A DNA stretch of 64,000 nucleotides, from positions 68,013 to 132,012 of the forward strand of contig LCHW01000001.1 in NCBI GenBank assembly GCA_001000675.1, in the 5' to 3' direction. Position numbers and translations under genes: made by a program. Position 1 is the first letter of the stretch, and the number at the start of each line of letters is the position of its first letter. A model generated the notes under the pieces. The model was not told the DNA's origin and searched no databases. It worked only from the letters and a program-made list of their open reading frames with translations. This DNA comes from Candidatus Wolfebacteria bacterium GW2011_GWE2_44_13. GTDB lineage: Bacteria > Patescibacteriota > Minisyncoccia > UBA6257 > UBA9933. This document shows, one piece after another, positions 1 through 64,000 of the stretch.

Positions 1-318
1 TTTTGGTGTTATGTGACAACCCAAAACTCCTTCTTGCAGCCTACATACTTTTCGCTTCTTGGCTTTATTAATATTCAGAAAAAGGGGACCCCTGTTGGAA
101 TGGAATATCTTCATTTCAGCGTCCAGATGGAGAATTTAATAGGGTCGATGGTGTTTTACGAGGACTATCACCACTTCTCTAAAGGGACTAACTTCTGTAT
201 TGATGGAGGAAAGCTGAAGATACTGGATTATGGCAGTTCTTGCACGGGAGGCATCGTCTTGAAGAGCGGGGCTTCAATCCAAAAGAACTTCAACCCACAG
301 TATCGGTGCGACGAATAA
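1..318 (+). CDS. C-terminal fragment of a protein-kinase-like fold protein (RIO/Kdo-kinase-like); the frame is open from the window start
   Basis: The frame is open from nt 1 and the GTG at 13 is probably internal. Motifs ...HHFSKGTNFCIDGG and KLKILDYG resemble a kinase catalytic loop and a DFG-like DYG. Confidence 0.3.
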   Translation, partial: FWCYVTTQNSFLQPTYFSLLGFINIQKKGTPVGMEYLHFSVQMENLIGSMVFYEDYHHFSKGTNFCIDGGKLKILDYGSSCTGGIVLKSGASIQKNFNPQYRCDE

Positions 319-324
319 CCACCC

Positions 325-352
325 ATGGCCCTGCGGGGCCATTTTTATACCC
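325..352 (+). terminator. Rho-independent terminator hairpin (atggccctgcggggccat + T-run)
   Basis: GC stem-loop followed by ttttta directly after the stop at 318. Confidence 0.5.
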
Positions 353-454
353 CATTTAGAAATACTTGACAAATGGTTTTGGGTATGATTGAGCTCGCTT
401 GACAGGGTTTGGAACCCCTGTTAGCCTTATATCAAGATCCTCGATAAGGGGATT

Positions 455-976
455 TTGTATTGCAACATGAGCAGTAGTAAACGATTTTTAATCGTATTCG
501 CCCTTCTGGGCGCCAATGCCCTCTTTGCAATGAAAGATCTTTCATTCGCTACCCAAGCGGCCAATCCTATCGGATTTAATCCGGTACAAGACATTTTGGC
601 ACTTGAAGGAGCGGTTGTCGCGCAGGCAGCAATGCCTCAACGAGAACCGATCGTTTATTCGAATGACACAAGCACGAGCGAACAGAAGTTCCGCAGTGTG
701 ACTGCCACCGGATATTCAAGTAGTGAGAATGAAACCGATAGCACCCCGTTTCTTACGGCCTCTGGTTCGTATGTACGGGACGGAGTTGCTGCTAGCAACT
801 TCATGCCATTCGGTACCAAATTCAAGTTGCCGAAACTTTTCGGTGACAAGGTATTCACCGTCGAAGACCGGATGAATGCCCGATATAACGGAACCAACTA
901 TGTAGATATTTGGTTTGCGGAGAAGTCGGATGCGATCCGTTTTGGAACGCTCCCGGCGCAAATGGAGATCTTGTAA
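455..976 (+). CDS. Secreted 3D-domain protein (MltA/YuiC-like cell-wall-binding fold)
   Basis: N-terminal signal peptide. The C-terminal segment GTKFKLPKLFGDKVFTVEDRMNARYNGTNYVDIWF matches the 3D (three-Asp) domain pattern. Confidence 0.55.
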   Translation: MYCNMSSSKRFLIVFALLGANALFAMKDLSFATQAANPIGFNPVQDILALEGAVVAQAAMPQREPIVYSNDTSTSEQKFRSVTATGYSSSENETDSTPFLTASGSYVRDGVAASNFMPFGTKFKLPKLFGDKVFTVEDRMNARYNGTNYVDIWFAEKSDAIRFGTLPAQMEIL

Positions 977-1015
977 GGAGGTAAAACATACCTAGTCATT
1001 AATTAGTTTGAGAAT

Positions 1016-1052
1016 AAAAAGAGTCGTGCGCCTAGGGCGTACGGCTCTTTTT
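1016..1052 (+). terminator. Rho-independent terminator
   Basis: Hairpin agagtcgtgcgcc-tagg-gcgtacggctct followed by tttttg. Confidence 0.55.
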
Positions 1053-1126
1053 GTTTGCAATTTTAAAAGGGTGGGTGTATGTTTGGGGTAGAATTTTAAT
1101 AGAGGCATTTCAAAGGAGATATTGCC

Positions 1127-1648
1127 ATGAAACAACCGTTTCGTTTATTTCAGCAACAGATTGATTTTGAGTTTGCTGCACGTGGGTGGCTGTACTGGTC
1201 GCCACTTTCGATTGGCGGACGTCTCATTGAGGAGAAAGGGGAATTGGCCCGGGAGGTTAATCACTGTTATGGCGATAAAAAGAAACGAACCGATGAAGCG
1301 GTGGGTAGTATCGAACTTGAAATCGGAGATGTCGCATATACGCTCTTCTGTCTTGCAAATTCGATGAATTATGTTATTTGCGCAAGCGGTGTGAGAACAA
1401 GCGGATACGGCAACGATCGAAATGACCCGATGTCCTTGCTTAATAGGCTGGATGGGCATGCGGGCAAGTTGAACCATTCACTAGATGAAGAACATACTCG
1501 CGCGACAATTTGTTCGAGGATTTCTATCACGATGAAGGTGCTTCGGGAACTGGCTGAATCGATGGGAGTTAATTTTGAGGATGCTATTAGTAAAAGCATC
1601 ACAAAATCTTTTTCTCGCGACAAAGAGCGGTTTCCTGCTGGGGTTTAA
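1127..1648 (+). CDS. MazG-like nucleotide pyrophosphohydrolase
   Basis: EEKGELAREV...ELEIGDVAYTLFCLA resembles the MazG EExxE/ExxD helical motifs. An SD (aaggagat) precedes the ATG. Confidence 0.5.
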   Translation: MKQPFRLFQQQIDFEFAARGWLYWSPLSIGGRLIEEKGELAREVNHCYGDKKKRTDEAVGSIELEIGDVAYTLFCLANSMNYVICASGVRTSGYGNDRNDPMSLLNRLDGHAGKLNHSLDEEHTRATICSRISITMKVLRELAESMGVNFEDAISKSITKSFSRDKERFPAGV

Positions 1649-1653
1649 AACCA

Positions 1654-1686
1654 AAGACCGTGCGCCTAGGCACACGGTCTTTTTTG
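1654..1686 (+). terminator. Rho-independent terminator
   Basis: Hairpin agaccgtgcgcctaggcacacggtct followed by ttttttg. Confidence 0.6.
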
Positions 1687-1693
1687 CATATAG

Positions 1694-2194
1694 TTATGCA
1701 GTATGGTTAAACGATACAGTGCGTGGATCTTCTCCTTTTAGTATTTTATCTACCATTTCGATTTCCCCGAGAATGCCATCAACAAGATCGTATTCCCTTG
1801 CTTCTTCGTACGTAACCCAAGCAAATTCAACGGCATCGGCGTCAAGTACTACTTCCCCTGAAGCATATGGGCAGTAATAGCTGAGAATGATAGCAGGTGT
1901 GCCATCAGGACGAATAAACGCCATGTCGAGTAGATAATCAACTTTACCAACTTCAAGGTTTACTTCTTCGCGTATTTCGCGGCGGAGAGAATTTTCAATC
2001 GCGAAGTACCAATGATCGGCAGTTGTCTTCGGTGTTTTTGTGTAGTCGTCTGTTTCGAGGCCGCCTCCTGGAACGGTCCACTTATTCGGAAATGCTTTTT
2101 TATGCGGGCTGCGTTTTGTGATTAAAAACTTACCATCTTTATGAATAATGGCAGTAGAAGTGATGCGATGATCTTCTCGGTTTTGTGGTTCCAT
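1694..2194 (-). CDS. NUDIX hydrolase
   Basis: Nudix box GGGLETDD...ENSLRREIREEVNLEVG (REx2EExGU). The likely start is MEPQNRED, 12 codons inside the track ORF. Confidence 0.75.
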   Translation of the reverse strand: MEPQNREDHRITSTAIIHKDGKFLITKRSPHKKAFPNKWTVPGGGLETDDYTKTPKTTADHWYFAIENSLRREIREEVNLEVGKVDYLLDMAFIRPDGTPAIILSYYCPYASGEVVLDADAVEFAWVTYEEAREYDLVDGILGEIEMVDKILKGEDPRTVSFNHTA

Positions 2195-2248
2195 GGATAT
2201 AGTATATAGGAAAAGCAAAAAACAGGTCAAAGGACCTGTTTTTGTTTG

Positions 2249-2322
2249 CGCACTCGGCCGGGCTCGAACCGGTAACCTCCCGCGTGACAGGCGGGTGCTC
2301 TAACCAATTGAGCTACGAGTGC
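2249..2322 (-). tRNA. tRNA-Asp (anticodon GTC)
   Basis: Reverse complement is GCACTCG TA GCTC AATTGGTTA GAGC A CCCGC CTGTCAC GCGGG AGGTT ACCGG TTCGAGC CCGGC CGAGTGC G. It folds as a cloverleaf with a 7-bp acceptor stem, anticodon loop CUGUCAC and a TTCGAGC T-loop. Confidence 0.85.
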
Positions 2323-2476
2323 ACTCTGTTTACACAGTGACACTATTGTATAGTAGAGTATGGCCTTTAGTCAATCGTGAAAGCTCGTAAGCTCGTAAGA
2401 AAAGAAGCTCATAAGGGAATGCAAAATTCGCATATATACTTGGCTATTAGGCTTGTTTGAGGGAATAATTATGGGG

Positions 2477-2511
2477 TTGACATACCCCCACGGGGTATGT
2501 AATATAGTGCT
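2477..2511 (+). promoter_or_regulatory. Sigma70-type promoter (TTGACA-17-TAATAT) with an embedded CsoR-type operator palindrome ATACCCC-CAC-GGGGTAT; the transcript is probably leaderless
   Basis: -35 at 2477-2482, -10 at 2500-2505, and the ATG at 2512 is only 6 nt downstream. A perfect 7-bp inverted repeat fills the spacer. Confidence 0.6.
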
Positions 2512-2754
2512 ATGGTACAGCAAAAAGGGGCGACAAATAAAAAAGATATTCTTGATCGGATTGCCCGTATCGAAGGGCAATTGCGTGGTGTTCGCAGTAT
2601 GATTGAGGAGGAGCGAGGATGCGTGGACGTTATTACGCAAATATCAGCCATTCGTCAGTCATTGTCGAGTACGGGAATAGAATTGCTAAAAGAAGATGCG
2701 CAGTGTAAAAATTTAGATGCAGAATACTTAAAAGCATTATTTAAAATAAGTTAA
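2512..2754 (+). CDS. csoR: CsoR/RcnR/FrmR-family metal-sensing transcriptional repressor
   Basis: LDRIARIEGQLRGVRSMIEEERGCVDVITQISAIRQSL matches the DUF156/CsoR signature RIEGQxRGxxRMIEEDRYCxDIL. Conserved Cys and a C-terminal Cys are present. Confidence 0.7.
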   Translation: MVQQKGATNKKDILDRIARIEGQLRGVRSMIEEERGCVDVITQISAIRQSLSSTGIELLKEDAQCKNLDAEYLKALFKIS

Positions 2755-2884
2755 CCTACCTATTTAACGAATTACTTTGTTGCGGGCCCCTGTTACCTCG
2801 GTCGTCGTACAATCAGCACGCCTTCCTCAGTAACCTTCCCGCGCCTCGTACTTCATTAAATATGTGAGTTAACTAAATATCGTT

Positions 2885-3226
2885 ATGAAAAAACCAATTG
2901 AAGTTACATTTGAAAATTTTAAGGAAGAAGTGCTTGAGTCAGATATGCCAGTGCTGGTAGATTTTTGGGCACCGTGGTGTGGGCCGTGTGTTATGATGAT
3001 CCCTGTGCTCGATGCGCTTTCCGCTGAGATGGGTGATCAGGTAAAAATCGCAAAGCTGAATGTGGATGATGCGACTGCGCATGAGATTGCATCAGAGTAC
3101 CATATTCAAAGCATTCCCAATATGCATTTGTTTAAGGGTGGAAAGTCGGTAAAAAGTTTTGTGGGATATCGACCAAAGGAAGTGCTTGCAGAAGAGCTGC
3201 GAGAGGCGCTCGCTAGCGACAGGTAA
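2885..3226 (+). CDS. trxA: Thioredoxin
   Basis: WAPWCGPC active site; about 110 aa. Confidence 0.9.
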   Translation: MKKPIEVTFENFKEEVLESDMPVLVDFWAPWCGPCVMMIPVLDALSAEMGDQVKIAKLNVDDATAHEIASEYHIQSIPNMHLFKGGKSVKSFVGYRPKEVLAEELREALASDR

Positions 3227-3250
3227 TAGGGAATGATGTAAAATCACTAT

Positions 3251-4189
3251 ATGGAAATTACGAAACAAGAACCACAGATATTTGATACGGCTATTGTTGG
3301 CGCTGGTCCTGCTGGGCTTTCTGCCGCAGTGTACCTTTCTCGCTACGCGTTAAAGCCAATTGTTATTGGTGAGCTATTTGGCGGTACTGCCACGAAATCA
3401 CATGAAATAGGAAACTGGCTGGGGGATGAAAAAATAGCTGGATTTGATTTTGCAAAAAAGGCTATTGAACATGCAAAGAGCTACGGTGTTCCGTTTGAAG
3501 TCGCTCGTGTGCGCGGAGTTGAGAAAGAGGATCTTTTATTCGCACTCGAGTTAGATAATGGAACAATGGTGCATGCTCGATCTGTTTTGCTTGCTACTGG
3601 CACAGAGCATAGACATTTGAATATTCCAGGAGAGCAAGAATTTTCAGGGAAAGGCGTTTCTTTTTGTGCAACATGTGACGGGTTTTTCTTTGGAGATAAA
3701 ACAGTTGTGGTTGTTGGAGGAAGTGACAGCGCTGCTATCTCTGCGTTGTATCTCGCCGATATTGCTAAAAAAGTGTACGTAATTTATCGCGGAGAAGAAC
3801 TGCGGGCGGAACCGTTTTGGAAAAAGCGCATAGCAGAAAATGAAAAAATAGAAGTTGTCTATAATACAAATATTACTGAAATAAAAGGGGAGGCAACTGT
3901 CAGTGAAATTGTGCTTGATCGGGAGTATGATGGAGCTCAGTCAATTGCAGTGGATGGTGTATTTGTTGAGATAGGAGCTGACCCGAAGATTGATTTTGCC
4001 GAGGCACTACAACTACAGATTGATAATGAAGGATATGTCGTTGTTGATAAGGGCTGTATGACTTCGGCTGATGGCGTTTGGGCTGCGGGCGATATTACGA
4101 CAGGGTCTAATAAGTTTAAGCAAATTGTCACTGCCGCTTCTGAGGGAGCGATCGCCGCAAATGGAATACAGATGTGGTTGAAAAGATAA
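3251..4189 (+). CDS. trxB: Thioredoxin-disulfide reductase
   Basis: FAD-binding GAGPAGLSAA, redox-active CATCDG, and NADPH-binding GGSDSA motifs. Confidence 0.85.
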   Translation: MEITKQEPQIFDTAIVGAGPAGLSAAVYLSRYALKPIVIGELFGGTATKSHEIGNWLGDEKIAGFDFAKKAIEHAKSYGVPFEVARVRGVEKEDLLFALELDNGTMVHARSVLLATGTEHRHLNIPGEQEFSGKGVSFCATCDGFFFGDKTVVVVGGSDSAAISALYLADIAKKVYVIYRGEELRAEPFWKKRIAENEKIEVVYNTNITEIKGEATVSEIVLDREYDGAQSIAVDGVFVEIGADPKIDFAEALQLQIDNEGYVVVDKGCMTSADGVWAAGDITTGSNKFKQIVTAASEGAIAANGIQMWLKR

Positions 4190-4239
4190 TGGGTAAGAGA
4201 CAAGAGATGAGAGGTGAGAGATAGGGGGGGAAAAGAAAA

Positions 4240-4265
4240 GGCCGGCGTAAGCGCCGGCTTTTTGT
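4240..4265 (+). terminator. Rho-independent terminator
   Basis: gccggcg-taa-gcgccggc followed by tttttg. Confidence 0.7.
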
Positions 4266-4272
4266 TGAGGGA

Positions 4273-4581
4273 TTATTTACGTTCCCCGATTTGGTAGGAG
4301 ATGGCACCGTCATGGCAGTTAACGCTAATGACCGGCATTCCCGTAATTAGTCCGATGAATTCAGCGACTTCGAGCGCAATGTGTTGCATGTCATCGACAC
4401 TCATTGTGCCAGGGTTTGTAAAGATGTATTTACGACAACCCTCGAGTGTTTCGAGGTAGCTGTCTCCTGGTCTCCGGATGTACACGCCGTCGATGTCGTG
4501 CTTAACGACATCGCCTGTACGAATAGCCGTTTTCCCGAGGAGTGCTGTTTTAAACGCCGCCCTTGTCCGAATTGGCTTCAT
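4273..4581 (-). CDS. Hypothetical protein
   Basis: 102-aa ORF with a 4-nt start/stop overlap with the downstream zinc-ribbon gene (operon-like). No family recognised. Confidence 0.4.
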   Translation of the reverse strand: MKPIRTRAAFKTALLGKTAIRTGDVVKHDIDGVYIRRPGDSYLETLEGCRKYIFTNPGTMSVDDMQHIALEVAEFIGLITGMPVISVNCHDGAISYQIGERK

Positions 4582-4775
4582 AGGTGTACGCTTTCCGGTA
4601 AGAGGTTTTTAAGCGGTTCTCCGCAGATAGGGCATTTGCCATCCGCGGGTGTGCATTGGACGCAAAAGCGATGTCCGTTTATGCATACCGTGCCAGTTCC
4701 CCGAGGTGACTCAGGGCAGAGCGCACATTGCAGAAGTACGGAAGAGTGGAACTCCTTTTCTTTACACTTTGCCAT
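4578..4775 (-). CDS. Small zinc-ribbon protein (three CxxC pairs)
   Basis: Likely start is MAKCKEKE, with a GGAGG SD 6 nt upstream (reverse complement of 4782-4786). CALC...CING...CVQC...CPIC Cys pairs. Confidence 0.5.
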   Translation of the reverse strand: MAKCKEKEFHSSVLLQCALCPESPRGTGTVCINGHRFCVQCTPADGKCPICGEPLKNLLPESVHL

Positions 4776-4854
4776 GTTGGCCTCCTCGATTGTAGAATAA
4801 TGATACTGATTATTGTATAGCAACTTCATTGACGGGTGTCAATAAAAAATGAAA

Positions 4855-4883
4855 TTGACATTGTTTGCCAATAGTTCTATATA
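4855..4883 (+). promoter_or_regulatory. Sigma70-like promoter TTGACA-17-TATATA, with an overlapping inverted repeat tgtcaat-N10-attgaca
   Basis: Consensus hexamers about 50 nt upstream of the 4935 start. Confidence 0.45.
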
Positions 4884-4934
4884 TGTATCAGTAACTACGT
4901 ATTTTAACCCACATAACGATTATGGGAGGCAGGT

Positions 4935-5339
4935 ATGCGACAGCGTTGGGTTTGGATTGCGGTAAAAGCTTTTTTGTTTAAACTAGTACTCGCTGAGCTG
5001 TTTGTTATTATTGCGGCGTTTGTGTCTACATGGGCGGTACTTCTCATAATCGCATGTATGCCGGCGCAAATTAATGTTCCCTATGGCATCCTGTACTTTG
5101 AGCTATGGCTTGTGCTAACAGTCTGCGCGCCCTTTTCAATTGGGTATGCCCTTTGGGATAAAGTCCTCCTGATTAAGCGGCTCGCTCAGGATTGGGATGT
5201 TCCCCGCGAAGACGTGGCGTATGCCATCTGTACGAAGTCGTTACACAAGGAAGAGGGCTTCGACGAATGGGATCGGGGCACATTTCTGCAGTGTTTGCAG
5301 AACGAGCGTGATAGGGACAAGCGGCGAAAAAAATGCTAG
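4935..5339 (+). CDS. Hypothetical membrane protein (2 TM)
   Basis: GGGAGG SD. Hydrophobic N-terminal half and basic C-terminus. Confidence 0.45.
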   Translation: MRQRWVWIAVKAFLFKLVLAELFVIIAAFVSTWAVLLIIACMPAQINVPYGILYFELWLVLTVCAPFSIGYALWDKVLLIKRLAQDWDVPREDVAYAICTKSLHKEEGFDEWDRGTFLQCLQNERDRDKRRKKC

Positions 5340-5356
5340 CGTCCTCTCTCTGGATT

Positions 5357-5384
5357 ACGGCCCCGCAACGCGGGGCTTTTTTTG
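5357..5384 (+). terminator. Rho-independent terminator
   Basis: cggccccgc-aa-cgcggggc followed by ttttttt. Confidence 0.7.
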
Positions 5385-5426
5385 CTGCTTTATTAATGCC
5401 GCCACTCAGTTTATAATGAAACAACT

Positions 5427-7259
5427 ATGATGAAATTTTTAACCAAGAATATACTATGGGCTGTGGGAATCTTTTTTGTAATTGCGATGTTATTTTCGCT
5501 TGCATACAAAGAAACAAAAGAGCCGATACAGATGACGCTCGATCAGGTTGCAACGAAAATTAATGCAAGTGAAGTTTCACAACTTGTGGTTAGTGGAGAC
5601 GCGCTTGAAATTGAATTAAAAAATGGCGATAAGGGAGTCTCGAAAAAAGAAGCAGAAGCAGGACTTACAGAAACGCTCACAAATTACGGCGTTACTCCTG
5701 AAGCGCTGCAACAAATTAGCTTCTCGGTAAAAGATGAATCTGGATTTAAATTTTGGATGGCTGCATTGCTTCCAATCTTACTCCCCATCCTTATTATTGG
5801 CGTAATCTTCTTCTTTGTATTTCGCCAAGCAAAAGGTGGTGCGAACCAAGCGTTTATGTTTGGAAAGGCAAAGCTGAAAATGTTCACACCGTTTAAGGGG
5901 ACGGTTTCGTTTGAAGATGTTGCCGGATTGAAAGAAGCAAAACAGGAGTTGATGGAAGTTGTGGATTTCTTAAAAAATCCAAAAAAATATCTTGCAATGG
6001 GGGCGAAGATTCCTCGAGGAGTTTTGTTGCTCGGTGCACCAGGATGTGGAAAAACATTATTAGCACGAGCAGTTGCTGGACAAGCGGGCGTACCATTTTT
6101 CCATATATCTGCTTCTGAGTTTGTTGAAATGTTTGTTGGTGTTGGAGCTTCGCGTACACGTGATGCTTTTGAAACCGCTAAAAAGGCAGCTCCTTCTATT
6201 TTGTTTATTGATGAAATTGATGCGATAGGGCGAGAGCGTGGTTCGGGCATGGGCGGAGGACATGATGAGCGAGAACAGACACTCAACCAGATTCTTGTAG
6301 AAATGGATGGGTTTGAAAAGGACACCAATGTTATAGTGCTTGCGGCCACTAACCGACCAGATATTCTTGATGCAGCATTACTCCGCGCTGGGCGATTCGA
6401 TCGACGTGTTGTTGTAGACCTTCCGACGATTGAAGATCGGGAAGCCATCTTGGCAATTCATGGGCGAGGAAAGCCACTCGCAAAAGATGTTGATCTAAAA
6501 CAAATCGCTACGAGAACACCAGGATTCTCTGGAGCAGACTTAGAAAATATCATGAATGAAGCTGCTATTCTTGCGGCACGAAAAGGAGAGAAGACAATTA
6601 TTCAACTTGATTTGTATGAGGCAGTTGAAAAAGTTTTGCTTGGACCTGAACGAAAGAGCAAAGTTATTTCACAGCGAGAAAAAGAAATTACTGCATATCA
6701 TGAAGCAGGACATGCGCTTGTGGGGTCTTCGTTGAAGCATGCAGATCCGGTACATAAAATATCAATTATTGCTCGTGGACATGCGGGGGGGTATACATTG
6801 AAGTTGCCTACCGAGGAGATGTTCTTAAAAACGCGACAGCAATTCTTAGCGGAAATCGCAACGTTGTTCGGCGGCTATGTTGCTGAACAAGTTATGTTTG
6901 GTGACAACTCAACAGGTGCGTCAAACGATTTGCAGCGTGCATCAGATATGGCGCGCCGATTGGTTACGAAATACGGTATGAGTGATAAGCTTGGTCCGCA
7001 AACATTCGGGAAAACGCACGAGTTGATGTATCTCGGAAAAGAAGTTGGCAATGAAAAGAATTATTCCGAAAAGACCGCAACTGATATCGATGCAGAAGTA
7101 AAAGGTTTTATCGATCGTTCATATTTGGTTGCAAAAAAGATTGTCGCTTCACGAAAAGATGCACTTGAAGCAATCGCAAAACGCCTTATTGAAAAAGAGA
7201 CACTTGAGAAAGAAGAATTCGATGTTATGTTAAAGGAGCTGAAGGTGAAGAAGGCATAA
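5427..7259 (+). CDS. ftsH: ATP-dependent zinc metalloprotease FtsH
   Basis: N-terminal TM, Walker [12 protein letters not shown] region, and the HEAGHAL zinc motif. Confidence 0.95.
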
Positions 7260-7299
7260 ATGCGAGATGCGAGATGAGAGGTAAGAGATGAGGAATTAA

Positions 7300-7330
7300 A
7301 AAGCGGTTCGCCTTGGCGAACCGCTTTTTG
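7300..7330 (+). terminator. Rho-independent terminator
   Basis: gcggttcgcc-ttg-gcgaaccgc followed by tttttg. Confidence 0.7.
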
Positions 7331-7352
7331 AGTATCCCCAAGTTTTTAGTAT

Positions 7353-7576
7353 TGTCATTCCGGCCTATGCCTGCCTGCCGGTAGGCAGGAGCCGGAATCT
7401 AGTATTCCGCATTGTCATCCTGAGCTTGTCGAAGGATCTGTAGTATGTAAATCATATTCCTCGATAAACTCGGGATGACAGCGCTTCCGGATTGTCATCC
7501 CGTACACAGTTTACGCTGGGTTTATCGAAGTGATACGGGATCCAGGACCCTGTCATTCCCGCGGAGGCGGGAATCC
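7353..7576. repeat. Tandem array of four different hairpin repeats, each led by TGTCAT (7353-7400, 7413-7438, 7493-7543, 7551-7576)
   Basis: Each unit is TGTCAT + stem + loop + complementary stem + C, with unrelated stem sequences. The last unit is the canonical tgtcattcccgcggaggcgggaatc. Confidence 0.7.
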
Positions 7577-7875
7577 ATCTTTTCGTACTTTTTCAAAAAA
7601 GTACGTCAAAAACTTCGAGCGCCGAAAATGGCGGAATAGGCTCGAAAATTTCTAACAAAACTACGAACTCGCTCCTGCGCACCGCTCAGACACCGCAGTT
7701 TTTGAGGAAATTTTTGTCGCCCATTTTGTCCGCCATTTTTACGGATGCTCGGGGGATGTGGGTAAAGAAGGTGGTTTTTGATCCGAAATATTCCCATGTT
7801 CGTAAAAGAGGGGACGCTCTTTCGGAGGGCGTTTTTACAGGCTCATGCGTAAAATACAAAAGAAGGGCACTTGAA
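7577..7875. repeat. Composite roughly 300-bp intergenic repeat element (variant b); related copies at 49267-49590 and elsewhere
   Basis: Shares long identical blocks with 49330-49590 (cgccgaaaatggcggaataggct...ctaacaaaactacgaactcgctcctgcgcaccgctcagaca) and the 3' end atccgaaatattcccatgttcgta with copies at 47.8, 51.2 and 54.3 kb. Confidence 0.7.
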
Positions 7876-7907
7876 GATTATTTTCAAGTAAAGTATAAAT
7901 AAGAGGC

Positions 7908-7980
7908 GCGCCTATAGCTCAGTTGGTAGAGCATCTCGCTTATACCGAGACGGTCCTAGGTTCGAGTCCTAGTGGGCGCA
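7908..7980 (+). tRNA. tRNA-Ile (anticodon TAT)
   Basis: GCGCCTA TA GCTC AGTTGGTA GAGC A TCTCG CTTATAC CGAGA CGGTC CTAGG TTCGAGT CCTAG TGGGCGC A folds as a clean cloverleaf with anticodon loop CUUAUAC. Confidence 0.8.
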
Positions 7981-7984
7981 CAGT

Positions 7985-8335
7985 ATGCAATTATATCTTG
8001 CAATTTTGGCAAAATTTCCTGTGGGCGTGCTTTTAACGCTAGCCGCTGGTTCGGTTATTGTGGGGGATTATTTTGGGAAATTATGGTCCACGCAGCAAAG
8101 GCCGTTATTTTTAGTAATTGCTTTTCTGGGTTATTTTGGATCGGGATTTTTTTATCTCCCTACGCTTTTGCGCGAAGGACTTTTAGTTACTTCAATTATT
8201 TGGAGCCTTCTATCTATTGTTGGGTTTATGGTTATCGGGTTGCTTATTTTTAAGGAAACATTAACCGGTATACAAGCCGTTGGAGTTGGATTTGGAGTAA
8301 TCTCTTTGGTTATTCTTGCTTTTGCATCTCACTGA
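7985..8335 (+). CDS. Small 4-TM membrane protein, SMR/DMT-like
   Basis: 116 aa with four hydrophobic helices; size and topology typical of the SMR/EamA half-transporter family. Confidence 0.4.
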   Translation: MQLYLAILAKFPVGVLLTLAAGSVIVGDYFGKLWSTQQRPLFLVIAFLGYFGSGFFYLPTLLREGLLVTSIIWSLLSIVGFMVIGLLIFKETLTGIQAVGVGFGVISLVILAFASH

Positions 8336-8355
8336 TGTGCGACGTACAATAGAAG

Positions 8356-8391
8356 CATATGGATATATTTTCCCATGGGCTTTGGGCGGGG
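8356..8391 (+). repeat. 36-bp direct repeat (copy 1), identical to 9339-9374; it is a truncated duplicate of the 5' end of the 9341 gene
   Basis: catatggatatattttcccatgggctttgggcgggg occurs twice. Copy 1 encodes MDIFSHGLWAG and hits a stop after 7 further codons. Confidence 0.8.
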
Positions 8392-8561
8392 ACGAATACA
8401 CAAATTTGTTTTAATTTATAAACTTTTTATAACAATGAAATTGCCACTCTGGGGTTTAAGGAGCTTCTAAGGCAAGCGATAAATTTCCATTGACATTCTT
8501 TGTAAGAAATGGTTACATCACATCAGTACTACATATAAAAAATATCTTAGTGGAGGTTGTC

Positions 8562-9260
8562 ATGGCGCTTATTCTGTGGTTCGTGTTCCTGATCGTTGTT
8601 GGCGTAGCCTGTATCAATTTGTATCCGTCTGCGTGTGATTCCGGCAAGATTGGGAATTTCTGGAAGAGAAGACATGCGAAGGTTGTGGCTATCGGTAAAA
8701 GCGCTTTATGGACTCTGTGGGGGATCGCCGTCCTTTCGCCGGTGTACTACGAATTTCCAGCCCACAATTCGGTGGTAGTGACGTTCGATAGGGACCATGT
8801 TGTCGAACATCGGCTTGGTAAGTTCTGTTGGGAGTGGGGGGAATTTTCCAATCTTCCTACTGGCGATATGGCGATTTCAAGTGGCGTGACGTTCCTTACG
8901 GAAAATCCAAAGGTCAGGCATTTGCGGTATTCGCTTAATGCCGGCATCTCGAACCCGGAAGCCTTTTATTCGGTCCCGCTTCGACGTATTAATGCGTCAG
9001 ACGTGGATAGTGAACATGGCGCGGATGCGGCAAGCTTCACGTATTCCCCTGGACGTTCAGTGAAGGAGGAGGTTGAAGCGCTGGTCATCACACAACTATT
9101 CGAATTCAATAACCGGTTTTCGAAGCAGCTCGTCGGGTTCTATAACCCGCTCGATAGTAAGCAGCAACAGGATTTTCGGGCTCTTATCGAACCGTGGCTC
9201 AATGACCAGCTTGCAAAGGATGGCGTCACGGTTGTTGCCAAAAACTTTAAGATCGATTAG
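8562..9260 (+). CDS. Hypothetical membrane-anchored protein, on a segment that looks inserted
   Basis: GGAGG SD before the ATG at 8562 (MALILWFVFLIVVG...). Single N-terminal TM. Higher GC than its neighbours. Confidence 0.45.
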   Translation: MALILWFVFLIVVGVACINLYPSACDSGKIGNFWKRRHAKVVAIGKSALWTLWGIAVLSPVYYEFPAHNSVVVTFDRDHVVEHRLGKFCWEWGEFSNLPTGDMAISSGVTFLTENPKVRHLRYSLNAGISNPEAFYSVPLRRINASDVDSEHGADAASFTYSPGRSVKEEVEALVITQLFEFNNRFSKQLVGFYNPLDSKQQQDFRALIEPWLNDQLAKDGVTVVAKNFKID

Positions 9261-9277
9261 TTCTACCATACAGTATC

Positions 9278-9307
9278 AAGCCGGCTCTCATAGCCGGCCT
9301 TTTTTTG
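9278..9307 (+). terminator. Rho-independent terminator
   Basis: gccggct-ctcat-agccggc followed by ctttttttg. Confidence 0.65.
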
Positions 9308-9340
9308 TTTGGAATTTACGGAACTGCTATACTTATCCAT

Positions 9341-9859
9341 ATGGATATATTTTCCCATGGGCTTTGGGCGGGGGCTGCGGCTCACGCGGTGAATCTTAAA
9401 ACAAAAACAAAAGTTTCTGTTTTAAAAACATTTGGATGGGGTATGTTCCCCGATCTTTTTTCATTTACTATCGCATTTGTTTGGATGTTTGCTACAGGGG
9501 TACAATTCGACGCGAAAAATGCGGAGCCGTTTGGAGGGAATGGACATTTTATTTCGCAGTTAACAAGCACACTCTATAATGTGAGTCATAGCCTGGTTAT
9601 ATTCGCAATTGTTTTTGGATTAGTTTGGGTTTTGTTTAAGCGCCCTGTTTGGGAAATGGGTGGGTGGCTGTTGCATATGCTTATCGACGTGCCAACGCAT
9701 TCGTATGCGTTTTATCCGACACCAATTTTATGGCCAATATCAGGATGGAAGTTTAATGGATTTTCGTGGGACCAGCCATGGTTTATGGTTTTGGATATCG
9801 CAGCGCTTTCTATCGTGTATTTAATTATTTGGTATACATATCAGCAAAAGAAAAAATAA
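9341..9859 (+). CDS. Membrane-bound metal-dependent hydrolase, YdjM/DUF457-like
   Basis: Start MDIFSHGLWAGAAAH (His-rich N-terminus), several TM helices, and conserved His residues (HMLIDVPTHSYAF). Confidence 0.45.
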   Translation: MDIFSHGLWAGAAAHAVNLKTKTKVSVLKTFGWGMFPDLFSFTIAFVWMFATGVQFDAKNAEPFGGNGHFISQLTSTLYNVSHSLVIFAIVFGLVWVLFKRPVWEMGGWLLHMLIDVPTHSYAFYPTPILWPISGWKFNGFSWDQPWFMVLDIAALSIVYLIIWYTYQQKKK

Positions 9860-9861
9860 TC

Positions 9862-10134
9862 ATGGCAATTATCAAAAAGAAAGCTTGGCCGGATTATTAC
9901 GAGCAGGTAGTGAGGGGAGAAAAGAAGTTTGATATGCGCGTTGCTGATTTCCCTGTTGTTGCGGGGGATACTCTTGTGCTAGAAGAATGGAATCCAGAAA
10001 TAAAGGAATATACTGGGCGTAGTATTAGTAAAAAAGTCGGATATGTAGGGACATTTCCGCTTGATGCGTTCGGGCAGCGGGAGGCCCTAGAGAAACATGG
10101 TCTGCATGTGATACAGTTTGAGGATGACGAGTAA
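9862..10134 (+). CDS. DUF3850 / ASCH-like PUA-fold protein
   Basis: MAIIKKKAWPDYYEQVVRGEKKFDMR...GDTLVLEEWNPEIKEYTGR matches the DUF3850 consensus (KIWPEYFEAVxSGKKTFEIR...EW...YTGR). Confidence 0.65.
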   Translation: MAIIKKKAWPDYYEQVVRGEKKFDMRVADFPVVAGDTLVLEEWNPEIKEYTGRSISKKVGYVGTFPLDAFGQREALEKHGLHVIQFEDDE

Positions 10135-10939
10135 GAAGCAACTGGAACAATTCAAGAAAATGGTTTGGGATTATTATCACGCTAATCGGCGTGATTTTCC
10201 GTGGAGGAAAAATATTAATCCGTATCGGGTCCTGGTTTCCGAAATCATGCTGCAGCAGACGCAGGTTTCGCGTGGCATCATTAAGTACAAAGAATTTTTA
10301 AAAGCATTTCCGACGTTTCCCGCACTTGCAAAAGCGTCTAATGCGGATGTGCTTACGGTGTGGCAGGGGCTGGGCTATAACCGACGCGCGCTGTATTTGA
10401 AAAAAGCTGCCGAGGTCGTGGTGAGCGAATACAAAGGAAAGCTTCCGGATACACCGGAGCTCCTTGTGAAATTGCCGGGGATTGGTATCTATACTGCCGG
10501 CGCTGTGTGCGCTTTCGCATTTAACAAACCCGTCGTTTTTATTGATACGAATGTACGACGCATCTACATCCACCATTTTTTTAACGATAAGGAGGGAATT
10601 ACTGATGCAGAACTTATTCCCTATATTGAGGCGACATTAGATAAAGAGAATGCACGAGAATGGTATTCGGCGCTTATGGATTATGGATCTATACTGGGTC
10701 TTAAAGAAGATAATGCGAATAAGAGAAGTGCGCATTATGTAAAGCAATCAAAATTTGAGGGTTCATTGCGACAAATTAGGGGGAAAATTCTTAAGCTTGT
10801 AACGAATAATAAACAGGTCACAAGAAAAGAATTGCAGAAAGTTTTAAACGAAACACCAGAGCGGATTGAAGAAGCTATTAAGGGGTTGGAGAAAGACGGA
10901 ATGCTAATTGTTAAAAAGAATACCATTGCAATTGCGTAA
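10118..10939 (+). CDS. HhH-GPD DNA glycosylase, MutY-like (no 4Fe-4S cluster loop)
   Basis: WRKNINPYRVLVSEIMLQQTQV matches the MutY N-terminus. HhH-GPD with LPGIGIYTAGAV and a catalytic Asp in VFIDTNV. No Cys-x6-Cys-x2-Cys-x5-Cys. Confidence 0.7.
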   Translation: MRMTSKKQLEQFKKMVWDYYHANRRDFPWRKNINPYRVLVSEIMLQQTQVSRGIIKYKEFLKAFPTFPALAKASNADVLTVWQGLGYNRRALYLKKAAEVVVSEYKGKLPDTPELLVKLPGIGIYTAGAVCAFAFNKPVVFIDTNVRRIYIHHFFNDKEGITDAELIPYIEATLDKENAREWYSALMDYGSILGLKEDNANKRSAHYVKQSKFEGSLRQIRGKILKLVTNNKQVTRKELQKVLNETPERIEEAIKGLEKDGMLIVKKNTIAIA

Positions 10940-10946
10940 TGGTATA

Positions 10947-11531
10947 ATGACGAATATGCGTATTGGAATAGATATAGATGATGTGTTGGCTGATACAGTA
11001 AATGCCGTCTGCACATTTCATAATGAAACGTATGGAACAAGCCTGAAGAGAGACGATTTTTTAAGTCGTCAGCTTTGGAAAGTATTAGGAGAATCAAAAG
11101 AGGATGCTTCCCAGAAGATGCAGCTGTTTTCCAAGACAGGACACGCCCTATCAAGGAGTGTTATTGATGGTGCATTTTTTGCACTTAGTGCATTTAAAAA
11201 ATCCGGGCATGAGTTATTTGGTGTGACTGCACGACCCCACTATATGGTTGATCAGACGGAAGTGTGGGTTGCTACTTATTTTCCAAATATATTTTCCGAA
11301 ATTCTATTTTGTGATACGGGGAAGGAGGGGGTCATAAAAGAGAAGAAATCAGACATTTGTAAAAGATTAGGTATTGGTATGATGATTGAGGACGATATTG
11401 ATCATGCGCTCGACTGTGCTGAGAATGGAATAGAAGTTATTTTATTGGATTGTCCCTGGAATCAAGGAGAATTACCGGAAAATGTCCATCGAGTTTCTTC
11501 ATGGACTGAGGCACTTCGATTAGTTCCGTGA
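10947..11531 (+). CDS. HAD-superfamily 5'(3')-deoxyribonucleotidase-like (NT5C family)
   Basis: MRIGIDIDDVLAD is the HAD motif I (DxDxV) typical of NT5C. TATAAT at 10944. Confidence 0.55.
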   Translation: MTNMRIGIDIDDVLADTVNAVCTFHNETYGTSLKRDDFLSRQLWKVLGESKEDASQKMQLFSKTGHALSRSVIDGAFFALSAFKKSGHELFGVTARPHYMVDQTEVWVATYFPNIFSEILFCDTGKEGVIKEKKSDICKRLGIGMMIEDDIDHALDCAENGIEVILLDCPWNQGELPENVHRVSSWTEALRLVP

Positions 11532-11606
11532 ATGCAACGATGTTTAACACCGTTACGCATCACGCTTTAGGAATAGTTTTATGCTGGCGTGTGATATACT
11601 TATGCT

Positions 11607-11840
11607 ATGAAATTAATTCCTATTGGGCTTGTTGAGGGAGATATGATGGGTGAAATTATTAAAGGGCGCCTTATTGCCGAAGGTATAGAATGTGAAATTA
11701 CATCACCGAGCAGAGCACATGCTTCTTCGGGAGCTGCGACCAAGGATCCGTATAGTTCTGAAATCTATGTTGCGGAAGACAAGAAGGATGAAGCTGCACA
11801 ACTTATAAAAGAAATCGATTCGACTGCAGTAATTTATTAA
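11607..11840 (+). CDS. DUF2007-like small protein
   Basis: MKLIPIGLVEGDMMGEIIKGRLIAEGIECEI... fits the DUF2007 pattern (MKLVxV...EAxxxKxxLExEGI). Confidence 0.4.
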   Translation: MKLIPIGLVEGDMMGEIIKGRLIAEGIECEITSPSRAHASSGAATKDPYSSEIYVAEDKKDEAAQLIKEIDSTAVIY

Positions 11841-11852
11841 TATCCAGTATTT

Positions 11853-14399
11853 ATGGGCCCTAAATTACTTGATAAACGGAAAAAGAAAGCTCTTAAGATT
11901 ATTAAAAAGCTGAAAGAGCTTTTTCCGGTTTCAAAAATTGCACTAAACTATTCCAATAATTGGGAGCTGCTCGTTGCGGTTGAACTGTCGGCACAATGCA
12001 CTGACAAAAAAGTGAATGAAGTAACGGAGATATTGTTTAAAAAATATAAAACATTGAATGATTACGTGCATGCTGATCCGCGTGCATTTGAAAAAGATAT
12101 TCATGCGACGGGGTTTTATCATAATAAAACGAAAAATATTCTTGCTGCGGCGAAGATGGTGCAAGGCCAATTTGGAGGAGTTGTGCCAAAGACGATGCAG
12201 GAAATGTTAGAGATTCCCGGGGTAGCGCGCAAGACGGCTAATGTTGTACTGGGAAGCGCGTATGGAGTTGTAGAAGGAATCGCGGTTGATACACATGTGA
12301 TACGACTCACGCGATTGTTAGGGCTTACAAGCGAATCGAACCCCGTAAAAATAGAGCGCGATTTAATGGAGATTTTACCGAAAGAAGAGTGGCTCGAATT
12401 CACGTATCGGTTGATCGATTACGGAAGGGCCTATTGCCCTGCTCGAGCACAAAAACTCTCTATAATCATCCCCCTCTTTCTCTTTTTATTACTACCGAAT
12501 AGTTCTTTTGCGCAGCAGCAGGTGTATTCGTATGATGCAATCAATACGACAATTACTGTTAACGGCGATGCAACGTTTACGGTTGAAGAGCAGCAATTGT
12601 TTAATTACGAGGCAGGAACGTTTCATCAAGGGTGGCGCGCTATTTCGCTTGATAAAATAAGCCGCATTACGGATGTGCAGGTTATTGATGGTGCAACAGG
12701 ACAACCATTACAACACAGTAGCCAACGGCTTAATAAAACCGATCCTGATAGCTGGGGAAAATATACAGGGTATACACAGGATGGGAATGTAAACATCGAA
12801 TGGTATTACGACCTTGCTAATACAAAGCACTTGTGGGTATTGCGGTATGTGGTGCACGGCGGGTTCTCGTTCTACAAAGAAAACGATCGATTATATTGGA
12901 ACGCATTAACTGACTATAGCAGTCCTATTGGACTCGCTTCTGTAAAAGTCTTATTCCCTGAGAATGCAGATCTATCTTCTATGCAGTTTGATGCGTATCG
13001 AGAAGATAGTTATGCGATAAATAAAATAGTACAGGGGAATAATAGTATCTATTTTGAAACTCCGTTTATTCAGCCATACGAAGCGTTTACCATAGACATC
13101 GCTTTTCCAAAAGGAATCATAAGTGAATCTGCATTTTGGAAAGAATGGCTTACTGCGTATTGGGGATACGTAGGCTCTGGTATTGCCGCTGTGCTTGGGG
13201 TATTGTTTTCATTATTGTATTGGTATCGCACGGAGCGCTATGGAAAAGGACGTGGCGTTATTATTGCGCAGTACGAGCCGCCGCAGCAATTGCGCCCAGC
13301 GATGGCCGAAGTTTTAGTTAAGGAAAAGATTACGGAAAAAACATGGCCGGCAACAATTATTGACCTTGCGGTTAGAGGGTATATTGCAATCAAAGAAGAG
13401 CCTGAAGATAAACTCGTTGTATTTATACGCCTTTCTCTTGCTGTGATTTTAGTGGGTATCTTAGGAGCTATTAGCGTCCTGGTGCTTTTTGTCGACGTTC
13501 CGTTTGAAGGGAGAATGCCGTTGGTTCTATTTATAGCGGCCCCAATCCTTGTCCTTATTATTGCTTATCGGAAGGAGGGCAGTATTAAAAAATCATTTGC
13601 ACCGAAGAGTTACATTTTAGAAAAAGTAAAGGAATACGAAAACGATCCTAGCCTTGAAGAGTATGAAGTTAAATTCCTGCGGATTATTTTTTCTGGCATC
13701 GACCTAGTAACTAAAGAAAAGAAAAACCATTTTTCGTTAAAAGAGATAAAAAAGAGCTCCTCGTCTCAGAGAGAGCTTGCGCGATTACTTAACCTTCTAA
13801 AGGATGATTTGTATAAGGAGACTGATAAAGACACAAAGGCATTCGAAAAAGCGATACATAAGGAAAAATATTTTATGTTTGTGCTGTTCGGCCTCACCTT
13901 TTTCTTCGCAATGCTTAATAAGATACAAATCATTGATTTGGAAAATCAGCTGCATTTCCTCGTGTTTGTGTGCGCCATTGTTGTAGCTGTTGTGATTGCA
14001 TTTATAAAATTTGAATCGCGGCTTTCGCATGAAGGATATCTCTTAAAAGAAGATTGGCTTGGGTTTAAGCTGTATTTAGAAACGGCAGAAAAATATCGTA
14101 TGCAGAATCTTACGCCTGATATTTTTGAAAAATATCTTCCGTACGCAATGATATTTGGTATTGAAAAAAAATGGGCAAAATCGTTTGAAGGTATACATAT
14201 GCAACCTCCGAGTTGGTACGGATCTTCTTCTGTCGGTATGGCTGCGGGGATTTCTTCTGGCACATCTTTTTCCCCAGTTGGTTTTAGCTCAAGTTTCTCG
14301 TCTTCTTTTTCAAGTGCCTTTGCGTCGGCAGGGGGAGGCGGGGGAGGAGGTGGATCTGCGGGCGGAGGAGGTGGAGGCGGAGGAGGTGGTGCGAGCTAG
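11853..14399 (+). CDS. Apparent in-frame fusion: endonuclease III-like HhH-GPD domain (aa 1-215, no FeS loop) + DUF2207 membrane protein with a C-terminal poly-Gly/Ser tail
   Basis: N-terminus is Nth-like (LLVAVELSAQCTDKKVN, GVARKTANVVL, AVDTHV). After ...DYGRAYCPARAQK it runs straight into a signal-peptide-like LSIIIPLFLFLLLPNSSFAQQ. TM helices follow, then WLGFKLYLETAEKYRMQ...FEKYLPYAMIFG and a SSSFSSSFSSAFASAGGGGGGGGSAGGGGGGGGGGAS tail typical of DUF2207. Confidence 0.6.
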   Translation: MGPKLLDKRKKKALKIIKKLKELFPVSKIALNYSNNWELLVAVELSAQCTDKKVNEVTEILFKKYKTLNDYVHADPRAFEKDIHATGFYHNKTKNILAAAKMVQGQFGGVVPKTMQEMLEIPGVARKTANVVLGSAYGVVEGIAVDTHVIRLTRLLGLTSESNPVKIERDLMEILPKEEWLEFTYRLIDYGRAYCPARAQKLSIIIPLFLFLLLPNSSFAQQQVYSYDAINTTITVNGDATFTVEEQQLFNYEAGTFHQGWRAISLDKISRITDVQVIDGATGQPLQHSSQRLNKTDPDSWGKYTGYTQDGNVNIEWYYDLANTKHLWVLRYVVHGGFSFYKENDRLYWNALTDYSSPIGLASVKVLFPENADLSSMQFDAYREDSYAINKIVQGNNSIYFETPFIQPYEAFTIDIAFPKGIISESAFWKEWLTAYWGYVGSGIAAVLGVLFSLLYWYRTERYGKGRGVIIAQYEPPQQLRPAMAEVLVKEKITEKTWPATIIDLAVRGYIAIKEEPEDKLVVFIRLSLAVILVGILGAISVLVLFVDVPFEGRMPLVLFIAAPILVLIIAYRKEGSIKKSFAPKSYILEKVKEYENDPSLEEYEVKFLRIIFSGIDLVTKEKKNHFSLKEIKKSSSSQRELARLLNLLKDDLYKETDKDTKAFEKAIHKEKYFMFVLFGLTFFFAMLNKIQIIDLENQLHFLVFVCAIVVAVVIAFIKFESRLSHEGYLLKEDWLGFKLYLETAEKYRMQNLTPDIFEKYLPYAMIFGIEKKWAKSFEGIHMQPPSWYGSSSVGMAAGISSGTSFSPVGFSSSFSSSFSSAFASAGGGGGGGGSAGGGGGGGGGGAS

Positions 14400-14471
14400 C
14401 CTATCTTTCTTTGGTTGTGCATCAGGCGTATACTTAAAGAAATATTCATTGTAAATAATTAATTATTAATT

Positions 14472-14915
14472 ATGAAAGAAAAGTATACATTGATGGGCGT
14501 CATCCTCATTGCAATGCTTGTGGTTGGCGCTGTTGCGTATCGAACTGCATATCAGGAAAACGCATATCCTGAACGAGGAGAAGATGGGTGTTTCGGAGGA
14601 TGCCCAACGGGAGCGACTGTGGACGTGGAAGGTGGCGTAGCGCAATCAACTGTGACTTATACCGCTACCGGATTTTCTCCTGCACCACTTACGGTAAAAA
14701 TCGGAGAAACAGTTATGTTTAAAAATGAAAGCGTAAATCCAATGTGGGTTGCATCCGCACCACATCCAGCGCACACTGACTATCCGGAATTTGATGCAAT
14801 GAAAGCGATCATGCCAGGGGAATCTTACTCGTTCACCTTTAATAAGATTGGCACATGGAAATATCATAACCATATGAATGCCACCCAATACGGATCGATC
14901 ATGGTTACTGAATAA
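14472..14915 (+). CDS. Secreted cupredoxin-like domain protein (no canonical Cys ligand)
   Basis: Signal anchor and a single beta-sandwich-sized domain. TVKIGETVMFKNES...PGESYSFTF.KIGTWKYHNHM resembles the plastocyanin/EfeO cupredoxin fold. Confidence 0.45.
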   Translation: MKEKYTLMGVILIAMLVVGAVAYRTAYQENAYPERGEDGCFGGCPTGATVDVEGGVAQSTVTYTATGFSPAPLTVKIGETVMFKNESVNPMWVASAPHPAHTDYPEFDAMKAIMPGESYSFTFNKIGTWKYHNHMNATQYGSIMVTE

Positions 14916-14927
14916 TATAAAGATACA

Positions 14928-14956
14928 ACGGCTTGCCAACTGGCAAGCCGTTTTGG
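14928..14956 (+). terminator. Rho-independent terminator
   Basis: cggcttgcca-ac-tggcaagccg followed by ttttgg. Confidence 0.7.
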
Positions 14957-14976
14957 TGTATACTTAAGAGAGATAT

Positions 14977-15465
14977 ATGTATATGAAAATGAAGAAGGGG
15001 ATTATTTTATCAATATTGTTCTTGGGCTCGATGGTACTGTCTGTGGTTATTTTTCTATTACACCCGAGCTTCTTTTTAAGTCGCAAACAGATTGGCAATA
15101 GCGTTTCTTTCCCTGAGAAAAATATTACTGTTTCAGTTGAGCTTGCCGTAACGCCCTATCAATGGAGTAAGGGGCTTATGTTTCGCGAAGAACTTGCTTC
15201 GGGAGCGGGGATGCTCTTTGTATTTCCGAATGAAGAAATACGCTCGTTTTGGATGAAAAATACACTCATACCGCTTGATATCCTATTTATCAATGCAGAT
15301 AAAAAAATAGTGACTATGCATAAAGATGTGCAGCCATGCACAACGCTGCTTTGCCCACAGTATGCTTCGACGGTGAAGGCTATGTATGCGCTTGAGGTGA
15401 ATGCTGGGTTCGTTGATGCGCATGTTATACATGAAGGGGATACACTAGTGATCGCAAAGAAGTGA
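14977..15465 (+). CDS. DUF192 family protein (COG1430)
   Basis: VELAVTPYQWSKGLMFREEL..GMLFVFP.....FWMKNTLIPLDILFI..D.KIV matches the conserved DUF192 core. Confidence 0.75.
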   Translation: MYMKMKKGIILSILFLGSMVLSVVIFLLHPSFFLSRKQIGNSVSFPEKNITVSVELAVTPYQWSKGLMFREELASGAGMLFVFPNEEIRSFWMKNTLIPLDILFINADKKIVTMHKDVQPCTTLLCPQYASTVKAMYALEVNAGFVDAHVIHEGDTLVIAKK

Positions 15466-15505
15466 CAATCGACTTATTTTTAGATATGCTGCTACATACA
15501 AATAT

Positions 15506-16834
15506 ATGAAGATGCAAAAGAATAAAGTATTAATACAGGGAATGCATTGTGAATCCTGCGCAATTCGAATCGAGCAGGCGCTTAATGCTATTGAGGGGAT
15601 TGAGCAGGTTTCGGTCAATCGTGAGAAGGGCGAGGCAATTATCGGTTTTAACGGACCCGCTCCTACATACGAGCAAATAGAAAAGGCTATTTGCGACGTT
15701 GGCTATTCTATAGGAAGCGCAGAAGATGTGCCATGGATATCAAAAAGAGCTAAAGATTACACACACCTTCTTATTGGAGGGGTTATTTTAGGGGCCCTTT
15801 ATTTGATTGCGCGAATGACTGGACTGCTTGATTTACGCTTAGATACTACCGGAGAGAATATTTGGGTTGCGCTTCTCGTCGGACTTACTGCTGGAGTTTC
15901 TTCTTGTATGGCACTCATCGGAGGACTTACGCTTGGTTTTTCCGCTCGACATGCTGAGCTGCATCCGGAAGCAACTCCTTTGCAGAATTTTAGGCCACAT
16001 TTATTTTTTAATGCGGGGAGGCTTTTGGGATATGCCTTGTTAGGAGGTTTTATTGGGTTGATCGGTTCGGTTATTAGTATTTCGACAACGATACTTAATC
16101 TTATGGCATTTGCCGTGGGAATTGTTATGGTTTTCCTCGGATTAAAATTGATTGATATTTTTCCTATATTAAAAAATAAAACAATAACACTCCCAAAGGC
16201 ACTCTCAAATGTTTTGGGTCTGCGCGATAGTGATAAAGAATATAGTCATTCGGGCGCGTTTATCGCGGGGTCGTTAACATTCTTTTTACCGTGCGGCTTT
16301 ACACAAGCAATGCAGTTGTATGCTGTGAGCACGGGTGATTTTGGTAAAGGAGCTTTGGTGATGTTTTTGTTTGCTGTTGGTACGACGCCGGGGCTATTGG
16401 GTATCGGTTGGCTCTCTTCTGTGTTTAAGGGCTTGCGGGCGCGTATATTTTTTGCAACCGCTGGGCTTGTTGTTATTGTGATGGGGAGTATTACCATCGC
16501 GAATGCGCTTCCTCCGCTGCCATCGCTTACTCAGCAGCATCCTGCGGTCACTGAAAGTATTTTAAATGGAGGAGCGCAAGAAGTGCGTATGACGCAAGGA
16601 CCTAATGGATATAGCCCTAATCAATTTATACTCAAAAAAGGAGTTCCCGTACGATGGATTGTTGATTCGACCAGTCAGTATTCATGCGCTAATTATCTTG
16701 TCATGTCTGACTATGATGTAAGACAAACATTAAAGCCTGGAGAAAATGTAATCGAATTTACTCCGACAGAGGATGGCAAGATACCGTTTGCGTGCTCTAT
16801 GGGTATGTATCGAGGTACGTTCATCGTGCAGTAA
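15506..16834 (+). CDS. Heavy-metal-associated (HMA) domain + polytopic DsbD_2/CcdA-like membrane domain + C-terminal cupredoxin-like domain protein
   Basis: N-terminal GMHCESCAIRIEQAL is the MxCxxC HMA motif. The 6-8 TM region has Cys in TM segments (GVSSCMALIGG, FFLPCGFTQ). The C-terminal roughly 90 aa are beta-rich and end ...ACSMGMYRGTFIVQ. Confidence 0.55.
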   Translation: MKMQKNKVLIQGMHCESCAIRIEQALNAIEGIEQVSVNREKGEAIIGFNGPAPTYEQIEKAICDVGYSIGSAEDVPWISKRAKDYTHLLIGGVILGALYLIARMTGLLDLRLDTTGENIWVALLVGLTAGVSSCMALIGGLTLGFSARHAELHPEATPLQNFRPHLFFNAGRLLGYALLGGFIGLIGSVISISTTILNLMAFAVGIVMVFLGLKLIDIFPILKNKTITLPKALSNVLGLRDSDKEYSHSGAFIAGSLTFFLPCGFTQAMQLYAVSTGDFGKGALVMFLFAVGTTPGLLGIGWLSSVFKGLRARIFFATAGLVVIVMGSITIANALPPLPSLTQQHPAVTESILNGGAQEVRMTQGPNGYSPNQFILKKGVPVRWIVDSTSQYSCANYLVMSDYDVRQTLKPGENVIEFTPTEDGKIPFACSMGMYRGTFIVQ

Positions 16835-16908
16835 GGGGAATTTATTGACCCTCGATAGATTCCTCGCTAGTATGTACGTATACGGTACTCACTATAACGA
16901 ACAATAGT

Positions 16909-17454
16909 ATGGCAGGACATTCCCACGCAGCAAACGTAAAACATAAAAAGGCAGCAAACGATAAAAAACGGGCAAAAGTATTTTCCAAGCTTATTAAGGC
17001 TATCTCTATAGCTGCCCGTGACGAGGCAAATCCTCAGTTTAATCCAAGGCTTCGTACTGCTATTGATACTGCTGTCGAAAGCCAAGTACCAAAAGAAAAT
17101 ATCGATCGTGCAATTAAGAAAGCATCTGAGCCGGGGGAAGAACTTGAAGAACTTACAATGGAAGCCTATGGGCCAGAAGGTTCTGCGCTTATTATTACTG
17201 CGATTACCGATAATAAAAACAGAACAGTAAGTGAGGTGAAGTTGATTCTTAAAAAACAGGATGCTAAATGGGCTGACCCAGGGAGTGTGCTTTGGGCGTT
17301 TGAAAAAGATGGGGATGGATGGAACGCAAAGTTTCCGCAAGCTATTTCTGCAGAAGGAATGGAAAAATTAGAAACACTTATCGAGGCACTTGATGATCAT
17401 GATGATGTTGATGATATTTACGTGAATTGTAATATGTCAGAAGGGGAGGAGTGA
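16909..17454 (+). CDS. yebC: YebC/PmpR-family transcriptional regulator (short form)
   Basis: MAGHSHAANVKHKKAANDKKRAKVFSKLIKAI matches the YebC N-terminus [32 protein letters not shown]. 181 aa, shorter than canonical. Confidence 0.8.
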   Translation: MAGHSHAANVKHKKAANDKKRAKVFSKLIKAISIAARDEANPQFNPRLRTAIDTAVESQVPKENIDRAIKKASEPGEELEELTMEAYGPEGSALIITAITDNKNRTVSEVKLILKKQDAKWADPGSVLWAFEKDGDGWNAKFPQAISAEGMEKLETLIEALDDHDDVDDIYVNCNMSEGEE

Positions 17455-17504
17455 GAGATGGGGTATAAGAAATGACAATTCTTTAATAGAAGAAATATAT
17501 ATGT

Positions 17505-17981
17505 ATGAAAATATTAGGAATTGATCCAGGAACAACGCGTGCAGGGTATGGCGTTATAGAATCGCAAGGCAATTCTATAACATTGCTCGATAGTGGTCTA
17601 TTATCGGTAACTGCAAAAGAAACAGCGCAGCGCCTTGTTGAGCTTGCGAATTCATATCGTGAGCTACTTCGAAAAACAAATCCCGAACTCGTTGCTTTTG
17701 AAAAGTTATTTTTTGCGAAAAATGTAAAGACGGGCATGGACGTCGCCCAGGCGCGTGGAGTGCTGCTGCTCATCACTGCTGAAGCGGGAATACCATTTCT
17801 CGAATTGTCTCCTTCAGAAATTAAATTGCATATAGCGGGCAACGGCTCCGCTGACAAGCAAGCGGTAGCAACAATGGTAAAGCGTATTACGGGGCTTAAA
17901 ATTATCACTGGGCCTGACGACGTAACAGATGCCATCGCTATTGCTATTGTAGGGGCAAATTATTGGAAGTTCTCTGTTTAA
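17505..17981 (+). CDS. ruvC: Crossover junction endodeoxyribonuclease RuvC
   Basis: MKILGIDPGTTRAGYGVIE. Conserved yebC-ruvC synteny. Confidence 0.85.
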   Translation: MKILGIDPGTTRAGYGVIESQGNSITLLDSGLLSVTAKETAQRLVELANSYRELLRKTNPELVAFEKLFFAKNVKTGMDVAQARGVLLLITAEAGIPFLELSPSEIKLHIAGNGSADKQAVATMVKRITGLKIITGPDDVTDAIAIAIVGANYWKFSV

Positions 17982-18049
17982 TTTTGGGTGGTATATTTTA
18001 GTTGCAGCGAAGGCATATGCAGTTTTTTATTTATAGCAATAGTGTGATA

Positions 18050-18142
18050 AAATAAATGTGGTAAAATAAGTATCCTTACTCTAGTAGTCGCTTTTCTAAC
18101 GACACAGTAAATAGCCTCCTCGATTCGATGAGTGCCTAGTAA
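18050..18142 (+). pseudogene. Decayed remnant of a 19411-like small gene (3' end and intergenic leader), left by a tandem segmental duplication
   Basis: 18097-18176 aligns with 19696-19780, including ...aatagcctcctcgattcgatgagtgcctagtaa, which encodes NSLLDSMSA-stop, the C-terminus of the 19411 protein. The atgtggtaaaataa leader at 18054 matches 19392. Confidence 0.5.
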
Positions 18143-18154
18143 TTACTACACCCT

Positions 18155-19237
18155 ATGAAATCATCAAAATCACTCTCAATACTCCTATCCGTTATTGTTA
18201 CTACACTTACTGTTGTCTTTATTGTATCTGCGGACAATTGGACTCCACCTGCTGGAGAGCCTACGGCAAATAACACACCTGCGCCTATTCATGTTGGAGG
18301 GAATGCCCAATCTAAGTCAGGAGGGCTTATTGTGGGGGCTGGACTTTCTGCTTCGCAAAATGCATTGATTGTTCCTACGGGGAATGTGCTTGTGGGGACT
18401 ATTAATGGGCAAACGGCTCCTAATGGAGGGGGTGGAAATGTGGTTGCAAATGATTTCTATATTACAAGTATCGGTAAATGGGTGAGTCAGCTCTCTACTA
18501 ATGCACCTTTTTCGCAGGGAACACAGGTGTTTAATGAGACTGGAACATTCACTGTTCCTGAAGGCGTATACTCAGTTGAGGTAACCGCTTGGGGTGGAGG
18601 GGGAGGAGGGTTAGCTGCCTGCTTCGAAGCAGACCGGAATTCGCGTGACACGGGTGGGTCTGGAGGAGGTGGCGGGGCGTGGGCAAAAAAGGTTATCGCT
18701 GTTACGCCTACGGTTACCTATGATGTGGTAGTTGGCGGAGGAGGGGCAGGAGGAATAAGAGGAGGAAGTCGTGGTTGTGCCACAGGGGGGTCTGGGGGAA
18801 AAAGTTCATTCGGCGCTGATTTGCTCGTCGTAAAAGGAGGGGGTGCTGCGTCTTATGATGGGGGTCCAAACAATGACATCCTGAGGGGTGGAGCGGGAGG
18901 GGCTGCTACTGCCGGGGACGGCGAATCTTTGGCTGGAGAAAATGGAGGAGATGCAGATGGATTACCAGAGGGTGCGAGAGGCGGATCTTCTCCAAATGGA
19001 GGGGCTAAAACATCAAGGTCAACTGGCGTGGGGTCTTCAGGCTTTACTCCAGGAGGTGGCGGAGGTGGCGGAGCACTAACTGTTTTGACAGCCGGCTATT
19101 ATAATTCTGTAGAGAATGCCGATGTCCCTGGGTACTACAACCAAGAATGGGTTGCTCCTACATATACTTATCATGTAGGAGGCGCCGGTGCAAAAGGTAA
19201 GGTGATCGTTACTTGGGGCGGTGCAGTAGCACCGTAG
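18155..19237 (+). CDS. Secreted Gly-rich protein, paralog A of the NWTPP/NNTPAPINVG N-terminal-domain family
   Basis: Signal peptide with AxA cleavage (VSA/DNW). The mature N-terminus DNWTPPAGEPTANNTPAPIHVGGNAQSKSGGLIVGAGL...ALIVPTGNV is shared with 19760 and 24430. The rest is Gly-rich (GGGGG runs). Confidence 0.55.
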   Translation: MKSSKSLSILLSVIVTTLTVVFIVSADNWTPPAGEPTANNTPAPIHVGGNAQSKSGGLIVGAGLSASQNALIVPTGNVLVGTINGQTAPNGGGGNVVANDFYITSIGKWVSQLSTNAPFSQGTQVFNETGTFTVPEGVYSVEVTAWGGGGGGLAACFEADRNSRDTGGSGGGGGAWAKKVIAVTPTVTYDVVVGGGGAGGIRGGSRGCATGGSGGKSSFGADLLVVKGGGAASYDGGPNNDILRGGAGGAATAGDGESLAGENGGDADGLPEGARGGSSPNGGAKTSRSTGVGSSGFTPGGGGGGGALTVLTAGYYNSVENADVPGYYNQEWVAPTYTYHVGGAGAKGKVIVTWGGAVAP

Positions 19238-19351
19238 GAAACGGTGTTTCTAATGAAGCCGGTGGCTTTAAAAAAGGAATCGGCGGAAAAGTTGCAAATG
19301 GAAAAGTTATTTTGCAATGGTAACTAGCTAGAAGCGTTTTACTGCAAAACA

Positions 19352-19382
19352 AAAACACCAGCGCTCGCTGGTGTTTTTGTTT
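19352..19382 (+). terminator. Rho-independent terminator (family aacaccagcgc-N-cgctggtgtt, repeated three times in the island)
   Basis: Hairpin followed by tttttgttt. Near-identical copies at 20719 and 23390. Confidence 0.7.
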
Positions 19383-19410
19383 ATGCTCTCAATGTGGTAA
19401 AATAATTGCA

Positions 19411-19746
19411 ATGAGTTTTAAGGAAATAATAATAAAATATCGTATTGCTATCGTGATTGTAATAGTCGCGGTTACGCTTGCCATTTTTGGTATATATGTG
19501 ATGACGGGACGTAACGTTGCGCCGCCTATAGAAGAGCCCCCTCAATCTTCTGAACCCATTATTCTTACTCCTGAATTAACAAAAGTATTAATCAAGGAGA
19601 TGAGTGTTCCTACGACAACAGAGGTTCAAATGCCTAAAAATAAAATAGAGGAAGTTAAAAAAGAAATGTCAGTTGATCCTAAGAAAACTCCGCCAGTTTC
19701 TAGCGACACAATAAATAGCTTGCTCGATTCGATGAGTGCAAAGTAA
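19411..19746 (+). CDS. Small membrane-anchored hypothetical protein
   Basis: 111 aa with an N-terminal TM and a Pro/Glu-rich tail. A remnant paralog lies upstream at about 18.05-18.14 kb. Confidence 0.45.
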   Translation: MSFKEIIIKYRIAIVIVIVAVTLAIFGIYVMTGRNVAPPIEEPPQSSEPIILTPELTKVLIKEMSVPTTTEVQMPKNKIEEVKKEMSVDPKKTPPVSSDTINSLLDSMSAK

Positions 19747-19759
19747 TTATCACATCCTT

Positions 19760-20704
19760 ATGAAATCACCAAAACTACTTTCTCTTATATTATCAATTAT
19801 CATCACTACACTTGTAGTGTTTCTCGGTGTTTCTGCTGATTGGGCAGGTCCTGTAAGTGAACCACCAGATGGAAACGTAGCGGCTCCGATTAATATTGGA
19901 GGCAATGCACAATCAAAGTCTGGAGGTCTTATTGTTGGAGCAGGACTTACTGCTGCACAGACTGCACTTATTGTTCCTGCGGGGAATGTAGTCATCGGAA
20001 CGCTTACCCCAATAAATTCTGCTCCTAATGGAGCGGGAGGTAATGCGAGCGTAAACGATCTCTATATCCGCAGTATCGGTAAATGGGCTTCGCAGCTTTC
20101 TGTGGGTCCAGTTGCAGGGCCAGCTGCCTATTGCGGAGGAGTTGCATATGATGCGGAAAATGCGTATTGTCAAAACGACATTATTTATAACGTAGGGGAT
20201 TGGATTCCGCTCGACAACGACTCGAGCAACCAAACAGATCCAGCTGGAAATTGGTCAACACTTATAACAAAACAAGTAACATTTCCTGTTAAAACCTGTA
20301 AGCTAAAAGCACAGGCCGGCTTTAATGATGGAGGATTCGTTGCTGTTTTTGATGGCGCAGCTCGACTTGCCCTTTGGGAAAAGAATTTTACGATTGAAAA
20401 TATGGAAGCAGGTATCGGGCGGTTTTCTGTAAAAGATCAAAATAACCAAGCTTGCGGAGTTTCCGGTTTTGTTGACGGAGGGGACTATACACAGACTTTC
20501 TATACTTCCACTGCGCCCTATGTTGAGGGAGGGGTTTTGAAATGGTGCGGTTATGTTGCTTGGAGGAGTTCGGGAAGCGCTAATACGAATGAGTATACTG
20601 TTAGCAAAGCAAAGGGGACGACGGCAACTGTGTATTCGACGCATGCATTGGGGGATAGTGGAGATAATCATTCATACACGCTTTACGGCAAATATTGCAA
20701 TTAA
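19760..20704 (+). CDS. Secreted protein, paralog B of the conserved N-terminal-domain family
   Basis: Start MKSPKLLSLILSII by homology to MKSSKSLSILLSVI of paralog A. Mature N-terminus DWAGPVSEPPDGNVAAPINIGGNAQSKSGGLIVGAGLTAAQTALIVPAGNV. Unrelated Cys-containing C-terminal domain. Confidence 0.55.
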   Translation: MKSPKLLSLILSIIITTLVVFLGVSADWAGPVSEPPDGNVAAPINIGGNAQSKSGGLIVGAGLTAAQTALIVPAGNVVIGTLTPINSAPNGAGGNASVNDLYIRSIGKWASQLSVGPVAGPAAYCGGVAYDAENAYCQNDIIYNVGDWIPLDNDSSNQTDPAGNWSTLITKQVTFPVKTCKLKAQAGFNDGGFVAVFDGAARLALWEKNFTIENMEAGIGRFSVKDQNNQACGVSGFVDGGDYTQTFYTSTAPYVEGGVLKWCGYVAWRSSGSANTNEYTVSKAKGTTATVYSTHALGDSGDNHSYTLYGKYCN

Positions 20705-20718
20705 AGCGAGCTATAGCA

Positions 20719-20746
20719 AAACACCAGCGCGCGCTGGTGTTTTTTA
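20719..20746 (+). terminator. Rho-independent terminator (same family)
   Basis: aacaccagcgcgcgctggtgtt followed by ttttttat. Confidence 0.7.
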
Positions 20747-20948
20747 TCCGATTCGATTGCCATTACTATTGTAGGGGCAAATGGTGCAAAACTACGTGCG
20801 GTTCCATAAAAAGAGCCTAGAGCTCTTTTTATGAGGGGCGATTGTATATTCTACTCGGAAGATTTAAAATTAACAGTATTAACTAAAACATATAGCATCC
20901 TGTCGATTTAGCCACTAATTATAGGCTAAGTGCTCGATACCTCAAAAA

Positions 20949-21398
20949 ATGAAAAAAAATATAATCTTATCTATAGTAGGAGTACTCGTTGTAATCGGTA
21001 GCTTTCTTTTGGGAGCGTATATGATGACTCGATCGGCAGAAAATGCCCCAGCTGCTTCCGAGGAGACTGTAAATCAGAAATTTTCTGAAGAACAAATAAG
21101 TTCAATTACGGCGTTGACTCCGGGTAATATTGTATCCGGTCAGGTGATTACGATAGGAAGTAATGAATTAGATATTTCTGTCGCGATAGAAAATGTGTTT
21201 GATGAGTTAGCAGACCCACAGATGACCACGGTAAAAGTGCCTGTTAATAAACAGGATGTGATTAGTAGGCTCGTGAATGATCCAGAAGCCTTCATTTTTA
21301 AGCAAACCATCATGCCGCTTAGCGAAATAAAAATCGGGGACTATGCAACGGTGAAGGTACTTGATGACAAAAAAGTAATTTTTGTAACCTCACAATAA
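20949..21398 (+). CDS. Membrane-anchored hypothetical protein
   Basis: 149 aa, N-terminal TM. The stop overlaps the next start (ATGA). Confidence 0.4.
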   Translation: MKKNIILSIVGVLVVIGSFLLGAYMMTRSAENAPAASEETVNQKFSEEQISSITALTPGNIVSGQVITIGSNELDISVAIENVFDELADPQMTTVKVPVNKQDVISRLVNDPEAFIFKQTIMPLSEIKIGDYATVKVLDDKKVIFVTSQ

Positions 21399-23281
21399 TG
21401 AAAAAATATACTATATCATTTCTATTAGTAGCTCTGACGGTTACGATGATACCCGTAACGTCTTTTGCTGCTATTGATTGGTTCCAGAGTCCTTCTCTTG
21501 TGTACCCGACCAGGCCCGGCCATTTTATTAATAGCGATTTATTAAAAGATAAGGCGAGCTTGCCGTTAGACACACCGCTAACAACTACGCGCGTGGTTAA
21601 TTTACTGAATAGTATACCGAGTACGAATGGAGTTGATGGGGTAACTCCTATTATATCGAAGATGGTAGGTGTTTCCTCTGCAACTCCTGATGCGGTATCG
21701 TTTTTTCGAAAAACATATGGATTTAAAAATAACCAAGCGGCGTATTTGCCTATAGAGGCTACGGATACAGAGGGAATTGCTTATTTATACCAACCACCTT
21801 TGCCAGCTCCAAAGGCTGATACTACGGAGCTTATTACGGCAACCTCATCTATTAGGGTTAACGGGAAGGACAAAGTTGTTACAAAGTATTATCTTAAGCA
21901 GACGTTTATTAAAAACGATTTAACTAAAATAGTTAAAAAGGAAAAGAATCTTTTTATTAAATATAAGGACGAAAATAATGTAGATATTATTGATTATCGC
22001 AATATCTTACAAGAAATAACCTCGTTTACCTATACACGGTATACGCCTGTTACGGAGATACTTAAAGGAGATAAAACCCCCACTCCAACATGCGTAGTGA
22101 CGGGGTATGATGATAGTGGGGAGATCACGGAATGTACTAGCCCTGATGTAGTGGCATACGTCGATGGGAAAACATATGCCGGTTATGCAGTGACTGGTTT
22201 GGTGTGGAAGCGTAATGCGGATAAAAAAGCGCTTGACCCGTTGCTTCCTTTTGGAATCCCCTTTGGGATTACGGAAGCATTTTCCCCTACGTACTCCACG
22301 GTTGCCTCTCCGCAGGCTCCTGAAATGACCGCATCAATTACGAGACCGCTTAATAGTGATATCATATGGCGGGGAAATCCTAATTGCGTTACAGATACAG
22401 ATAAAGATTGGAATAAAACAACTGTTACTATCGCCTGCACTATGCGTGCAATAGCTGCCGATGGGCGTATTGGGTCTGGTAATTTCTATCAGAGAGAAAG
22501 CAGTGGGGGCTTTCTGGGTGGATGGATGGGGGATATATTCTCTCTCTCGTTTACGGCAGGGCTAGCAGAAATCGCAGGGCTGCCTCCATTTGGTGGATTT
22601 GTGACTGGGGACTTCTTTTCTAACGACCCCTTTATACAACTAGCAGGTATCCCAAGGGCACTGGGGACAGTCCAATCCTTGTATAATGTTGGAGGGGTGC
22701 CTTGGACATGGACGTGGACTAGCCGGTTTAATGTGCAGGAGGATAAGGATATTCCACAAGTCACACTTCGAGCTAGGGGACAATTGTCAGATCTTGATGT
22801 TTGGGTGCCAAATAATGCGGTTGTGTTAGATTGGACATCGCAGAATGTTAAACCAACGTGTAACGTTTCCGGAAATTGGTCTGGAACGAGAGCGAATAAG
22901 GGTACGCAGTTATTAGGAAAATTGCCGAGAACAGGTGCTAAGCCAAATGAGGCAAAGCAGTATACCTATACAATAAGTTGTGTAGATATAAATTCAACCG
23001 CAACCGTTTCGTCGAGTGTTTCGGTCAATGTTTGGCCGGCTACCCTCAAGCTTCCTATACCAACTAATGGTTCTTGTGGGGATTCGCATAAAAAAGTTAT
23101 TGCTTCTACTCCCGTTTCTGGTCTTTGTGTGGTTGGGTCTGCCTCGTCTGTAACTGGTACTGACCCGTGGACTTGGACTTGTTATGGGGCAGATGGAGGC
23201 TCGGACGCTTCTTGTGAGGCTTCATCATCTAATTCGACTTCTACTAAAGTGCGTATTATCGAGACAAACCCTGGAGAATAA
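21398..23281 (+). CDS. Large secreted hypothetical protein with a C-terminal 4-Cys domain ending ...KVRIIETNPGE
   Basis: 627 aa with a signal peptide (SFA/AIDW). The C-terminal tail motif is shared with the 23479 protein. Confidence 0.45.
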   Translation: MKKYTISFLLVALTVTMIPVTSFAAIDWFQSPSLVYPTRPGHFINSDLLKDKASLPLDTPLTTTRVVNLLNSIPSTNGVDGVTPIISKMVGVSSATPDAVSFFRKTYGFKNNQAAYLPIEATDTEGIAYLYQPPLPAPKADTTELITATSSIRVNGKDKVVTKYYLKQTFIKNDLTKIVKKEKNLFIKYKDENNVDIIDYRNILQEITSFTYTRYTPVTEILKGDKTPTPTCVVTGYDDSGEITECTSPDVVAYVDGKTYAGYAVTGLVWKRNADKKALDPLLPFGIPFGITEAFSPTYSTVASPQAPEMTASITRPLNSDIIWRGNPNCVTDTDKDWNKTTVTIACTMRAIAADGRIGSGNFYQRESSGGFLGGWMGDIFSLSFTAGLAEIAGLPPFGGFVTGDFFSNDPFIQLAGIPRALGTVQSLYNVGGVPWTWTWTSRFNVQEDKDIPQVTLRARGQLSDLDVWVPNNAVVLDWTSQNVKPTCNVSGNWSGTRANKGTQLLGKLPRTGAKPNEAKQYTYTISCVDINSTATVSSSVSVNVWPATLKLPIPTNGSCGDSHKKVIASTPVSGLCVVGSASSVTGTDPWTWTCYGADGGSDASCEASSSNSTSTKVRIIETNPGE

Positions 23282-23389
23282 AAATAATTAATCTTGTGTT
23301 CCGTAAGGTGGGGTAGTCATAGATATTTTGTTCCTATGTAGTGTGTTGTATCTAGTTTGGTCGATAGAAGTCATAAAATTAAAAACAAA

Positions 23390-23423
23390 CCTTAAAACAC
23401 CGGCGCATGCTGGTGTTTTAAGG
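23390..23423 (+). terminator. Rho-independent terminator (same family)
   Basis: ccttaaaacaccggcgcatgctggtgttttaagg. Confidence 0.65.
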
Positions 23424-23478
23424 TTGAGGGGTTTTATGGTAGAATAAATGTAGTAATCATATATAGTATTTAATCATT

Positions 23479-24387
23479 ATGAAAAAAATTGATATCCGAA
23501 AAAACAGTTATCTTTTGTTCGGATTTGCTTGTGGTGTCACGCTTTTTGCGGCATACATAATAGCATTTGGTGGTTTTGAAGCACGTAACGATGGGCCTCT
23601 TGCTTCTGCACAAGAAGCCCCGTTTGTAGTTCCTCCAACCGACCCCTCTGTGCGTGGATGGATGTGGTCTTCAAATATCGGATGGATTAGCTTTGATTGT
23701 CGAGATGGAGGACGGTGCGGTACCGGAGCTGGTCAGGCTAATTATGCGTCGCCTATCAATCTGACTACGGGGGTAGTGTCGGGATATGCATGGTCTTCGA
23801 ATATTGGATGGATTAAAATGAACCCAACGGGAGCGTATCCTTCTGCGCCTAACCATGGATTGCAGGCGGACATAAATACGGGGGTTTTATCTGGTTGGAT
23901 GCGTGCCTGTAGCGGCGCGGCAAATGCTAACTGTACTGGAGGAGCTGTCGATGGATGGGACGGGTGGATTAAAGTGTATGATGCAAAAATTTCTAGTGGA
24001 GGGTACATTACGAACACCGTAGGTACTAGTGGGGGATGGATGTGGGGCGGCGATGTTGTCGGTTGGGTAAAAACCTCTGACATTATTGGAACTATTGGGA
24101 CTTCGTTCCCTGTTGCAGATTGTGCATTTAGAGCAACGCCTCCTTCAATCATGCCCCCACAATCAGTTAAATTGGAGTGGATTTGTAATGATGCTACGCA
24201 GCAAAATTCGTGCAGCATCGATAATGGTGGTGGATCTAATTTACCAACATCGGGAAACGTTGTTATGCGCCCAACTGAAACAACTCCTTACGTATTAACA
24301 TGCCAAGGATTTGGTGGTCCAGTGATAAAGAATTTGCCAGTTACTATAACAAAAACAAAGATTATTGAAGTGCGTCCTGGGCAGTAA
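23479..24387 (+). CDS. Membrane-anchored protein with SSNIGWI / GW-containing repeats and a C-terminal Cys domain ending ...KIIEVRPGQ
   Basis: Repeats GWMWSSNIGWISFDC / GYAWSSNIGWIKMNP / GWDGWIKVYD / GWMWGGDVVGWVKTSD. C-terminal tail similar to the 21398 protein. Confidence 0.45.
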   Translation: MKKIDIRKNSYLLFGFACGVTLFAAYIIAFGGFEARNDGPLASAQEAPFVVPPTDPSVRGWMWSSNIGWISFDCRDGGRCGTGAGQANYASPINLTTGVVSGYAWSSNIGWIKMNPTGAYPSAPNHGLQADINTGVLSGWMRACSGAANANCTGGAVDGWDGWIKVYDAKISSGGYITNTVGTSGGWMWGGDVVGWVKTSDIIGTIGTSFPVADCAFRATPPSIMPPQSVKLEWICNDATQQNSCSIDNGGGSNLPTSGNVVMRPTETTPYVLTCQGFGGPVIKNLPVTITKTKIIEVRPGQ

Positions 24388-24429
24388 GATTCTTTTCGAA
24401 ACACAGCCGTAATCTAAAGTTACTAATAT

Positions 24430-25422
24430 ATGCATACATCAAAATTTATTACGTATTTCATAGCAGTGGTCCTTACGGTCGGTATCGGTGCTGCGCTTGC
24501 TACTGCAGCAAATTGGACGCCACCTACTCAAGAGCCTCCGGCAAATAATACTCCTGCGCCAATTAATGTTGGGCCTACTGCTCTACAAACAATAGACGGC
24601 GCACTTACGGTGAAGGGGCTTATCGAAACAACAACAGCCTTAGGAGGTATTAAATTTCCCGACGGAACGATTCAAAAAACAGCTGCTGTTACAACAAATG
24701 TGGGCGGAGAGGGTTGCTATCCGATGGCCGGGAATAACTGTCTCGTAGGATATTATATGAGTGGTATTGCTACGTGCTGTCCCCTTGATGCAAATAAAGC
24801 ATTCACTCCGGGGGTTTGGTTCCTTAATAAGCTTGCCGTTTCTTATCCACGTGAACAAACGTATAACAATGTATGGTCTCCTAAGAAAACTGATTCGTTT
24901 GTCGCACAATATGCGATTAATAAAATTCGTATAAAGGGTTCCGCTGATGACGGTGGCTATTGTTACGCGTATTGGGGCACTGGACATGCACAAACAAGTC
25001 GTAATACTGGCGCAAGCGGATTGTTTACGGTAGATGGTAAATGGTATGGAGCTCCAAATGCGGGGCAATGGTTCAGCAACACTGTGAATGGTGCCTGTCC
25101 GCAAAGTTTAAATCCATATCCGGGCAGCCCTCATTTTACGAAGATTCCTGTGTGTGATAATGTCGACTGGGAAGGCTATTGCACGGACCCTGAGCAAGCC
25201 TACGGTTGTGGATTTACTCGCTGTCCGTTTGGAGCAAATACATTTGACGATACAGGAAATGCGAAAATATGCGCAACAAACTATGATTCTGGTAATATGA
25301 CGACGATTGTCGAAGATGTTGTTATCCCTGCTGGGGCAACGGTTACTTTGCAAGGGCGACATGCAAACGGGTGGCGACATGGCTATCTTAGCTGCGCACT
25401 TGATTTCCAATACACTCCTTAA
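24430..25422 (+). CDS. Secreted protein, paralog C of the conserved N-terminal-domain family, with a Cys-rich C-terminal domain
   Basis: Mature N-terminus ANWTPPTQEPPANNTPAPINVG matches paralog A almost residue for residue. About 16 Cys downstream. Confidence 0.55.
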   Translation: MHTSKFITYFIAVVLTVGIGAALATAANWTPPTQEPPANNTPAPINVGPTALQTIDGALTVKGLIETTTALGGIKFPDGTIQKTAAVTTNVGGEGCYPMAGNNCLVGYYMSGIATCCPLDANKAFTPGVWFLNKLAVSYPREQTYNNVWSPKKTDSFVAQYAINKIRIKGSADDGGYCYAYWGTGHAQTSRNTGASGLFTVDGKWYGAPNAGQWFSNTVNGACPQSLNPYPGSPHFTKIPVCDNVDWEGYCTDPEQAYGCGFTRCPFGANTFDDTGNAKICATNYDSGNMTTIVEDVVIPAGATVTLQGRHANGWRHGYLSCALDFQYTP

Positions 25423-25448
25423 TAATTAGTATTTTACTATATAACGAT

Positions 25449-25964
25449 ATGGAACAAAAATTAGTAAATAAAATTTTGATTGTCGGTGTTGTTTTGAGTT
25501 GCCTTGTTTCGATAGGATTAATTATATTTGTGCTGAGGGCATATCAAAAAGAGGCGACAGTGGTGGAAACAAAAGAAGATACTACGCCAATAACCACTCA
25601 AATTGTTGATTCGGGCCCAGTATCATTCGTTGGTTTTGTTGGCAAGCCTGTATCGACTACGGTGGGGCTGGATAACGGAAACAAGATAATCGAATTACGA
25701 GGACATACTACGCAAAATACAAATAAGGCGTATGAATCTGTTTTAGATACAGATATGATGACGCGTAGAATTATTATTAATCCAGATACGCAAGTACGCC
25801 GCATTACTCAAAAGAACCAAATACCAGAGGTTAATGGTATTGAATTTAATGAGCTTACTTCTGCCGTGACTACAGATGTGTACATCGCTTCATATGAGGC
25901 AAAAGAAGGGGAGGAAATAACGGAAACAACCCCAGCCCATTCTATTGTCATCTTTGCCAAGTAA
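25449..25964 (+). CDS. Membrane-anchored hypothetical protein
   Basis: 171 aa with an N-terminal TM helix. Confidence 0.4.
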   Translation: MEQKLVNKILIVGVVLSCLVSIGLIIFVLRAYQKEATVVETKEDTTPITTQIVDSGPVSFVGFVGKPVSTTVGLDNGNKIIELRGHTTQNTNKAYESVLDTDMMTRRIIINPDTQVRRITQKNQIPEVNGIEFNELTSAVTTDVYIASYEAKEGEEITETTPAHSIVIFAK

Positions 25965-25978
25965 GGACTTATAAAAGG

Positions 25979-26037
25979 TTGACTCTTCCACAGAGTGTGG
26001 TATAGTAGTTATAGAAATTCCGCACTTGTGCGGTTTT
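25979..26037 (+). promoter_or_regulatory. Promoter (TTGACT-16-TATAGT) followed by a leader hairpin-terminator (ccgcacttgtgcgg + TTTTT); possible attenuator upstream of nusA
   Basis: Hexamers at 25979-25984 and 26001-26006. Stem-loop 26020-26032 plus a U-run lies inside the predicted leader, before the nusA ATG at 26095. Confidence 0.4.
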
Positions 26038-26094
26038 TCTATTATACGGATAAAAGCGTATAATAAAGTAATAATTAAATAACAATTAAATAAC

Positions 26095-27339
26095 ATGTTA
26101 GATTTAAAATCATTAAATTACGCAATTAAACAGATCTCCGAAGAGAAATCTCTTCCGGAGGAACAGATTTTGTCGGCCGTAGAGTCGGCAATCGCAGCTG
26201 CTTATAAAAAGGAGTACTGCGAACGAGGAGAAATAGTGCATGCAAAGATCGATACCAATAGCGGTCAATTTACGTTCTGGAAAACAAAGACCGTCGTTGA
26301 TGAATCAACGGTGCGCATAATTGAAGAGGAAGAAATTGTTGAACCTGAGCCAGGAGCTCCTGTGAAAAAAGAAGAAGTTGTTATTGAGGAGGAAGACGAA
26401 GATTTGCTCCCTCGTTACAATCCAGACCGACACATTTTAATCGATGAAGCTCGTGCAATAAAAAAGAATGCGGAATTAGGCGAAGAGCTTTCATTCCCGC
26501 TTGAAGAGCGACAAGATTTCGGTCGCATTGCTGCGCAGACTGCAAAGCAAGTTGTATTACAAAAAATTCGCGAAGCAGAACGTGATTCTGTGCGAAAAGA
26601 ATATCAAGGAAAAGAAGGTGAAATCGTAAGCGGTATTATCCAGCGTGTTGAACGAGGTAATACCTTTATTGACCTTGGTCGCGCGATGGGTGTTATGTTA
26701 TATAACGAAGTCATTCGCGGAGAACACTACAACATCGGAGAGCGCATGCGCTTTTACGTTGTTGCCGTGCAAGACGAAGAAGGCAAACGCCCTGGAATTA
26801 TCTTGTCTCGCTCACACCCTAAGTTTGTAGCAAAGTTGTTTGAGATCGAAGTTCCTGAAATTTTAGAAGGACTTGTTGAAATAAAATCAATTGCTCGTGA
26901 ACCGGGGAGCCGCACAAAGATGGCCGTACATAGCACAGAAGAAGGTATTGACCCGATTGGTGCATGTGTCGGACAGCGCGGAACGCGTGTCATGACCGTT
27001 ACTACGGAATTGGGAAATGAAAAGATTGATATTATTCAGTGGTATGAAGATCCTGCTCAGTTTATCGCTGCAGCACTTTCGCCCGCAAAGGTAACCCATG
27101 TCGAAATTCGTGATCGTCGTGAAGCAAAGGTACTTGTGCCAGAAGATCAGTTGAGCCTTGCTATTGGTAAGGATGGACAGAATGCGCGCCTTGCAGCTCG
27201 TTTGACGGGTTGGAAGATCGATATACGATCACAGGCACAGCCAGACGCCCCACAGGCCGGCGGTGTGTTTGGAAAATCAGAAGACGAAGAAGGTGTTGAT
27301 TTTGGAGGTACTGAACCAACTGTTTCTACTGAAGAATAA
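26095..27339 (+). CDS. nusA: Transcription termination/antitermination factor NusA
   Basis: N-terminal domain, S1, and two KH domains (GxxGxNxRLAARLTGWKIDI). There is an acidic insertion in the N-terminal domain. Confidence 0.85.
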   Translation: MLDLKSLNYAIKQISEEKSLPEEQILSAVESAIAAAYKKEYCERGEIVHAKIDTNSGQFTFWKTKTVVDESTVRIIEEEEIVEPEPGAPVKKEEVVIEEEDEDLLPRYNPDRHILIDEARAIKKNAELGEELSFPLEERQDFGRIAAQTAKQVVLQKIREAERDSVRKEYQGKEGEIVSGIIQRVERGNTFIDLGRAMGVMLYNEVIRGEHYNIGERMRFYVVAVQDEEGKRPGIILSRSHPKFVAKLFEIEVPEILEGLVEIKSIAREPGSRTKMAVHSTEEGIDPIGACVGQRGTRVMTVTTELGNEKIDIIQWYEDPAQFIAAALSPAKVTHVEIRDRREAKVLVPEDQLSLAIGKDGQNARLAARLTGWKIDIRSQAQPDAPQAGGVFGKSEDEEGVDFGGTEPTVSTEE

Positions 27340-27417
27340 TTTAAAAATAATTTCTAATAACATATTTCTAATTACCAATGCACTGCATTAATAATTAGAA
27401 ATTAGTTATTTCACACT

Positions 27418-27939
27418 ATGAACTTTGAAGCACTAGGAGCGGGCGAAAAAGCCCCTGAAATCGTTACCGTTGTCGTTGAAATCCCAAAAGGAAGTCATAA
27501 TAAATATGAATACGACGAAGAGACAGGCGTATTTAAACTCGACCGCGTTTTGTATTCTCCAATGCACTATCCGCTCGACTACGGATTTATTCCGCAGACT
27601 CGATCTGAAGATGGAGACCACTTGGATGCATTAATTATCGGCAGCGACCCTGTATTTACCGGATGCGTTGTGAACATGCGACCAATCGCTGTATTTCATA
27701 TGGTGGATTCTGGAGAAGCTGACGCAAAAATTCTTGGGGTACAGGCAAACAATCCTCGCTTCGATTCTATTAAGGACTTAGCAGATGTGGAGTTGCATAG
27801 CCCTCACTTGCTGAAAGAAATTTCTCACTTCTTTAAGGTCTATAAGGATCTCCAAGGGAAAGAAGTGCACATTCAAGGATGGGAAAATAAGGCCGCAGCA
27901 ATTGCGGAAATTGAAAAGTCTCAAAAGGCTTATAAATAA
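27418..27939 (+). CDS. ppa: Inorganic pyrophosphatase (family I)
   Basis: [11 protein letters not shown] and DGDHLDALI motifs; 173 aa. Confidence 0.9.
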
Positions 27940-27965
27940 AAATAGCTAACAATAGTAAATACATA

Positions 27966-28553
27966 ATGAACTTAATTCCAACGGTAATTGAAAAAAGCAC
28001 GTATGGAGAGCGGGCATACGATATTTACTCTCGTTTGTTGCGTGATCGCATTATATTTCTTGGTGGTATTATCGATGATAATGTTGCTAATACGGTAATT
28101 GCGCAGCTCTTGTTTCTTGCACATGAAGACCCAAAGAAGGATATTCAAATATATTTGAATTCTCCAGGGGGATCAGTGACTGCAGGACTCGCCATCCTTG
28201 ATACAATGAACTACATTAAGCCCGATGTATCGACTATCTGTGTAGGTATTGCCGCTTCGATGGGTGCAGTACTGCTTGCGGGTGGGAAGAAGGGAAAGCG
28301 TTTTGCACTTCCTAACTCCGAAGTTATGTTGCATCAAGTTATGGGTGGATATGAAGGGCAGGCCTCGGACATTGAAATCAATGCGAAGCATATCCTTAAA
28401 ACAAAAGAAAAGTTGAACCAATTCCTTGCAAAAGCGACTGGACAACCAATGAACCGCGTTGAAAAAGACTCAGATAGAGATTTTTACTTGTCTGCTGCAG
28501 AGGCAAAAGAATATGGGTTGATTGATGAGGTAATGAAGACAGTGAAGAAATAA
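27966..28553 (+). CDS. clpP: ATP-dependent Clp protease proteolytic subunit ClpP
   Basis: [14 protein letters not shown], and the catalytic Ser in [13 protein letters not shown]. Confidence 0.9.
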
Positions 28554-28593
28554 AGAGTAATCGCGAATATACAAATCAGATAAATATACAAAT

Positions 28594-28622
28594 AAAACTG
28601 CGCCATATGGCGCAGTTTTTGG
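28594..28622 (+). terminator. Rho-independent terminator
   Basis: aaactgcgcc-atat-ggcgcagttt followed by ttt. Confidence 0.7.
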
Positions 28623-28635
28623 TATACTTAACAAA

Positions 28636-29040
28636 GTGAATAATAATCAAGTTATCTATCCAGAGGAAAGCTATGATATTGTCGGCGCTGCGTACGCTAT
28701 TTTTAACGAGCTTGGATATGGGTTTAAGGAAGTTGTTTATCAAAAAGCATTTGCACAAGAATTAAAAAAACGAAATTATAATTTTGAAAATGAGAAAGAA
28801 ATAGAAGTGAAGTACGATAATGTTATACTCGGAAAATATCGGCTTGATTTCATAGTGGATGAGAAAATCGTTGTGGAGTTAAAAGTGCGGCATGCTCTCG
28901 GGTACGCTCACATTAAACAGGTTATGGGGTATTTGAAGGCTGGAAATTATAAACTCGCAATATTGATCTATTTTACTGAAGAAGGGGTTAAGTTTAGAAG
29001 AGTTTTAAATTCTTATAAGGATGTTGGAGTGGGAATTTAA
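28636..29040 (+). CDS. GxxExxY family protein (GTG start)
   Basis: FNELGYGFKEVVYQKAFAQEL carries the GxxExxY signature (PF13366). Confidence 0.65.
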   Translation: MNNNQVIYPEESYDIVGAAYAIFNELGYGFKEVVYQKAFAQELKKRNYNFENEKEIEVKYDNVILGKYRLDFIVDEKIVVELKVRHALGYAHIKQVMGYLKAGNYKLAILIYFTEEGVKFRRVLNSYKDVGVGI

Positions 29041-29097
29041 CGAGTTTTTTGTTACCATGTTTGTATATTAGCTTAATTTGTATATTCGCGATTACTT

Positions 29098-30117
29098 ATG
29101 AAAATAGCATTCTTTCAAATAGAAGACTGGGAAATAGAACACATCAAAGAGCAGTTAGCGGGGCATGAATTATTTTTTACAAAAGATAAGTTGTCTGCAG
29201 AAGCCCTTCCTGCGGATCGTGATTTTGATATTGTGTCCGTGTTTGTCGGTTCAAAAATAGACCAGGCGGTTCTTGCGGCCTTGCCGAATCTTAAGCTCGT
29301 TACGACGCGTTCAACCGGGTTTGATCATATCGACCTTGCATTAGCGCAAAGCATGAATATTGCTACTGGCTATGTGCCAGGGTATGGTGAAAATACTGTT
29401 GCTGAATTTGCATTCGGCTTAATTCTCGCGCTTTCTCGTAAGATTTATGAGTCAGTCGATCGGCTAAAAGAAACTGGAGTGTACTCGTACGTCGGATTGC
29501 GTGGGTTTGACCTACAAGGGAAAACACTTGGCGTTGTGGGTACAGGACGTATTGGGCAGCACGTTATTCGTATTGCAAAAGGGTTTAGTATGAATGTTAT
29601 TGCATACGATGCATTCCCAAAGCCAGAGCTTGCAACAGAACTTGGATTCACCTACGCCACGTTTGATGAGTTGCTTGGCAAGTCAGATGTCATTACGCTG
29701 CATGTTCCGTATCTTCCATCAACACACCATCTTATCAATATGGAAAATATTGGGAAGATTAAGAAAGGGGCATTGTTGGTAAATACTGCTCGCGGAGCAG
29801 TTGTGGATACCGCTGCATTGGTAAAAGCGCTTGCAGATGGAATCTTGGGAGGCGCAGGGCTTGATGTATTGGAAGAAGAAGGCGTGCTTGCGGATGAAAA
29901 AACATTGGTATTGTATGGACATCCAGAAGAGCATAATCTAAAAACAGTTTTGGAAAATCATGTGCTGATTGATTTGCCGAATGTGTTGGTAACACCGCAT
30001 AACGCGTTCAATACACAAGAAGCATTACAACGTATTCTTGATACAGATATCTGTAACATTCAGGAGTTTATTGGACAGGGAGTTGCGAAGTGTCCGATTC
30101 CAGTGGCGAAGGCATGA
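29098..30117 (+). CDS. D-isomer-specific 2-hydroxyacid dehydrogenase (D-lactate/glycerate dehydrogenase family)
   Basis: NAD-binding GVVGTGRIGQ; catalytic R...E...H region (TARGAVVD, VTPHNA). Confidence 0.8.
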   Translation: MKIAFFQIEDWEIEHIKEQLAGHELFFTKDKLSAEALPADRDFDIVSVFVGSKIDQAVLAALPNLKLVTTRSTGFDHIDLALAQSMNIATGYVPGYGENTVAEFAFGLILALSRKIYESVDRLKETGVYSYVGLRGFDLQGKTLGVVGTGRIGQHVIRIAKGFSMNVIAYDAFPKPELATELGFTYATFDELLGKSDVITLHVPYLPSTHHLINMENIGKIKKGALLVNTARGAVVDTAALVKALADGILGGAGLDVLEEEGVLADEKTLVLYGHPEEHNLKTVLENHVLIDLPNVLVTPHNAFNTQEALQRILDTDICNIQEFIGQGVAKCPIPVAKA

Positions 30118-30150
30118 GATATGAGATTAGAGATGTGAGATAAGGAAAAC

Positions 30151-30182
30151 AAACCCCGCTTCGAAAGAAGCGGGGTTTTATA
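30151..30182 (+). terminator. Rho-independent terminator
   Basis: aaaccccgcttcgaaagaagcggggttt followed by tat. Confidence 0.7.
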
Positions 30183-30200
30183 TTGCGTGGGTAGTTCGCA

Positions 30201-30578
30201 TTACTCGGCGGGTTTGGTGAGGACGAATTTGATCCACTCCTCGACACTCTCATTGAATATAGGCACGCTTGAGAAGAACTTATTGCTCGCGCGCAAGTCA
30301 GCGTGCCCTTCCCAGTGCACTGAGCCAAATAGAAGCATTGGGGTTACTTCCCCGACGAGGCCAGTTAATGTCCGGCGGAGCTCCTTTTGTGCGGGGTCTG
30401 AGGCTTCTGCAAAAATGACTGCCTCTGGCTGAAATACCGCGAGTACTCCCGCGAATTCTTCGGGAGAACCGGCTACTGGACGATGATGAACGATGAGCCC
30501 ACAGTTAAGTAGATATACCGCCAGCGAGGAACTCCCTGCTGAAATTCTGGGAATCCCAACAACAAGAATTCTTTTCAT
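30201..30578 (-). CDS. Hypothetical protein (receiver-like fold lacking the phospho-acceptor Asp pair?), GC-rich
   Basis: MKRILVVG... has a CheY-like start, but the DD pair is absent. Its GC content is clearly above that of flanking genes. Confidence 0.3.
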   Translation of the reverse strand: MKRILVVGIPRISAGSSSLAVYLLNCGLIVHHRPVAGSPEEFAGVLAVFQPEAVIFAEASDPAQKELRRTLTGLVGEVTPMLLFGSVHWEGHADLRASNKFFSSVPIFNESVEEWIKFVLTKPAE

Positions 30579-30736
30579 TTTTAAAATTCCTTTCTCTAGA
30601 GAGTGAGGGCGAGAATGCCCTGTATGGTTCTGATTAATGTATATACTAGGCGCTATGGAATGTCAATTTTCTGAAACATTTATTAAATTAATCAATTATT
30701 GCTATAATACCAGTATTCACTAGTTACTATATATTT

Positions 30737-31765
30737 ATGAAAAAAGTTGCCATCAATGGATTTGGTCGTATCGGACGACTCTTTCTTAGAAAAACATTAG
30801 GAAATCCGAATTTTGAAATAGTCGCTATTAACGACTTAGGAGATGTTGAGAATCTTGCCTATCTATTAAAGTACGACACGGTGTATGGGCGGTATGAAAA
30901 AGAAGTTTCCTTTATTAAGACAGAGGGAAAGAATGCTATCGTCGTGGACGGAAAGGAAATCGCATTTATTTCTGAAAAAGATCCAACCTTGTTGCCCTGG
31001 GGAACGATGGGAATTGATTTAGTTGTCGAGTCTACGGGAGTCTATGAATCATTTGAGAAAAATCAGGCACACATTACTGCGGGTGCGAAGCGCGTTGTTA
31101 TTTCTGCTCCTGCAAAAGATGCTGATGGTGCAATTGGGCAAACGGTGTTGATGGGGATTAACGAAGATAAGATGAGTGTATGCCCAATCACTTCAAACGC
31201 GTCGTGTACAACAAATGGCATTTCTCCGGTGGTGGCGGTGCTTTCTGAGAAGCTTGGTATTGTAAAGGCGATGATGACGACTGCGCATGCATATACGAAC
31301 ACACAGACAATGGTAGATAGCCCAGTAAAGGGAGCTGATTTTCGCCGAGGACGGGCAGGTGCGCAGAATATTGTTCCTTCTACAACGGGCGCAGCAATTG
31401 CAGTAACGCGAGCATTTAAGGAGCTAGAAGGGAAATTTGATGGCATTGCATTGCGTATTCCCGTGCCATCTGGATCGGTTGCTGATATTACGTTTCTCGC
31501 GGCACGTCCAACTACTGTTGAAGAAGTGAATGCTATTTTGACCGAAGCTGCGCAGACGGAGCAGTGGAAAGGAATTTTAACAGTGACTGACGAACAAATT
31601 GTTTCCAGCGATGTCTTGCGACAAGAAACGGGTGCGCTCGTTGACTTGCGTATGACAAAAGTGGTGGCTGGAGATCTTGTAAAAGTTCTTTCCTGGTATG
31701 ACAATGAATGGGGATATGTTGCTATGCTTGAAAAGCATGTCACAAAATCAATTTTACTTGCATAA
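30737..31765 (+). CDS. gap: Glyceraldehyde-3-phosphate dehydrogenase
   Basis: NGFGRIGR Rossmann motif; active-site SNASCTTN. Confidence 0.95.
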   Translation: MKKVAINGFGRIGRLFLRKTLGNPNFEIVAINDLGDVENLAYLLKYDTVYGRYEKEVSFIKTEGKNAIVVDGKEIAFISEKDPTLLPWGTMGIDLVVESTGVYESFEKNQAHITAGAKRVVISAPAKDADGAIGQTVLMGINEDKMSVCPITSNASCTTNGISPVVAVLSEKLGIVKAMMTTAHAYTNTQTMVDSPVKGADFRRGRAGAQNIVPSTTGAAIAVTRAFKELEGKFDGIALRIPVPSGSVADITFLAARPTTVEEVNAILTEAAQTEQWKGILTVTDEQIVSSDVLRQETGALVDLRMTKVVAGDLVKVLSWYDNEWGYVAMLEKHVTKSILLA

Positions 31766-31773
31766 TATAGTAT

Positions 31774-32289
31774 ATGATTATTTATATCGGAGCAGATCAT
31801 CGAGGATTTGCATTAAAAGAAGTACTAAAAGGGCATTTAATTGATGCCGGACAAGAGGTGGTTGATATGGGGAACGATATCTTAGAAGAGGGTGATGACT
31901 ACCCTGTATTTGCAACTGCCGTTGCAGATGCTGTTTCAGATAATCCTTTTGAAGATCGTGGGATTCTTATCTGCGGCTCGGGTGTTGGTGTTGATATTGT
32001 TGCGAATAAATTTATTGACTTGCGCTGCGCACTCACTGCGAGCGTTGAGCAAATAAAGGCGGCTCGCACAGATGATGATGTAAATGTGCTTGCGCTTGCT
32101 GCTGATTTTATCGAAGAAGAAACTGCAAAAAATATCGCAACTGCCTTCATTGAAACACCGTATGATGGAGCGGAAAATCATCAACGAAGAATCGACATGA
32201 TAACTGAGCTTGAGATTGGCTCTGTTGGAGAGGAAGCACCCGAGGAAGAAACTGAACCTGTAACTGAAGAAGACGAAAAAGTTGGATAA
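31774..32289 (+). CDS. rpiB: Ribose-5-phosphate isomerase B (RpiB/LacAB family)
   Basis: IYIGADHRGFALK, ICGSGVGV; acidic C-terminal tail. Confidence 0.8.
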   Translation: MIIYIGADHRGFALKEVLKGHLIDAGQEVVDMGNDILEEGDDYPVFATAVADAVSDNPFEDRGILICGSGVGVDIVANKFIDLRCALTASVEQIKAARTDDDVNVLALAADFIEEETAKNIATAFIETPYDGAENHQRRIDMITELEIGSVGEEAPEEETEPVTEEDEKVG

Positions 32290-32293
32290 TAAG

Positions 32294-32326
32294 AAATGCC
32301 TCGAGTAACTATCGAGGCATTTTTTG
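32294..32326 (+). terminator. Rho-independent terminator
   Basis: aaatgcctcga-gtaact-atcgaggcattt followed by tttg. Confidence 0.7.
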
Positions 32327-32436
32327 TAGAGAGATGAGGGTAGGACAGAGAGGTGCATTATTTGACATTATTTTATATATAGTATATAAAGTATCCAGCA
32401 CCATAAAATCTGTAGGAAAGAAGAGGAGTAGCAAGG

Positions 32437-33120
32437 ATGAAGAGATTTCTGGTTTTGGCGGCGCTGGCGTTGACGATTGGTTTGGCTGGTTGTGCCGGCG
32501 ATGTCTATATTGAGGCGCCGGCCGCGGCTATCCAGCCACCCACAGAAGAGCAGCCCCCGCCGATTGTGGCGGGAACGGCGTACGTTTCGATGGTCGGCGG
32601 TGGCAATTTGTCACAGGTCGTACCGTTCTGGTCGACGAAGGTGACGCTGCTTACTTTCATCGTCGCGATGGATGGTAAGGAGGATGGCATTCTGAAGATG
32701 GTTCTTCCAGAATTCTACGCCTACTCGTACCAAGAGTTACTTCCGACGGGGTTGTTGCAAAACATTACCCTTATCGCGGAAGATAACACTCAAGTCGGAA
32801 TTGTCGCGACGATGCTGATGCAACGGCCGGCGGCTCCTGAGAACGGCTGGAAGGACACGACGTACACCGCTATTCCTTCTGAGGCCGTTATTACTAAGGG
32901 TACGATGCGGACCTTCCGAATCGTTGCCGACACGGGCTGGTCCTGGAGTTACCAGCTTACGACCACGCTCCCCAATGCGGGAAGTGGAATGTTCGCTGGC
33001 GGCATCGGCGACCATATCATTATCCGTGGGGCTTCGAGCGGAGAGCTGCTCGAAGTTCGCGGGGAAGCCCTTGGCAGCCCCACTTTCTTTTATGACCCCT
33101 ACCTTGGGGGTAAGGGGTAA
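32437..33120 (+). CDS. Lipoprotein (lipobox LAGC), GC-rich hypothetical
   Basis: MKRFLVLAALALTIGLAGCAGD has a signal peptide and lipobox. Codon usage is GC-rich relative to the window. Confidence 0.55.
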   Translation: MKRFLVLAALALTIGLAGCAGDVYIEAPAAAIQPPTEEQPPPIVAGTAYVSMVGGGNLSQVVPFWSTKVTLLTFIVAMDGKEDGILKMVLPEFYAYSYQELLPTGLLQNITLIAEDNTQVGIVATMLMQRPAAPENGWKDTTYTAIPSEAVITKGTMRTFRIVADTGWSWSYQLTTTLPNAGSGMFAGGIGDHIIIRGASSGELLEVRGEALGSPTFFYDPYLGGKG

Positions 33121-33146
33121 ATTACGCACCCCCACTCAATGCGTAC

Positions 33147-33220
33147 GGCCCCTCGAGCGATCGAGGGGCCTTTTTTATATCAAATAAAATATCTCTCCTG
33201 GTGAGGAGAGATATTTTTGT
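33147..33220. terminator. Two convergent terminators (33147-33177 for the plus-strand gene; 33187-33220 bidirectional hairpin serving trpS on the minus strand)
   Basis: ggcccctcga-gcga-tcgaggggcc followed by tttttt; and atatctctcc-tggtg-aggagagatat flanked by A/T runs. Confidence 0.65.
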
Positions 33221-33222
33221 AA

Positions 33223-34236
33223 TTATTTTGGTAACTTTTTGGTAACTTTTTTTGAAAGTCCCATCGTTTCTTTTACCTGGTTCATTTTTTCAGTTGCCTT
33301 CTTCTGTGCTTTCTTACGACCCTTTTCTATAATGCGATCAATTTCTCCTGACTTTTTCATGAGCAATTTCTTGCGTACCTGAAACGGTCGCAAGCCCTCT
33401 ACAATCACCTCCGCGAGCTCTCGCTTAAATACGCCATAATTTGCATCTGCGTATTTTCGTTCGATTTCTTTTACGGAAAGATTAGTAAAGCCACGGTAGA
33501 TGCGAATAAGGTTTGCAACGCCTGGCTTCTTTGTTGGATTATATACCACCTTTGCTTCCGAATCGGTCACCGCGCGCTTTACCTTGTCGCGAATAATGTC
33601 TGGCGCGTCATCAAGGAATAAACATCCCTCGGGCATCGACTTGGACATTTTTCGTAGTGGATCGCTCAAACTCATGAGTCGAGGCACTTCGGTAAGTAGT
33701 GGCTCGGGCTCTTGCATGATCTTCTTAAACTGACTATTGAACTTTCGTGCAATCGTGCGGGTAAGCTCAAGATGTTGTAGCTGGTCGTCGCCTACGGGGA
33801 CAAAGCTTGTGTCGTAGAGTAATACATCGGCTGCCATAAGGACAGGATAATCGAACAAGCCAATGTTGATATTTTCTGATTGGCTGGCCGATTTATCTTT
33901 GAACTGTGTCATACGACGCAATTCTCCAAACGGTGTGATGCAGTTGAGTACCCATGCAAGTTCGCTATGCTCAGGTATTTGTGACTGTACAAAGATAACC
34001 GATTTCTCTGGACTGATACCTGCGGCAATATAATCCGCAACAACTTCAACGGTTTGCTTGTATTTTTGCGCTGGGTCAAACTCGGCGGTAATAGAATGCA
34101 AATCTGCTACAAAGAAATAACATTGATAACGGCCTGAATTTTGTAATTCAACCCAATTTTTCAACGCACCAAAATAATTTCCAATATGCAGTTTTCCGGT
34201 TGGCTGCATTCCGGAGAAGAGGACGGGTTTAGACAT
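33223..34236 (-). CDS. trpS: Tryptophan--tRNA ligase
   Basis: HIGN (TGKLHIGNYFG) and KMSKS motifs; 337 aa. Confidence 0.95.
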   Translation of the reverse strand: MSKPVLFSGMQPTGKLHIGNYFGALKNWVELQNSGRYQCYFFVADLHSITAEFDPAQKYKQTVEVVADYIAAGISPEKSVIFVQSQIPEHSELAWVLNCITPFGELRRMTQFKDKSASQSENINIGLFDYPVLMAADVLLYDTSFVPVGDDQLQHLELTRTIARKFNSQFKKIMQEPEPLLTEVPRLMSLSDPLRKMSKSMPEGCLFLDDAPDIIRDKVKRAVTDSEAKVVYNPTKKPGVANLIRIYRGFTNLSVKEIERKYADANYGVFKRELAEVIVEGLRPFQVRKKLLMKKSGEIDRIIEKGRKKAQKKATEKMNQVKETMGLSKKVTKKLPK

Positions 34237-34283
34237 AAATTACTAATTCTTAATTTCTGATGGGACTCAGTATCGTGCAAACA

Positions 34284-36437
34284 TCAGACGTAAATGATTA
34301 CAGGAAGGATCATCGGCCTTCTCTTTGTCTTAGTATATAGGAATTGTCCTATCTGGTCACGCATAAGGGATTTAAGATAATCCATATCCACTTCTTTATG
34401 TACTGGCATTTGGACCAATATCCCCTTTATCTTTTTGCGCATTTCTTCAACGATATTCGTATTCTCCTTGAGGTAAATAAATCCACGAGAAATAATATCT
34501 GGGTTCTTAATGATCGAACCAGTCTTTTTATCGATCGTTGCAACAATAACAACCATACCTTCTTCGGCAAGCATCTTACGATCGCGCATAACAATTTCTC
34601 CTACATCACCAACGCCCAATCCGTCAACCATAACGTAGTGTGCTGGAAGTTGGTGATCCATATCAACCTGATATCCCGTCTTTGAAAATTCAACAGGAAG
34701 TCCGTTGTCTAATACGATGGTATTTTCTTTCAACACGCCTGCTTCTTGTGCAAGGATTGCGTTCGTTGAGCGCATGAAATAATATCCATGAATCGGCATA
34801 AAGTATTTCGGCTTTACTGCTCGAATAATAGCCTTTAATTCATCTGATGTTGCGTGACCACTTGAATAAATATCAGAATTTTTAGAGTGATAAATGATAG
34901 CACCCTGTCGAGCAAGTGCATCCTTAACGGTTTGCACGGCGCGTTCGTTTCCAGGAATGATGGATGAGGAGAACATGATCGTATCTCCTGGGCGCACTTG
35001 GAACGAGCGGTTTTCACCCGTTGAGATCTTCATAAGGCTTGCATTCGATTCACCCTGTGCTCCTGTAGAGAGGACGATAATCTGATCGTCTTTGTACTTA
35101 TGAATATCGTCGAGTGGGATAACGGTGCCCTGCTTTATTTTTATGTAGCCCAAGTTCTGTGCAATTTGCACGTTTGTTTTCATGGATAAACCAGAGAAGG
35201 CAATTTTCTTGCCATGCTTTTCTGCGAGGGCAATTACTTCACCGACGCGGGTAAGCATGGATGCGAACATGGCAATAACCATACGCCCCTTTGTCTTGAG
35301 AAATATTTGTTCAATATTGTCCATGATGATTTCACCGGACAATGATTTTCCTTCTACCTCCGCGTTAGTACTTTCTAAGCAGAGCCCAAGGATACCTTGT
35401 TCAGAAATGCGCTTAAACTCATCGAGTCCATGTTCTACTCCTTTCGCATCGTACTCAACTTTTACGTCAGTTGCGTATACGAAATTTCCAACCGGAGTTT
35501 TTATAAGGATGCTTATGGAATCTGGAATACTATGGATGATGTTGAAGAACTCAAGCGTAAGGTTGTCGGATACTTTAATAACATCGCGATTCTTTACGAT
35601 TTCAAAATCAAGCTTCGGGGTGTTTGGATATTCGCTCTGACGCTTGCTAATAATTTCTTTTGCGAGCGGTGTTGTGTAAATAGTCGGATTGCCGAGCTTT
35701 TCCATGATATGTGGAATAGCCCCGATGTGATCGTAGTGTGCGTGGGTAACAACCATACCACGGATTTTGTGCTTGTTCTGTTCGAGGTAGGTTACGTTCG
35801 GGATGATATAATCAACTCCTGGGTTTTCTTCACCGGCAAATTCAAGGCCAGCATCAAAGATGACAATCTCATCTCCGTATTCAAAGAACGACATGTTTCT
35901 GCCGATTTCTTCAAGTCCACCGAGTCCGCAAAAACGAACGATTTCTTTGTTTGCTTCGCGGAAGCCTGCTTTCTTGCCATGCTCAGCTCGTCGAACGGTT
36001 CCCATTGGGCGTTCTGGCTTTAGTGGCTGATCAGTTGTCGTTGGAAGCATTGCGGGGTCGTGTTCGTGCTTCTCACGTCCTCTGCGTGGAACGTATTGTC
36101 CACCGATGCTTTGTGTGCGCGGTCGCTGTGGACGATCTGATCCATATTGTGGTCTATCTGTTCGTGGACCTTGCGTGGATCGCTGTGCTGGATGCGCTGA
36201 TGGGCGTTGTCCCGCGCCAAAAGGACGTGTAGGGCGCTGCGATGGTGTGCTCGGACGACTTACTGGACGTGAAGCAGGCCCTTCACTCGGCGATTTTGCT
36301 GGAGCTACTGGACGCGTAGGGCGTTGTCCGATGCTGTGTGTTTTTGGAACTCCGTTTTGCGGTGCTCCTTGTGGCCTAAAGGCCGGTCTTCGTTGTCCTC
36401 CTGGTTGGGAAGACGGTGTGTTGTTTTTATTTTCCAT
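34284..36437 (-). CDS. rnj: Ribonuclease J (metallo-beta-lactamase/beta-CASP) with a roughly 170-aa Pro/Arg/Gln-rich N-terminal low-complexity extension
   Basis: VVTHAHYDHIGAIPHI is the HxHxDH motif, with beta-CASP motifs downstream. The N-terminus is RPTRP/QRP repeats. Confidence 0.85.
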   Translation of the reverse strand: MENKNNTPSSQPGGQRRPAFRPQGAPQNGVPKTHSIGQRPTRPVAPAKSPSEGPASRPVSRPSTPSQRPTRPFGAGQRPSAHPAQRSTQGPRTDRPQYGSDRPQRPRTQSIGGQYVPRRGREKHEHDPAMLPTTTDQPLKPERPMGTVRRAEHGKKAGFREANKEIVRFCGLGGLEEIGRNMSFFEYGDEIVIFDAGLEFAGEENPGVDYIIPNVTYLEQNKHKIRGMVVTHAHYDHIGAIPHIMEKLGNPTIYTTPLAKEIISKRQSEYPNTPKLDFEIVKNRDVIKVSDNLTLEFFNIIHSIPDSISILIKTPVGNFVYATDVKVEYDAKGVEHGLDEFKRISEQGILGLCLESTNAEVEGKSLSGEIIMDNIEQIFLKTKGRMVIAMFASMLTRVGEVIALAEKHGKKIAFSGLSMKTNVQIAQNLGYIKIKQGTVIPLDDIHKYKDDQIIVLSTGAQGESNASLMKISTGENRSFQVRPGDTIMFSSSIIPGNERAVQTVKDALARQGAIIYHSKNSDIYSSGHATSDELKAIIRAVKPKYFMPIHGYYFMRSTNAILAQEAGVLKENTIVLDNGLPVEFSKTGYQVDMDHQLPAHYVMVDGLGVGDVGEIVMRDRKMLAEEGMVVIVATIDKKTGSIIKNPDIISRGFIYLKENTNIVEEMRKKIKGILVQMPVHKEVDMDYLKSLMRDQIGQFLYTKTKRRPMILPVIIYV

Positions 36438-36712
36438 AATTATATATATATAAATTATTTGATCAGTTATTTCGGCATACCATGTCGGGTCGGGGAATTA
36501 CTATGCGCATGTTGTACTTCATCCGGCCCGATACGGTATGCACTAAACAAAAAATGCCTTACGTTCCCCAAAAGGGATTTTAAAAAACATGTTTTGCCGA
36601 TACGCTGTTCGTATGGTTATTGTTCTATTGTGTTTTACCGACGGAATATCCCGTCGTTTGTTATGTTCTTCGACAGTATCACAACTCTCTTATGTAACAC
36701 TACTGAAAGATG

Positions 36713-36796
36713 TGCCGAGAAGAGGACTCGAACCTCCACACTGTTGCCAGCGCTAGAACCTGAATCTAGTGCGTCTACCAATTTCGCCATCTCGGC
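36713..36796 (-). tRNA. tRNA-Leu (anticodon CAG), type II with a long variable arm
   Basis: Reverse complement is GCCGAGA TG GCGAAATTGGTAGACGC ACTAGA TTCAGGT TCTAG CGCTGGCAACAGTGTG GAGGTTCGAGTCCTC TTCTCGGC A. Anticodon loop UUCAGGU. Confidence 0.85.
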
Positions 36797-36879
36797 TGAG
36801 ATATATCCCTCGCTACTGTGAGCGGGGGAGTTGAAGCAATGCCTCAACTAACTCCTGTATCCTACATACTTTCCTCTTA

Positions 36880-37683
36880 TTATGCAAGTTTTCCCTGCCA
36901 ATTCACCTCAAATAATGGAGTTTTCTTAACAATGCTTACTTCGTCCTTCTTTTTTGTGAGAAAGCTGAAGCGCTTTGGATCTTCTACAAAAAGCGTATAC
37001 AGCGGAGTGTTGAACGGAATATTAAGTGAAGATAATTCCGCAGGAACGCCAAAAGACGTTTCTCCGACATTTTTATACGCTGTGTTTTCTGCAAGTGTAA
37101 AGCCAGTTTGTTCCCACGCTGGAGGGAGAACCCAATACGCTACGCCACGGTTCTTCTTCGTATCAGAATAATCAGACTGTACGAAGTCTGCAAAAAGATC
37201 CGCAAGAATAAGAGGCTCACTTCCTATGTTAATAGTGATGTGCGTATATTGCGATGGGATCAACACTTTCTCCCCTTTATTTGCTGCGATATAGAAAACA
37301 TCGTTTGTTTTCTTTCCTGTTTGTTGTAATGCAAATAATGCATTTCCGCTTAAGACCTCATAGACTTCTGCTGCTGGATGCGTGTGCCCAATCGTTCGAA
37401 TATATTCCCCATCTTTCCCGCCAATTGTGCCAGGGAAAATTACTGTGATATCATACCGAATTTTATTGGTTCGAAAAATCTGCTCGTCCTTCTGCTGATG
37501 TACATCGCGGTACATGAGATAGAGGTTTTTTCTGCGGGATGTCGCCTTTTTGTCCATTAGGTATGGACGCGCGTCTTCCAATGAACGTGCATGCATGGGC
37601 TCGGACACAACACCCTTTCCAAGAGAAATAGTATCGGTGTCGAAGGTGATCCCTAAGCCGCTTTGTTTCTTAAGATTTTTCAT
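36880..37683 (-). CDS. Cupin-type glucose-6-phosphate isomerase (archaeal-type cPGI)-like
   Basis: TIGHTHPAAEVYEVLSGNALFALQ matches the cPGI metal-binding motif (TxGHxH...AEVYxxLxG). About 267 aa. Confidence 0.55.
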   Translation of the reverse strand: MKNLKKQSGLGITFDTDTISLGKGVVSEPMHARSLEDARPYLMDKKATSRRKNLYLMYRDVHQQKDEQIFRTNKIRYDITVIFPGTIGGKDGEYIRTIGHTHPAAEVYEVLSGNALFALQQTGKKTNDVFYIAANKGEKVLIPSQYTHITINIGSEPLILADLFADFVQSDYSDTKKNRGVAYWVLPPAWEQTGFTLAENTAYKNVGETSFGVPAELSSLNIPFNTPLYTLFVEDPKRFSFLTKKKDEVSIVKKTPLFEVNWQGKLA

Positions 37684-37685
37684 AG

Positions 37686-39323
37686 TTAGTCTTTAAATGT
37701 TCGCACAGTTTTTATGTACCATGTGTCGATTGCAGTAAAGCGATCGCTCGGAACAGAAAGTGATTGCGCAGTAAAGCCCTTTAACGATTTATTACTTACG
37801 TAGAGATAATACGGGGAGTAGAGAAATACTGCTGGCCTATCTTCTCGAATTATATCGCGTAATTGATTGAGGCCATTTTCACGACTCTCTGCATTGAAAT
37901 CGGTACGTACGTAATTGATGAGCTTATCAACGTCTTTGTTTTCGTAGAGAGAAAGGTTTAGCCCTGGGTCAAGTTTTTGGCTTGATTCCCAGAAAGAAAA
38001 CGGATCAAGATTTTTTCCGTAACTGTTGCCAAAAAGAAGCAATTCATAATCGCGTGGTTTGATAACTGTTTTGCTAAAGTCGCTTATTGAAGCAATATGA
38101 ATTCGAACGCCAATACCAGCGGCTTTCCACTGGGCTTCGAGCATCTTTGCGGTTTCTTGGAGAAACGGTGTTGGATATACCGTAAGAACAAATTCAAGTT
38201 TTTTGCCATCGCGCTCTCTAATACCGGAATCGGTCATCACCCAATCATTCTCTTCTAACCATGCGATTGCGCGCTCGAGAGAATATTCGGGTATGCCTTG
38301 TACTTCTGGAGTGAATGCAGGGATAGGGCTTGTGATTGCAACTGCATTATCACCAAAGATTGCCTTCGTTATTGCTGCGTTGTCTGTTGCTAAAGAAAGC
38401 GCCTTTTTCATACTGTCAGTCCGCAGGGTTTCATTCGCAAATGGATTTGAGAAAACAGCATAGTAGCGAGGCATTGTTATCTTGCGCACTTGATGGGGGA
38501 TTGAGATAGACTCGAGTACACTTGGTTCGACAATAGCCATGCCGTCAATATCTCCGTCATTCAGTGCTTCTACGGCATCTGACTCGTTCTGATAAAAGCG
38601 CACCATTAAGGTGTCGATATATGCCTTTGGTCCAAAATAGCGTTCATTTCGCTTTAATAAAATTTGCGTAACAAATCCGTCGCGGCGTTTTTCAAATGAT
38701 TCAAATATGTATGGGCCACTCCCGATAGGTTCTCGGTTGTAATCGGACAAACGAATGTTTGCCGTAGGAACGCTTGCAAACAAATGTTTTGGTACTGGCT
38801 GGAGTGATAATACTGCGTTTTCGAAGAACGAATACGTAACAGGGGTAATTATTTTTAGCTCGCGTTCGCTAATGCGCTCTACTTGAACGCCTTTCCATAG
38901 TGGTGCAAGCGGTGAAGCGATAGCCTGGTCTTGGATAAGCTGAATGGTAAAAATAATATCGTCTGTTGTAATAGGTTGATTATCTTGCCAAACGATATCG
39001 CCTTTAATGCGAATGTCGAATACCTTGCCGTCATCTGCGAGCGTTATTGTTTCTGCCATTGCGCGTATATTTGCAAATAAAAGTTGTGACAAATCATTGT
39101 CTGGGTTGTTACTTTCTGCAAAGAGCGGGTTGATAAAAATCGGTTGCCCTACGATACCCTCGACATATTCACCGCCTGCTACGGGGGAGAGGATTGTGTT
39201 TAACTGAATAATACTTATCAACAGGAGGAGTGATGTAATTACGAGAATAAAAAACGCCGCAATAAACGTAATACGTTCTTTGCGGGAAAATAGTGTAAAA
39301 AGATTGAAAATCGCTTTTAACAA
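37686..39323 (-). CDS. ABC transporter substrate-binding protein, family 5 (oligopeptide/dipeptide-binding-like), membrane-anchored
   Basis: N-terminal TM anchor. Size and sequence style match the SBP_bac_5 fold (545 aa). Confidence 0.55.
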   Translation of the reverse strand: MLKAIFNLFTLFSRKERITFIAAFFILVITSLLLLISIIQLNTILSPVAGGEYVEGIVGQPIFINPLFAESNNPDNDLSQLLFANIRAMAETITLADDGKVFDIRIKGDIVWQDNQPITTDDIIFTIQLIQDQAIASPLAPLWKGVQVERISERELKIITPVTYSFFENAVLSLQPVPKHLFASVPTANIRLSDYNREPIGSGPYIFESFEKRRDGFVTQILLKRNERYFGPKAYIDTLMVRFYQNESDAVEALNDGDIDGMAIVEPSVLESISIPHQVRKITMPRYYAVFSNPFANETLRTDSMKKALSLATDNAAITKAIFGDNAVAITSPIPAFTPEVQGIPEYSLERAIAWLEENDWVMTDSGIRERDGKKLEFVLTVYPTPFLQETAKMLEAQWKAAGIGVRIHIASISDFSKTVIKPRDYELLLFGNSYGKNLDPFSFWESSQKLDPGLNLSLYENKDVDKLINYVRTDFNAESRENGLNQLRDIIREDRPAVFLYSPYYLYVSNKSLKGFTAQSLSVPSDRFTAIDTWYIKTVRTFKD

Positions 39324-39463
39324 GGTAGTAAACCGTAAGTAATATACGGATTGTTATTCGAGCCTTTCGACAGGCTTGGAGAAGGACTTTGACTTGAATC
39401 CAGTGGGTATAAACATTTTTCCCCCTTGCTGGTGGGCAGAGGGGGAAAAGAATGAGGCGAAGC

Positions 39464-39682
39464 TTATTGAGATAGGCTGATGAGCGATAACACTGCAAAT
39501 GCTACTGCAATAACAACAGTTGCTCCGAAAATAATGCGTTCAAATCCACGACGAGTCTGGTATGTGCCACCGTCTGCTCCTCCACCAAATGCGCCTGAGA
39601 GGCCGGATGAGCGTTCCTGCAATAAGATGAGGACGATCAATACAATCGATAGAATGACTTGGGCTAGGGATAAATAGTTCAT
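39464..39682 (-). CDS. secG: Preprotein translocase subunit SecG
   Basis: 72 aa. Pattern LLILLQERSSGLSGAFGGG....RRGFE, with two TM helices, is typical of SecG. Confidence 0.75.
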   Translation of the reverse strand: MNYLSLAQVILSIVLIVLILLQERSSGLSGAFGGGADGGTYQTRRGFERIIFGATVVIAVAFAVLSLISLSQ

Positions 39683-39693
39683 AAAGGTAAAGG

Positions 39694-40059
39694 TTAATCC
39701 GCGTACGTTTTACGCGCTGTTACAGTAATAATAACGTTAACGGCACTTATAATGAGTGTCGCATAGGCGAGAGGCTCAAGTCCCTGTATCGTAACATTTT
39801 CCGAGAAATAATCAAGTAGATACAGCATTAATGCGTTTACAATCAGTAAACCGAGGCCCATCGTAAGGATGATGAAAGGGGTGAGAATGAGCTTCAAAAT
39901 AGGCCGAATAAGGGTGTTGATGGCTGTGAAAATCGCTACGACGATGAGTAATTCTTTAAGGTCGCCAGACACAAGGAAGCCAGTGATAAACTTTTCTGCA
40001 ACAATGAATGCAAGAAGGTTTGAAAATAGTGAAAAAATGATTCGGGATAGGAATTTCAT
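39694..40059 (-). CDS. 4-TM membrane protein, phage-holin-4/DUF360-like
   Basis: Start MKFLSRIIFS. GFLVSGDLKELLIVVAIFTAINTLIRPILKLILTPFIILTMGLGLLIVNA matches the PF04020 pattern. Confidence 0.5.
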   Translation of the reverse strand: MKFLSRIIFSLFSNLLAFIVAEKFITGFLVSGDLKELLIVVAIFTAINTLIRPILKLILTPFIILTMGLGLLIVNALMLYLLDYFSENVTIQGLEPLAYATLIISAVNVIITVTARKTYAD

Positions 40060-40094
40060 ATGGATATAGTATACCATAAAAGCGCGTAAGCGCG

Positions 40095-40240
40095 TAAACG
40101 AATGGGCTGTCATTCCCGCGGCCTGCTTCGTGTAAGAATAAATACTCCGCAGGCATTTCGGCACGTTGCACGCTCGCTCTACTCGCTAGCAACGCCAAGT
40201 CAAGGCGGGAGTCCATTTCCATTTTTAAAAATATCTTTTC
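40095..40240. repeat. Degenerate copy of the composite intergenic repeat (partial R1 hairpin + cggcacgttgcacgct...ctagcaacgccaag module)
   Basis: gctgtcattcccgcgg... and cggcacgttgcacgctcgctctactcgctagcaacgccaag match modules of the 51.0 and 54.1 kb copies. Confidence 0.6.
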
Positions 40241-40341
40241 GTTCCACTTTTTTACGTATTTTGCGAGAACGGCCCATTTTTGGTATACTGTTCCTAATTG
40301 AAAGGTCGAAAACATAATATGTCATTCACTGTTTTTGGATA

Positions 40342-41040
40342 GTGCATGGCAATAAAAAAATGTTTGTACAAAATTTAACTAGCACACTTTACGGTTCTCT
40401 GGCGAGTGTGTGGCTCGGAGTAATGGCATTCATGCCTAAATTTATTGGAGCACTTATCGTGTTGATTATTGGTTTGGTCATCGCTTCCGTTTTTGGATCG
40501 GTTATCGAACAGATCATCAAGTCTGTTAAGTTGGATGGATTGTTGAAGAAGATTGGCGTATCACAATACATCGATCGTTCTGGCGTACGTCTTGATTCAG
40601 GAAGATTCTTGGGTCGTATCGTATACTGGTTCTTTGCTATCGTTTCAATCTTGGCGGTATCTAATATCTTGGGATTGGACGTGTTCTCTGATTTCTTGAA
40701 GCAAGTACTATTGTATGTTCCGAATATCGTTGTTGCAGCATTGATCATGCTTGCTACTTTGGTAGTCGCACGATTTTCTAAGACATTGGTAGTAGCTTCT
40801 GTTGCAACTGCAAAATTGCACGCAGCAAATTTCCTCGGATCTTTTGTTTGGTGGATTATCGTTGTTTTCGGACTCATCACTTCGTTGATGCAGCTTGGAA
40901 TTAATGTATATGTCTTGCAGACAGTTATCACAGGTGTTGTTGCAATGCTTGCAATCGCAGGTGGCATCGCTTTCGGCCTTGGCGGAAAGGATTATGCCGC
41001 TTCTTTGATAGAAAAATTGCGAAAGGACACCGCAGAATAA
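40342..41040 (+). CDS. Membrane protein with conserved-TM-helix repeats (MscS-N-terminal-like TM_helix repeats)
   Basis: Two or three repeats of the hydrophobic-helix-plus-LGLD motif; 232 aa. Confidence 0.35.
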   Translation: MHGNKKMFVQNLTSTLYGSLASVWLGVMAFMPKFIGALIVLIIGLVIASVFGSVIEQIIKSVKLDGLLKKIGVSQYIDRSGVRLDSGRFLGRIVYWFFAIVSILAVSNILGLDVFSDFLKQVLLYVPNIVVAALIMLATLVVARFSKTLVVASVATAKLHAANFLGSFVWWIIVVFGLITSLMQLGINVYVLQTVITGVVAMLAIAGGIAFGLGGKDYAASLIEKLRKDTAE

Positions 41041-41059
41041 AAATCATTATTGATTTACA

Positions 41060-41090
41060 AAAAGCACCGCAAATGCGGTGCTTTTTGTTT
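41060..41090 (+). terminator. Rho-independent terminator
   Basis: aaagcaccgc-aaat-gcggtgcttt followed by ttgttt. Confidence 0.7.
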
Positions 41091-41169
41091 GGTGGACTGA
41101 AATACTATATACTGATTAGTATTAGGTATACGGTATACAGTATACGGTATACGAACTACCATTTTTCGT

Positions 41170-41547
41170 ATGGATATCTTCCTTATCTACCTCTTCGATC
41201 GTTTTATCTACCGCATCTCGCATTTCATGCGCCACTGGTATGTGGATAGTTTTGTGCATTACAGCCGATTTGTTATTGCGCGCTTGGAAGATATGGATCA
41301 AACAATTGCATTAAAAGTTACATGGCGAAATATATTCCAGCCATTGTACCAAGAGCGTAACGTTGCAGGGTATCTTCTCGGATTTATTTTTCGATCCATA
41401 CGATTGGTTATGGGGGGAGTTATTTATACGGTCGTGATTATTATAGCCGCCGCACTCTTCTTGGTATGGGCTGGTATTATCCCTTACATCTTGCTAAAAA
41501 TTGCTGGGCAGACACCCGCTGGGCTGATTTATAAATCAACACTATGA
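41170..41547 (+). CDS. Small membrane hypothetical protein; stop overlaps the ClpC-like start
   Basis: 125 aa with a TM helix near the C-terminus and an ATGA overlap at 41544. Confidence 0.35.
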   Translation: MDIFLIYLFDRFIYRISHFMRHWYVDSFVHYSRFVIARLEDMDQTIALKVTWRNIFQPLYQERNVAGYLLGFIFRSIRLVMGGVIYTVVIIIAAALFLVWAGIIPYILLKIAGQTPAGLIYKSTL

Positions 41548-44096
41548 CAGAGCGAATTGTTACTCCTATGGAATCAAACCTATCTGTAGAAAAATTGCTG
41601 TTTTCTGACCCACGACTTGAGTTTTCTGCCTCCCTTCGTTTTTTGTGGGGGTTGGTTACTTATTCGTTTTATAGCATTTTTACTATCGGCACTATTCTTG
41701 CTGTTATTTCTGATATTGAATGGCTACGTTGGTTCGGTATTTTGTGTACGTTCGTATTAATTGATCGCGCACTTCATATTAATACGCCATTGCATATGAT
41801 CACCTCGTTGAAACCGGAAGGAGTTGCTGGCGTCAATATTACCGAATTCCTACTTCCAAAAACATTTCGTTCTATTATTCGCGCGCTCGATAAGACAGGT
41901 ATCGCGGGAGGAAATTTTTATCTGCACCTTATGAAAACGTTGATTCGCGATGCGGGTATTCGTGGCGCACTCTATCGATTAGAGATATCTCCAGAAGAGT
42001 TTGAACATAAAATTGACGAAGAGATTGAAAAGTTTAAAAGTAATAGTCCCTATGCGCATGGAGAATTGCTTTCGCGCATTCACATGCTTGTAAAAACAGC
42101 ATTCCTTGATGCATATGCAAACGGTGATAAATATATTGCGCCAAATGACATATTTGCTGCATTGCGTACCGTTGATGATGCTGCAGTGCGACGAGTATTT
42201 TATTTGTTCTCACTCGATGCAAACGACTTGCAAAAAGCACTTATCTTTAGCCGTTATCGACAGAAGTTCTCTTGGATGAAGCTTATCCCGGAGACAATCG
42301 GAGGGTTTGCGCATAAAGGGCCGCGCCATCGTGTCATGAATCGTGCATGGACCGCACGACCAACGCCGACGCTTGATATGTATAGCGATGATTTAACCGA
42401 TCTTGCTCGCGAACAGCGGGTGGGGTTCCTTGTAGGACACCAACAAGAATATGGAACAATAGTAAATATCCTTTCCCGCGGTGCAAAGCAAAACGTGATG
42501 CTTATTGGCGAACCGGGGAGTGGAAAAGAAGCTATTATTAGCCACCTTGCACACAATATTGTAAAAGATAAAGTGCCGGATGCGTTGTTTGATAAACGGC
42601 TCGTGTCACTTTCAATCGGAGAACTGGTTTCTGGCGCAGGGCCAGAAGAAATTTCCACTCGCGTACGCGTGGTAACAAACGAGCTTATCGGAGCAAAGAA
42701 TATTATCCTGTACATTCCCGATATCCATAATTTGTTTAAAACAGCAGGCGAAGGATTTATGAATGTTGCGACGCTGATGTTGCCGGCTATTGCGGGCGAT
42801 GCGTTTCAAGTAATCGGCTCGACCTACCCTCGAGAAATGAAAACGGAAATAGAAACCCACTCCGATTTTTTGAGTGTTTTTGAAACGGTACGTGTTGAAG
42901 AAATATCCGAAGACGATGCAATTCGGTTACTTACGTACGCGGTTGTTATCTTGGAAAAACAATACAATATCGTAGTTAGTTTTGAGGCTATTAAAGCATC
43001 TGTTTCTATTGCGCATAAATATTTCAAACAAAAATTATTACCTTCAAGCGCAGAGGATTTATTAAAAGAAGCGCTTGCTGATGCAACGCAGCGAGGAGAA
43101 AAAATGCTAACTGATGAGTTGGTTATTGCTGTTGCAGAGCGTAAGGTAAATATTCCAATTCATAAAACAACAAAAGAAGAAGCGGATAAACTCCTTAATC
43201 TTGAAGACATCATTCATACAAACATGGTTGATCAAGAGCAAGCAGTGAGCGCGGTTGCGCGCGCGTTGCGTCAATATCGCAGTGGACTTGCGCGATCAAG
43301 CGGACCAATTGCCACGTTTTTGTTTGTTGGGCCAACGGGTGTTGGTAAAACAGAATTGGCAAAGATTTTAGCAACAACACAGTTTGGCTCTGAACAGATG
43401 TTATTGCGCTTTGATATGTCGGAATATCAAGATAAGCAAAGCATTTTTCGATTTATCGGGACGCCGGACGGGAAAATGAGCGGCACGCTTACGGAATCGG
43501 TTATTCAAAAACCGTATAGCCTTATTTTGTTGGATGAATTTGAAAAAGCGCATCCGGATGTGCTCAACCTATTCTTACAGGTGCTTGATGATGGACGCAT
43601 TACTGATAACGTGGGTCGCGTTGTTGATTTTCATAATACGATTGTCATCGCCACTTCGAATGCAAATTCGGAATTTATCAAAGATGCAATTGAATCGGGA
43701 CGTAGTATCGAGGACATCAAAGACGAATTTAAGAAAAAGTTGACCGCACATTTCCGTCCCGAATTGTTGAATCGATTCTCGGACGTTATCTTGTTTAAAA
43801 ATTTGTCCGTTGATGATACGATTGCAATTGCGCGCATGCAAATAAAGAAGTTGACAAAGACGCTCGGAGAAGACCAGGGGATTAATCTTGTGATTGATGA
43901 TGCCGTCGTGCAACATCTTGCACGCATAGGACATGACCCGGTATTCGGTGCCCGTCCATTGCGCACCGTCATCAATGATCGTATTAAGAGCCAACTTGCC
44001 GAAATGATTTTGCGAAGAGAGATTACGCAAGGAAGTCATCTACAATTGAGCATGGAAGGTGACGATGTGCGATTCGTAATAAAGGAAGAAGAATAA
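41544..44096 (+). CDS. Class I AAA+ Clp ATPase (ClpC/ClpA-like, two NBDs, short linker without a long M-domain) with an N-terminal membrane segment
   Basis: NBD2 has a canonical Walker A (GPTGVGKTELAK), and a sensor/ClpB_D2-small domain follows. NBD1 Walker A is atypical (GEPGSGKEA). Two predicted TM helices lie near the N-terminus (LWGLVTYSFYSIFTIGTILAVI, FGILCTFVLI). Confidence 0.75.
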   Translation: MTERIVTPMESNLSVEKLLFSDPRLEFSASLRFLWGLVTYSFYSIFTIGTILAVISDIEWLRWFGILCTFVLIDRALHINTPLHMITSLKPEGVAGVNITEFLLPKTFRSIIRALDKTGIAGGNFYLHLMKTLIRDAGIRGALYRLEISPEEFEHKIDEEIEKFKSNSPYAHGELLSRIHMLVKTAFLDAYANGDKYIAPNDIFAALRTVDDAAVRRVFYLFSLDANDLQKALIFSRYRQKFSWMKLIPETIGGFAHKGPRHRVMNRAWTARPTPTLDMYSDDLTDLAREQRVGFLVGHQQEYGTIVNILSRGAKQNVMLIGEPGSGKEAIISHLAHNIVKDKVPDALFDKRLVSLSIGELVSGAGPEEISTRVRVVTNELIGAKNIILYIPDIHNLFKTAGEGFMNVATLMLPAIAGDAFQVIGSTYPREMKTEIETHSDFLSVFETVRVEEISEDDAIRLLTYAVVILEKQYNIVVSFEAIKASVSIAHKYFKQKLLPSSAEDLLKEALADATQRGEKMLTDELVIAVAERKVNIPIHKTTKEEADKLLNLEDIIHTNMVDQEQAVSAVARALRQYRSGLARSSGPIATFLFVGPTGVGKTELAKILATTQFGSEQMLLRFDMSEYQDKQSIFRFIGTPDGKMSGTLTESVIQKPYSLILLDEFEKAHPDVLNLFLQVLDDGRITDNVGRVVDFHNTIVIATSNANSEFIKDAIESGRSIEDIKDEFKKKLTAHFRPELLNRFSDVILFKNLSVDDTIAIARMQIKKLTKTLGEDQGINLVIDDAVVQHLARIGHDPVFGARPLRTVINDRIKSQLAEMILRREITQGSHLQLSMEGDDVRFVIKEEE

Positions 44097-44111
44097 CATT
44101 AAAAAAATATT

Positions 44112-44801
44112 ATGCGCATTAACGTAAACATTGATACAACAGGGCTTAAAATAAATCGAATTATAAAGTTTTTTGTTATCTCTGATTTGATGCTGTGGGG
44201 TGGATGGGGTCTTATTGGACCAATTTTTTCCATCTTTCTAGTTAGTACAATTGAAGGCGCAACTGTCGCAACGGTTGGCGGTGTTGTTGCAACTTACTGG
44301 ATCACAAAGTCACTAATACAACTTCCTGTCGCTGTTGCATTAGATAGGCATGAAGGTGAGCGTGACGATTTTTATACCCTTATTCTCGCATTACTCCTTG
44401 CTGGTTTTACTGCCCTTTCCTATCTTCTTGTGGAGGATATTGCAACACTATATCTCGTTGCGTTCTTACAGGGACTTTCGTTTGGTTTGTATGCGCCGTC
44501 ATGGGCTGGCATTTTTTCGCGCCATTTGGATAAAGAGCATTACGCGTTTGATTGGTCGTTGGATAGTACTACTATCGGAATGGCTTCTGGTGTTGCAGCA
44601 TTTGCGGGAGGCGCATTAGCGAATGCATTTGGATTTGACGTTGTGTTTATTCTTGCGAGTGTATTCTCATTCTTTAGTGCAATATTATTGCTTATGGTCC
44701 CAGATTTAGTAATGCCAAAAGCAACGATTACAATTCCCTTTCGTTTCCCTGGGTTTATGAAAATGAAAACTCCGATTGAGGTGGAGAAGAAGGGACAATA
44801 A
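44112..44801 (+). CDS. 6-TM membrane protein, MFS-half-like
   Basis: 229 aa with six hydrophobic segments. Confidence 0.35.
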   Translation: MRINVNIDTTGLKINRIIKFFVISDLMLWGGWGLIGPIFSIFLVSTIEGATVATVGGVVATYWITKSLIQLPVAVALDRHEGERDDFYTLILALLLAGFTALSYLLVEDIATLYLVAFLQGLSFGLYAPSWAGIFSRHLDKEHYAFDWSLDSTTIGMASGVAAFAGGALANAFGFDVVFILASVFSFFSAILLLMVPDLVMPKATITIPFRFPGFMKMKTPIEVEKKGQ

Positions 44802-44872
44802 TACAAGCTCGACAGCTCGTTAGAAGGGAAGCTTGTTAGCAAATATGAGATATAAAAAAAGGAATCACTCGT

Positions 44873-45802
44873 GTGGTCCTTTTTTATAGCATTCCCAGTA
44901 CCTCTTATCTCAAGCCTCCCTTTTTGCTATACTTAATGCATATGGAGCAATTGCACGCACGGAAGTTAAAAGTTTTGGAAGAGACGGCGAATTTGATTCG
45001 ACAAGATATTGTTGAAATGCTTGAGCATGCTGGTTCAGGGCATAGCGCGGGGCCACTTGGTATGGCGGATATTTTTACAACATTATATTTTCATTTATTG
45101 AACCACGACCCAAAGAATCCCAATTGGGCTGATCGCGACCGCGTCGTACTTTCTAACGGACACATTTGCCCTGTTTTATATGCAACGCTTGCACGCGCAG
45201 GCTATTTCCCTGTTGAAGAATTAAAAACATTACGCAAACTTGGCTCTCGATTGCAAGGGCATCCGCATCGTGGTCCATTGCCTGGCGTTGAAACAACGTC
45301 TGGACCACTTGGATCTGGCTTGTCGCAAGCTATTGGTATGGCGCAAGCAGCAAAGCTTGATGGGAAAAAACATCGCATCTATTGTTTGATGTCAGATGGA
45401 GAACACAACGAAGGCAATACATGGGAAGCTATTTTGTATGCAGGGAAAAATAAGATGAGTAACGTCACTGCTATTATCGATCGAAATAATATTCAGATTG
45501 ATGGATTTACAGAAGATACGATGCCACTTGAACCGTTGCGCGATAAATATGAAGCATTTAATTGGCATGTTATTGATGTGAGTGGGCATAATTATATGGC
45601 GATCGCTGGAGCGGTTATGGAAGCGCAGGCAATTCATGAGCGACCGACGGTTATCATTGCCCATACGATCCCAGGGAAGGGAGTGAGCTTTATGGAAAAC
45701 AATTATGTTTGGCATGGCATGCCGCCCAATAAAGAGCAGGCTACGGCTGCTATTCGAGAGTTGCGAACACTGTGGGGGAAGATACGTGCCGAACATGATT
45801 AA
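44873..45802 (+). CDS. Transketolase, N-terminal (TPP-binding) subunit of a split transketolase
   Basis: GHSAGPLGMADIFTTLY...DRDRVVLSNGH and GSLGQGL-like SGPLGSGLSQAIGMA motifs. The probable start is at the internal MHMEQL (about 44936-44942). No C-terminal subunit gene is adjacent. Confidence 0.8.
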   Translation: MVLFYSIPSTSYLKPPFLLYLMHMEQLHARKLKVLEETANLIRQDIVEMLEHAGSGHSAGPLGMADIFTTLYFHLLNHDPKNPNWADRDRVVLSNGHICPVLYATLARAGYFPVEELKTLRKLGSRLQGHPHRGPLPGVETTSGPLGSGLSQAIGMAQAAKLDGKKHRIYCLMSDGEHNEGNTWEAILYAGKNKMSNVTAIIDRNNIQIDGFTEDTMPLEPLRDKYEAFNWHVIDVSGHNYMAIAGAVMEAQAIHERPTVIIAHTIPGKGVSFMENNYVWHGMPPNKEQATAAIRELRTLWGKIRAEHD

Positions 45803-45820
45803 TTTTTAAACTGCAATTAT

Positions 45821-46330
45821 ATGGAAGCAATCCCAACGAACAACAAAGAACAAGAACTTTCTACTACTAAGGAAGCTCCGCGCAATCCCAATAGTATCGG
45901 TGAGGTGCTGAGTATTGGAAAGGATTTGCCGACACATCCTGATAAAGTGTATCGCAGTGTTCGTGAGGAGGCAGCGGTAGAAGATTTATTTACGAGCGGC
46001 ATTGTGCGCAATGCACAAGCTGCTGGAGTAAAAGAAAAAAGCAGATGGGATGATAGAGTTTTCTGGAGCAGGGGCGCAGATGGAAAATTTCATAATGTAC
46101 AGCAAGGAGGATTTGTTATTGAAGCTCCCTACGCCGTTGCTACCGAACGCGTTGTTACAAAAGATGATGTATCTGCAATTTATAAAAAAGAAACGGATGG
46201 AGTTGTCGATATCCTTCCAATCAAACGAGACGGCGTTGATGCGCACCATACTATTGAGCAAGAGCAAAGCGAAGCGCATAAAGAAGATCGTCTCGCAGAA
46301 TTAAGAAAAGAATTAGGAATATCAAAATAA
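45821..46330 (+). CDS. Hypothetical protein
   Basis: 169-aa ORF with typical composition; no recognisable family. Confidence 0.35.
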   Translation: MEAIPTNNKEQELSTTKEAPRNPNSIGEVLSIGKDLPTHPDKVYRSVREEAAVEDLFTSGIVRNAQAAGVKEKSRWDDRVFWSRGADGKFHNVQQGGFVIEAPYAVATERVVTKDDVSAIYKKETDGVVDILPIKRDGVDAHHTIEQEQSEAHKEDRLAELRKELGISK

Positions 46331-46354
46331 TATAACCACTATTCACACCTAATC

Positions 46355-47572
46355 ATGTTTAATCTATTCAAAAAAAATCCCGAAACCATATCGCGCACTA
46401 CTCCTGGATTCGAAGAAGCAGAGCGACGCACGCCAACGGTAGGTATTATCCTACTCATCCTTATGTTTATCGCAGGTATTTATTTTGGCTTGTTTGCAAT
46501 GAGCGATATTGCAAATATTCCTGATAGACCAGCGTCGCTATCGAGCTGTTCGTATAAATATCAAACGGACACAACCGGGCGCACAATATATGACGCAAAA
46601 TATCCAACATATTACGAAGAGGATGTTATTAATTCGCTGGCATATGAAAATTCAAAAAATTGTGCAGTTCAATTGAGCCCACTTGAAGATACTGCGGGTG
46701 TCAGTGCGCTCTTCACTAAGCGTATTGCAATCGAAGCAAAAATCGACCCGATTGCATCTGAATATGTTGATCTACAACAGCAAGTAAACAAGATTCAAAG
46801 TCAGATTCAACGTGCAACAGGAGAGTATGGCGTTGGGTTGCAGGAAAAAGAAGCGGGAATTACAGAGCCAGTATTCCCGACAGCTCCATCACAGCAGTCA
46901 ATTGTTGAGCTGCGAAAACAAGAAGCGCCGATGCTTGCGCGCATGAGTGTGTTGAAGGGGCAGGTGGATGCGCTAAAGCCTTCGCTTGATGCAGTTGATG
47001 CTGAATTAGTTACCGCATACAAACCAGTATTCAAAGCATTTGAACGCGCAATGCGATGGTATGAATTTAAAGTATTCTTGCTACAGTTCTTATTGCTCAT
47101 CCCATTCTTCTTCCTTGCGCTTCGTAAATATCTCGAATTACATCGCAAGAACAGTCCGTATACTGTTATTCTTACCACGATTGTTGCGGTGCTAGGATTG
47201 CTTCTTTTAAAAACGATTCTCTTCTGGTTCTGGGGATTGTTCCTTGAAGAAATATTGCGTGTCCTTGTTGTGTGGTTTGGGAAATACAACATTTTCCGAT
47301 CACTACTATTCTACTTTGGCATGTTCTTCTCCTTTGCGATTTTCGGTGGCGCTGTGTATTTCTTGCAAAAGAAAATATTTGACCCTCGTCGTGTGACGAT
47401 TCGTCGATTCCGTTCTAAGGAATGTCCACAGTGTCAGACAAATCTTGATTTGTCTGCTGAATACTGTCCGAATTGTGGAGCCCATATTCGCACCACCTGT
47501 GCACATTGCAGTAAAGATCGCTATATTGGATTGCCGTTTTGTCCGCATTGTGGGGATAAGAGTGAGGTGTGA
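46355..47572 (+). CDS. Membrane protein with coiled-coil region and a C-terminal double zinc ribbon
   Basis: TM near the N-terminus, a coiled coil (QQQVNKIQSQIQRATG), four TM helices, then CPQC...CPNC...CAHC...CPHC. Confidence 0.45.
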   Translation: MFNLFKKNPETISRTTPGFEEAERRTPTVGIILLILMFIAGIYFGLFAMSDIANIPDRPASLSSCSYKYQTDTTGRTIYDAKYPTYYEEDVINSLAYENSKNCAVQLSPLEDTAGVSALFTKRIAIEAKIDPIASEYVDLQQQVNKIQSQIQRATGEYGVGLQEKEAGITEPVFPTAPSQQSIVELRKQEAPMLARMSVLKGQVDALKPSLDAVDAELVTAYKPVFKAFERAMRWYEFKVFLLQFLLLIPFFFLALRKYLELHRKNSPYTVILTTIVAVLGLLLLKTILFWFWGLFLEEILRVLVVWFGKYNIFRSLLFYFGMFFSFAIFGGAVYFLQKKIFDPRRVTIRRFRSKECPQCQTNLDLSAEYCPNCGAHIRTTCAHCSKDRYIGLPFCPHCGDKSEV

Positions 47573-47589
47573 AAATGAAATAGAAAACA

Positions 47590-47618
47590 AAAGGGACGCA
47601 TATGCGTCCCTTTTGTTA
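47590..47618 (+). terminator. Rho-independent terminator
   Basis: aaagggacgcatatgcgtccctt followed by ttgttatttt. Confidence 0.65.
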
Positions 47619-47639
47619 TTTTCGTGAATACGGGGATCT

Positions 47640-47865
47640 ATTTCCTTGTTCTTTTTTAAAAAAGAACCAAAAATCACGAACCGAAAATATTTTGGGGTCG
47701 CCTCCAAAACGGCTGAAGCTCGGAACTCGCACGCCAAGAGTAGGCTCGCTCAAACACCGAGCTTCTTTCGATATTTTTCCAGCGCCCTTGATCCGAAATA
47801 TTTCCATGTTCGTACGAAGGGGGAAGTCCCTATCTTTGTCATTCCCGCGGAGGCGGGAATCTATT
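47640..47865. repeat. Composite intergenic repeat element (variant a) ending in the R1 hairpin tgtcattcccgcggaggcgggaatc (47837-47861)
   Basis: Shares ccgaaaatatttcgg...gaagctcggaactcgcacgccaag...caccgagcttctttcgatatttttccagcgccct.gatccgaaatatttccatgttcgta with 51.05-51.19 kb and 54.19-54.33 kb. Confidence 0.7.
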
Positions 47866-47927
47866 TAATAAAATCAATATAGGTGATATTTGGCCAACTG
47901 AGGCTATCTACTGTATAATGAATTATT

Positions 47928-49184
47928 ATGAAATCATACGAAAAGATAGCAAAAATATTGCGCACCGATCAGGACACAATCCGCGTCGTGGAAGAGCGCC
48001 TCTCCGCTTTAACGGGGAAGGTTGGTGTGCTTGATAAAGTCATGGAAGAAAACTGGACTGCAATCCAGGGAAGGTTGAATATTCTTGGACTCACGCGCGA
48101 GTCTTCTGCAAAAGAAATTTATGATGCGCTTATTAGTAAGATAGAAGCCGATGACGCGAGCTTTTATAATGCGCTTGGCAAGCCGCAAGTAACTGAGCCA
48201 GATGATTGGCAGCGTGTTTTGAATATTATCGTCGAGGCCATCAAACCGCCTAAGGGATTTTTCTTAAAAAAAGAAAAAGCGATAGAGTTTTTGCGTGCCG
48301 AGCCTCCGACGAAGGTTATTGAGGCACTCGGGTATGATACCGTAGATCAATTGATTGAGCAGGAGGATCTTATGGAAATATATTGTGCGTTGCGATTCTT
48401 ACAGGGAGGAGAGTGGCTCAATACTGTATTCTTCAAACAATACGAGAAAGTAACCCCTGAGGACTTCGAAGAGCGTGATATTACGCCTATTGCATTGCAA
48501 AAGAAATGGGGAGTGCTTGCGGAGGGCTTCATGAAAAAGAAGTACCATAACATCAGCCACTTAAAGGAAATGGGAATTATTTATGTTATCCCATTGCCGC
48601 TTGAAATCTCTGGGGAAACATTGCGCAACCTCGCGTTGCTATTGCACTACTTTAACGAAATTCCTTTCTATACAAGTATTATCAAGAAGTTTTCAGGCAA
48701 TCCGGAAACGTTTGTAGAAAACTTAAAATCGCTCTTGCGTGGAGATGTGCTTGACGTGCAACCAGTAGCAGAAGGGGATAAAATGCCGTGGATGGTTGTG
48801 CAACGATACCTTGCAAAAGATGATGAATTTGACTGGCGCTTGTTTGCCCCTCATATCAATCCAGAAGCTTTGCATTGGGAGAAGGCCGAACATCAGCTTA
48901 TGGCAGTTGCCCGTTCAATTGATGGATTTTCTACCGACCTCGCATTTTGGAAGAATTTAAACTGGGTTGGTGATTACTTCAAGAGTGATGCCGGCATTGA
49001 TGTGTTGGTAAGTTTTAACCTTGTTGATACTGCTATGGCATTGGTACAGCAGAAAGAGATGGTTAAATACCTGTATCACCACCAAGAATCCATGTGGAAC
49101 AAAATATTTTTGGAATATTTCGGACAAGAAGAAATGGAAGAAATGATGAAGGAATATATTGTGAAGGGGTATATGGAGATATAA
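47928..49184 (+). CDS. Hypothetical cytoplasmic protein
   Basis: 418-aa ORF; no motif recognised. Confidence 0.4.
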   Translation: MKSYEKIAKILRTDQDTIRVVEERLSALTGKVGVLDKVMEENWTAIQGRLNILGLTRESSAKEIYDALISKIEADDASFYNALGKPQVTEPDDWQRVLNIIVEAIKPPKGFFLKKEKAIEFLRAEPPTKVIEALGYDTVDQLIEQEDLMEIYCALRFLQGGEWLNTVFFKQYEKVTPEDFEERDITPIALQKKWGVLAEGFMKKKYHNISHLKEMGIIYVIPLPLEISGETLRNLALLLHYFNEIPFYTSIIKKFSGNPETFVENLKSLLRGDVLDVQPVAEGDKMPWMVVQRYLAKDDEFDWRLFAPHINPEALHWEKAEHQLMAVARSIDGFSTDLAFWKNLNWVGDYFKSDAGIDVLVSFNLVDTAMALVQQKEMVKYLYHHQESMWNKIFLEYFGQEEMEEMMKEYIVKGYMEI

Positions 49185-49215
49185 GAGAGAGCTCGCTAGC
49201 TCGTAAGGAAAGCAC

Positions 49216-49665
49216 AAAGGAGCGCGTACGCGCTCCTTTGTCATTCCCGTGAAAACGGGAATCCATCTCCTCTGCACTTTTTCAAAAAAGTGTATCCGTC
49301 GGATTCGGAATGGAATAAGCGAATCCGACAGCCCGGCACGTTGCACGCTTGCTTCGCTCGCTAGCAACGCCAAGGGCAAAACTTCGAGCGCCGAAAATGG
49401 CGGAATAGGCTCTAAAATTTCTAACAAAACTACGAACTCGCTCCTGCGCACCGCTCAGACAACGTAGTTTTTGACCTGCCTGCCGGTAGGCAGGGGAAAT
49501 TTTTATCGCCTATTTTGTCCGCCATTTTTCGGATGCTCGGGGGATACAGATTAATACAGTTTATTAATCCGAAATATTTCCATGTTTGTACATAGAATGC
49601 GCTACCGTTGTCATTCCCGTGCATTGCCTTGTCGTAGCTTTACGCGAAGACAGGAAAACGGGAAT
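49216..49665. repeat. Composite intergenic repeat: hairpin, R1 (49239-49266), variant-b module (49267-49590), and a long-loop R1 (49603-49665)
   Basis: Near-identical to 7577-7875 over more than 150 bp, and to the 50.94-51.05 / 54.10-54.19 kb modules (gtcggattcgg...cgaatccgacagcccggcacgttgcacgctt). Confidence 0.7.
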
Positions 49666-49706
49666 CCATATATCGCAATATATGCTAATTTTGGTATACT
49701 AAACGC

Positions 49707-50381
49707 ATGAACTTTCTGGTACTTCTTCTCGGGTTAATTCCTAGCTTTATTTGGCTTAGTTTTTTCTTGCAAGAAGATATTCATCCTGAGCCACGAAAGA
49801 TGATTTTTGCCGTTTTTATTACCGGAGCGCTTGCAGCGTTGGGTGCATATTTTATTCAGTTATGGCTAAGTGGTTATTTCCCTGCGGGCAGCGAGTTTAC
49901 GCATTCCTTACTCTATATTGCTGCATTTGCAGGAGTGGAAGAGTTTGTTAAATTTCTAGCCACATATACCGTTATTTGGCGAAGTGCCTATTTTGATGAG
50001 CCAATCGATGCAATGGTGTATATGATGACGGCTGCAATGGGCCTTGCTGCTGTTGAAAATATTGCAATCGCATTTGATACAGGCATTGCGGCGATTACGG
50101 TTGGTTCGCTTATGTTTCGTTTTCTTGGAGCAACGCTTTTACATGCATTAAGTTCACTCGTGATGGGATATTATTGGGGCAGAGGTATTATTAAAAAGCA
50201 TACTGCCATCTATCTTATGTGGGGTTTTATTATGGCAACGTTATTACATACCATCTTCAATTATCTTATTGTTGTATTTGACGCTGGTATTTTATATGCC
50301 ATTGGCGTGTTAATTCTTGCCGCATTCTTTGTATTTTATGATTTTGAAAAGCTTAAGAAAAATGATACTATTACCGTATGA
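49707..50381 (+). CDS. PrsW-family intramembrane metalloprotease
   Basis: EEFVKF, FDEPIDAMVY, AAMGLAAVEN and a conserved His (LHALSS) match PrsW (PF13367) motifs. Confidence 0.7.
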   Translation: MNFLVLLLGLIPSFIWLSFFLQEDIHPEPRKMIFAVFITGALAALGAYFIQLWLSGYFPAGSEFTHSLLYIAAFAGVEEFVKFLATYTVIWRSAYFDEPIDAMVYMMTAAMGLAAVENIAIAFDTGIAAITVGSLMFRFLGATLLHALSSLVMGYYWGRGIIKKHTAIYLMWGFIMATLLHTIFNYLIVVFDAGILYAIGVLILAAFFVFYDFEKLKKNDTITV

Positions 50382-50866
50382 ACAATGATACTAAAAAATT
50401 CTTTGAGAAACTGGCGGGAGTATCCGAACAGGAGGAATTTGAACCTCGATTGGCAAAGGTTGCTGCGGTAACCCCAACACAAGAAGAGGATGAGGAAATG
50501 GAAGATGAAGAGCAAGAAGGGGATTTCGAAGAAGGAGAAGGACAGCTTGCAATCGACGTGTACCAAATGGGAAATGATATTATCATTGAAGCCCCTGTTG
50601 CAGGAGTTGGTATGGACGACCTCGACCTTGAAATATCGCCCGAGTCTGTTGCAATTCGTGGAAAACGAGATCAACGCGAAAAAATAGCAGATAACGATTA
50701 TCTCTATCAGGAATGTTATTGGGGTAAGTTTTCTCGATCAATTATTCTTCCACAAGAAATTAATCCTGATCATGCAACCGCAACATTCAAAAATGGCGTT
50801 TTGCGCATTACCTTGCCTAAGGTGAATAAACAAAAGATGAAGAAGGTGAAGGTGAGATTTGAATAA
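50378..50866 (+). CDS. Hsp20/alpha-crystallin family small heat-shock protein
   Basis: C-terminal ATFKNGVLRITLPK (AxxxxGVLxxxxPK) plus an ACD beta-sandwich region. Start overlaps the PrsW stop. Confidence 0.8.
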   Translation: MNNDTKKFFEKLAGVSEQEEFEPRLAKVAAVTPTQEEDEEMEDEEQEGDFEEGEGQLAIDVYQMGNDIIIEAPVAGVGMDDLDLEISPESVAIRGKRDQREKIADNDYLYQECYWGKFSRSIILPQEINPDHATATFKNGVLRITLPKVNKQKMKKVKVRFE

Positions 50867-50873
50867 GAACGAT

Positions 50874-50900
50874 TAAAAAACCGACGTACGTCGGTTTTTT
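50874..50900 (+). terminator. Rho-independent terminator
   Basis: aaaaaaccgacgtacgtcggttttttt. Confidence 0.75.
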
Positions 50901-50907
50901 TGTAGTG

Positions 50908-51195
50908 TTATCCCCGTGAAAACGGGAACCCAGGTTTTCGCACTTTTTCAAAAAAGTACCTCCGTCGGATTCGGAATGGAATAATCGAATCCGACAGCCC
51001 GGCACGTTGCACGCTTACTTCGCTCGCTAGCAACGCCAAGGGCAAAACTTCGAACCGAAAATATTTCGGGGTCGCCTCCAAAACGGCAGAAACTCGGAAC
51101 TCGCACGCCAAGAATAAGCGTGCTCAAACACCGAGCTTCTTCCGATATTTTTCCAGCGCCCTTTATCCGAAATATTCCCATGTTCGTAAATAAAG
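50908..51195. repeat. Composite intergenic repeat (degenerate R1, palindrome gtactttttcaaaaaagtac, hairpin gtcggattcgg..cgaatccgac, variant-a 3' module)
   Basis: Collinear with 54070-54330 at high identity. Confidence 0.7.
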
Positions 51196-51275
51196 AATAT
51201 TATTTTTTGCTTGTGCGAGGATAACGTACTGTGCAGTATAAAAAACGATTCACTGAGTGAATCGCTTTTTCTTGT

Positions 51276-51357
51276 GTGCCCAGGAGAGGAATCGAACCTC
51301 CACTGATTTCTCAACACGATTTTGAGTCGTGCGCGTCTACCAATTCCGCCACCCGGG
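51276..51357 (-). tRNA. tRNA-Leu (anticodon CAA), type II
   Basis: Reverse complement is GCCCGGG TG GCGGAATTGGTAGACGC GCACGA CTCAAAA TCGTG TTGAGAAATCAGTG GAGGTTCGATTCCTC TCCTGGGC A. Confidence 0.85.
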
Positions 51358-51440
51358 CTTCATAAAACTATACGTATAGTATAGGGGAATTTATTTTTTT
51401 GTCAAAAACGCCCCGTATCGTGTGATACGGGGCTGTAGAT

Positions 51441-52274
51441 CTATCCTTCGAGCGCGTCCGGGGGGTGCGTAATCGGAGTGATTGAGAGAAATTGCTCAAA
51501 GCCCAAGGCTTCAAAGTAGTTCTGGATTTCCGTTCCGGCCGCTGACAGACACATCTGATGTGCATATGGCATATATGCGTCGATGGTAAGTATATTGCCG
51601 GCGGCAAAGTTTCTGTTGACCGCCGCCGCAACCATTCGGCTTAATGATGGAATCGATAGCGACTTAAAACTGAACTGCAAGTTTCGATCGTCGTCGAGAA
51701 GGAGGTATTGCGGTAATCCGTGTTGCTCCGCAATGATCGCTCCGAGCCGGTGATGGTGGAGACTAATGAAACGGCTCCGTAGCTTGGTATCTGCCTTGTG
51801 CTGATAGAGTGCTCCGACGAGGCGCCCGATGGGCAGGAATAATCCGCTAACCTCTGCTTTCCAGACATCTTCCGGCGGTAACTGCATCTGACGAGCCATG
51901 ATGCGTGAGATAACAGCCATGGCACAGCATTTTGCGCCAAGGATTTTCGTATTTGGATACTCGTGTGATGCACACAGGATGCTGATACCAACAAGCAGCG
52001 CTTTGCACTCATCGATTCCCATCGCATTCGCGATGTCCTGCAGCTCCTGCGGGCCTACAGATTTTTTCATGGGGAGCGCCGTTCGCATGATCCCCAAGAG
52101 GCGATCCGAGGTATTAAGGCAAACAATCTTCTTTAGCTCGACCAGCCACATTGCTCGTTCGCGTGCCTGCTTAAGGGCATTTACCGCGTGTTGTGCGCAT
52201 TCTGGATGCGCCTGCGTTACAATCTCGCGCAATTGCTTGTCGATTTGAGGCGTAGGGGCACTTATCTTCTTCAT
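51441..52274 (-). CDS. HDOD-like (HD-related output domain) signalling protein
   Basis: Start MKKISAPT with an SD (aggaaagga) upstream. Helical HD-like region with HHHRLGAIIAEQHGLP. Confidence 0.4.
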   Translation of the reverse strand: MKKISAPTPQIDKQLREIVTQAHPECAQHAVNALKQARERAMWLVELKKIVCLNTSDRLLGIMRTALPMKKSVGPQELQDIANAMGIDECKALLVGISILCASHEYPNTKILGAKCCAMAVISRIMARQMQLPPEDVWKAEVSGLFLPIGRLVGALYQHKADTKLRSRFISLHHHRLGAIIAEQHGLPQYLLLDDDRNLQFSFKSLSIPSLSRMVAAAVNRNFAAGNILTIDAYMPYAHQMCLSAAGTEIQNYFEALGFEQFLSITPITHPPDALEG

Positions 52275-52740
52275 AACTAGTTCCTTTCCTTTGCATAATT
52301 GTGGGGTACTAATTTCATATATACTCCTGTCGGAGGTATTTTTCAATACCCTAATGTGGAACAAATTGTCAAATATATCGTTATATCTAGTATTAGCACT
52401 ATATTCGCTATGAAACACATGCAATCACAACAATCTTATGTGCTCGGCAATAACCAGCCTATTACCTTCTTTGCAAAAGGTAATACTTTTTGCTTACTGG
52501 TTGGCCAAGGCTGTGTTTCTCGATATTGTGCACACTATCTTCCTATATAGTACGTGCGTGTATTGTGCGAAGACGATCTCGGCCAAATAGAAAGCCGAGA
52601 TTTTTTGTACGCAATCTATTTGGGGATAGCACATTGATAACTATATATAGGAAGGCTTGTTTGAGAAGGGGAGTGTTTCACATATTGCTTGGCGGATAAG
52701 ATTTATTAACCAGCAGCATAACCAAGAAAGAGGTGCAACC

Positions 52741-53958
52741 ATGAAAGGAAGTGAACTGAAGAAGCGGGTTTGTCGATTGATGTGGCTGTATTTTTTCATC
52801 ACGTTTACGTTTGGGTTTGGCCACGCATTTTTCTTCTCCACCTACTCCATCTACCTTATGAGTAAGGGGTTGGACCTGTTACAGATCAACGTCGTTAACT
52901 GCGTATTCATGGCCTCGGTATTCTTGTTGGAAATTCCAACGGGAGCATACGCCGACTTGTTTGGTCGCAAGCGTTCGTTTGTGACAAGCTGCTTCGTGTA
53001 TGGGCTTGCTATGATTATCTATTGGCAGGCTGATTCATTCTGGATCTGTATTGTTGCAGAATTGTTTGCTGCTCTTGGGGCGGCGCTACACTCGGGGGCT
53101 ATGGAAGCTTGGATCGTCGATTCAATGCGCATCGCAGGGCATCGCGGAGGATTGCGAACCCTTTTTCGCAGAGAGCATTACGTATCGCAAGTCGGTATTG
53201 TGGGAGGAAGTCTACTGGGTGCATATATTGCCCAATATGATCTCTCGCTTCCATGGCTTGTTGCGGGGGTATCGATGATTTTAGTTGGCATCTTTGCATC
53301 GTATGCTATGCAAGAAACTCCCATAACTGCACGAAAGACTCTGTCTGGTTTTGCATCTATAGGGCTCATTACTCGGGATAGCATTACCTACGGTGTGCGA
53401 CACAAAGGCGTCTTGTACATTATTTTATTTGGTAGTGTTTGCGCACTCTGTGTTCAGACAATGAACATGCAATGGCAAATACGCTTCATGCAGGATTTTT
53501 CTTTTAACCCGCGTCACCTTGGATGGACCTTTGTTGGCATCTCCCTCTTCATCATGATTGGCAATCGGCTTTCGACGAAACTCTCCTCACGATTTGGAAA
53601 GGGTCGGCGAGCGATTGTGCTATCACAATGCTTTACCGCAGGAGGCATTATTGCCGCCGGTTGGTTTACCTCAGTCGCTCCTGTCTTGATTGCATTTTAT
53701 GTGCACGAGATGGGGCGGGGTATGTTCGCACCACTCAAACGTGCGTACATGAACGAACGTATTCCGAGTGCGACACGCGCAACCATTTTATCGTTCGATT
53801 CGATGGTTGCGCATAGCGGAGCTTTTCTCGGATTACTCGGTAGTGGGCTTATTGCGAAACATTGGTCCATTGCCACTTCTTGGATGACTTCCGGCCTTTT
53901 GTTGATCGTTGCCATTCCCGTTTTCCTTTTCTTGAAGAATGGAGATGGAAACAAGTGA
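52741..53958 (+). CDS. MFS transporter (12 TM)
   Basis: Start MKGSELKK. Motif A-like GRKRSF (LFGRKRSFV) between TM2 and TM3. Twelve hydrophobic segments. Confidence 0.75.
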   Translation: MKGSELKKRVCRLMWLYFFITFTFGFGHAFFFSTYSIYLMSKGLDLLQINVVNCVFMASVFLLEIPTGAYADLFGRKRSFVTSCFVYGLAMIIYWQADSFWICIVAELFAALGAALHSGAMEAWIVDSMRIAGHRGGLRTLFRREHYVSQVGIVGGSLLGAYIAQYDLSLPWLVAGVSMILVGIFASYAMQETPITARKTLSGFASIGLITRDSITYGVRHKGVLYIILFGSVCALCVQTMNMQWQIRFMQDFSFNPRHLGWTFVGISLFIMIGNRLSTKLSSRFGKGRRAIVLSQCFTAGGIIAAGWFTSVAPVLIAFYVHEMGRGMFAPLKRAYMNERIPSATRATILSFDSMVAHSGAFLGLLGSGLIAKHWSIATSWMTSGLLLIVAIPVFLFLKNGDGNK

Positions 53959-53999
53959 GTACATAATGGCACCCAATACGGGTGCCATTTTTTTACATT

Positions 54000-54410
54000 G
54001 GCATTCCTGCCCGTTCGACAGGTTTAGGGTAAACTGCGGCGGGAATCCATTACCACTTCTAAGACAATATTCTTTCATACTTTTTAAAAAAGTACTTCCG
54101 TCGGATTCGTGTCGGAGTAATCGAATCCGACAGCCCGGCACGTTGCACGCTTACTTCGCTCGCTAGCAACGCCAAGGGCAAACCTTCGAACCGAAAATAT
54201 TTCGGGGTCACTTCCAAAACGGCTGAAGCTCGGAACTCGCACGCCAGGGGTAGGCGTACTCAGACACCGAGCTTCTTTCGATATTTTTCCAGCGCTCTTA
54301 ATCCGAAATATTTCCATGTTCGTAGATACAAGAGAGTAATTCTGTCATTCCCGCGGAGGCGGGAATCTATTTAATTCTGGATTCCCGCCTCCGCGGGAAT
54401 GACAGAAAGC
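54000..54410. repeat. Composite intergenic repeat, plus a 68-bp perfect palindrome formed by two inverted R1 hairpins (54343-54410)
   Basis: tgtcattcccgcggaggcgggaatctatttaattctggattcccgcctccgcgggaatgaca is self-complementary. The module at 54070-54330 matches the 47.6 and 51.0 kb copies. Confidence 0.75.
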
Positions 54411-54490
54411 ATTCGCCCTTTACTTTTGTGTGGGCTCGTAGGTATAGTAGAGACAGCAGTTACACAACGAGGAGGGGAGTGGAGGTGCGT

Positions 54491-54892
54491 ATGAATAAAA
54501 GGATGTTGTTTTTCGTTGCATTCGCAATGGAGGATCAAAATCGACGGGCTGTATATGCTGTCGAGGATATCGGCGGGTGCATAACCCTGAGCGAAAAGAT
54601 GGCGAAGGGAAGAAATCCGGCTGGTCTCTTGGGAACAAAGGTTCCGCTTAGCCTGGTCGCATTTGATCGGGGGCGGGTATTTTTTCACCTGAGTAGCGAA
54701 ATCGTTGAAAGTCCTGTTGCAGGCATCTTTGCCTCACTTGAACAGGCAATCCCGTGCTTTGATGCCGAACAGCTCGAAGTGCTCGATATGCGGTGGCTCG
54801 AGGAGACGATGCGCTGCGTTGTAACGATGCAGAAGCCTTTTCCGCAAGCGGGGCAATGCCGCGGAAATTGTGGACAGGCTGGTTGTTTGTAA
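54491..54892 (+). CDS. Hypothetical protein, GC-rich
   Basis: Start MNKRMLFFVAF. Composition unlike its neighbours. Low confidence that it is a real gene. Confidence 0.3.
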   Translation: MNKRMLFFVAFAMEDQNRRAVYAVEDIGGCITLSEKMAKGRNPAGLLGTKVPLSLVAFDRGRVFFHLSSEIVESPVAGIFASLEQAIPCFDAEQLEVLDMRWLEETMRCVVTMQKPFPQAGQCRGNCGQAGCL

Positions 54893-54989
54893 AGCAGGAT
54901 ACGGGGCGCTTATTGCGCCCCTTTTTAATTCGGCAATCTAGTATTCATGCGGTATTATCCTATTCGGCAATAATACTATTGCCTAATAT

Positions 54990-55100
54990 GTTTTATCTAT
55001 TGCCGAATAAAAAGACTCTGGGTTCCTGTTTTCACGGAAATGACAATACAAAAGAATATAGCGAAAAATTCTGACATTCCCGCGCAGGCGGGAATCTAGC
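54990..55100. repeat. Two R1 hairpin copies (one inverted: ttcctgttttcacggaaatgaca; one direct: tgacattcccgcgcaggcgggaatc)
   Basis: Sequence match to the R1 consensus. Confidence 0.6.
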
Positions 55101-55171
55101 GCAACACACACTTCCCCCCCCTGCCGAACCCATGGTTGACACCTTGCCGAATTACCCTGTATCATACCCCC

Positions 55172-56173
55172 ATGATTAGTAACTACGAGTTTATCAAGAC
55201 GCAGGCATTCGAAGTTTCGTCTGCACTATTTCGGTGCACCGAATTATTTTCTCAAGACAAATTGCGCGCAGAAATTGAAGCTGCTGCAGTTGATATGGTC
55301 GCAGATTATGAAACAATACACAGCACAATAGGGGATGAATTTCCTCGTATTGAGAAGTTGATTGCACTTATCCGATTAGCGGAATCTACCGGACAAATTG
55401 CATCCATTAATGCGAACGTACTGTATCGAGAACTTGATAACCTTACTAAGGCGATTCGGTTAGAAGTTGTTGACCGCCGCGAACGGAAAAACATCACGGC
55501 ATCTTTGGAAAAGATGTTCACAAATTCCGAATATGCAAAGAAGCTCGCCACTACTGCAACGGTACTAAGTGAGCCAGTTAATTCGGCAACTACACCTTCT
55601 CCTACTCCTGTCATTCCCGTGAATATGGCAATCCAGAGCCCTGATAATTCGGCAAAACAAAAATTAAGCGATACTCAGTTCGGCAATATTGAATCCCTGC
55701 TTTCTGCAGCGGTCCAATCGAGTCAGGCAATGGAAGCCTTAGCAGCTCCTGTTAATCCGGCAACAGTTCCTGTACACGAAACGCTTAACGCGTTTTTGCG
55801 ACAAGACGTTCCGGCAAACGCGACACAGGGGGCTTCGGCAACTACCGAACCCACTCTTGCTAAACAGGGAAATGCAATCCAGCAGGCAACGGCGACCACG
55901 GCCGTTCGTCCGGCAATTGCTCCTGTGCAAGCTACTTCGGCAAACCCAGCGCAAGTCGGTTCGGCGAGCTCACCACAAGTAGGTTCATGGCAGCATGTCA
56001 TTTTACAAAAAGTGAAGGAGCTCGGCCAAACAACAACAAAAGAGTTAACTGCCAGCTTCCCAGAAATCAGCGAACGAACTATTCGTTTCTATCTGCAAAA
56101 GCTTGTTGATAACCAGGCAATAGATCGTATTGGTTCAACTGGTCCAGGAGCAGCATATCGAGCTAAAATATAA
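55172..56173 (+). CDS. Hypothetical protein with a C-terminal winged-helix DNA-binding domain and a central Ala/Pro/Thr/Gln low-complexity region
   Basis: C-terminal ...LGQTTTKELTASFPEISERTIRFYLQKLVDNQAIDRIGS resembles DeoR/MarR-type wHTH. The start is probably MISNYEF. Confidence 0.4.
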   Translation: MISNYEFIKTQAFEVSSALFRCTELFSQDKLRAEIEAAAVDMVADYETIHSTIGDEFPRIEKLIALIRLAESTGQIASINANVLYRELDNLTKAIRLEVVDRRERKNITASLEKMFTNSEYAKKLATTATVLSEPVNSATTPSPTPVIPVNMAIQSPDNSAKQKLSDTQFGNIESLLSAAVQSSQAMEALAAPVNPATVPVHETLNAFLRQDVPANATQGASATTEPTLAKQGNAIQQATATTAVRPAIAPVQATSANPAQVGSASSPQVGSWQHVILQKVKELGQTTTKELTASFPEISERTIRFYLQKLVDNQAIDRIGSTGPGAAYRAKI

Positions 56174-56214
56174 CCATCAAAAATCCGCCAAAAGGCGGAT
56201 TTTTGATACCATGA

Positions 56215-56245
56215 CATTGTCATTCCCGCGGAGGCGGGAATCCAG
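56215..56245. repeat. R1 hairpin repeat
   Basis: ttgtcattcccgcggaggcgggaatccag. Confidence 0.7.
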
Positions 56246-56374
56246 TATTCCCTAGTATATTACAGGGTATCCTCGCCTTCGGGAGGATAACGCCTTCTTG
56301 CTGTGAAACAATCCGCAAATACCCACGTTATCTTGTAGTATGGATGCATACTAGTCACAAACTGGTCTCAGTTG

Positions 56375-56402
56375 TTGACAAAGTGCATACATACTTTACA
56401 AT
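56375..56402 (+). promoter_or_regulatory. Strong sigma70-type promoter TTGACA-16-TACAAT
   Basis: Consensus -35, and a near-consensus -10 at 56397-56402. It lies roughly 400 nt upstream of the large surface-protein gene. Confidence 0.5.
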
Positions 56403-56409
56403 AAGTATA

Positions 56410-56700
56410 ACTGGTTTGGAGTGAGGCTAAACCAAGATTCTAACACCCTGCCTATCGCAGGCAGACACAAGGTCATTTTTTGCCCTTGTGTCTCTTCTTT
56501 GGAATTTTGTTTAGCCTCGCTCCGGCGAGGCTTTCGCGTACTTACTAGATGAACTTCTAGTAGATGCGAGGAAAGATCAGAGTCGTCCTTTAATCAAACC
56601 GCCACCTTACCTCACACCGGTTCGGCTGTTGGTCGATTGATGGAGCCGATGACTTTCTGAGACCGAACAAACAAAAATTGAAATTAACTATTCAGAATTA
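56410..56700 (+). ncRNA. Candidate structured RNA: long structured 5' leader of the surface-protein mRNA, or an independent sRNA
   Basis: A 10-bp long-range helix (gaggctaaac 56427-36 / gtttagcctc 56509-18) encloses hairpins ctgcc-tatcgca-ggcag and gacacaagg-N11-ccttgtgtc. Further hairpins follow: agcctcgc-tccg-gcgaggct, ctag-atgaactt-ctag, ggttcggct...agccga...ccgaac. Confidence 0.35.
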
Positions 56701-56740
56701 CTGAAAAAACGAAAAGCGAACAATGAATGATTGGATTGGT

Positions 56741-56775
56741 ATTCCCGTGAAAGCGGGGATTCATCCCCATGAATC
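56741..56775. repeat. R1-like hairpin variant (attcccgtgaaagcgggga-ttcatccccatgaatc)
   Basis: Match to the R1 family, with a second small hairpin. Confidence 0.5.
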
Positions 56776-56805
56776 TCGTTGCCGCTGAAAACGAAAAAAA
56801 TTAAA

Positions 56806-59800
56806 ATGAGCATAGTATTTAAAAAGCTTTCTATCGTTGCTCTCTCGCTCGCCCTTTTGGCAGGCGTTGTTTCAACTCCGGTTGCAAACGGCGCTACGAA
56901 CGAGGAATTACAGGCACAGATCTCTGCTATGACAGCGCAGATCAATGCCCTCCTCGCTCAGCTTGCTGGAACTCCGGCGACAGTAGCAACAACCCCAGCA
57001 ATGTCTTCATACACGTTTACCCGCAACCTCACTGTTGGGTCAACTGGTGCAGATGTTATGGAACTCCAGAAGTTCCTCGTTTCCTCAGGGCACTTGGTCC
57101 TTGCAAATCCAACCAACTATTTTGGTAACATGACCAAGGCAGCGTTGGCAAAGTTCCAGGCAGCTAATGGCATTTCGCCAGCAGTTGGATACTTCGGACC
57201 ACTCACCCGTACTTCAGTGAACGGAATGATGACCCCAGTAACTCCAGTAACTCCAGTTACTCCAGTAACTCCAGTAACTCCAGTAACTCCAGTTGTAACG
57301 TCTGGCGCAGTATCTCTTGCTTCTACTAACCCAGCAGCAGGATACATCGTAGCAGGACAGGCAGGAGCACGTTTGGCAGCTATCCAGTTCTCAGGAGCAG
57401 GATCAGTAACCAGCCTTGTTCTTAAGCGCACTGGTCTTTCGACCAATGACGTATTGACCAATGTCTACTTGTATGATGGAAATACTCGCATCACCGATGC
57501 AGCTTCTATCAATGCAGAAGGCGTAATCACTTTCAACAATCCTTCAGGGCTGTTCACAGCTCCTAAGACCGTTGAAGTTCGTGCAGATGTAACCTCGACC
57601 GCTACTGGACAGACCACAGTTGCAATTGAAGTTTCTTCATACACTATGTCAGGTGGAACTGCGACTGCAGTTACCGGCATAGTTGGAAACACGATGCAGA
57701 TGTCAACCGCAGCTTTGGCCACGGTTACTATGCAGACCAATAACCAAAATCCGAACAACACTACTTCCTTGAGCGTTAATGCTGGTACAGTTAACCAGAA
57801 CGTTTGGGATGTAACCTTGAACGTCGGAACTCGTGCAGTATCGTTGAAGGGACTTACATTTAAATATGTAGGATCAGCTTCATCTGATGCAGTAGGAAAC
57901 CTTGGCGTTTACGTTGACGGAGTAAAGGTTGGTTCAACTGCAACCGTAAATGCCATGGGCCTTGTTGCCTTTGACTTTACTGCAGCCCCAGTAACTCTTA
58001 CGACAGGAGCACGCACTATTCAGTTGCGCGGTGACTTCGTAAAGGGTTCGAACCGATCTGCTCAGTTCTACGTACAGAACTTGGCTGACTACATGATTGA
58101 AGATACGCAGGTTATGGGAGCATTTATTTCCCCAACCAGCGGAGCAAACGTCTATGGTTACAACTTTAACATCCAGTCAGGATCTATCGTTGTAAATCAG
58201 GATCAAACCTACTCAGCTACTCAGGTAGTTGGTGGATCTTCAAACGTTAACCTTGGTAAGTTTACCTTCAAGGCATATGGTGAAGATGTAAAAATCGAAA
58301 CCTTGGTCTTGACCCCGTCAGGAACTTTCACTGGATGGACTTCTGGTGCAAATATCCAGAATGTAACCTTGTATGTAAATGGTGCAGCTGTTGGTTCTTC
58401 ACAGAACTGGAGCCCAACCACTTCAGCAACACTTACTTTCAATCCAGGTGCAAACATGATCATTCCAGCTGCAGGAGTTTCTACTCTTGAAGTACGTGGA
58501 GATCTCCGCGATGGAGCTGGTGTGAACTACACTGGAGGAACCGTACAGGTTGACGTAACTTCCTTTGTTGGACGAGGACAGCAGTCACAGGCAACTGTTA
58601 CAAGCGCCTCTGCAACAGGACGAAACTTGACCATTGGTTCAGCCACAGTTAGCTTCTCAAAGACTGGTGGATTCTTGGGTTCAACTGTTACTCCAAATGC
58701 AAACGCAAAGATTGGTTCATTTACACTTTCAAACTCAAACTATGAGGATGTACGCGTAACGAACTTGTCTGTTGGCTTGCTCTTTGGTGCAGGTATGACC
58801 ATCACCAACGTTTCAAACCTTCGCGTATCTGACTCAGCAACTATCGTTGCTCAGCCAACCGCAGACAGCAACTTCTCTATGGATGTTGTTGTTCCTATGA
58901 ACTCAACTAAGGTATTCGAGATCACTGCTGACCTCGGTTCAACTGCCTCTACAACGGCAACTGTTACCGCAAATGCAACCTCTTCATACCGTGGCGTAAG
59001 TTCAGGAGTTTCTACAACTGCAGGTGCAGCTGGTGTAGCTATGACAGCTAACACCGCTACTCTTGTAGCAGCAGATGTTACCAAGTTGTCTTCATCAGCT
59101 CCTTCTCAACTTGTTGTTGGAGGAACTGTTATGCCAACCGTTATTTATAACGTAAAGTCATCAACTGCTCCAGTAACAATCACGGAATTGACCTTTGACG
59201 CCGCTACTTCAACCGATGCAATCACTGCTATTAAGGTTGGTGGTGTTACAAAGACAATCACTGCTTTGACTGGAAACGTTGTCACTGGTTTGAACATTGC
59301 TGTTCCAGCTGGTGCGTCAGGATTGAACATTCCAGTTGATGTTACTTTTGGAACTGTAAACACAAATGGTGGAATCGCTTCGCAGCCTACTGCGGTCGAC
59401 ACTATTACGCTTACTGCCGTTAAGTACACCAGTGGAAACACTACTGATACCGTGACCACAGCTTCTACTACGCTTGTTTCTAACGCTATGCAGCTTGTTG
59501 CTTCTAAGCCAAGCTTGACCGTTAATGGAACACAGCAGGGTGGATTGTTGCTTGGTTCTGAGAATAAGATTGGTGAAGTTACCGTTATTGCAGATGCAAA
59601 GGGTGACATCAAGTTGAATCTCTTGACATTCAATATTGGATACTCAGGATTCTCAACTGGTCCAGCTCTTTCAGGTGTTCGCATCGCAGATGGTTCAACA
59701 ACTATCAGCGGAACAACTGCTACGACAACAACGTCAACGACCTCACCAGTTATTACTGTTGACTTCGGTGATGCCGCAACCAGCAGCGATGGATACTCTA

Positions 59801-60003
59801 TCCCAGCTGGAACCTCGAAGACCTTTAGCCTCTTCGCAACCAACACTGGTGGCGTAGTATCTTCAGGTGCAACTGCTGCAGTTTCTGCACAGGTGCAAGG
59901 TGCTGCATTGTTTAAGTGGGATGATGTAAACGGAGGTGGGCTCGGTTTGACCGCTGCTAACATCTACAACTTCCCAACACAGAGCTACTCAGTACGACAA
60001 TAA
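56806..60003 (+). CDS. Giant cell-surface protein: signal peptide, coiled coil, peptidoglycan-binding domain (PG_binding_1-like), (TPV)x7 linker, and roughly 850 aa of Thr/Ser/Gly/Val/Ala-rich beta-rich repeats (S-layer/adhesin-like)
   Basis: Probable start at the ATG at 56806 (MSIVFKKLSIVALSLALLAG, a signal peptide); the track ORF begins at the TTG at 56779. FTRNLTVGSTGADVMELQKFL....MTKAALAKFQAANGISPAVGYFGPLT matches the PG-binding domain. Nine-bp tandem repeats actccagta x7 sit at 57235-57297. Confidence 0.6.
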   Translation: MSIVFKKLSIVALSLALLAGVVSTPVANGATNEELQAQISAMTAQINALLAQLAGTPATVATTPAMSSYTFTRNLTVGSTGADVMELQKFLVSSGHLVLANPTNYFGNMTKAALAKFQAANGISPAVGYFGPLTRTSVNGMMTPVTPVTPVTPVTPVTPVTPVVTSGAVSLASTNPAAGYIVAGQAGARLAAIQFSGAGSVTSLVLKRTGLSTNDVLTNVYLYDGNTRITDAASINAEGVITFNNPSGLFTAPKTVEVRADVTSTATGQTTVAIEVSSYTMSGGTATAVTGIVGNTMQMSTAALATVTMQTNNQNPNNTTSLSVNAGTVNQNVWDVTLNVGTRAVSLKGLTFKYVGSASSDAVGNLGVYVDGVKVGSTATVNAMGLVAFDFTAAPVTLTTGARTIQLRGDFVKGSNRSAQFYVQNLADYMIEDTQVMGAFISPTSGANVYGYNFNIQSGSIVVNQDQTYSATQVVGGSSNVNLGKFTFKAYGEDVKIETLVLTPSGTFTGWTSGANIQNVTLYVNGAAVGSSQNWSPTTSATLTFNPGANMIIPAAGVSTLEVRGDLRDGAGVNYTGGTVQVDVTSFVGRGQQSQATVTSASATGRNLTIGSATVSFSKTGGFLGSTVTPNANAKIGSFTLSNSNYEDVRVTNLSVGLLFGAGMTITNVSNLRVSDSATIVAQPTADSNFSMDVVVPMNSTKVFEITADLGSTASTTATVTANATSSYRGVSSGVSTTAGAAGVAMTANTATLVAADVTKLSSSAPSQLVVGGTVMPTVIYNVKSSTAPVTITELTFDAATSTDAITAIKVGGVTKTITALTGNVVTGLNIAVPAGASGLNIPVDVTFGTVNTNGGIASQPTAVDTITLTAVKYTSGNTTDTVTTASTTLVSNAMQLVASKPSLTVNGTQQGGLLLGSENKIGEVTVIADAKGDIKLNLLTFNIGYSGFSTGPALSGVRIADGSTTISGTTATTTTSTTSPVITVDFGDAATSSDGYSIPAGTSKTFSLFATNTGGVVSSGATAAVSAQVQGAALFKWDDVNGGGLGLTAANIYNFPTQSYSVRQ

Positions 60004-60275
60004 GCTAACGCTTACTGTTTGATTGAATTCTCTACCCTTGAGACACTTCGGTGGCTCAAGGGAAAACATAAAATTTTTGTATCGGTCTCACTACTCCTGT
60101 AATAGGTGTGTGTGACTCGGCTAGCCTCCTCTTGTCTTTCCGCCCAAGGCGGACAGGTAGGGGAGGGTGGTCCGAGAAAAGCTGATGCAATAACAAAAAC
60201 ATTGAATCTTTTATCGAAAAGGATAAAAGAATAAAAATTATTGGTCCGTTGATTCACGCAAGCCTTCGAGACCTG

Positions 60276-60300
60276 CCATTCCCGTGAAAACGGGAATCCA
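60276..60300. repeat. R1 hairpin (ccattcccgtgaaaacgggaatcca)
   Basis: Match to the R1 consensus with a GAAA loop. Confidence 0.7.
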
Positions 60301-60460
60301 GAGCCCTTAAAGGGAATCGCGATAAACCAATCAAATCCCATGTATTACATTCACCAGGTGTGAATGGAAAACGAAAAAATTTCATGGTCGACGCAAGACA
60401 TTTTCATGACTGCGTAGGCAGGCTCATGTGAATGATGACCATGATCAATAAAATACTTTC

Positions 60461-60490
60461 AAAAGCCCCGCACTTAGTGCGGGGCTTTTG
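60461..60490. terminator. Bidirectional rho-independent terminator
   Basis: aaaagccccgcac-tta-gtgcggggctttt, with an A-run and a T-run on either side. Confidence 0.6.
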
Positions 60491-60535
60491 TTTCACCAGT
60501 CCGTAGCTTTATGCGTAGGATGGTTTGTGTTTTTT

Positions 60536-60600
60536 GGGGGTGCCCGCCGTACGGCGGGCACCCCCCTCATGTATTGTCATTCCCGCGCAGGCGGGAATCC
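60536..60600. repeat. GC-rich 14-bp-stem hairpin (gggggtgcccgccg-tac-ggcgggcaccccc) followed by R1 hairpin 60575-60600
   Basis: Perfect inverted repeat, then ttgtcattcccgcgcaggcgggaatcc immediately upstream of the GIY-YIG gene. Confidence 0.65.
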
Positions 60601-60616
60601 AGTACAATAAAATAAT

Positions 60617-60902
60617 GGACCGATACTACTATGTGTATTTATTGGCGAGCAGGAAAAATGGAACTCTTTACGTAGGGGTTACTAATAATTTAAAAAGAAG
60701 AATAGCTGAACATAAGGATGGATGGGTTGGAGGATTTACAAATGATTACGGCGTAAATAGATTGGTATATTTTGAGCAAACAACAGACGTACGAAGTGCT
60801 ATAGCGCGTGAGAAGGCTATAAAGAAATGGAATAGACGATGGAAGATAGATTTAATTGAACAAGAGAATAAAGAATGGAATGATTTGTTTGAAATAATAT
60901 GA
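60617..60902 (+). CDS. GIY-YIG nuclease family protein (small URI-domain endonuclease, COG2827-like)
   Basis: YYVYLLASRKNGTLYVGVTNNLKRRIAEHK has the GIY-YIG core (YxYxL...GxxYxGxT.NL.RR...H). 95 aa. Confidence 0.85.
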
Positions 60903-60917
60903 AATGAATTCTAGCGC

Positions 60918-60948
60918 ATTGTCATTCCCGTGAAAACGGGAATCCAGA
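60918..60948. repeat. R1 hairpin (ttgtcattcccgtgaaaacgggaatccagag) immediately downstream of the GIY-YIG gene
   Basis: Match to the R1 consensus. Confidence 0.7.
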
Positions 60949-61000
60949 GTGCGAGTTCTTTGTATTGTACGGCATCTTTTTGCAGTATCGTCTTTACATT

Positions 61001-61038
61001 TTGTTACAATATTTCGCGACCGCGAAATATTGTAACAA
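61001..61038. repeat. 38-bp near-perfect palindrome ttgttacaatatttcgcg-ac-cgcgaaatattgtaacaa (copy 1)
   Basis: The 18-bp arms are exact reverse complements. An identical copy lies at 61788-61825. An extra half-site gattgttacaaaaatc is at about 61074. Confidence 0.85.
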
Positions 61039-61163
61039 TCGTTTATTTATAATTGTGTAATTAGATAATAACGAAAAGATTGTTACAAAAATCTTTCTGA
61101 ATTAGTATGCAATACGGGGTAGTTATGTGATATACTTTTAACAGTTTTTATCACACGCATTTT

Positions 61164-61748
61164 ATGTATACCGACGACATATTAGGCATGATAGAAGAGT
61201 TTGATGATATCACCACGGGTGGCCTCTTTTCTTTGTTATTTTCGTCTTATTCCGATCTTCGTAAAAGAGGTAATGATTGGTTGCCTCCAGATGAGTTTAA
61301 AGCCGCGCAGGAGCGCTCAGAGCGCGATATACGGCGCAAGCGCTACCAACGGATGGTAAATTTAGTCTGCTATTTAAAGCGACAAGGCCTTGTTGAGCAA
61401 AAGGAAAATAGTATTTTAAAGTTAACGGAAAAGGGGCTTTTGCGATTACAGAAAAACGCGACTGTTTCAAGATACGTTCCCCTTTCTAAGGGATATAAAA
61501 CAGAAGACGATCATCTAAAGGTTGTTATTTTTGATGTGCCTGAGAAGCGGAGAAAGCATAGGGAATGGCTTCGCTTCAGTTTGCAGAATCTTGGTTTCAA
61601 GTTGCTTCAAAAGAGTGTTTGGATTGGAAAAACAAAATTACCACAAGAGTTTTTTGATCAATTACATGGGTGGGAATTATTACCGCATGTACATATTTTT
61701 GCGGTGCAAGAAACTGGATCAATTGGATTTGAAGATAGGGAGCATTAA
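61164..61748 (+). CDS. PaaX-like transcriptional regulator (N-terminal winged helix + C-terminal Cas2/VapD-like fold)
   Basis: wHTH-like VNLVCYLKRQGLVEQKENSILKLTEKGLLRL. C-terminal LKVVIFDVPEKRRKHREWLRFSLQNLGFKLLQKSVWIGK resembles the PaaX C-domain / Cas2-like beta-alpha-beta-beta pattern. Confidence 0.45.
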   Translation: MYTDDILGMIEEFDDITTGGLFSLLFSSYSDLRKRGNDWLPPDEFKAAQERSERDIRRKRYQRMVNLVCYLKRQGLVEQKENSILKLTEKGLLRLQKNATVSRYVPLSKGYKTEDDHLKVVIFDVPEKRRKHREWLRFSLQNLGFKLLQKSVWIGKTKLPQEFFDQLHGWELLPHVHIFAVQETGSIGFEDREH

Positions 61749-61787
61749 TGATACCCGAGTATTTTTTGAAAGAATGCTATTATTTAT

Positions 61788-61825
61788 TTGTTACAATATT
61801 TCGCGACCGCGAAATATTGTAACAA
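61788..61825. repeat. 38-bp palindrome, copy 2 (identical to 61001-61038)
   Basis: Exact sequence identity with copy 1. Together they bracket the PaaX-like gene. Confidence 0.85.
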
Positions 61826-62071
61826 AATGATAAATAGATGTGATATTTTAAAAATAGAAAAAGCGATATTTGTATACTGCTAATAAGGTTATGTATAAAA
61901 AGTTGCAGAATATTTTCTGTGTGTTAAAATGAATTCACTTGCGTCGCGTTATGTTCACTTTGTTTCGATATGATCGATGAATATGATCGACAATAATTAC
62001 ATAGCATAATATACATCATATTCTTACGAGCGGGGTCTTTGACACCCGTTTTTATTTTTATAAAAACTGAT

Positions 62072-62692
62072 ATGGAAGAATTAGAAAAAAACGATATTGC
62101 TCAACAATATTTTGAGAAAGATGCGGAGATTTTAGGAGATAACGGCGTACACCCGAAGGATGTTAGTGAGCAGGGAGGTGGAGTGATAAAGAGCAGCTAC
62201 TGGAAATTTATCGGTGGTTTTTTTGCGCTATTACTTGTTGGGTTTATCGGCATACCGTTTATTGGAAATTATGTGCAGGAGCAAGAAGATAAGGCACAAG
62301 AAGAAAAGTTTGCCGCTGGTGTGCAGTATATGCAAGAAATGCAGGAACGTTTGAAAAACGATACTGATGGTGGCGCAACCGCACAGGAAACGTTGGCGTT
62401 ATTTACAGCTGCGCTTAAAAAAGGAGATATTGAGCAAGCAAACAAATATTTTGTTATTGAGCCAAAAGATCGACAGGAGGGCTTGATTGATGTTTTAAAA
62501 AATATACAGGAATCCGGAAGGTTTGAAGAGTTTGTGGGGTATGTGGAAGACGTAGATTTTATGTCCAACAGCTCTAGCGGATCCGTTGCTATTTTTAGGA
62601 ACATAAATAAAGAAGGCATAGCTGATGTGTCTCTAGAAATAACCAAAGATAATTATTCTACTGTATGGAAAATAGAAGGACTTATGTTTTAA
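62072..62692 (+). CDS. Membrane-anchored hypothetical protein
   Basis: Start MEELEKND. One TM (FIGGFFALLLVGFIGIPFIG). The C-terminal soluble domain is unassigned. Confidence 0.4.
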   Translation: MEELEKNDIAQQYFEKDAEILGDNGVHPKDVSEQGGGVIKSSYWKFIGGFFALLLVGFIGIPFIGNYVQEQEDKAQEEKFAAGVQYMQEMQERLKNDTDGGATAQETLALFTAALKKGDIEQANKYFVIEPKDRQEGLIDVLKNIQESGRFEEFVGYVEDVDFMSNSSSGSVAIFRNINKEGIADVSLEITKDNYSTVWKIEGLMF

Positions 62693-64000
62693 GCGCTGCA
62701 TTTGTTGCAGCGTTTCTTTTTAGTGCGTTGCCTACATATGCATATCAAGTAAATACACATGCCTATTTAACGAGCGAGGCTATTGAATTTTATAACAAGA
62801 CCGCCAAAGAAAATACAATTTCCAGTAACTGGAAGCGCTTTATGATTGACGGGGCTATTAATGAAGATAATGACCCGCGTTACTTGAATCATTTCTATGA
62901 TCCTATTAATAACGAAGGGCTTGATGACGGGTGGTTTGGTGGGCAATCGGTAAAAGAGTGGGCAAATGATAGCGAACATCAAGGGAAGCTGGGATATACG
63001 CTACTCTCTGATTCATTGCTTGCGTCGGTTGATAAGCAAAAGATTGAACAGTTTTATCCGACGTCGGACTTTACGTGGGATGCGGGTATTCGCTACTGGC
63101 TTAATGGGGATAAAGAAATGGCTATGGTGGTGCTGGGACACATATTGCATTTAGTGGAAGATATGGGTGTACCGGAGCACACGCGCAACAATAGCCATTC
63201 GGACGGGAGTGAGTATGAGGAGTACGCTTCTCGGTACAACGCGAACACTCCGGATGAGCAGTTGCGAACACGAACAGGCGATAAGCCCTTTTTTATTGAA
63301 GGCTCACTCGGCGATTATTTTGACGGGTTGGCTAAATATTCGAATAAATATTTTTATAGTCCGGGGTCAATTAGTACATATGGATATCCTGAATTGGATT
63401 ATCGCACTGCGGAGGTAAAAGATCGTGTTTATTTTATTTCTAATAAGGATGACGAGGGAAATAAATATTATGTTGCTGCAAAAAAGAACATCGCTAATAT
63501 TGCAATAGGCAATTTTGATGTTTCTGTTGCTGATGATGCGATTAAGGAATCCTATTGGAACCTCCTCTCCGTGCGCACGGTGCGCTATAGTGCAGGAGTG
63601 ATTGATTTGTTTTTTAGAGATGTGGAGCGAAGAAGTGGCGACGCGAGCTTCTTAAAGGAAAAGCAAACAAACGCGACTATTTTAGGAAGTGTATCAACGC
63701 TGACGAGCTCACTATGGAGTGGTATGAAAAGTGTTGCTGTAAAAACAGGAACGTTTTTCGGAAATGTGTTTAGTGCTATTGGAGATGGGCTTGTTTCTGC
63801 GGGAAGTTTTGTAGGTGGGCTATTTACTAACGATAGTGGCTTAACCGAAGTGGACGGTGTTGATGTAAATGATTCCGCAAGTTTTGACGTAAATACTGGC
63901 GATGCTGCATCTGCACCTGCAGCACCAACTGCAGAGGCAATCAAGAAAGATGCGCTCGCAAAAAAGAATGCAGAAATTGCTGCACTGGAAATGCAACTCG
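62665..64000 (+). CDS. Secreted zinc-dependent phospholipase C / S1-P1 nuclease superfamily protein (5' part; the ORF runs off the window end)
   Basis: Not in the ORF track because there is no in-window stop. ATG at 62665 (MENRRTYVLSAAFVAAFLFSALPTYA signal peptide) overlaps the upstream gene end by 28 nt in another frame. HLVEDMGVPEHTRN fits the zinc-PLC signature H-Y-x-[GT]-D-[LIVM]-[DNS]-x-P-x-H-[PA]-x-N closely. NTHAYLTSEAI resembles the N-terminal zinc-ligand region. More than 440 codons are open. Confidence 0.5.
   Translation, partial: MENRRTYVLSAAFVAAFLFSALPTYAYQVNTHAYLTSEAIEFYNKTAKENTISSNWKRFMIDGAINEDNDPRYLNHFYDPINNEGLDDGWFGGQSVKEWANDSEHQGKLGYTLLSDSLLASVDKQKIEQFYPTSDFTWDAGIRYWLNGDKEMAMVVLGHILHLVEDMGVPEHTRNNSHSDGSEYEEYASRYNANTPDEQLRTRTGDKPFFIEGSLGDYFDGLAKYSNKYFYSPGSISTYGYPELDYRTAEVKDRVYFISNKDDEGNKYYVAAKKNIANIAIGNFDVSVADDAIKESYWNLLSVRTVRYSAGVIDLFFRDVERRSGDASFLKEKQTNATILGSVSTLTSSLWSGMKSVAVKTGTFFGNVFSAIGDGLVSAGSFVGGLFTNDSGLTEVDGVDVNDSASFDVNTGDAASAPAAPTAEAIKKDALAKKNAEIAALEMQL

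Follow-up and report, generated by a model that had tools for sequence, protein, structure and literature searches.

Imperfect tandem heptamer arrays with a conserved GAG core lie between stop codon and terminator in Candidatus Wolfebacteria

Introduction

Bacteria have been known to carry tandem heptanucleotide repeats since 1990, and there is no agreement on what these do (PMC4679880, PMC4692102). According to the same papers, heptamers are the most abundant class of long simple-sequence repeats (SSRs) in many bacteria, and polymerase slippage has been proposed as their cause (Mrazek 2007, cited in PMC4679880 and PMC4692102). The families described include the cyanobacterial STRR (Mazel et al. 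1990, as cited in PMC4679880 and PMC4692102), the TAACTGA direct repeats of marine Beggiatoaceae, which occur in 2-6 copies upstream of start codons (MacGregor 2015, PMC4679880), and the GGGAATC / GGGGAYT heptamers of Xanthomonas and Nostoc, which form G-quadruplexes and are arranged in some cases as inverted pairs (Rehm et al. 2015, PMC4692102). Bacterial heptamer repeats are also the subject of a preprint (bioRxiv 2022.06.06.494920). In our search of the literature on heptamer repeats, we found no report from CPR bacteria or Wolfebacteria.

Several proteins read short motifs that are repeated at a fixed spacing. In Bacillus, the target of TRAP, the product of mtrB, is a series of 9-11 (G/U)AG triplets separated by 2-3 nt within a 5′ leader, where the protein acts via an antiterminator. 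The target of HutP, also in Bacillus, has a 7-nt period: UAG-N4 is repeated three times, and two such blocks lie ahead of a terminator within a leader. On DNA, the ribbon-helix-helix (RHH) protein omega of plasmid pSM19035 binds WATCACW heptads cooperatively, one unit per dimer, at promoter and centromere sites of Firmicute plasmids.

Here we describe arrays of 7-nt units in a window of 64,000 nt, about 12% of the genome, from Candidatus Wolfebacteria bacterium GW2011_GWE2_44_13 (GCA_001000675.1, LCHW01000001.1:68013-132012). We assign these arrays to the bacterial heptanucleotide SSRs. Like other prokaryotic repeats of the LSSR/STRR type, they are made of head-to-tail 7-nt units, lie in intergenic, non-coding DNA, exceed both chance expectation and repeats of other unit lengths, vary in copy number and differ in abundance between lineages. 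Unlike them, the arrays described here have few units (4-9), which are imperfect copies with a GAG core that is kept while positions 4-7 vary, and lack the near-identical units of a young SSR; they also have a fixed orientation and position, from stop codon to terminator, and their host is a CPR bacterium. With the TAACTGA repeats of Beggiatoaceae they share short arrays at many genes, a fixed orientation, a location at a gene boundary, a genome poor in Shine-Dalgarno (SD) sequences and the proposal of a post-transcriptional factor, but the TAACTGA copies are near-perfect and precede start codons, whereas the window arrays follow stop codons and have another unit sequence. As with the GGGAATC / GGGGAYT repeats, inverted pairs are seen in some cases, but GAGRT units have no G-runs and are unable to form quadruplexes; the one G-rich stretch is the G7 run beside the trxB array. 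What is new is the fixed 3′-UTR context in a CPR lineage and the position-specific selection on GAG.

Results

Heptamer arrays follow trxB, ftsH and a dehydrogenase gene

A sequence-only reading of the window had pointed to a purine-rich motif immediately after the stop codon and before the terminator of five plus-strand genes, namely trxB, ftsH, a 2-hydroxyacid dehydrogenase gene, yebC and rpiB. The first three sites were confirmed, with coordinates good to a few bases, and Pfam agreed with the names given to the genes that carry them. However, the motif consists of four 7-nt units of the form GAG-R-T-N-N in imperfect tandem, rather than of a single, constant 22-mer. The gene trxB, which encodes thioredoxin reductase (3251-4189; Pfam Pyr_redox_2), ends at a TAA codon (4187-4189) and is followed on the plus strand by the units GAGACAA, GAGATGA, GAGGTGA and GAGATAG (4197-4224); if the degenerate leading unit TGGGTAA is included, the array region spans 4190-4224. 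A run of seven G (4224-4230) adjoins this array. Downstream of ftsH (5427-7259, plus strand; TAA at 7257-7259, from the ORF list and Pfam), the units are GAGATGC, GAGATGA, GAGGTAA and GAGATGA (7264-7291, plus strand), and the repeat begins at 7260 when it is read in the ATGCGAG phase. In the case of the D-2-hydroxyacid dehydrogenase gene (29098-30117, plus strand), the TGA stop codon assigned from the ORF list (30115-30117) overlaps the first unit of the array GAGATAT, GAGATTA, GAGATGT and GAGATAA (30116-30143, plus strand). The three arrays were delimited from the sequence, Tandem Repeats Finder (TRF) and a unit scan.

The arrays clearly exceeded chance. When up to 3 mismatches were allowed, 4 matches to the 19-mer GAGATGAGAGGTRAGAGAT were found in the window (expected, 0.02), and a scan for four GAGRT units in 7-nt phase (≤3 mismatches) returned 3 sites, all on the plus strand, where 0.025-0.04 were expected. 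TRF reported a period of 7 at the trxB, ftsH and dehydrogenase sites. When the whole window was scanned for self-similarity, four arrays of four units were found at lag 7 and none at lags 5, 6, 8 or 10-12. The fourth of these arrays is built from a different heptamer, GGTATAC ×4, identified by TRF and the lag-7 scan on the plus strand (41125-41153), between a terminator and the start of the gene at 41170; the heptamer arrays here are hence a class and not one motif. All window arrays are located in non-coding DNA between ORFs. No pair of identical units was found inside any one window array, so these are not young perfect repeats. A survey of every gene in the window, including highly conserved ones, showed that most of them have no array.

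The two other sites proposed did not hold. At yebC (17446-17466) only a loose criterion of three units with ≤3 mismatches was reached, for which 3.4 matches per strand are expected by chance, and two of the units fall in coding sequence. The rpiB site (32329-32353) is found beyond the terminator instead of ahead of it, and failed even the loose heptamer criterion.

Arrays lie on the sense strand just upstream of intrinsic terminators

The arrays occupy the sense strand, begin 0-7 nt downstream of the stop codon and end 7-16 nt upstream of a strong intrinsic terminator. The 3′ border of each window array is formed by GG and an A-rich linker, followed by a hairpin with a T-tract. At trxB, a linker with the G7 run and A-rich sequence leads into a bidirectional intrinsic terminator (4225-4266, both strands; stem 4241-4247/4252-4258, with A- and T-tracts); the region folds with −21.3 kcal/mol (z = −4.6), and its terminator is common to the convergent gene for a 102-aa protein at 4273-4581. 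The ftsH terminator (7298-7329, plus strand), recognized by folding, has perfect 15-nt arms including the A/T tracts, and its hairpin is orthologous in two related loci (L124 and L130, see below). The dehydrogenase terminator (30151-30178, both strands) is also bidirectional and shared with a convergent gene (30201-30578), and thus two of the three array sites have a bidirectional terminator with a convergent partner. A link to these convergent small genes was rejected: the 102-aa and 125-aa proteins are unrelated to each other and have no Pfam match, and the gene for the 102-aa protein is absent from a related locus (L131) that keeps the array.

RNA folding predicted the window arrays to be unpaired beside the terminator hairpin. 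We therefore discarded an attenuator or antiterminator, given that the unpaired arrays offer no competition to the terminator stem. Across Wolfebacteria loci adding up to about 255 kb, all 20 matches with at least three GAGRT units, which are partly redundant, lie on the sense strand, apart from the inverted arms of two hairpins and a single borderline site; nevertheless, the sense bias is inseparable from a replication-strand bias, since there are only four independent sites, all of them downstream of same-strand genes. The borderline site (44898-44918, minus strand; 0.05 expected per strand) comprises the three units GAGGCTT, GAGATAA and GAGGTAC in the promoter region of a transketolase-like gene (start 44936). 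A DNA uptake sequence, Chi or a KOPS-type polar word was also rejected, as a density of 3 per 64 kb and the tandem architecture speak against it.

The location of the arrays bears on whether they might be read as double-stranded DNA, that is, as adjoining 7-bp heptads to which a small DNA-binding protein attaches cooperatively, following the precedent of omega, and serving as a roadblock, nucleoid or partition site. Contiguous 7-bp repeats, direct or inverted in the case of omega, are common to both systems; the unit keeps a strict 7-bp period and conserves a core of 5 bp, AYCTC, the reverse complement of the unit, seems to resemble the ATCAC core of the omega heptads, and both the GGTATAC array and the borderline site stand in promoter regions. 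However, omega sites belong to promoters and centromeres of Firmicute plasmids, whereas the window arrays are chromosomal and strand-biased. The GAGRT arrays are placed at 3′ ends, not at promoters, and convergent genes flank two of them; they are on the sense side upstream of the terminator, they are freely gained and lost, and no RHH gene was seen near them among the window genes. We consider such a DNA-binding role quite improbable.

GAG is kept in a 7-nt register while whole arrays come and go

Sequence comparison with related genomes was carried out on syntenic Wolfebacteria loci (designated L124, L127, L130, L131, L152, L155, L156 and L158-L161). The closest named TrxB homologues belong to Candidatus Wolfebacteria GW2011_GWC2_39_22 (93% identity) and GWE1_48_7 (78%). 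Divergence from the window at four-fold sites was 10-15% for the GWC2_39_22 lineage (L124/L152) and 62-69%, that is, saturation, for other lineages. Orthologous arrays were present across 5 lineages at trxB, 3 at ftsH and 2 at ppa, which bears out the proposal of a recurrent, conserved 3′-UTR element at several plus-strand genes. At trxB, the array reads GAGGTTA, GAGGTGC, GAGATGT and GAGATAA in L124; GAGGTAA, GTGAATA, GAGGTAA, GAGATGT and GAGAAAT in L127; and GAGATGA, GAGAGTC, GAGATAA, GAGACAC and GAGAAAT in L131. L130 carries six units, shifted downstream by the insertion of ~12 GGTAT-NN units.

The conservation is restricted to part of the unit. Alignment of the trxB array from four lineages showed that 1 of 12 GAG columns was variable compared to 13 of the 16 other array columns (Fisher, P = 3e-4), while in the trxB coding sequence of the same lineages 95 of 107 four-fold columns varied (P = 1e-8 against the GAG columns). 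The ftsH arrays of the window and of L130/L161 have four units each; at a four-fold divergence of 63%, 5 of their 28 positions differ, and all these differences fall outside GAG. When the ftsH comparison (window vs L130) was pooled with that of ppa (L152 vs L161), GAG positions were identical in 24/24 cases and other positions in 20/32. A logo of 41 non-redundant units gave G in 41, A in 40, G in 41, a purine in 41 (28 A, 13 G) and T in 33, followed by two weakly constrained positions (6-7, 0.4-0.5 bits), and the 23 units found by orthology alone produced the same pattern. At orthologous sites, the GAG that returns every 7 nt thus hardly changes despite saturation of synonymous sites, and the remaining four positions of the unit vary. 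Recent horizontal transfer was rejected as the source of this conservation, because the flanking coding DNA is itself saturated at four-fold sites.

The number of units, on the other hand, is far from constant. At ftsH, L131 has the four units of the window plus five further ones, giving nine, L127 has one unit left, and L124, the closest relative, has none, with a clean 27-nt gap upstream of the orthologous terminator. At ppa, a GAGRT ×4-5 array is present in L152 and L161 and absent from the window, where the ppa-clpP spacer measures just 26 nt. The dehydrogenase array was found in the window and in L152 only, with identical sequence, and is absent from the 85-89% relatives L155 and L156. 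Gain or loss of arrays is hence seen between genomes just 10-15% diverged at four-fold sites. No heptamer arrays were detected in ~35 kb of the lineage with 79% TrxB identity (L159/L160, and probably L156), nor in L158, a 61% relative. With regard to copy-number variation at strain level, the other contigs with an identical TrxB were 100% identical to the window and thus uninformative.

These comparisons also bear on a stop-context or ribosome-recycling signal, which had been suggested for the motif. According to this explanation, GAGGUGA would pair with the terminal bases of 16S rRNA, which lie outside the window, and hold or release the post-termination ribosome, or else the array would supply back-up stops in three frames. 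Some observations are in line with it: GAGGT is present in 7 of 8 arrays and GAGGTGA in that of trxB, all three frames of the window arrays contain a stop codon, and the arrays begin at the stop codon or a few nt from it. Yet the distance to the stop varies, the dehydrogenase array has no GAGG, and SD sequences are hardly used in this genome, in which the regions upstream of start codons are AT-rich. Furthermore, the conserved part is GAG and not the stop-forming T-R-R, the arrays of L124 and L131 have one frame without a stop, so that back-up stops hold for the window arrays and fail there, most window genes have no array and the ftsH array is deleted in the nearest relative. Overall, we regard a signal of this kind as very unlikely. 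Two further coding-related candidates were rejected. Mini-ORFs such as ATG AGA GGT GAG AGA TAG and extensions by stop-codon read-through, both present in the window, have no conserved counterpart in L124, L127 and L131 and are by-products of the ATG and TGA contained in GAGATGA.

Other heptamers and inverted partner arrays

GAGRT is one of several heptamers in these lineages. The family of the GGTATAC array also occurs downstream of trxB in L130 and of another gene in L161. In L130, L131 and L161 the heptamers other than GAGRT comprise GGTAT-NN, N-ATAACC and AACCTAY, located downstream of stop codons as well as in the spacer between a tRNA gene and csoR; in L130 the heptamer families are partly mosaic with MITE-like palindromes or repeats. 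At ppa of L161 and L152, the GAGRT ×4-5 array is followed by an inverted AYCTC ×4, forming hairpins of −30.8 and −27.8 kcal/mol, respectively, the latter with a modest shuffle z-score of −2.7. We also scanned one genome per species for GAGAYNNGAGATNNGAGRTNNGAGAT and obtained at least 120 loci. Among the matches listed, most came from Chloroflexota, Planctomycetota, Bacteroidota, Cyanobacteria, Gemmatimonadota, Acidobacteriota and CPR, and their arrays were usually longer (up to 26 units) and more perfect than the window arrays, had every orientation to genes and often abutted a gene end. An inverted partner was present downstream in 21 of the 125 arrays from other phyla among these matches and upstream in none (0/125).

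The inverted partners raise the question of whether the arrays serve in base pairing, as one half of a hairpin built from heptamers or otherwise. GAGRU would pair with AYCUC either in cis, as a REP/MITE-like palindromic element or unconventional terminator, or in trans; in that case, what the window shows as single arrays would be 5′ arms that have survived. The ppa arrays and the downstream partners in other phyla agree with this, and so does position 4 of the unit, always a purine, as pairing with U would require. Nevertheless, palindromic arms of this type, seen at ppa in L152 and L161, were not seen at the three window arrays: no inverted partner lies within 250 nt of any of them and an ordinary G+C-rich terminator follows each. 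In addition, the trxB array is single in all four lineages in which it was read (window, L124, L127 and L131), and the shuffle z-score of the L152 hairpin is modest. In our judgement, this explanation is unlikely.

A stronger competitor is a neutral or selfish heptanucleotide SSR, generated by slippage that favours 7-nt units in many bacteria, surviving where it is harmless, in non-coding spacers, and having no sequence-specific function. This explanation accounts for tandem arrays at lag 7 only, for copy numbers of 0, 4 and 9 at one and the same site (ftsH), for the gains and losses between closely related genomes, for the several unrelated heptamer units and their mosaics in the same lineages, and for the at least 120 GAGAT-type arrays spread in all contexts across many phyla; it also fits the published link between heptamers and slippage, as summarised in two later papers (Mrazek 2007, via PMC4679880 and PMC4692102). 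However, neutral decay and homogenisation by slippage would affect all seven positions alike, whereas GAG is kept and positions 4-7 vary, which argues that GAG is selected in its 7-nt register. Homogenisation should likewise equalise the spacers, and the units within the window arrays all differ. Finally, the arrays persist at orthologous sites despite saturated synonymous divergence. We hold a neutral or selfish repeat without specific function to be somewhat unlikely.

Discussion

We have found that the purine-rich motif belongs to a family of tandem heptanucleotide repeats, and the suggestion that it could be a remnant of yet another small repeat came close to the truth. As a functional reading, a post-transcriptional binding site agrees best with GAG at 7-nt spacing being kept across saturated divergence, although no binder was found among the genes of the window. 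We tentatively favour the explanation that the arrays are read in a 7-nt register, most likely by a multimeric or cooperative single-stranded RNA-binding protein that would modulate the 3′ end or the stability of the mRNA. In such a mechanism, (GAG-R-U-N-N) ×4-9 would be transcribed as an unstructured stretch of mRNA, from the stop codon to the terminator hairpin, in a subset of genes of some Wolfebacteria. Replication slippage would make the arrays, with whole units and sometimes an entire array gained and lost, and selection would hold GAG in register. Each subunit of an oligomeric or cooperative protein may contact one GAG, in the way TRAP or HutP do on their targets, and the binder would then cover the 3′-UTR right before the terminator, so as to change 3′-end formation or mRNA stability.

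The resemblance to the TRAP and HutP targets would be one of logic only. All share a purine-rich triplet at fixed spacing, free spacers and unstructured RNA beside an intrinsic terminator, and the period is exactly 7 nt in both the HutP sites and the window arrays. Unlike those targets, the window arrays are located downstream of the ORF and have no alternative structure, and GAG with 4-nt spacers fits neither protein. For TRAP, the 4-nt spacer, the 4-9 units and the position after the ORF do not agree, and the TrpBP family is absent among the window genes. For HutP, the period fits, but 40 of 41 units have GAG and none UAG, the arrays follow the ORF, and the HutP family is absent from the window. 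Sites for CsrA/RsmA, which present GGA within hairpin loops or as A(N)GGA motifs, do not fit either: GGA is found at the 3′ edge of two window arrays only, outside any loop, and the CsrA family is absent from the window. A check for genes of CsrA or Hfq had been proposed along with the motif; run on the genes of the window, about 12% of the genome, it returned neither of these, nor HutP, TRAP or other small RNA-binding families. Likewise, none of the covariance models of Rfam 15 matched the arrays, either at the gathering threshold or at E ≤ 5.

Other observations argue against a dedicated reader. The arrays are dispensable: ftsH has lost its array in the closest relative, ppa of the window has none, the dehydrogenase array is lineage-restricted, and ~35 kb of a related genome are free of arrays. 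Similar places are also taken by heptamer families that have other cores, which fits a generic proliferation of repeats, and the GAGAT-type arrays of other phyla, among the matches listed, have every orientation to genes. A more specific and speculative version, which we consider rather unlikely as a whole, is that (GAG-N4)n would form 3′-UTR sites for a ring-shaped or filament-forming CPR RNA-binding protein that tunes terminator read-through or transcript stability in a small regulon of trxB, ftsH, ppa and the ldhA-like gene and, more generally, that bacterial heptamer repeats would be protein-binding arrays.

The host belongs to a groundwater CPR lineage with tiny genomes, in which non-coding DNA is at a premium. 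The present arrays add a defined context to heptamer repeats, namely the sense strand between stop codon and terminator. If they are neutral, they would be one more repeat family to mask in CPR annotation. The position-specific purifying selection on GAG, on the other hand, turns the question of why heptamers are used into a testable one about a reader in a 7-nt register. The occurrence of array-rich and seemingly array-free relatives, if it holds true genome-wide, would provide a phylogenetic profile that could point to the binder.

Inverted array pairs and a second heptamer family

Downstream of the ppa stop codon in two related Wolfebacteria lineages, an array of the GAGRT type (tandem 7-nt units GAG-R-T-N-N) is followed by an inverted AYCTC array of four units (L161, 17609-17693; L152, 8786-8859), the GAGRT arm comprising four to five units. 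Each pair constitutes a hairpin in which 5-bp helices are separated by 2-nt internal loops, with energies of -30.8 kcal/mol (L161) and -27.8 kcal/mol (L152). The window is without this ppa element. Among the matches listed in a scan of one genome per species, an inverted partner lay downstream of 21 out of 125 GAGAT-type arrays, the majority of these in Chloroflexota, and upstream of none of the 125. The purine arm is therefore always the 5′ one in the matches listed.

We also found a second heptamer family, GGTAT-NN, represented in the window by the array GGTATAC GGTATAC AGTATAC GGTATAC (41125-41153), which is placed between the terminator of the gene at 40342-41040 and an ATG at 41170. The same family occurs in the related loci L130, with about 12 units 3′ of the trxB stop codon, and L161, 3′ of a different gene. 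On the window's minus strand, an array of three units (GAGGCTT GAGATAA GAGGTAC, 44898-44918) lies antisense within the promoter region of a transketolase-like gene (start 44936); its significance is borderline, with 0.05 expected per strand.

Other repeats, G-runs and translation signals

A family of small palindromic repeats, ATTGTCATTCC...GGAATC, gave 15 matches in the window against 2.7 expected (7351-7501, 49237, 49607, 56216, 60573, 60918 and others). These repeats, which look MITE/REP-like, are mostly located directly 3′ of terminators and adjoin heptamer arrays in L130 and L131 as well. A 9-nt tandem repeat, CCAGTAACT x6.6 (57235-57293), is coding and in-frame within a 1074-aa ORF (56779-60003). 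Immediately beside heptamer arrays there are G-runs in L131 (3780-3805), L130 (7013-7024) and the window (4224-4230, G7); with its four G-tracts, the L131 sequence, GGGAGGGGGGAGGGGAAGG, might fold into a G-quadruplex.

In the 25 nt that precede each of 66 ORF starts in the window, Shine-Dalgarno sequences are nearly absent, and the translation-initiation regions are AT-rich. Initiation regions are also AT-rich in Bacteroidota and Cyanobacteria, phyla that are likewise heptamer-rich. ARAGORN predicted a tRNA-Ile with anticodon TAT at 7908-7981, an unusual choice for AUA decoding in bacteria.

Divergence among relatives and distribution of the arrays

An ENA contig (L121) otherwise 100% identical to the window carries 48 additional bases (19202-19249, relative to window position 12451), an in-frame length variant of the DUF2207 gene. 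Compared with the GWC2_39_22 lineage, the first 601 residues of FtsH are 100% identical by tblastn (window 5427-7259; L124 12167-13999), and TrxB, encoded 1.2 kb from ftsH, shows just 93% identity; at four-fold sites, ftsH and trxB diverge from L124 by 10% and 15%, respectively.

Among the matches listed, GAGAT-type arrays are frequent in Chloroflexota, Planctomycetota, Bacteroidota and Cyanobacteria, and few come from Proteobacteria. No heptamer arrays were found in about 35 kb of a Wolfebacteria relative (L156, L159 and L160; samples ERZ27237563/87) whose TrxB and dehydrogenase are 79% and 89% identical to those of the window. Presence of the arrays seems to be all-or-none per genome and, if so, a phylogenetic-profile search for a binder or a generating enzyme would be possible.

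Follow-up and report, generated by a model that had tools for sequence, protein, structure and literature searches.

Our results indicate that the TGTC-framed hairpin repeats of this Candidatus Wolfebacteria DNA are, in all likelihood, Ssn-related motifs (SRM), which would be recognised, as folded single-stranded DNA (ssDNA), by Ssn, a GIY-YIG nuclease encoded in the same window (by which we mean the whole 64-kb stretch that was analysed). The repeat that we call R1 and the other TGTC-framed hairpins belong to a family described in 2025, the core of which has been known since 2000; judged by their sequences, the repeats and the gene would add a CPR bacterium to this NTS/SRM-Ssn family. What the motif is, which gene accompanies it and where that gene lies, how the two go together across phyla and how the repeats turn over between strains were all observed directly, and from the published work on the enzymes of Neisseria and Wolbachia we infer that the Wolfebacteria enzyme acts on ssDNA as they do.

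RESULTS

R1 hairpin repeats of the window

R1 reads TGTCATTCCCGYG-loop-CRCGGGAATCYAG, and about 18 copies were found in the 64-kb window by a looser scan together with a repeat finder. When the window was scanned for TGTCATTCCCGYG with at most one mismatch, 14 matches were obtained where 0.11 were expected, and TGTCATYCC also gave 14, against 0.89 expected. A first-pass annotation of this DNA had described R1 as an abundant hairpin family, and its abundance is indeed far above chance; all the positions given there hold copies, within a few bases, although the list was incomplete, the copies at 47614 and 55609 having been missed. The copies outside the array at 7353-7576 are given here with the ssn gene that lies among them; the sister genome is that of Candidatus Wolfebacteria GCA_000993695.1 (GWC2_39_22), with flanks about 89-99% identical to the window.

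40108-40120 (+): partial R1 consisting of the left arm, fused to a piece of the mosaic repeat
47614-47864 (+): degenerate R1 (47614-47641), mosaic cargo, intact R1 (47837-47864)
49239-49666 (+): R1 of the GAAA sub-family (49239-49266), mosaic cargo, R1 with a 41-nt loop (49609-49666)
50906-51205 (+): degenerate R1 (50906-50933), then mosaic cargo
53999-54404 (+): large-loop R1 (53999-54047), mosaic cargo and inverted R1 pair, a block of ~415 bp
54343-54370 (+) and 54377-54404 (-): inverted R1 pair, gene-less
55018-55045 (-) and 55072-55099 (+): divergent R1 pair, with no copies there in the sister genome
55609-55636 (+): R1 in frame within the gene of a 333-aa protein, translated ..PVIPVNMAIQSP..
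56218-56245 (+): R1 with GGAG loop, intergenic; the sister genome is without a copy at this position
56737-56764 (+): degenerate R1, common to the sister genome
60274-60301 (+): R1 with GAAA loop, in a single-unit indel of 41 bp between window and sister genome
60575-60602 (+): R1/SRM 12 bp upstream of ssn, GTCATTCCCGCGCAGGCGGGAATCCAG, 27/28 NTS positions
60615-60902 (+): ssn, KKT43527.1, annotated 'Endonuclease', between the R1 copies at 60575 and 60920
60920-60947 (+): R1/SRM 17 bp downstream of ssn, fitting the published SRM pattern

Sixteen of the R1 copies are on the + strand and two on the - strand, a bias that coincides with both the gene direction and the positive GC skew of the window. 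All but the one at 55609 are intergenic by the ORF list and the called genes of matching public contigs, and 17 of the 18 lie either up to 13 kb upstream of ssn or shortly beyond it. Searching the window for the frame (GTC, a perfect stem and C) yielded eleven units with 8-bp stems, four of which make up the array.

Across 15 aligned window copies, 95% of the cells are paired, in 8-bp stems, and the ssDNA folds of R1 units and of the array unit at 7353 have z = -3.7 to -4.7 relative to shuffles. Two sub-families are seen in the window, one with GGAG or GCAG loops and a C-G closing pair and the other with a GAAA loop and U-A. This loop-closing pair is the only place of a two-sided change among the window copies, with U-A in seven distinct copies and C-G in five. 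The covariation in the window amounts to these two sub-families, could go back to one event and is by itself thin evidence for structural selection. The covarying stems reported in the first-pass annotation are correct as a fact, but within the window they come down to this one pair, and the strong compensation is found in other genomes.

Nearly all copies are intergenic and on the strand of the flanking genes, as might be expected if the hairpins acted mainly as RNA, that is, as 3'-end stabilisers, terminators or processing sites of co-oriented genes. One copy (7555-7574) is terminator-like and passes a lax scan, and the inverted pair gives sub-threshold matches to Francisella and Wolbachia sRNA models. 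We nevertheless consider a mainly RNA-level role very improbable. What follows the copies is CCAG or CCAT and not the T-run of an intrinsic terminator, and separate gene terminators lie just upstream of repeats (e.g. 7305-7329, 50875-50901 and 53968-53995). Moreover, one copy sits in frame inside a protein-coding gene, and those nucleotides of the frame that are not part of the stem are kept from phylum to phylum, in company with a DNA nuclease gene. Rfam at its gathering thresholds found four tRNAs only and no match at the repeats, and it gave no family for the mosaic copies; at E-value thresholds, the sub-threshold matches to the inverted pair were to generic long hairpins (miRNA precursors, FtrB, WsnRNA46) and were rejected as evidence for an RNA gene.

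Identity of the motif

The core of R1 is exactly the dRS3 pattern of Neisseria, ATTCCC-N8-GGGAAT, and is carried by all intact R1 copies. About half of the dRS3 copies correspond to a longer oriented motif, NTS, CGTCATTCCCGCGMAVGCGGGAATCYRG; Ssn-related motifs are found in many phyla, with Rickettsia among the SRM-rich genera, and they flank ssnA, which codes for a GIY-YIG protein of 94 aa with that one domain (Chenal et al. 2025, PMC11893778). In the window, the copy at 60575 agrees with the NTS definition at 27 of its 28 positions, and the copies at 49239, 60575 and 60920 fit the published degenerate SRM pattern, HGTCWYN(0-2)YYVSBRHN(0-5)WNVSBRGN(0-2)RNCYNB, where 0.18 matches were expected. 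Only these 3 of the ~18 R1 copies satisfy the pattern strictly, since the GGAG-loop copies, the commonest sub-family, miss it at one loop base and the degenerate copies by 1-3 bases. Conservation of the flanks, TGTC and C(C/T)A, is seen in the window and also in 77 unique hairpins beside ssn homologues in other genomes.

The earlier view that these repeats cannot be assigned to a described element is therefore to be abandoned, as the core is dRS3 and the oriented motif is the NTS/SRM of PMC11893778, while the likeness to REP/BIME noted at that stage holds in that an oriented hairpin family is confirmed. A known named REP family with an identified mobilising transposase had been named then as the finding that would speak against the first reading, and essentially this was found, namely a named family with an identified protein, although mobilisation by Ssn is only a proposal. 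A literature text search for the repeat sequences gave matches confined to the Ssn paper and a gonococcal paper.

SsnA binds the hairpin as ssDNA only and in one orientation, and its cut falls a few nucleotides upstream; cutting depends most on the three nucleotides that precede the palindrome on the 5' side, binding most on the C that directly follows it, and the activity of Neisseria SsnA is abolished when the palindrome is altered with its structure kept (PMC11893778). The ssDNA-only binding and the cleavage were established in published work on the Neisseria and Wolbachia enzymes, and the role in restriction of transforming ssDNA has been demonstrated only in N. meningitidis. Since the RNA version of the hairpin is not bound by Neisseria SsnA (PMC11893778), the relevant single strand would be DNA, a further point against action as RNA. 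Of the selection on an RNA or ssDNA hairpin put forward in the first-pass annotation, the folded single strand survives and the RNA does not.

The ssn gene

Ssn has 95 aa and a single GIY-YIG domain (Pfam PF01541, residues 4-78, E = 7e-17, no other domain), and ssn is the only copy in the window. As reference we used the 94-aa gonococcal SsnA orthologue, taken from a 2.17-Mb N. gonorrhoeae chromosome in a plasmid database, and not the N. meningitidis protein. The two proteins share 52% identity over 90 aa, full length (pairwise E = 2e-33), and the match has E = 6e-23 against 7.3 Gb, the published homology criterion being E < 1e-10. Residues Y8, Y19 and E66 of Ssn align with the catalytic Y6, Y17 and E64 of SsnA, and the gonococcal gene is followed by two NTS copies. 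In a PDB sequence search the nearest solved structures were UPF0213 proteins, a weak match (E = 3e-5), and searches of NCBIfam, PADLOC and PHROGs gave no informative name for Ssn.

A classical REP/BIME system served by a RAYT (an IS200/IS605-type Y1 transposase) would have the same short oriented palindromes, mosaic clusters and strand bias, and a target of an IS110/Piv-type recombinase could be thought of as well, dRS3 being a known integration target in Neisseria, used by filamentous phages. Both are extremely improbable here. No Pfam match to Y1_Tnp or to another transposase or recombinase was obtained in the called genes of ~2.4-10.3 kb, 40.4-64 kb and 7 kb beyond the window; the conserved 5' frame is GTC and not the GTAG-type head of REPs; and the family is accounted for by its association with ssn, seen in 78 of 80 genomes. 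The RAYT/IS200-like Y1 transposase suggested earlier as the partner of the repeats is absent from the called genes of ~38 kb around them, and we propose Ssn in its place.

Hairpins beside ssn homologues in other phyla

Ssn has ~1800 close homologues, of ~95 aa each. Our survey, with one genome per species, covered 80 ssn-homologue loci from more than 10 phyla, including Proteobacteria, Planctomycetota, Ignavibacteria, Omnitrophota, Chloroflexota and several CPR groups. GTC-stem-C hairpins with a stem of at least 6 bp are present at 78 of the 80 loci, and on both sides of the gene at 50. With stems of at least 7 bp, their density is 5.37 per kb up to 200 bp from the gene versus 0.25 per kb elsewhere.

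The 59 distinct stems found beside the homologues are each perfectly compensated, and the two flanking stems differ in 32 of 45 loci. Conservation extends to features that lay outside the search, that is, the base before GTC, the AT opening the stem, the loops (GAAA/GAAG/GCAG or CTTGA) and the trailing CAG. Because the first hairpin search itself required pairing, a flank-only definition of candidates, NGTC-N20-CYAN, was adopted, and the resulting set is bimodal in pairing, with a background mode at 2/8 and, set apart from it, 71 unique sequences that peak at 7-8/8, which argues that structural selection is real at the family level. A constant frame, combined with stem changes confined to compensated pairs, is what selection for a folded, protein-recognised shape would produce.

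The array at 7353-7576

The first-pass annotation had drawn attention to four consecutive units at 7353-7576 with a shared leader, a trailing C and different stems, and the array is as described there; besides these four, there is a fifth unit, degenerate and inverted, at 7456-7480(-).

7353-7863 (+): strain-specific block of 511 bp (array, mosaic repeat and terminator-like hairpin), which the sister genome is without
7353-7399 (+): array unit 1, TGTC-ATTCCGGC...GCCGGAAT-C, SRM-like; recovered at 7354 by the frame search
7413-7438 (+): array unit 2, TGTC-ATCCT-GAGCTTGTCGA-AGGAT-C, five canonical pairs; recovered at 7414 by the frame search
7456-7480 (-): array unit 3, inverted degenerate TGTCATCCCGAGTTTATCGAGGAAT, without the trailing C
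7493-7542 (+): array unit 4, TGTC-ATCCCGTA-(33-nt loop)-TACGGGAT-CCAG; recovered at 7494 by the frame search
7551-7578 (+): array unit 5, canonical R1/SRM TGTCATTCCCGCGGAGGCGGGAATCCAT, stem ATTCCCGC/GCGGGAAT; recovered at 7552 by the frame search

The four + units begin with TGTC and end with C, in a common frame TGTC-AT...AT-C, and the invariant part of the frame (TGTC, C) comprises exactly the positions reported as critical in PMC11893778. Unit 1 (ssDNA fold of -14.9 kcal/mol, z = -3.95) carries within its loop another hairpin, CCTGCCTGCCGGTAGGCAGG (7370-7389), and the same module recurs at 49475-49494. Unit 5 (-8.9 kcal/mol, z = -3.7) also serves as the opening module of a mosaic repeat of ~260 bp (7551-7814), and the fold of unit 4 is marginal relative to shuffles. 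Unit 3 is related to GGTCATCCCGAGCCTGTCGAGGGATC in the sister genome (locus L119, at 4954). The ssDNA fold of unit 2 is no better than shuffles (z = -0.09), and this unit is credible only because an identical 26-nt element recurs in unrelated contigs: it is a copy of a widespread variant, GTCATCCTGAGC-N5-CGAAGGATC, and the identical frame is found in frame in uvrB of a Parcubacteria genome (L038) and in 26 viral-contig stretches. Its stem would consist of five pairs, a possible tandem G.A and then one or two more pairs. As a marker of a nearby ssn this variant fails, no ssn lying beside it in the 26 viral-contig loci; a canonical-pair version, ATCCTGAG/CTCAGGAT, adjoins ssn in a Saccharibacteria genome (L045).

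Counterparts at ssn genes exist for the remaining stems of the array as well. The ATTCCGGC stem lies directly upstream of ssn in one locus (L072) and next to an ssn homologue in another (L059), and the ATCCCGTA stem flanks the second ssn paralogue of the Parcubacteria genome L038 (898+ and 1250-), the other paralogue of which is bracketed by the ATTCCCGC stem. By these occurrences, the three foreign stem types of the array appear to be bona fide SRM types, and in this strain four to five SRM sub-types have gathered at a single intergenic site to form a NIME/BIME-like mosaic, the array. The heterologous stems may not be substrates of the enzyme of the window, since structure-keeping changes of the palindrome abolish the activity of Neisseria SsnA, although, as noted above, the two stems that flank a homologue often differ from each other. 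A second ssn gene would be a possible explanation of the other stems, and none was found in the window. CRISPR-like and tandem-repeat readings of the array were set aside, as the units differ in length and sequence and have only the frame in common; terminator and promoter readings were considered and likewise set aside.

Mosaic repeats and differences between strains

In the window there are five copies of a non-coding mosaic of 220-360 bp, with R1 at the start and TTGATCCGAAATATTYCCATGTTCGTA at the end, and in three of the five the cargo (~190-330 bp) is followed at once by a second R1. The sister genome, whose FtsH protein is identical and whose Ssn is 99% identical, differs from the window at many of these places. 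The indel of the block at 7353-7863 starts exactly at the T of the first TGTCAT, in an alignment with two loci of identical FtsH (L002 and L003). Present in the window and missing from the sister genome are also the ~415-bp block from the SRM at 53999 to the inverted pair ending at 54404, the copies at 55045, 55072 and 56218, and a 41-bp unit containing 60274.

Conversely, found only in the sister genome are an inverted pair in the csoR-trx spacer, a 116-bp insert behind the LTD gene that contains an inverted pair, a RhuM/Fic cassette of 1.06 kb bordered on either side by an SRM, and a - copy downstream of ssn, where the window has a 985-bp PaaX_M-like cassette; this cassette begins, and the sister genome diverges, right after the ...CCAG of the R1 at 60920. 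Other strains part from the window exactly at the R1 at 50906 and have a different large-loop SRM there. Within an orthologous protein of 333/340 aa, the two strains have different SRMs in frame at different places, translated VIPVNMAIQ in one strain and GHPEPVEGSA and VIPAEAGIQ in the other. These comparisons show that sequence is often gained, lost or replaced at SRMs, and transposition is not thereby demonstrated.

A different account of the abundance of the repeats, compatible with their identification as SRMs, is that SRM-ssn-SRM is a selfish mobile element, of which the solitary hairpins, inverted pairs and blocks are non-autonomous derivatives (MITE- or cassette-like) that pass through a single-stranded stage when mobilised, either by Ssn or by functions of the host at Ssn cuts. 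The same idea was raised by Chenal et al. (PMC11893778), and we regard it as possible, if somewhat unlikely. The orientation of the hairpins beside ssn homologues, with the upstream copy on + in 50 of 58 cases and the downstream copy on - in 57 of 66, is that of terminal inverted repeats. There are gene-less inverted pairs, at 54343/54404 and in L002 (379-445), and units, blocks and cassettes differ cleanly by presence or absence between the two Wolfebacteria genomes. In addition, horizontal spread is suggested by the 55-72% identity of Ssn-family proteins from different phyla. However, GIY-YIG nucleases hydrolyse DNA and form no covalent intermediate, a strand-transfer chemistry not being known for them, and no consistent target-site duplication was seen. 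Several of the indels are segment-for-segment replacements, so recombination at the repeats fits them as well as transposition does, and with no outgroup a deletion in the sister genome looks the same as an insertion in the window.

DISCUSSION

We propose that in this Wolfebacteria strain, as in Neisseria, SRMs are the sites at which a small nuclease meets folded ssDNA. When the DNA is single-stranded, each SRM unit would fold into an 8-bp hairpin. By analogy with SsnA, Ssn (60615-60902) may bind this hairpin along with the constant nucleotides around it, GTC 5' and C 3', and may then cut the single strand a few nucleotides upstream. Its role, as extrapolated from N. meningitidis only, could be to cut incoming or exposed ssDNA at SRMs and so to shape recombination nearby.

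A repeat that could not be assigned is in this way turned into a specific candidate enzyme-substrate pair in an uncultivated CPR bacterium, and the Ssn/SRM system would, on sequence grounds, extend to the Patescibacteria. Given the dependence of these bacteria on DNA uptake and their very small genomes, a nuclease cutting incoming single strands at genomic landmarks could strongly shape their gene exchange. The SRM-bounded indels, which comprise gene cassettes and in-frame insertions, bear on how the repeats multiply, and the mixed-stem array offers a natural substrate panel for the specificity of Ssn, of interest for ssDNA tools. New details of natural history are the mixed-stem arrays, the SRM-bounded cassettes, the in-frame copies and the co-resident paralogues in a related lineage.

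A more far-reaching idea, which we offer tentatively and consider rather unlikely, is that the SRM hairpins of CPR bacteria are the junction sites of an ssDNA cassette-exchange system driven by the GIY-YIG nuclease, with the logic of integron attC sites or of IS200/IS605 ends. If so, the RhuM/Fic and PaaX-like genes, the non-coding modules and the in-frame peptide segments would have been swapped at SRMs, and several Ssn/SRM specificities would be co-resident in a genome, which would explain the mixed-stem arrays.

Comparison with known systems

With REP/BIME-RAYT systems and the sub-terminal hairpins of IS200/IS605, the window shares short, oriented hairpins of the kind recognised as single strands, mosaic clusters and a repeat-flanked gene. 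The enzymes differ, as that of the window has a GIY-YIG fold and would act by hydrolysis, and theirs are of the HUH/Y1 type, with a covalent tyrosine intermediate. Rickettsia palindromic elements (RPE) are palindromic repeats able to sit in frame inside protein-coding genes; at ~100-150 bp, they are longer than the repeats of the window.

The dRS3/NIME system of Neisseria consists of a 20-bp repeat, ATTCCC-N8-GGGAAT, that flanks units of 50-150 bp in intergenic arrays. Similarly, the repeats of the window bracket non-coding modules of 50-400 bp in mosaic intergenic arrays, a likeness of arrangement, and in both cases repeats lie at the borders of strain-variable segments; neither a filamentous prophage nor a Piv-type recombinase was seen. 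The likeness to the NTS/SRM-Ssn system (PMC11893778) is the most complete, including the motif itself, GTC-ATTCCCGCG-loop-CGCGGGAAT-CYAG, its hairpin, the oriented flanks, the intergenic clustering and a gene for a single-domain GIY-YIG protein of ~94 aa with repeats in either flank. In contrast to the published examples, the host is here a CPR/Patescibacteria member with a small genome, a group absent from the main text of that paper, the dominant sub-families of the window (GGAG and GAAA loops, T-A closing pair) fall partly outside the published NTS/SRM patterns, and several stem types are stacked in one array.

SRMs at the borders of strain differences

Our comparisons show that SRMs, the oriented TGTC-framed hairpin repeats, border gene-sized differences between strains, as seen for window 60920-62072 versus 10306-10577 of L119, a stretch of the sister genome (GCA_000993695.1), and for L119 17083-18228 versus 17848-17909 of another compared stretch, L005. 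A PaaX_M-like gene (61164-61748) is present in the window strain but not in the sister strain, while a RhuM/Fic gene, whose two borders each carry an SRM copy, is present only in the latter. The spot adjacent to the HSP20 gene is a further strain-variable site, which starts at an SRM: in other strains a LAGLIDADG-type gene adjoins the HSP20 gene (L008 1575-2267; L119 61-753), and in the window this place is taken by a mosaic repeat and a tRNA-Leu.

The mosaic repeat of the window is non-coding, measures 220-360 bp and has five copies:
7551-7814, mosaic repeat
47614-47831, mosaic repeat
49239-49600, mosaic repeat
50906-51205, mosaic repeat
53999-54341, mosaic repeat
Every copy opens with an SRM hairpin of the R1 type, followed by the GTACTTTTTCAAAAAAGTAC hairpin, by optional modules and, at the end, by TTGATCCGAAATATTYCCATGTTCGTA. 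The repeat found no match in Rfam, and the sister genome lacks the blocks that hold at least two of the five copies. A 20-nt mini-hairpin, CCTGCCTGCCGGTAGGCAGG, has two identical copies in the window, one (7370-7389) within the loop that array unit 1, the hairpin at 7353-7399, forms, and the other (49475-49494) in the interior of one mosaic repeat; it is a separate small module, either mobile or recombining. The window also codes for a tRNA-Ile with the anticodon UAU (7908-7981), which is unusual for bacteria; this tRNA is kept in the sister genome, where the differences in the anticodon stem and the T stem are compensated.

Hairpins within genes

SRM-type hairpins were also read in frame within protein-coding genes, giving the peptides VIPVNMAIQ, GHPEPVEGSA, VIPAEAGIQ and VILSEVEGS:
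window 55609-55636, in-frame hairpin
L119 4954-5060, in-frame hairpin
L119 5244-5271, in-frame hairpin
L038 (Parcubacteria) 182-207, in-frame hairpin
Orthologues of two strains carry them at differing positions, and uvrB of the Parcubacteria genome has one inside. Elsewhere in the window, a 1065-aa gene with a peptidoglycan-binding domain contains a 9-bp tandem repeat, ACTCCAGTA, in about seven copies (57232-57294). Several genes are followed by near-identical terminator-like palindromes, AAAACACCAGCGCTCGCTGGTGTTTTT, a family distinct from the SRMs:
19352-19378, palindrome
20718-20744, palindrome
23394-23420, palindrome
50875-50901, palindrome

SRMs flanking ssn homologues and gene-less pairs

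The comparison of flanks drew on 80 loci with homologues of ssn, the GIY-YIG nuclease gene: upstream and downstream stems were unlike in 32 of 45 loci that had a copy on either side, and the loops, either 4-nt GNRA-like or 5-nt CTTGA, were usually of one class on both flanks. Two ssn paralogues lie 2 kb apart in one Parcubacteria genome (L038 923-1249 and 3001-3303); the stem type on both sides of one, ATCCCGTA, differs from that on both sides of the other, ATTCCCGC. The gonococcal ssnA locus was taken from a 2.17-Mb PLSDB 'plasmid' record (NZ_CP119140.1), which is evidently an N. gonorrhoeae chromosome.

Inverted SRM pairs of 62-77 bp also occur without a gene:
window 54343-54404, inverted pair
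L002 379-445, inverted pair
L005 17848-17909, inverted pair
L119 15303-15379, inverted pair
In Rfam, the window pair had sub-threshold matches to the sRNA models FtrB (Francisella) and WsnRNA46 (Wolbachia). These pairs look like what the usual SRM(+)-ssn-SRM(-) unit has at its two ends, minus the gene, and in this they are MITE-like.

Follow-up and report, generated by a model that had tools for sequence, protein, structure and literature searches.

The window analysed here, a 64-kb stretch of a Candidatus Wolfebacteria genome from groundwater (Parcubacteria, within the CPR/Patescibacteria), carries at positions 7908-7980 of the forward strand a genuine tRNA-Ile gene with the anticodon UAU. 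We propose that its product is a minor isoleucine tRNA that reads AUA, and that it most likely replaces TilS and tRNA-Ile2(CAU) as the sole AUA decoder of a genome that would itself be without TilS. Genes of this type appear to be common across the Candidate Phyla Radiation (CPR) and not an oddity of one genome. The existence of bacterial tRNA-Ile(UAU) as such is already known, and the gene in the window is ordinary within its lineage; the CPR-wide pattern, the linkage of the gene to ftsH and the division of these tRNAs into two sub-types, all described below, seem to be undescribed in the open literature that we searched, in which we found no paper joining lysidine with the Candidate Phyla Radiation or Patescibacteria.

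The tRNA-Ile(UAU) gene and its identity

A preliminary description of this DNA had reported a tRNA-Ile(UAU) with a clean cloverleaf and the anticodon loop CUUAUAC at exactly these coordinates, and the position, the loop and the identification were all borne out. ARAGORN calls an Ile-TAT tRNA at 7908-7981 (+), one of four tRNA genes in the window, and the Rfam tRNA model RF00005 aligns end to end (positions 1-71 of 71) with 7908-7980 (+), scoring 72.9 bits (E = 4.9e-14) against a gathering score of 29 bits. Read directly, the sequence is GCGCCUA UA GCUC AGUUGGUA GAGC A UCUCG CUUAUAC CGAGA CGGUC CUAGG UUCGAGU CCUAG UGGGCGC A, a canonical 73-nt cloverleaf with stems of 7, 4, 5 and 5 bp and a 5-nt variable loop. 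The anticodon loop of 7 nt presents U33, the anticodon U34-A35-U36 and A37, with a C at position 38; the discriminator is A73, and CCA is not encoded. An intron or an alternative anticodon had been named as ways in which the call might fail; ARAGORN on the window gives TAT, and the gene sequence read directly contains no intron.

To regard the gene as a decaying tRNA copy, or as a cloverleaf that arose by chance, one could point to its single-sequence minimum free energy (MFE) fold, which is not the cloverleaf and beats the folds of shuffled sequences by no more than a modest margin (z = -2.0). MFE folds that depart from the cloverleaf and are little better than shuffles are usual for tRNAs, and the support for the cloverleaf comes from comparison among homologues, not from the single-sequence fold. 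When 60 homologous tRNA(UAU) genes, taken from among the matches listed in the census described below, are aligned, the cloverleaf partners pair in 99.3% of cells, against 25-45% when the partners are slid; two-sided changes are seen at 16 of the 17 variable pairs, and the covariation score is 0.81 on the cloverleaf as opposed to 0.08-0.15 for the slid controls. A sister species (GCA_000993695.1, hereafter L002), with a DNA identity of ~89% to the window, carries a syntenic orthologue, a tRNA-Ile(TAT) at the same site, preceded by ftsH and followed by the same 116-aa ORF. When the two tRNAs (window 7908-7980, L002 4942-5016) are aligned, 14 of the 74 columns show a difference: six pairs have changed with full compensation (four of these belong to the anticodon stem), there is one change from G-U to G-C, and the D loop has one indel.

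A promoter-like element 5' of the gene has also been kept. A candidate promoter at 7871-7899 (+), predicted from a direct reading of the sequence, is made up of TTGAAG (7871-7876), a 17-nt spacer and TATAAA (7894-7899), and ends 8 nt before the tRNA; a stricter consensus promoter scan does not list this element. In L002 the same two hexamers recur with the same 17-nt spacing and the same 8-nt distance to the tRNA, around a spacer of different sequence. With a full-length Rfam match, strong covariation across the family, stem differences from the sister species that are all compensated, and a position and promoter-like element that are conserved, we consider the reading of this gene as non-functional or spurious effectively refuted.

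With regard to the amino acid that the tRNA carries, A73 is invariant across the 60 aligned family members (among the matches listed), at a position that the search pattern had left free. C4-G69 and U12-A23, which are isoleucine identity elements in E. coli, are both present in the window tRNA; at position 38, where E. coli IleRS uses A as an identity element, the tRNA has C. This C38, together with the fact that an anticodon alone does not fix identity and with the poor recognition of U34 by E. coli IleRS (PMC3575796), would be compatible with a tRNA charged with another amino acid, methionine for example, in a genome where AUA is reassigned or ambiguous. The protein-coding genes argue against such a code. 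In an alignment of 40 CPR ftsH genes, AUA stands in conserved isoleucine columns in 165 of 224 cases and in methionine columns in only 2 of 224, and its column profile, drawn from Ile/Val/Leu columns, is that of AUU and AUC, which indicates that AUA means isoleucine. Given this profile, the invariant A73 and the two E. coli-type identity pairs, a different identity for this tRNA is very improbable.

AUA usage, a point that the preliminary description had thought worth checking, is substantial: the codon accounts for 235 of the 1,309 isoleucine codons in 63 window ORFs (18%, or 13.3 per 1,000 codons), a share that requires an efficient AUA reader. The tRNA-Ile(GAU) of the same genome lies 1.7 kb before the window, beside tRNA-Val(GAC), and its stems are unrelated to those of the UAU tRNA, so that the UAU gene represents a separate isoacceptor. 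The T loop of this tRNA-Ile(GAU) (upstream flank L246, 7200-7273) reads UCCGAUU, with a C in place of the usual U55.

TilS and the reading of AUA

The preliminary description took the tRNA to imply a different solution to AUA decoding, possibly with loss of tilS. The tRNA does point to a reading of AUA that does not involve lysidine. As for tilS, its loss agrees with the DNA inspected, with the ORFs upstream of ftsH and with published counts for the CPR; for the genome as a whole we infer this loss and do not demonstrate it, since some CPR, such as Southlakia (see below), keep the gene. The inspected DNA comprises the 64-kb window with ~9 kb upstream and ~8 kb downstream, in all ~81 kb of a 541-kb contig from a genome of probably ~0.8 Mb. 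In these ~81 kb we found no tilS: tblastn with E. coli TilS returned no TilS-like gene, an HMM of three TilS N-domains gave a best E of 0.69, a search for the PP-loop motif of TilS found none, and tilS was likewise missing from the Pfam results for the larger window ORFs and from the precomputed Pfam labels of the flank genes. The same ~81 kb contain neither a CAU tRNA nor ileS. Nor did tblastn, the HMM, the motif search or Pfam reveal a tilS in the 0.9 Mb of census loci among the matches listed. A profile of TilS N-domains (E. coli, Geobacillus and Aquifex) run against a database of 5.8 billion proteins yielded, among the matches listed, only relatives of the queries and is uninformative on the CPR.

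The distribution of TilS across the CPR can be taken from Supplementary Data 1 of Meheust et al. 2019 (PMC6744442), which gives per-family counts for 2,321 CPR and 1,198 non-CPR bacterial genomes. TilS (K04075, PF01171), flagged there as depleted, is counted in 123 CPR and 866 non-CPR genomes, that is, it is present in ~5% of CPR genomes and missing from ~95%. For comparison, the universal proteins EF-Ts and GyrB are counted in 1,983 and 1,985 CPR genomes and in 1,046 and 1,057 non-CPR genomes, respectively. PF01171 is listed only once in this table, which argues that there is no second, divergent and widespread TilS-like family; the TiaS family is not listed in it. The main text of that study does not discuss TilS, and the depletion sits in the supplementary table.

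A CPR organism that does possess the enzyme is the cultured Saccharibacterium Southlakia epibionticum ML1, for which there is a complete genome (PMC10633639). Its tilS (SEML1_0730; PF01171 E = 6.8e-45) is located directly upstream of ftsH, and two of the three Tn-seq calls shown rate it essential; the gene order across SEML1_0729-0733 is ftsH, tilS, two hypothetical genes and a CAU tRNA ~1 kb from tilS, and the annotation has just one tRNA-Ile beside three CAU tRNAs (PMC10633639). The canonical parts for decoding AUA may be clustered at the ftsH locus in this organism, and the detection of its tilS implies that TilS is easy to detect in CPR. In many other bacteria, too, tilS precedes ftsH. Among the ORFs 5' of ftsH in the window, in L002 and in every ftsH-linked census locus among the matches listed, none is TilS; such ORFs in other CPR loci were entertained as possible TilS and rejected, there being no PP-loop domain in any of them. 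The tilS state and the tRNA(UAU) state look like alternatives to each other in the CPR.

It could be, nevertheless, that tilS and tRNA-Ile2(CAU) are kept elsewhere in this genome and that the UAU tRNA is a second AUA reader working in parallel, a redundancy of the kind suggested for Lactobacillus casei, Cyanothece and Ferrimonas. Taniguchi et al. (PMC3575796) describe non-CPR bacteria in which a tilS homologue coexists with a tRNA-Ile(TAT) gene, and the view in the preliminary description that the presence of tilS and tRNA-Ile2 would turn the tRNA into a misfolded call is for this reason too strict. The 123 CPR genomes with TilS (PMC6744442) and the tilS scored as essential in Southlakia (PMC10633639) are in line with a redundant decoder, and so is the small part of the ~0.8-Mb genome that the inspected ~81 kb represent. 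The same ~81 kb, however, surround the gene and hold neither tilS nor a CAU tRNA; tilS is lacking at the ftsH locus of two Wolfebacteria species and of 44 ftsH-linked census loci (among the matches listed); nearly all CPR genomes in the published table are without TilS; and in Southlakia, the one CPR organism whose genome is known to encode TilS, a second tRNA-Ile is not seen. We therefore regard redundancy as unlikely.

If the tRNA(UAU) is instead the sole AUA decoder, the unconverted UAU anticodon would read AUA by a direct U34-A pair, alongside the major tRNA-Ile(GAU), which would read AUU and AUC, and tilS would be absent genome-wide, as the published CPR-wide depletion of TilS suggests. 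The gene content of the CPR allows the modification state of the anticodon loop to be predicted (counts from PMC6744442). U34 would be without a cmnm5-type modification, because MnmG (K03495) is almost absent from the CPR, with 5 CPR genomes against 897 non-CPR genomes; MnmA (K00566) is counted in 1,495 and 948. A37 would carry t6A, because TsaD (K01409; 1,942 CPR and 995 non-CPR genomes) and TsaC (K07566; 1,303 and 933) are retained. IleRS would accept U34, a trait for which Arg or Lys at the position of E. coli W905, or else a type-2 C-terminal domain, would be expected. On the pattern of Mycoplasma mobile, the ribosome, competition from tRNA-Met or the two together would hold down the misreading of AUG.

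In M. mobile, which has no tilS, a tRNA-Ile(UAU) with unmodified U34 and t6A at position 37 reads AUA (Taniguchi et al. 2013, PMC3575796), and the absence of tilS, the state of U34, the critical IleRS residue Arg865 and the rejection of AUG by the ribosome were all shown experimentally in that organism. The two cases have in common a genomically encoded bacterial tRNA-Ile(UAU) and a reduced genome, and the CPR gene content, with MnmG gone and TsaD kept, predicts the same modification state. They differ in that the Wolfebacteria case is known from sequence, that the trait appears common over a very large clade instead of being confined to a few species, and that the gene is linked to ftsH.

Distribution across the CPR and comparison with known systems

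To survey the occurrence of the tRNA, we scanned 185,579 species genomes for a standard D arm followed by a YTTATA anticodon loop, which gave at least 120 loci; ARAGORN calls tRNA-Ile(TAT) in all 120 census loci listed. Since this total is a lower bound and the pattern fixes both the D arm and the anticodon loop, the census gives neither the fraction of CPR with the tRNA nor an unbiased taxonomic sample, and its taxon labels are those of the depositors. Judged by record titles among the matches listed, at least 83 loci come from explicit CPR lineages, at least 16 from genomes labelled only as 'bacterium', at least 13 from third-party MAGs labelled 'Gammaproteobacteria', and at least 8 carry other labels (Chloroflexota 2, Dormibacterota 2, Ignavibacteria 1, Planctomycetota 1 and 'archaeon' 2). 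The CPR labels include Saccharibacteria, Kaiser-, Taylor-, Nomura-, Uhr-, Magasanik- and Kuenenbacteria, as well as Falkow-, Vogel-, Adler-, Dojka-, Woese-, Shapiro- and Peregrini-/Peribacteria. The preliminary description had called an encoded tRNA-Ile(UAU) rare in bacteria. This holds among well-studied bacteria, where tRNAscan-SE 2.0 found tRNA-Ile(UAU) in place of tRNA-Ile2(CAU) in 17 genomes (Bifidobacterium adolescentis, Mycoplasma and Neorickettsia only), together with two archaea, but it does not seem to extend to the CPR, under whose lineage names at least 83 of the at least 120 species are recorded.

Some of the labels deserve separate mention. The loci labelled as Chloroflexota, Dormibacterota, Ignavibacteria or Planctomycetota are L005, L121, L035, L096, L019 and L052, and both Chloroflexota-labelled tRNAs have a CUUAUAU loop. 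Chloroflexota and Dormibacterota are placed near the CPR in some rooted bacterial trees. Both 'archaeon'-labelled loci among the matches listed have the CUUAUAC loop. Three loci of Microgenomates type (L025, L079 and L088) contain a 71-nt CAU tRNA that starts with UGCGGGG; its D arm (GUGUACGGCUGCAC) is atypical, and the tRNA is presumably an initiator of unusual form. Since L025 has the same unusual tRNA as the Woesebacteria loci, the 'Gammaproteobacteria' label of this MAG is doubtful.

Two sub-types of the tRNA can be told apart by the anticodon loop, and they differ in their genomic surroundings. Among the matches listed, ftsH shares the 8-kb locus with 32 of 57 tRNAs of the CUUAUAC sub-type, to which the tRNA of the window belongs, and with 11 of 60 of the CUUAUAA sub-type, which has a body like that of tRNA-Ile(GAU); a tRNA-Val is adjacent in 12 of 60 CUUAUAA loci as opposed to 2 of 57 CUUAUAC loci. 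Taken over the whole census (among the matches listed), ftsH lies within 4 kb of the tRNA-Ile(UAU), that is, in the 8-kb locus, in 44 of 120 loci, where chance alone would give about 1 in 120 if a 1-Mb genome is assumed, and in 25 of those 44 (among the matches listed) the tRNA follows ftsH by less than 1 kb on the same strand. This linkage matters because in Southlakia it is tilS that lies directly upstream of ftsH. C32 and C38 are invariant in the ftsH-linked CUUAUAC sub-type, and this loop could be part of what limits the misreading of AUG where wobble modification is missing. The class-Ia synthetases found beside the tRNA(UAU) among the matches listed are ValRS and, in one archaeal-labelled locus, IleRS.

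For the CPR as a whole, our confidence is evenly divided for and against a broader proposal, namely that most CPR dropped lysidine early and read AUA with an encoded tRNA-Ile(UAU), probably unmodified at U34 and often encoded just downstream of ftsH, while a minority would keep the tilS-ftsH arrangement. The canonical system of TilS and tRNA-Ile2(CAU) performs the same task, the specific reading of AUA as isoleucine, and it shares with the proposed one its association with ftsH, which stands before the UAU tRNA in the window and after tilS in Southlakia. In contrast to the canonical system, the UAU anticodon is present in the gene itself, so that no enzyme-dependent conversion of the anticodon is needed, and TilS was not found in the ~81 kb inspected.

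Other organisms have also moved away from the canonical system. Bifidobacterium adolescentis and Neorickettsia, which are without tilS and tRNA-Ile2(CAU), resemble the present case in carrying tRNA-Ile(TAT), and they use an IleRS of eukaryote type. Nanoarchaeum equitans and Korarchaeum cryptofilum, likewise with small genomes, encode UAU directly and dispense with the cytidine-modifying enzyme TiaS; they belong to another domain of life, and the enzyme lost is a different one. In Bacillus subtilis, a suppressor of a tilS deletion proved to be a G34U change in tRNA-Ile1 (Fabret 2011; Kohrer 2014, PMC3919564), showing, in a laboratory mutant, that an isoleucine tRNA with a UAU anticodon can take over the decoding of AUA after TilS is lost. 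The A38 sub-type of the census, with its tRNA-Ile(GAU)-like body, is compatible with an origin like that of the suppressor. The C38-type tRNA of the window, unlike the suppressor, is unrelated in its stems to the tRNA-Ile(GAU) of its own genome.

According to textbooks and recent papers, the reading of AUA depends on TilS and lysidine in almost all bacteria, and TilS counts as an essential enzyme throughout the bacteria. If most CPR use a plain UAU anticodon without MnmEG wobble modification, this generalisation would no longer hold across a very large portion of the bacterial tree. The acceptance of U34 by IleRS and the avoidance of AUG misreading would then be testable in a broad natural group instead of a handful of Mycoplasma, Bifidobacterium and Neorickettsia species. 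There would also be practical consequences for genome analysis. The N-terminal domain of TilS, TIGR02432, is one of the bac120 marker genes; as a marker of that set, its absence would depress completeness estimates of CPR genomes, and such genomes would be wrongly flagged by annotation pipelines in which three CAU tRNAs are the expected set.

The ftsH locus and other features of the region

The upstream neighbour of the tRNA is ftsH (5427-7259, +), identified by its Pfam AAA and peptidase M41 domains. The ENA groundwater contig ERZ909587 k127_247000 matches the window with 100% identity, and the FtsH protein sequence is identical in the window, in that contig, in L002 and in a JGI contig. At the DNA level, ftsH of the window is 97.4% identical to that of L002 (3001-4833), with 48 synonymous and no amino-acid changes, and the other neighbour genes of the tRNA are ~93% identical. 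The tRNA itself has an identity of 81% between the two species. A divergent tRNA next to identical FtsH proteins might suggest a recombination cassette, an idea that we rejected: the flanks are simply 93-97% identical, and all 48 differences in ftsH are synonymous. The tRNA is still more diverged than its flanks once this idea is dropped, and it would either be evolving unusually fast or have been exchanged for the allele of a more distantly related organism.

After ftsH follows a perfect 15-bp hairpin with flanking A and T runs (AAAAAGCGGTTCGCC / GGCGAACCGCTTTTT; 7298-7329, +; inverted repeat I4), a putative terminator-like element whose loop, of only 2 nt, kept it out of the results of a terminator scan; a comparable hairpin also trails ftsH in L002. 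Between the hairpin and the candidate promoter, the window has a repeat-rich spacer of ~540 bp (7330-7865), recognised from the repeat listing and the alignment with L002; the sister species is without it, and the alignment picks up again only at 7866. The spacer contains palindromic units of the form TGTCATYCC...GGRATC, among them a 25-mer at 7551-7575. This 25-nt palindromic element (TGTCATTCCCGCGGAGGCGGGAATC) and its close variants occur in eight copies in the window, where none is expected by chance: besides the copy in the spacer, they lie at 47837-47861, 49239-49263, 54343-54367, 54380-54404 (-), 56218-56242, 60575-60599 and 60920-60944.

Among the census loci the 25-mer looked like a lineage-specific marker. 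This was rejected when the exact 25-mer turned up in at least 119 JGI metagenome contigs, mostly unrelated and ranging in GC content from 30 to 70%; because of this span it has the appearance of a REP/MITE-like repeat with a very wide distribution and not of a lineage-specific one. Neither TilS nor IleRS was found in the 119 metagenome loci that share the 25-mer, and these loci give no coverage of the present genome.

The DNA before the window holds further unusual tRNA genes. On the upstream flank (L246) of the same contig, ~7.2-7.6 kb before the window start, there are two paralogous tRNA genes with insertions of ~65 nt and ~13 nt in the anticodon loop (1282-1413 and 1651-1736). Rfam scores them as tRNA with 49.7 and 56.5 bits; ARAGORN misses one of them and returns the other as 'tRNA-???'. 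They have D and T arms in common and a CCUGUyUUCUGA motif within the insert, and the insertions may be small introns or part of a tRNA-derived element. We considered these genes as a hidden tRNA-Ile2 and rejected them, as neither has a CAU anticodon. Close by on the same flank (1764-1838), ARAGORN calls a tRNA-Gly with the unusual anticodon ACC, for which the Rfam alignment shortens the anticodon loop.

Downstream of the tRNA-Ile(UAU), the window carries two genes for HhH-GPD base-excision glycosylases near each other, at 10118-10939 and 11853-14399. The product of the second, of 848 aa, has by Pfam an N-terminal HhH-GPD domain fused to DUF2207 membrane-protein domains, an unusual architecture.
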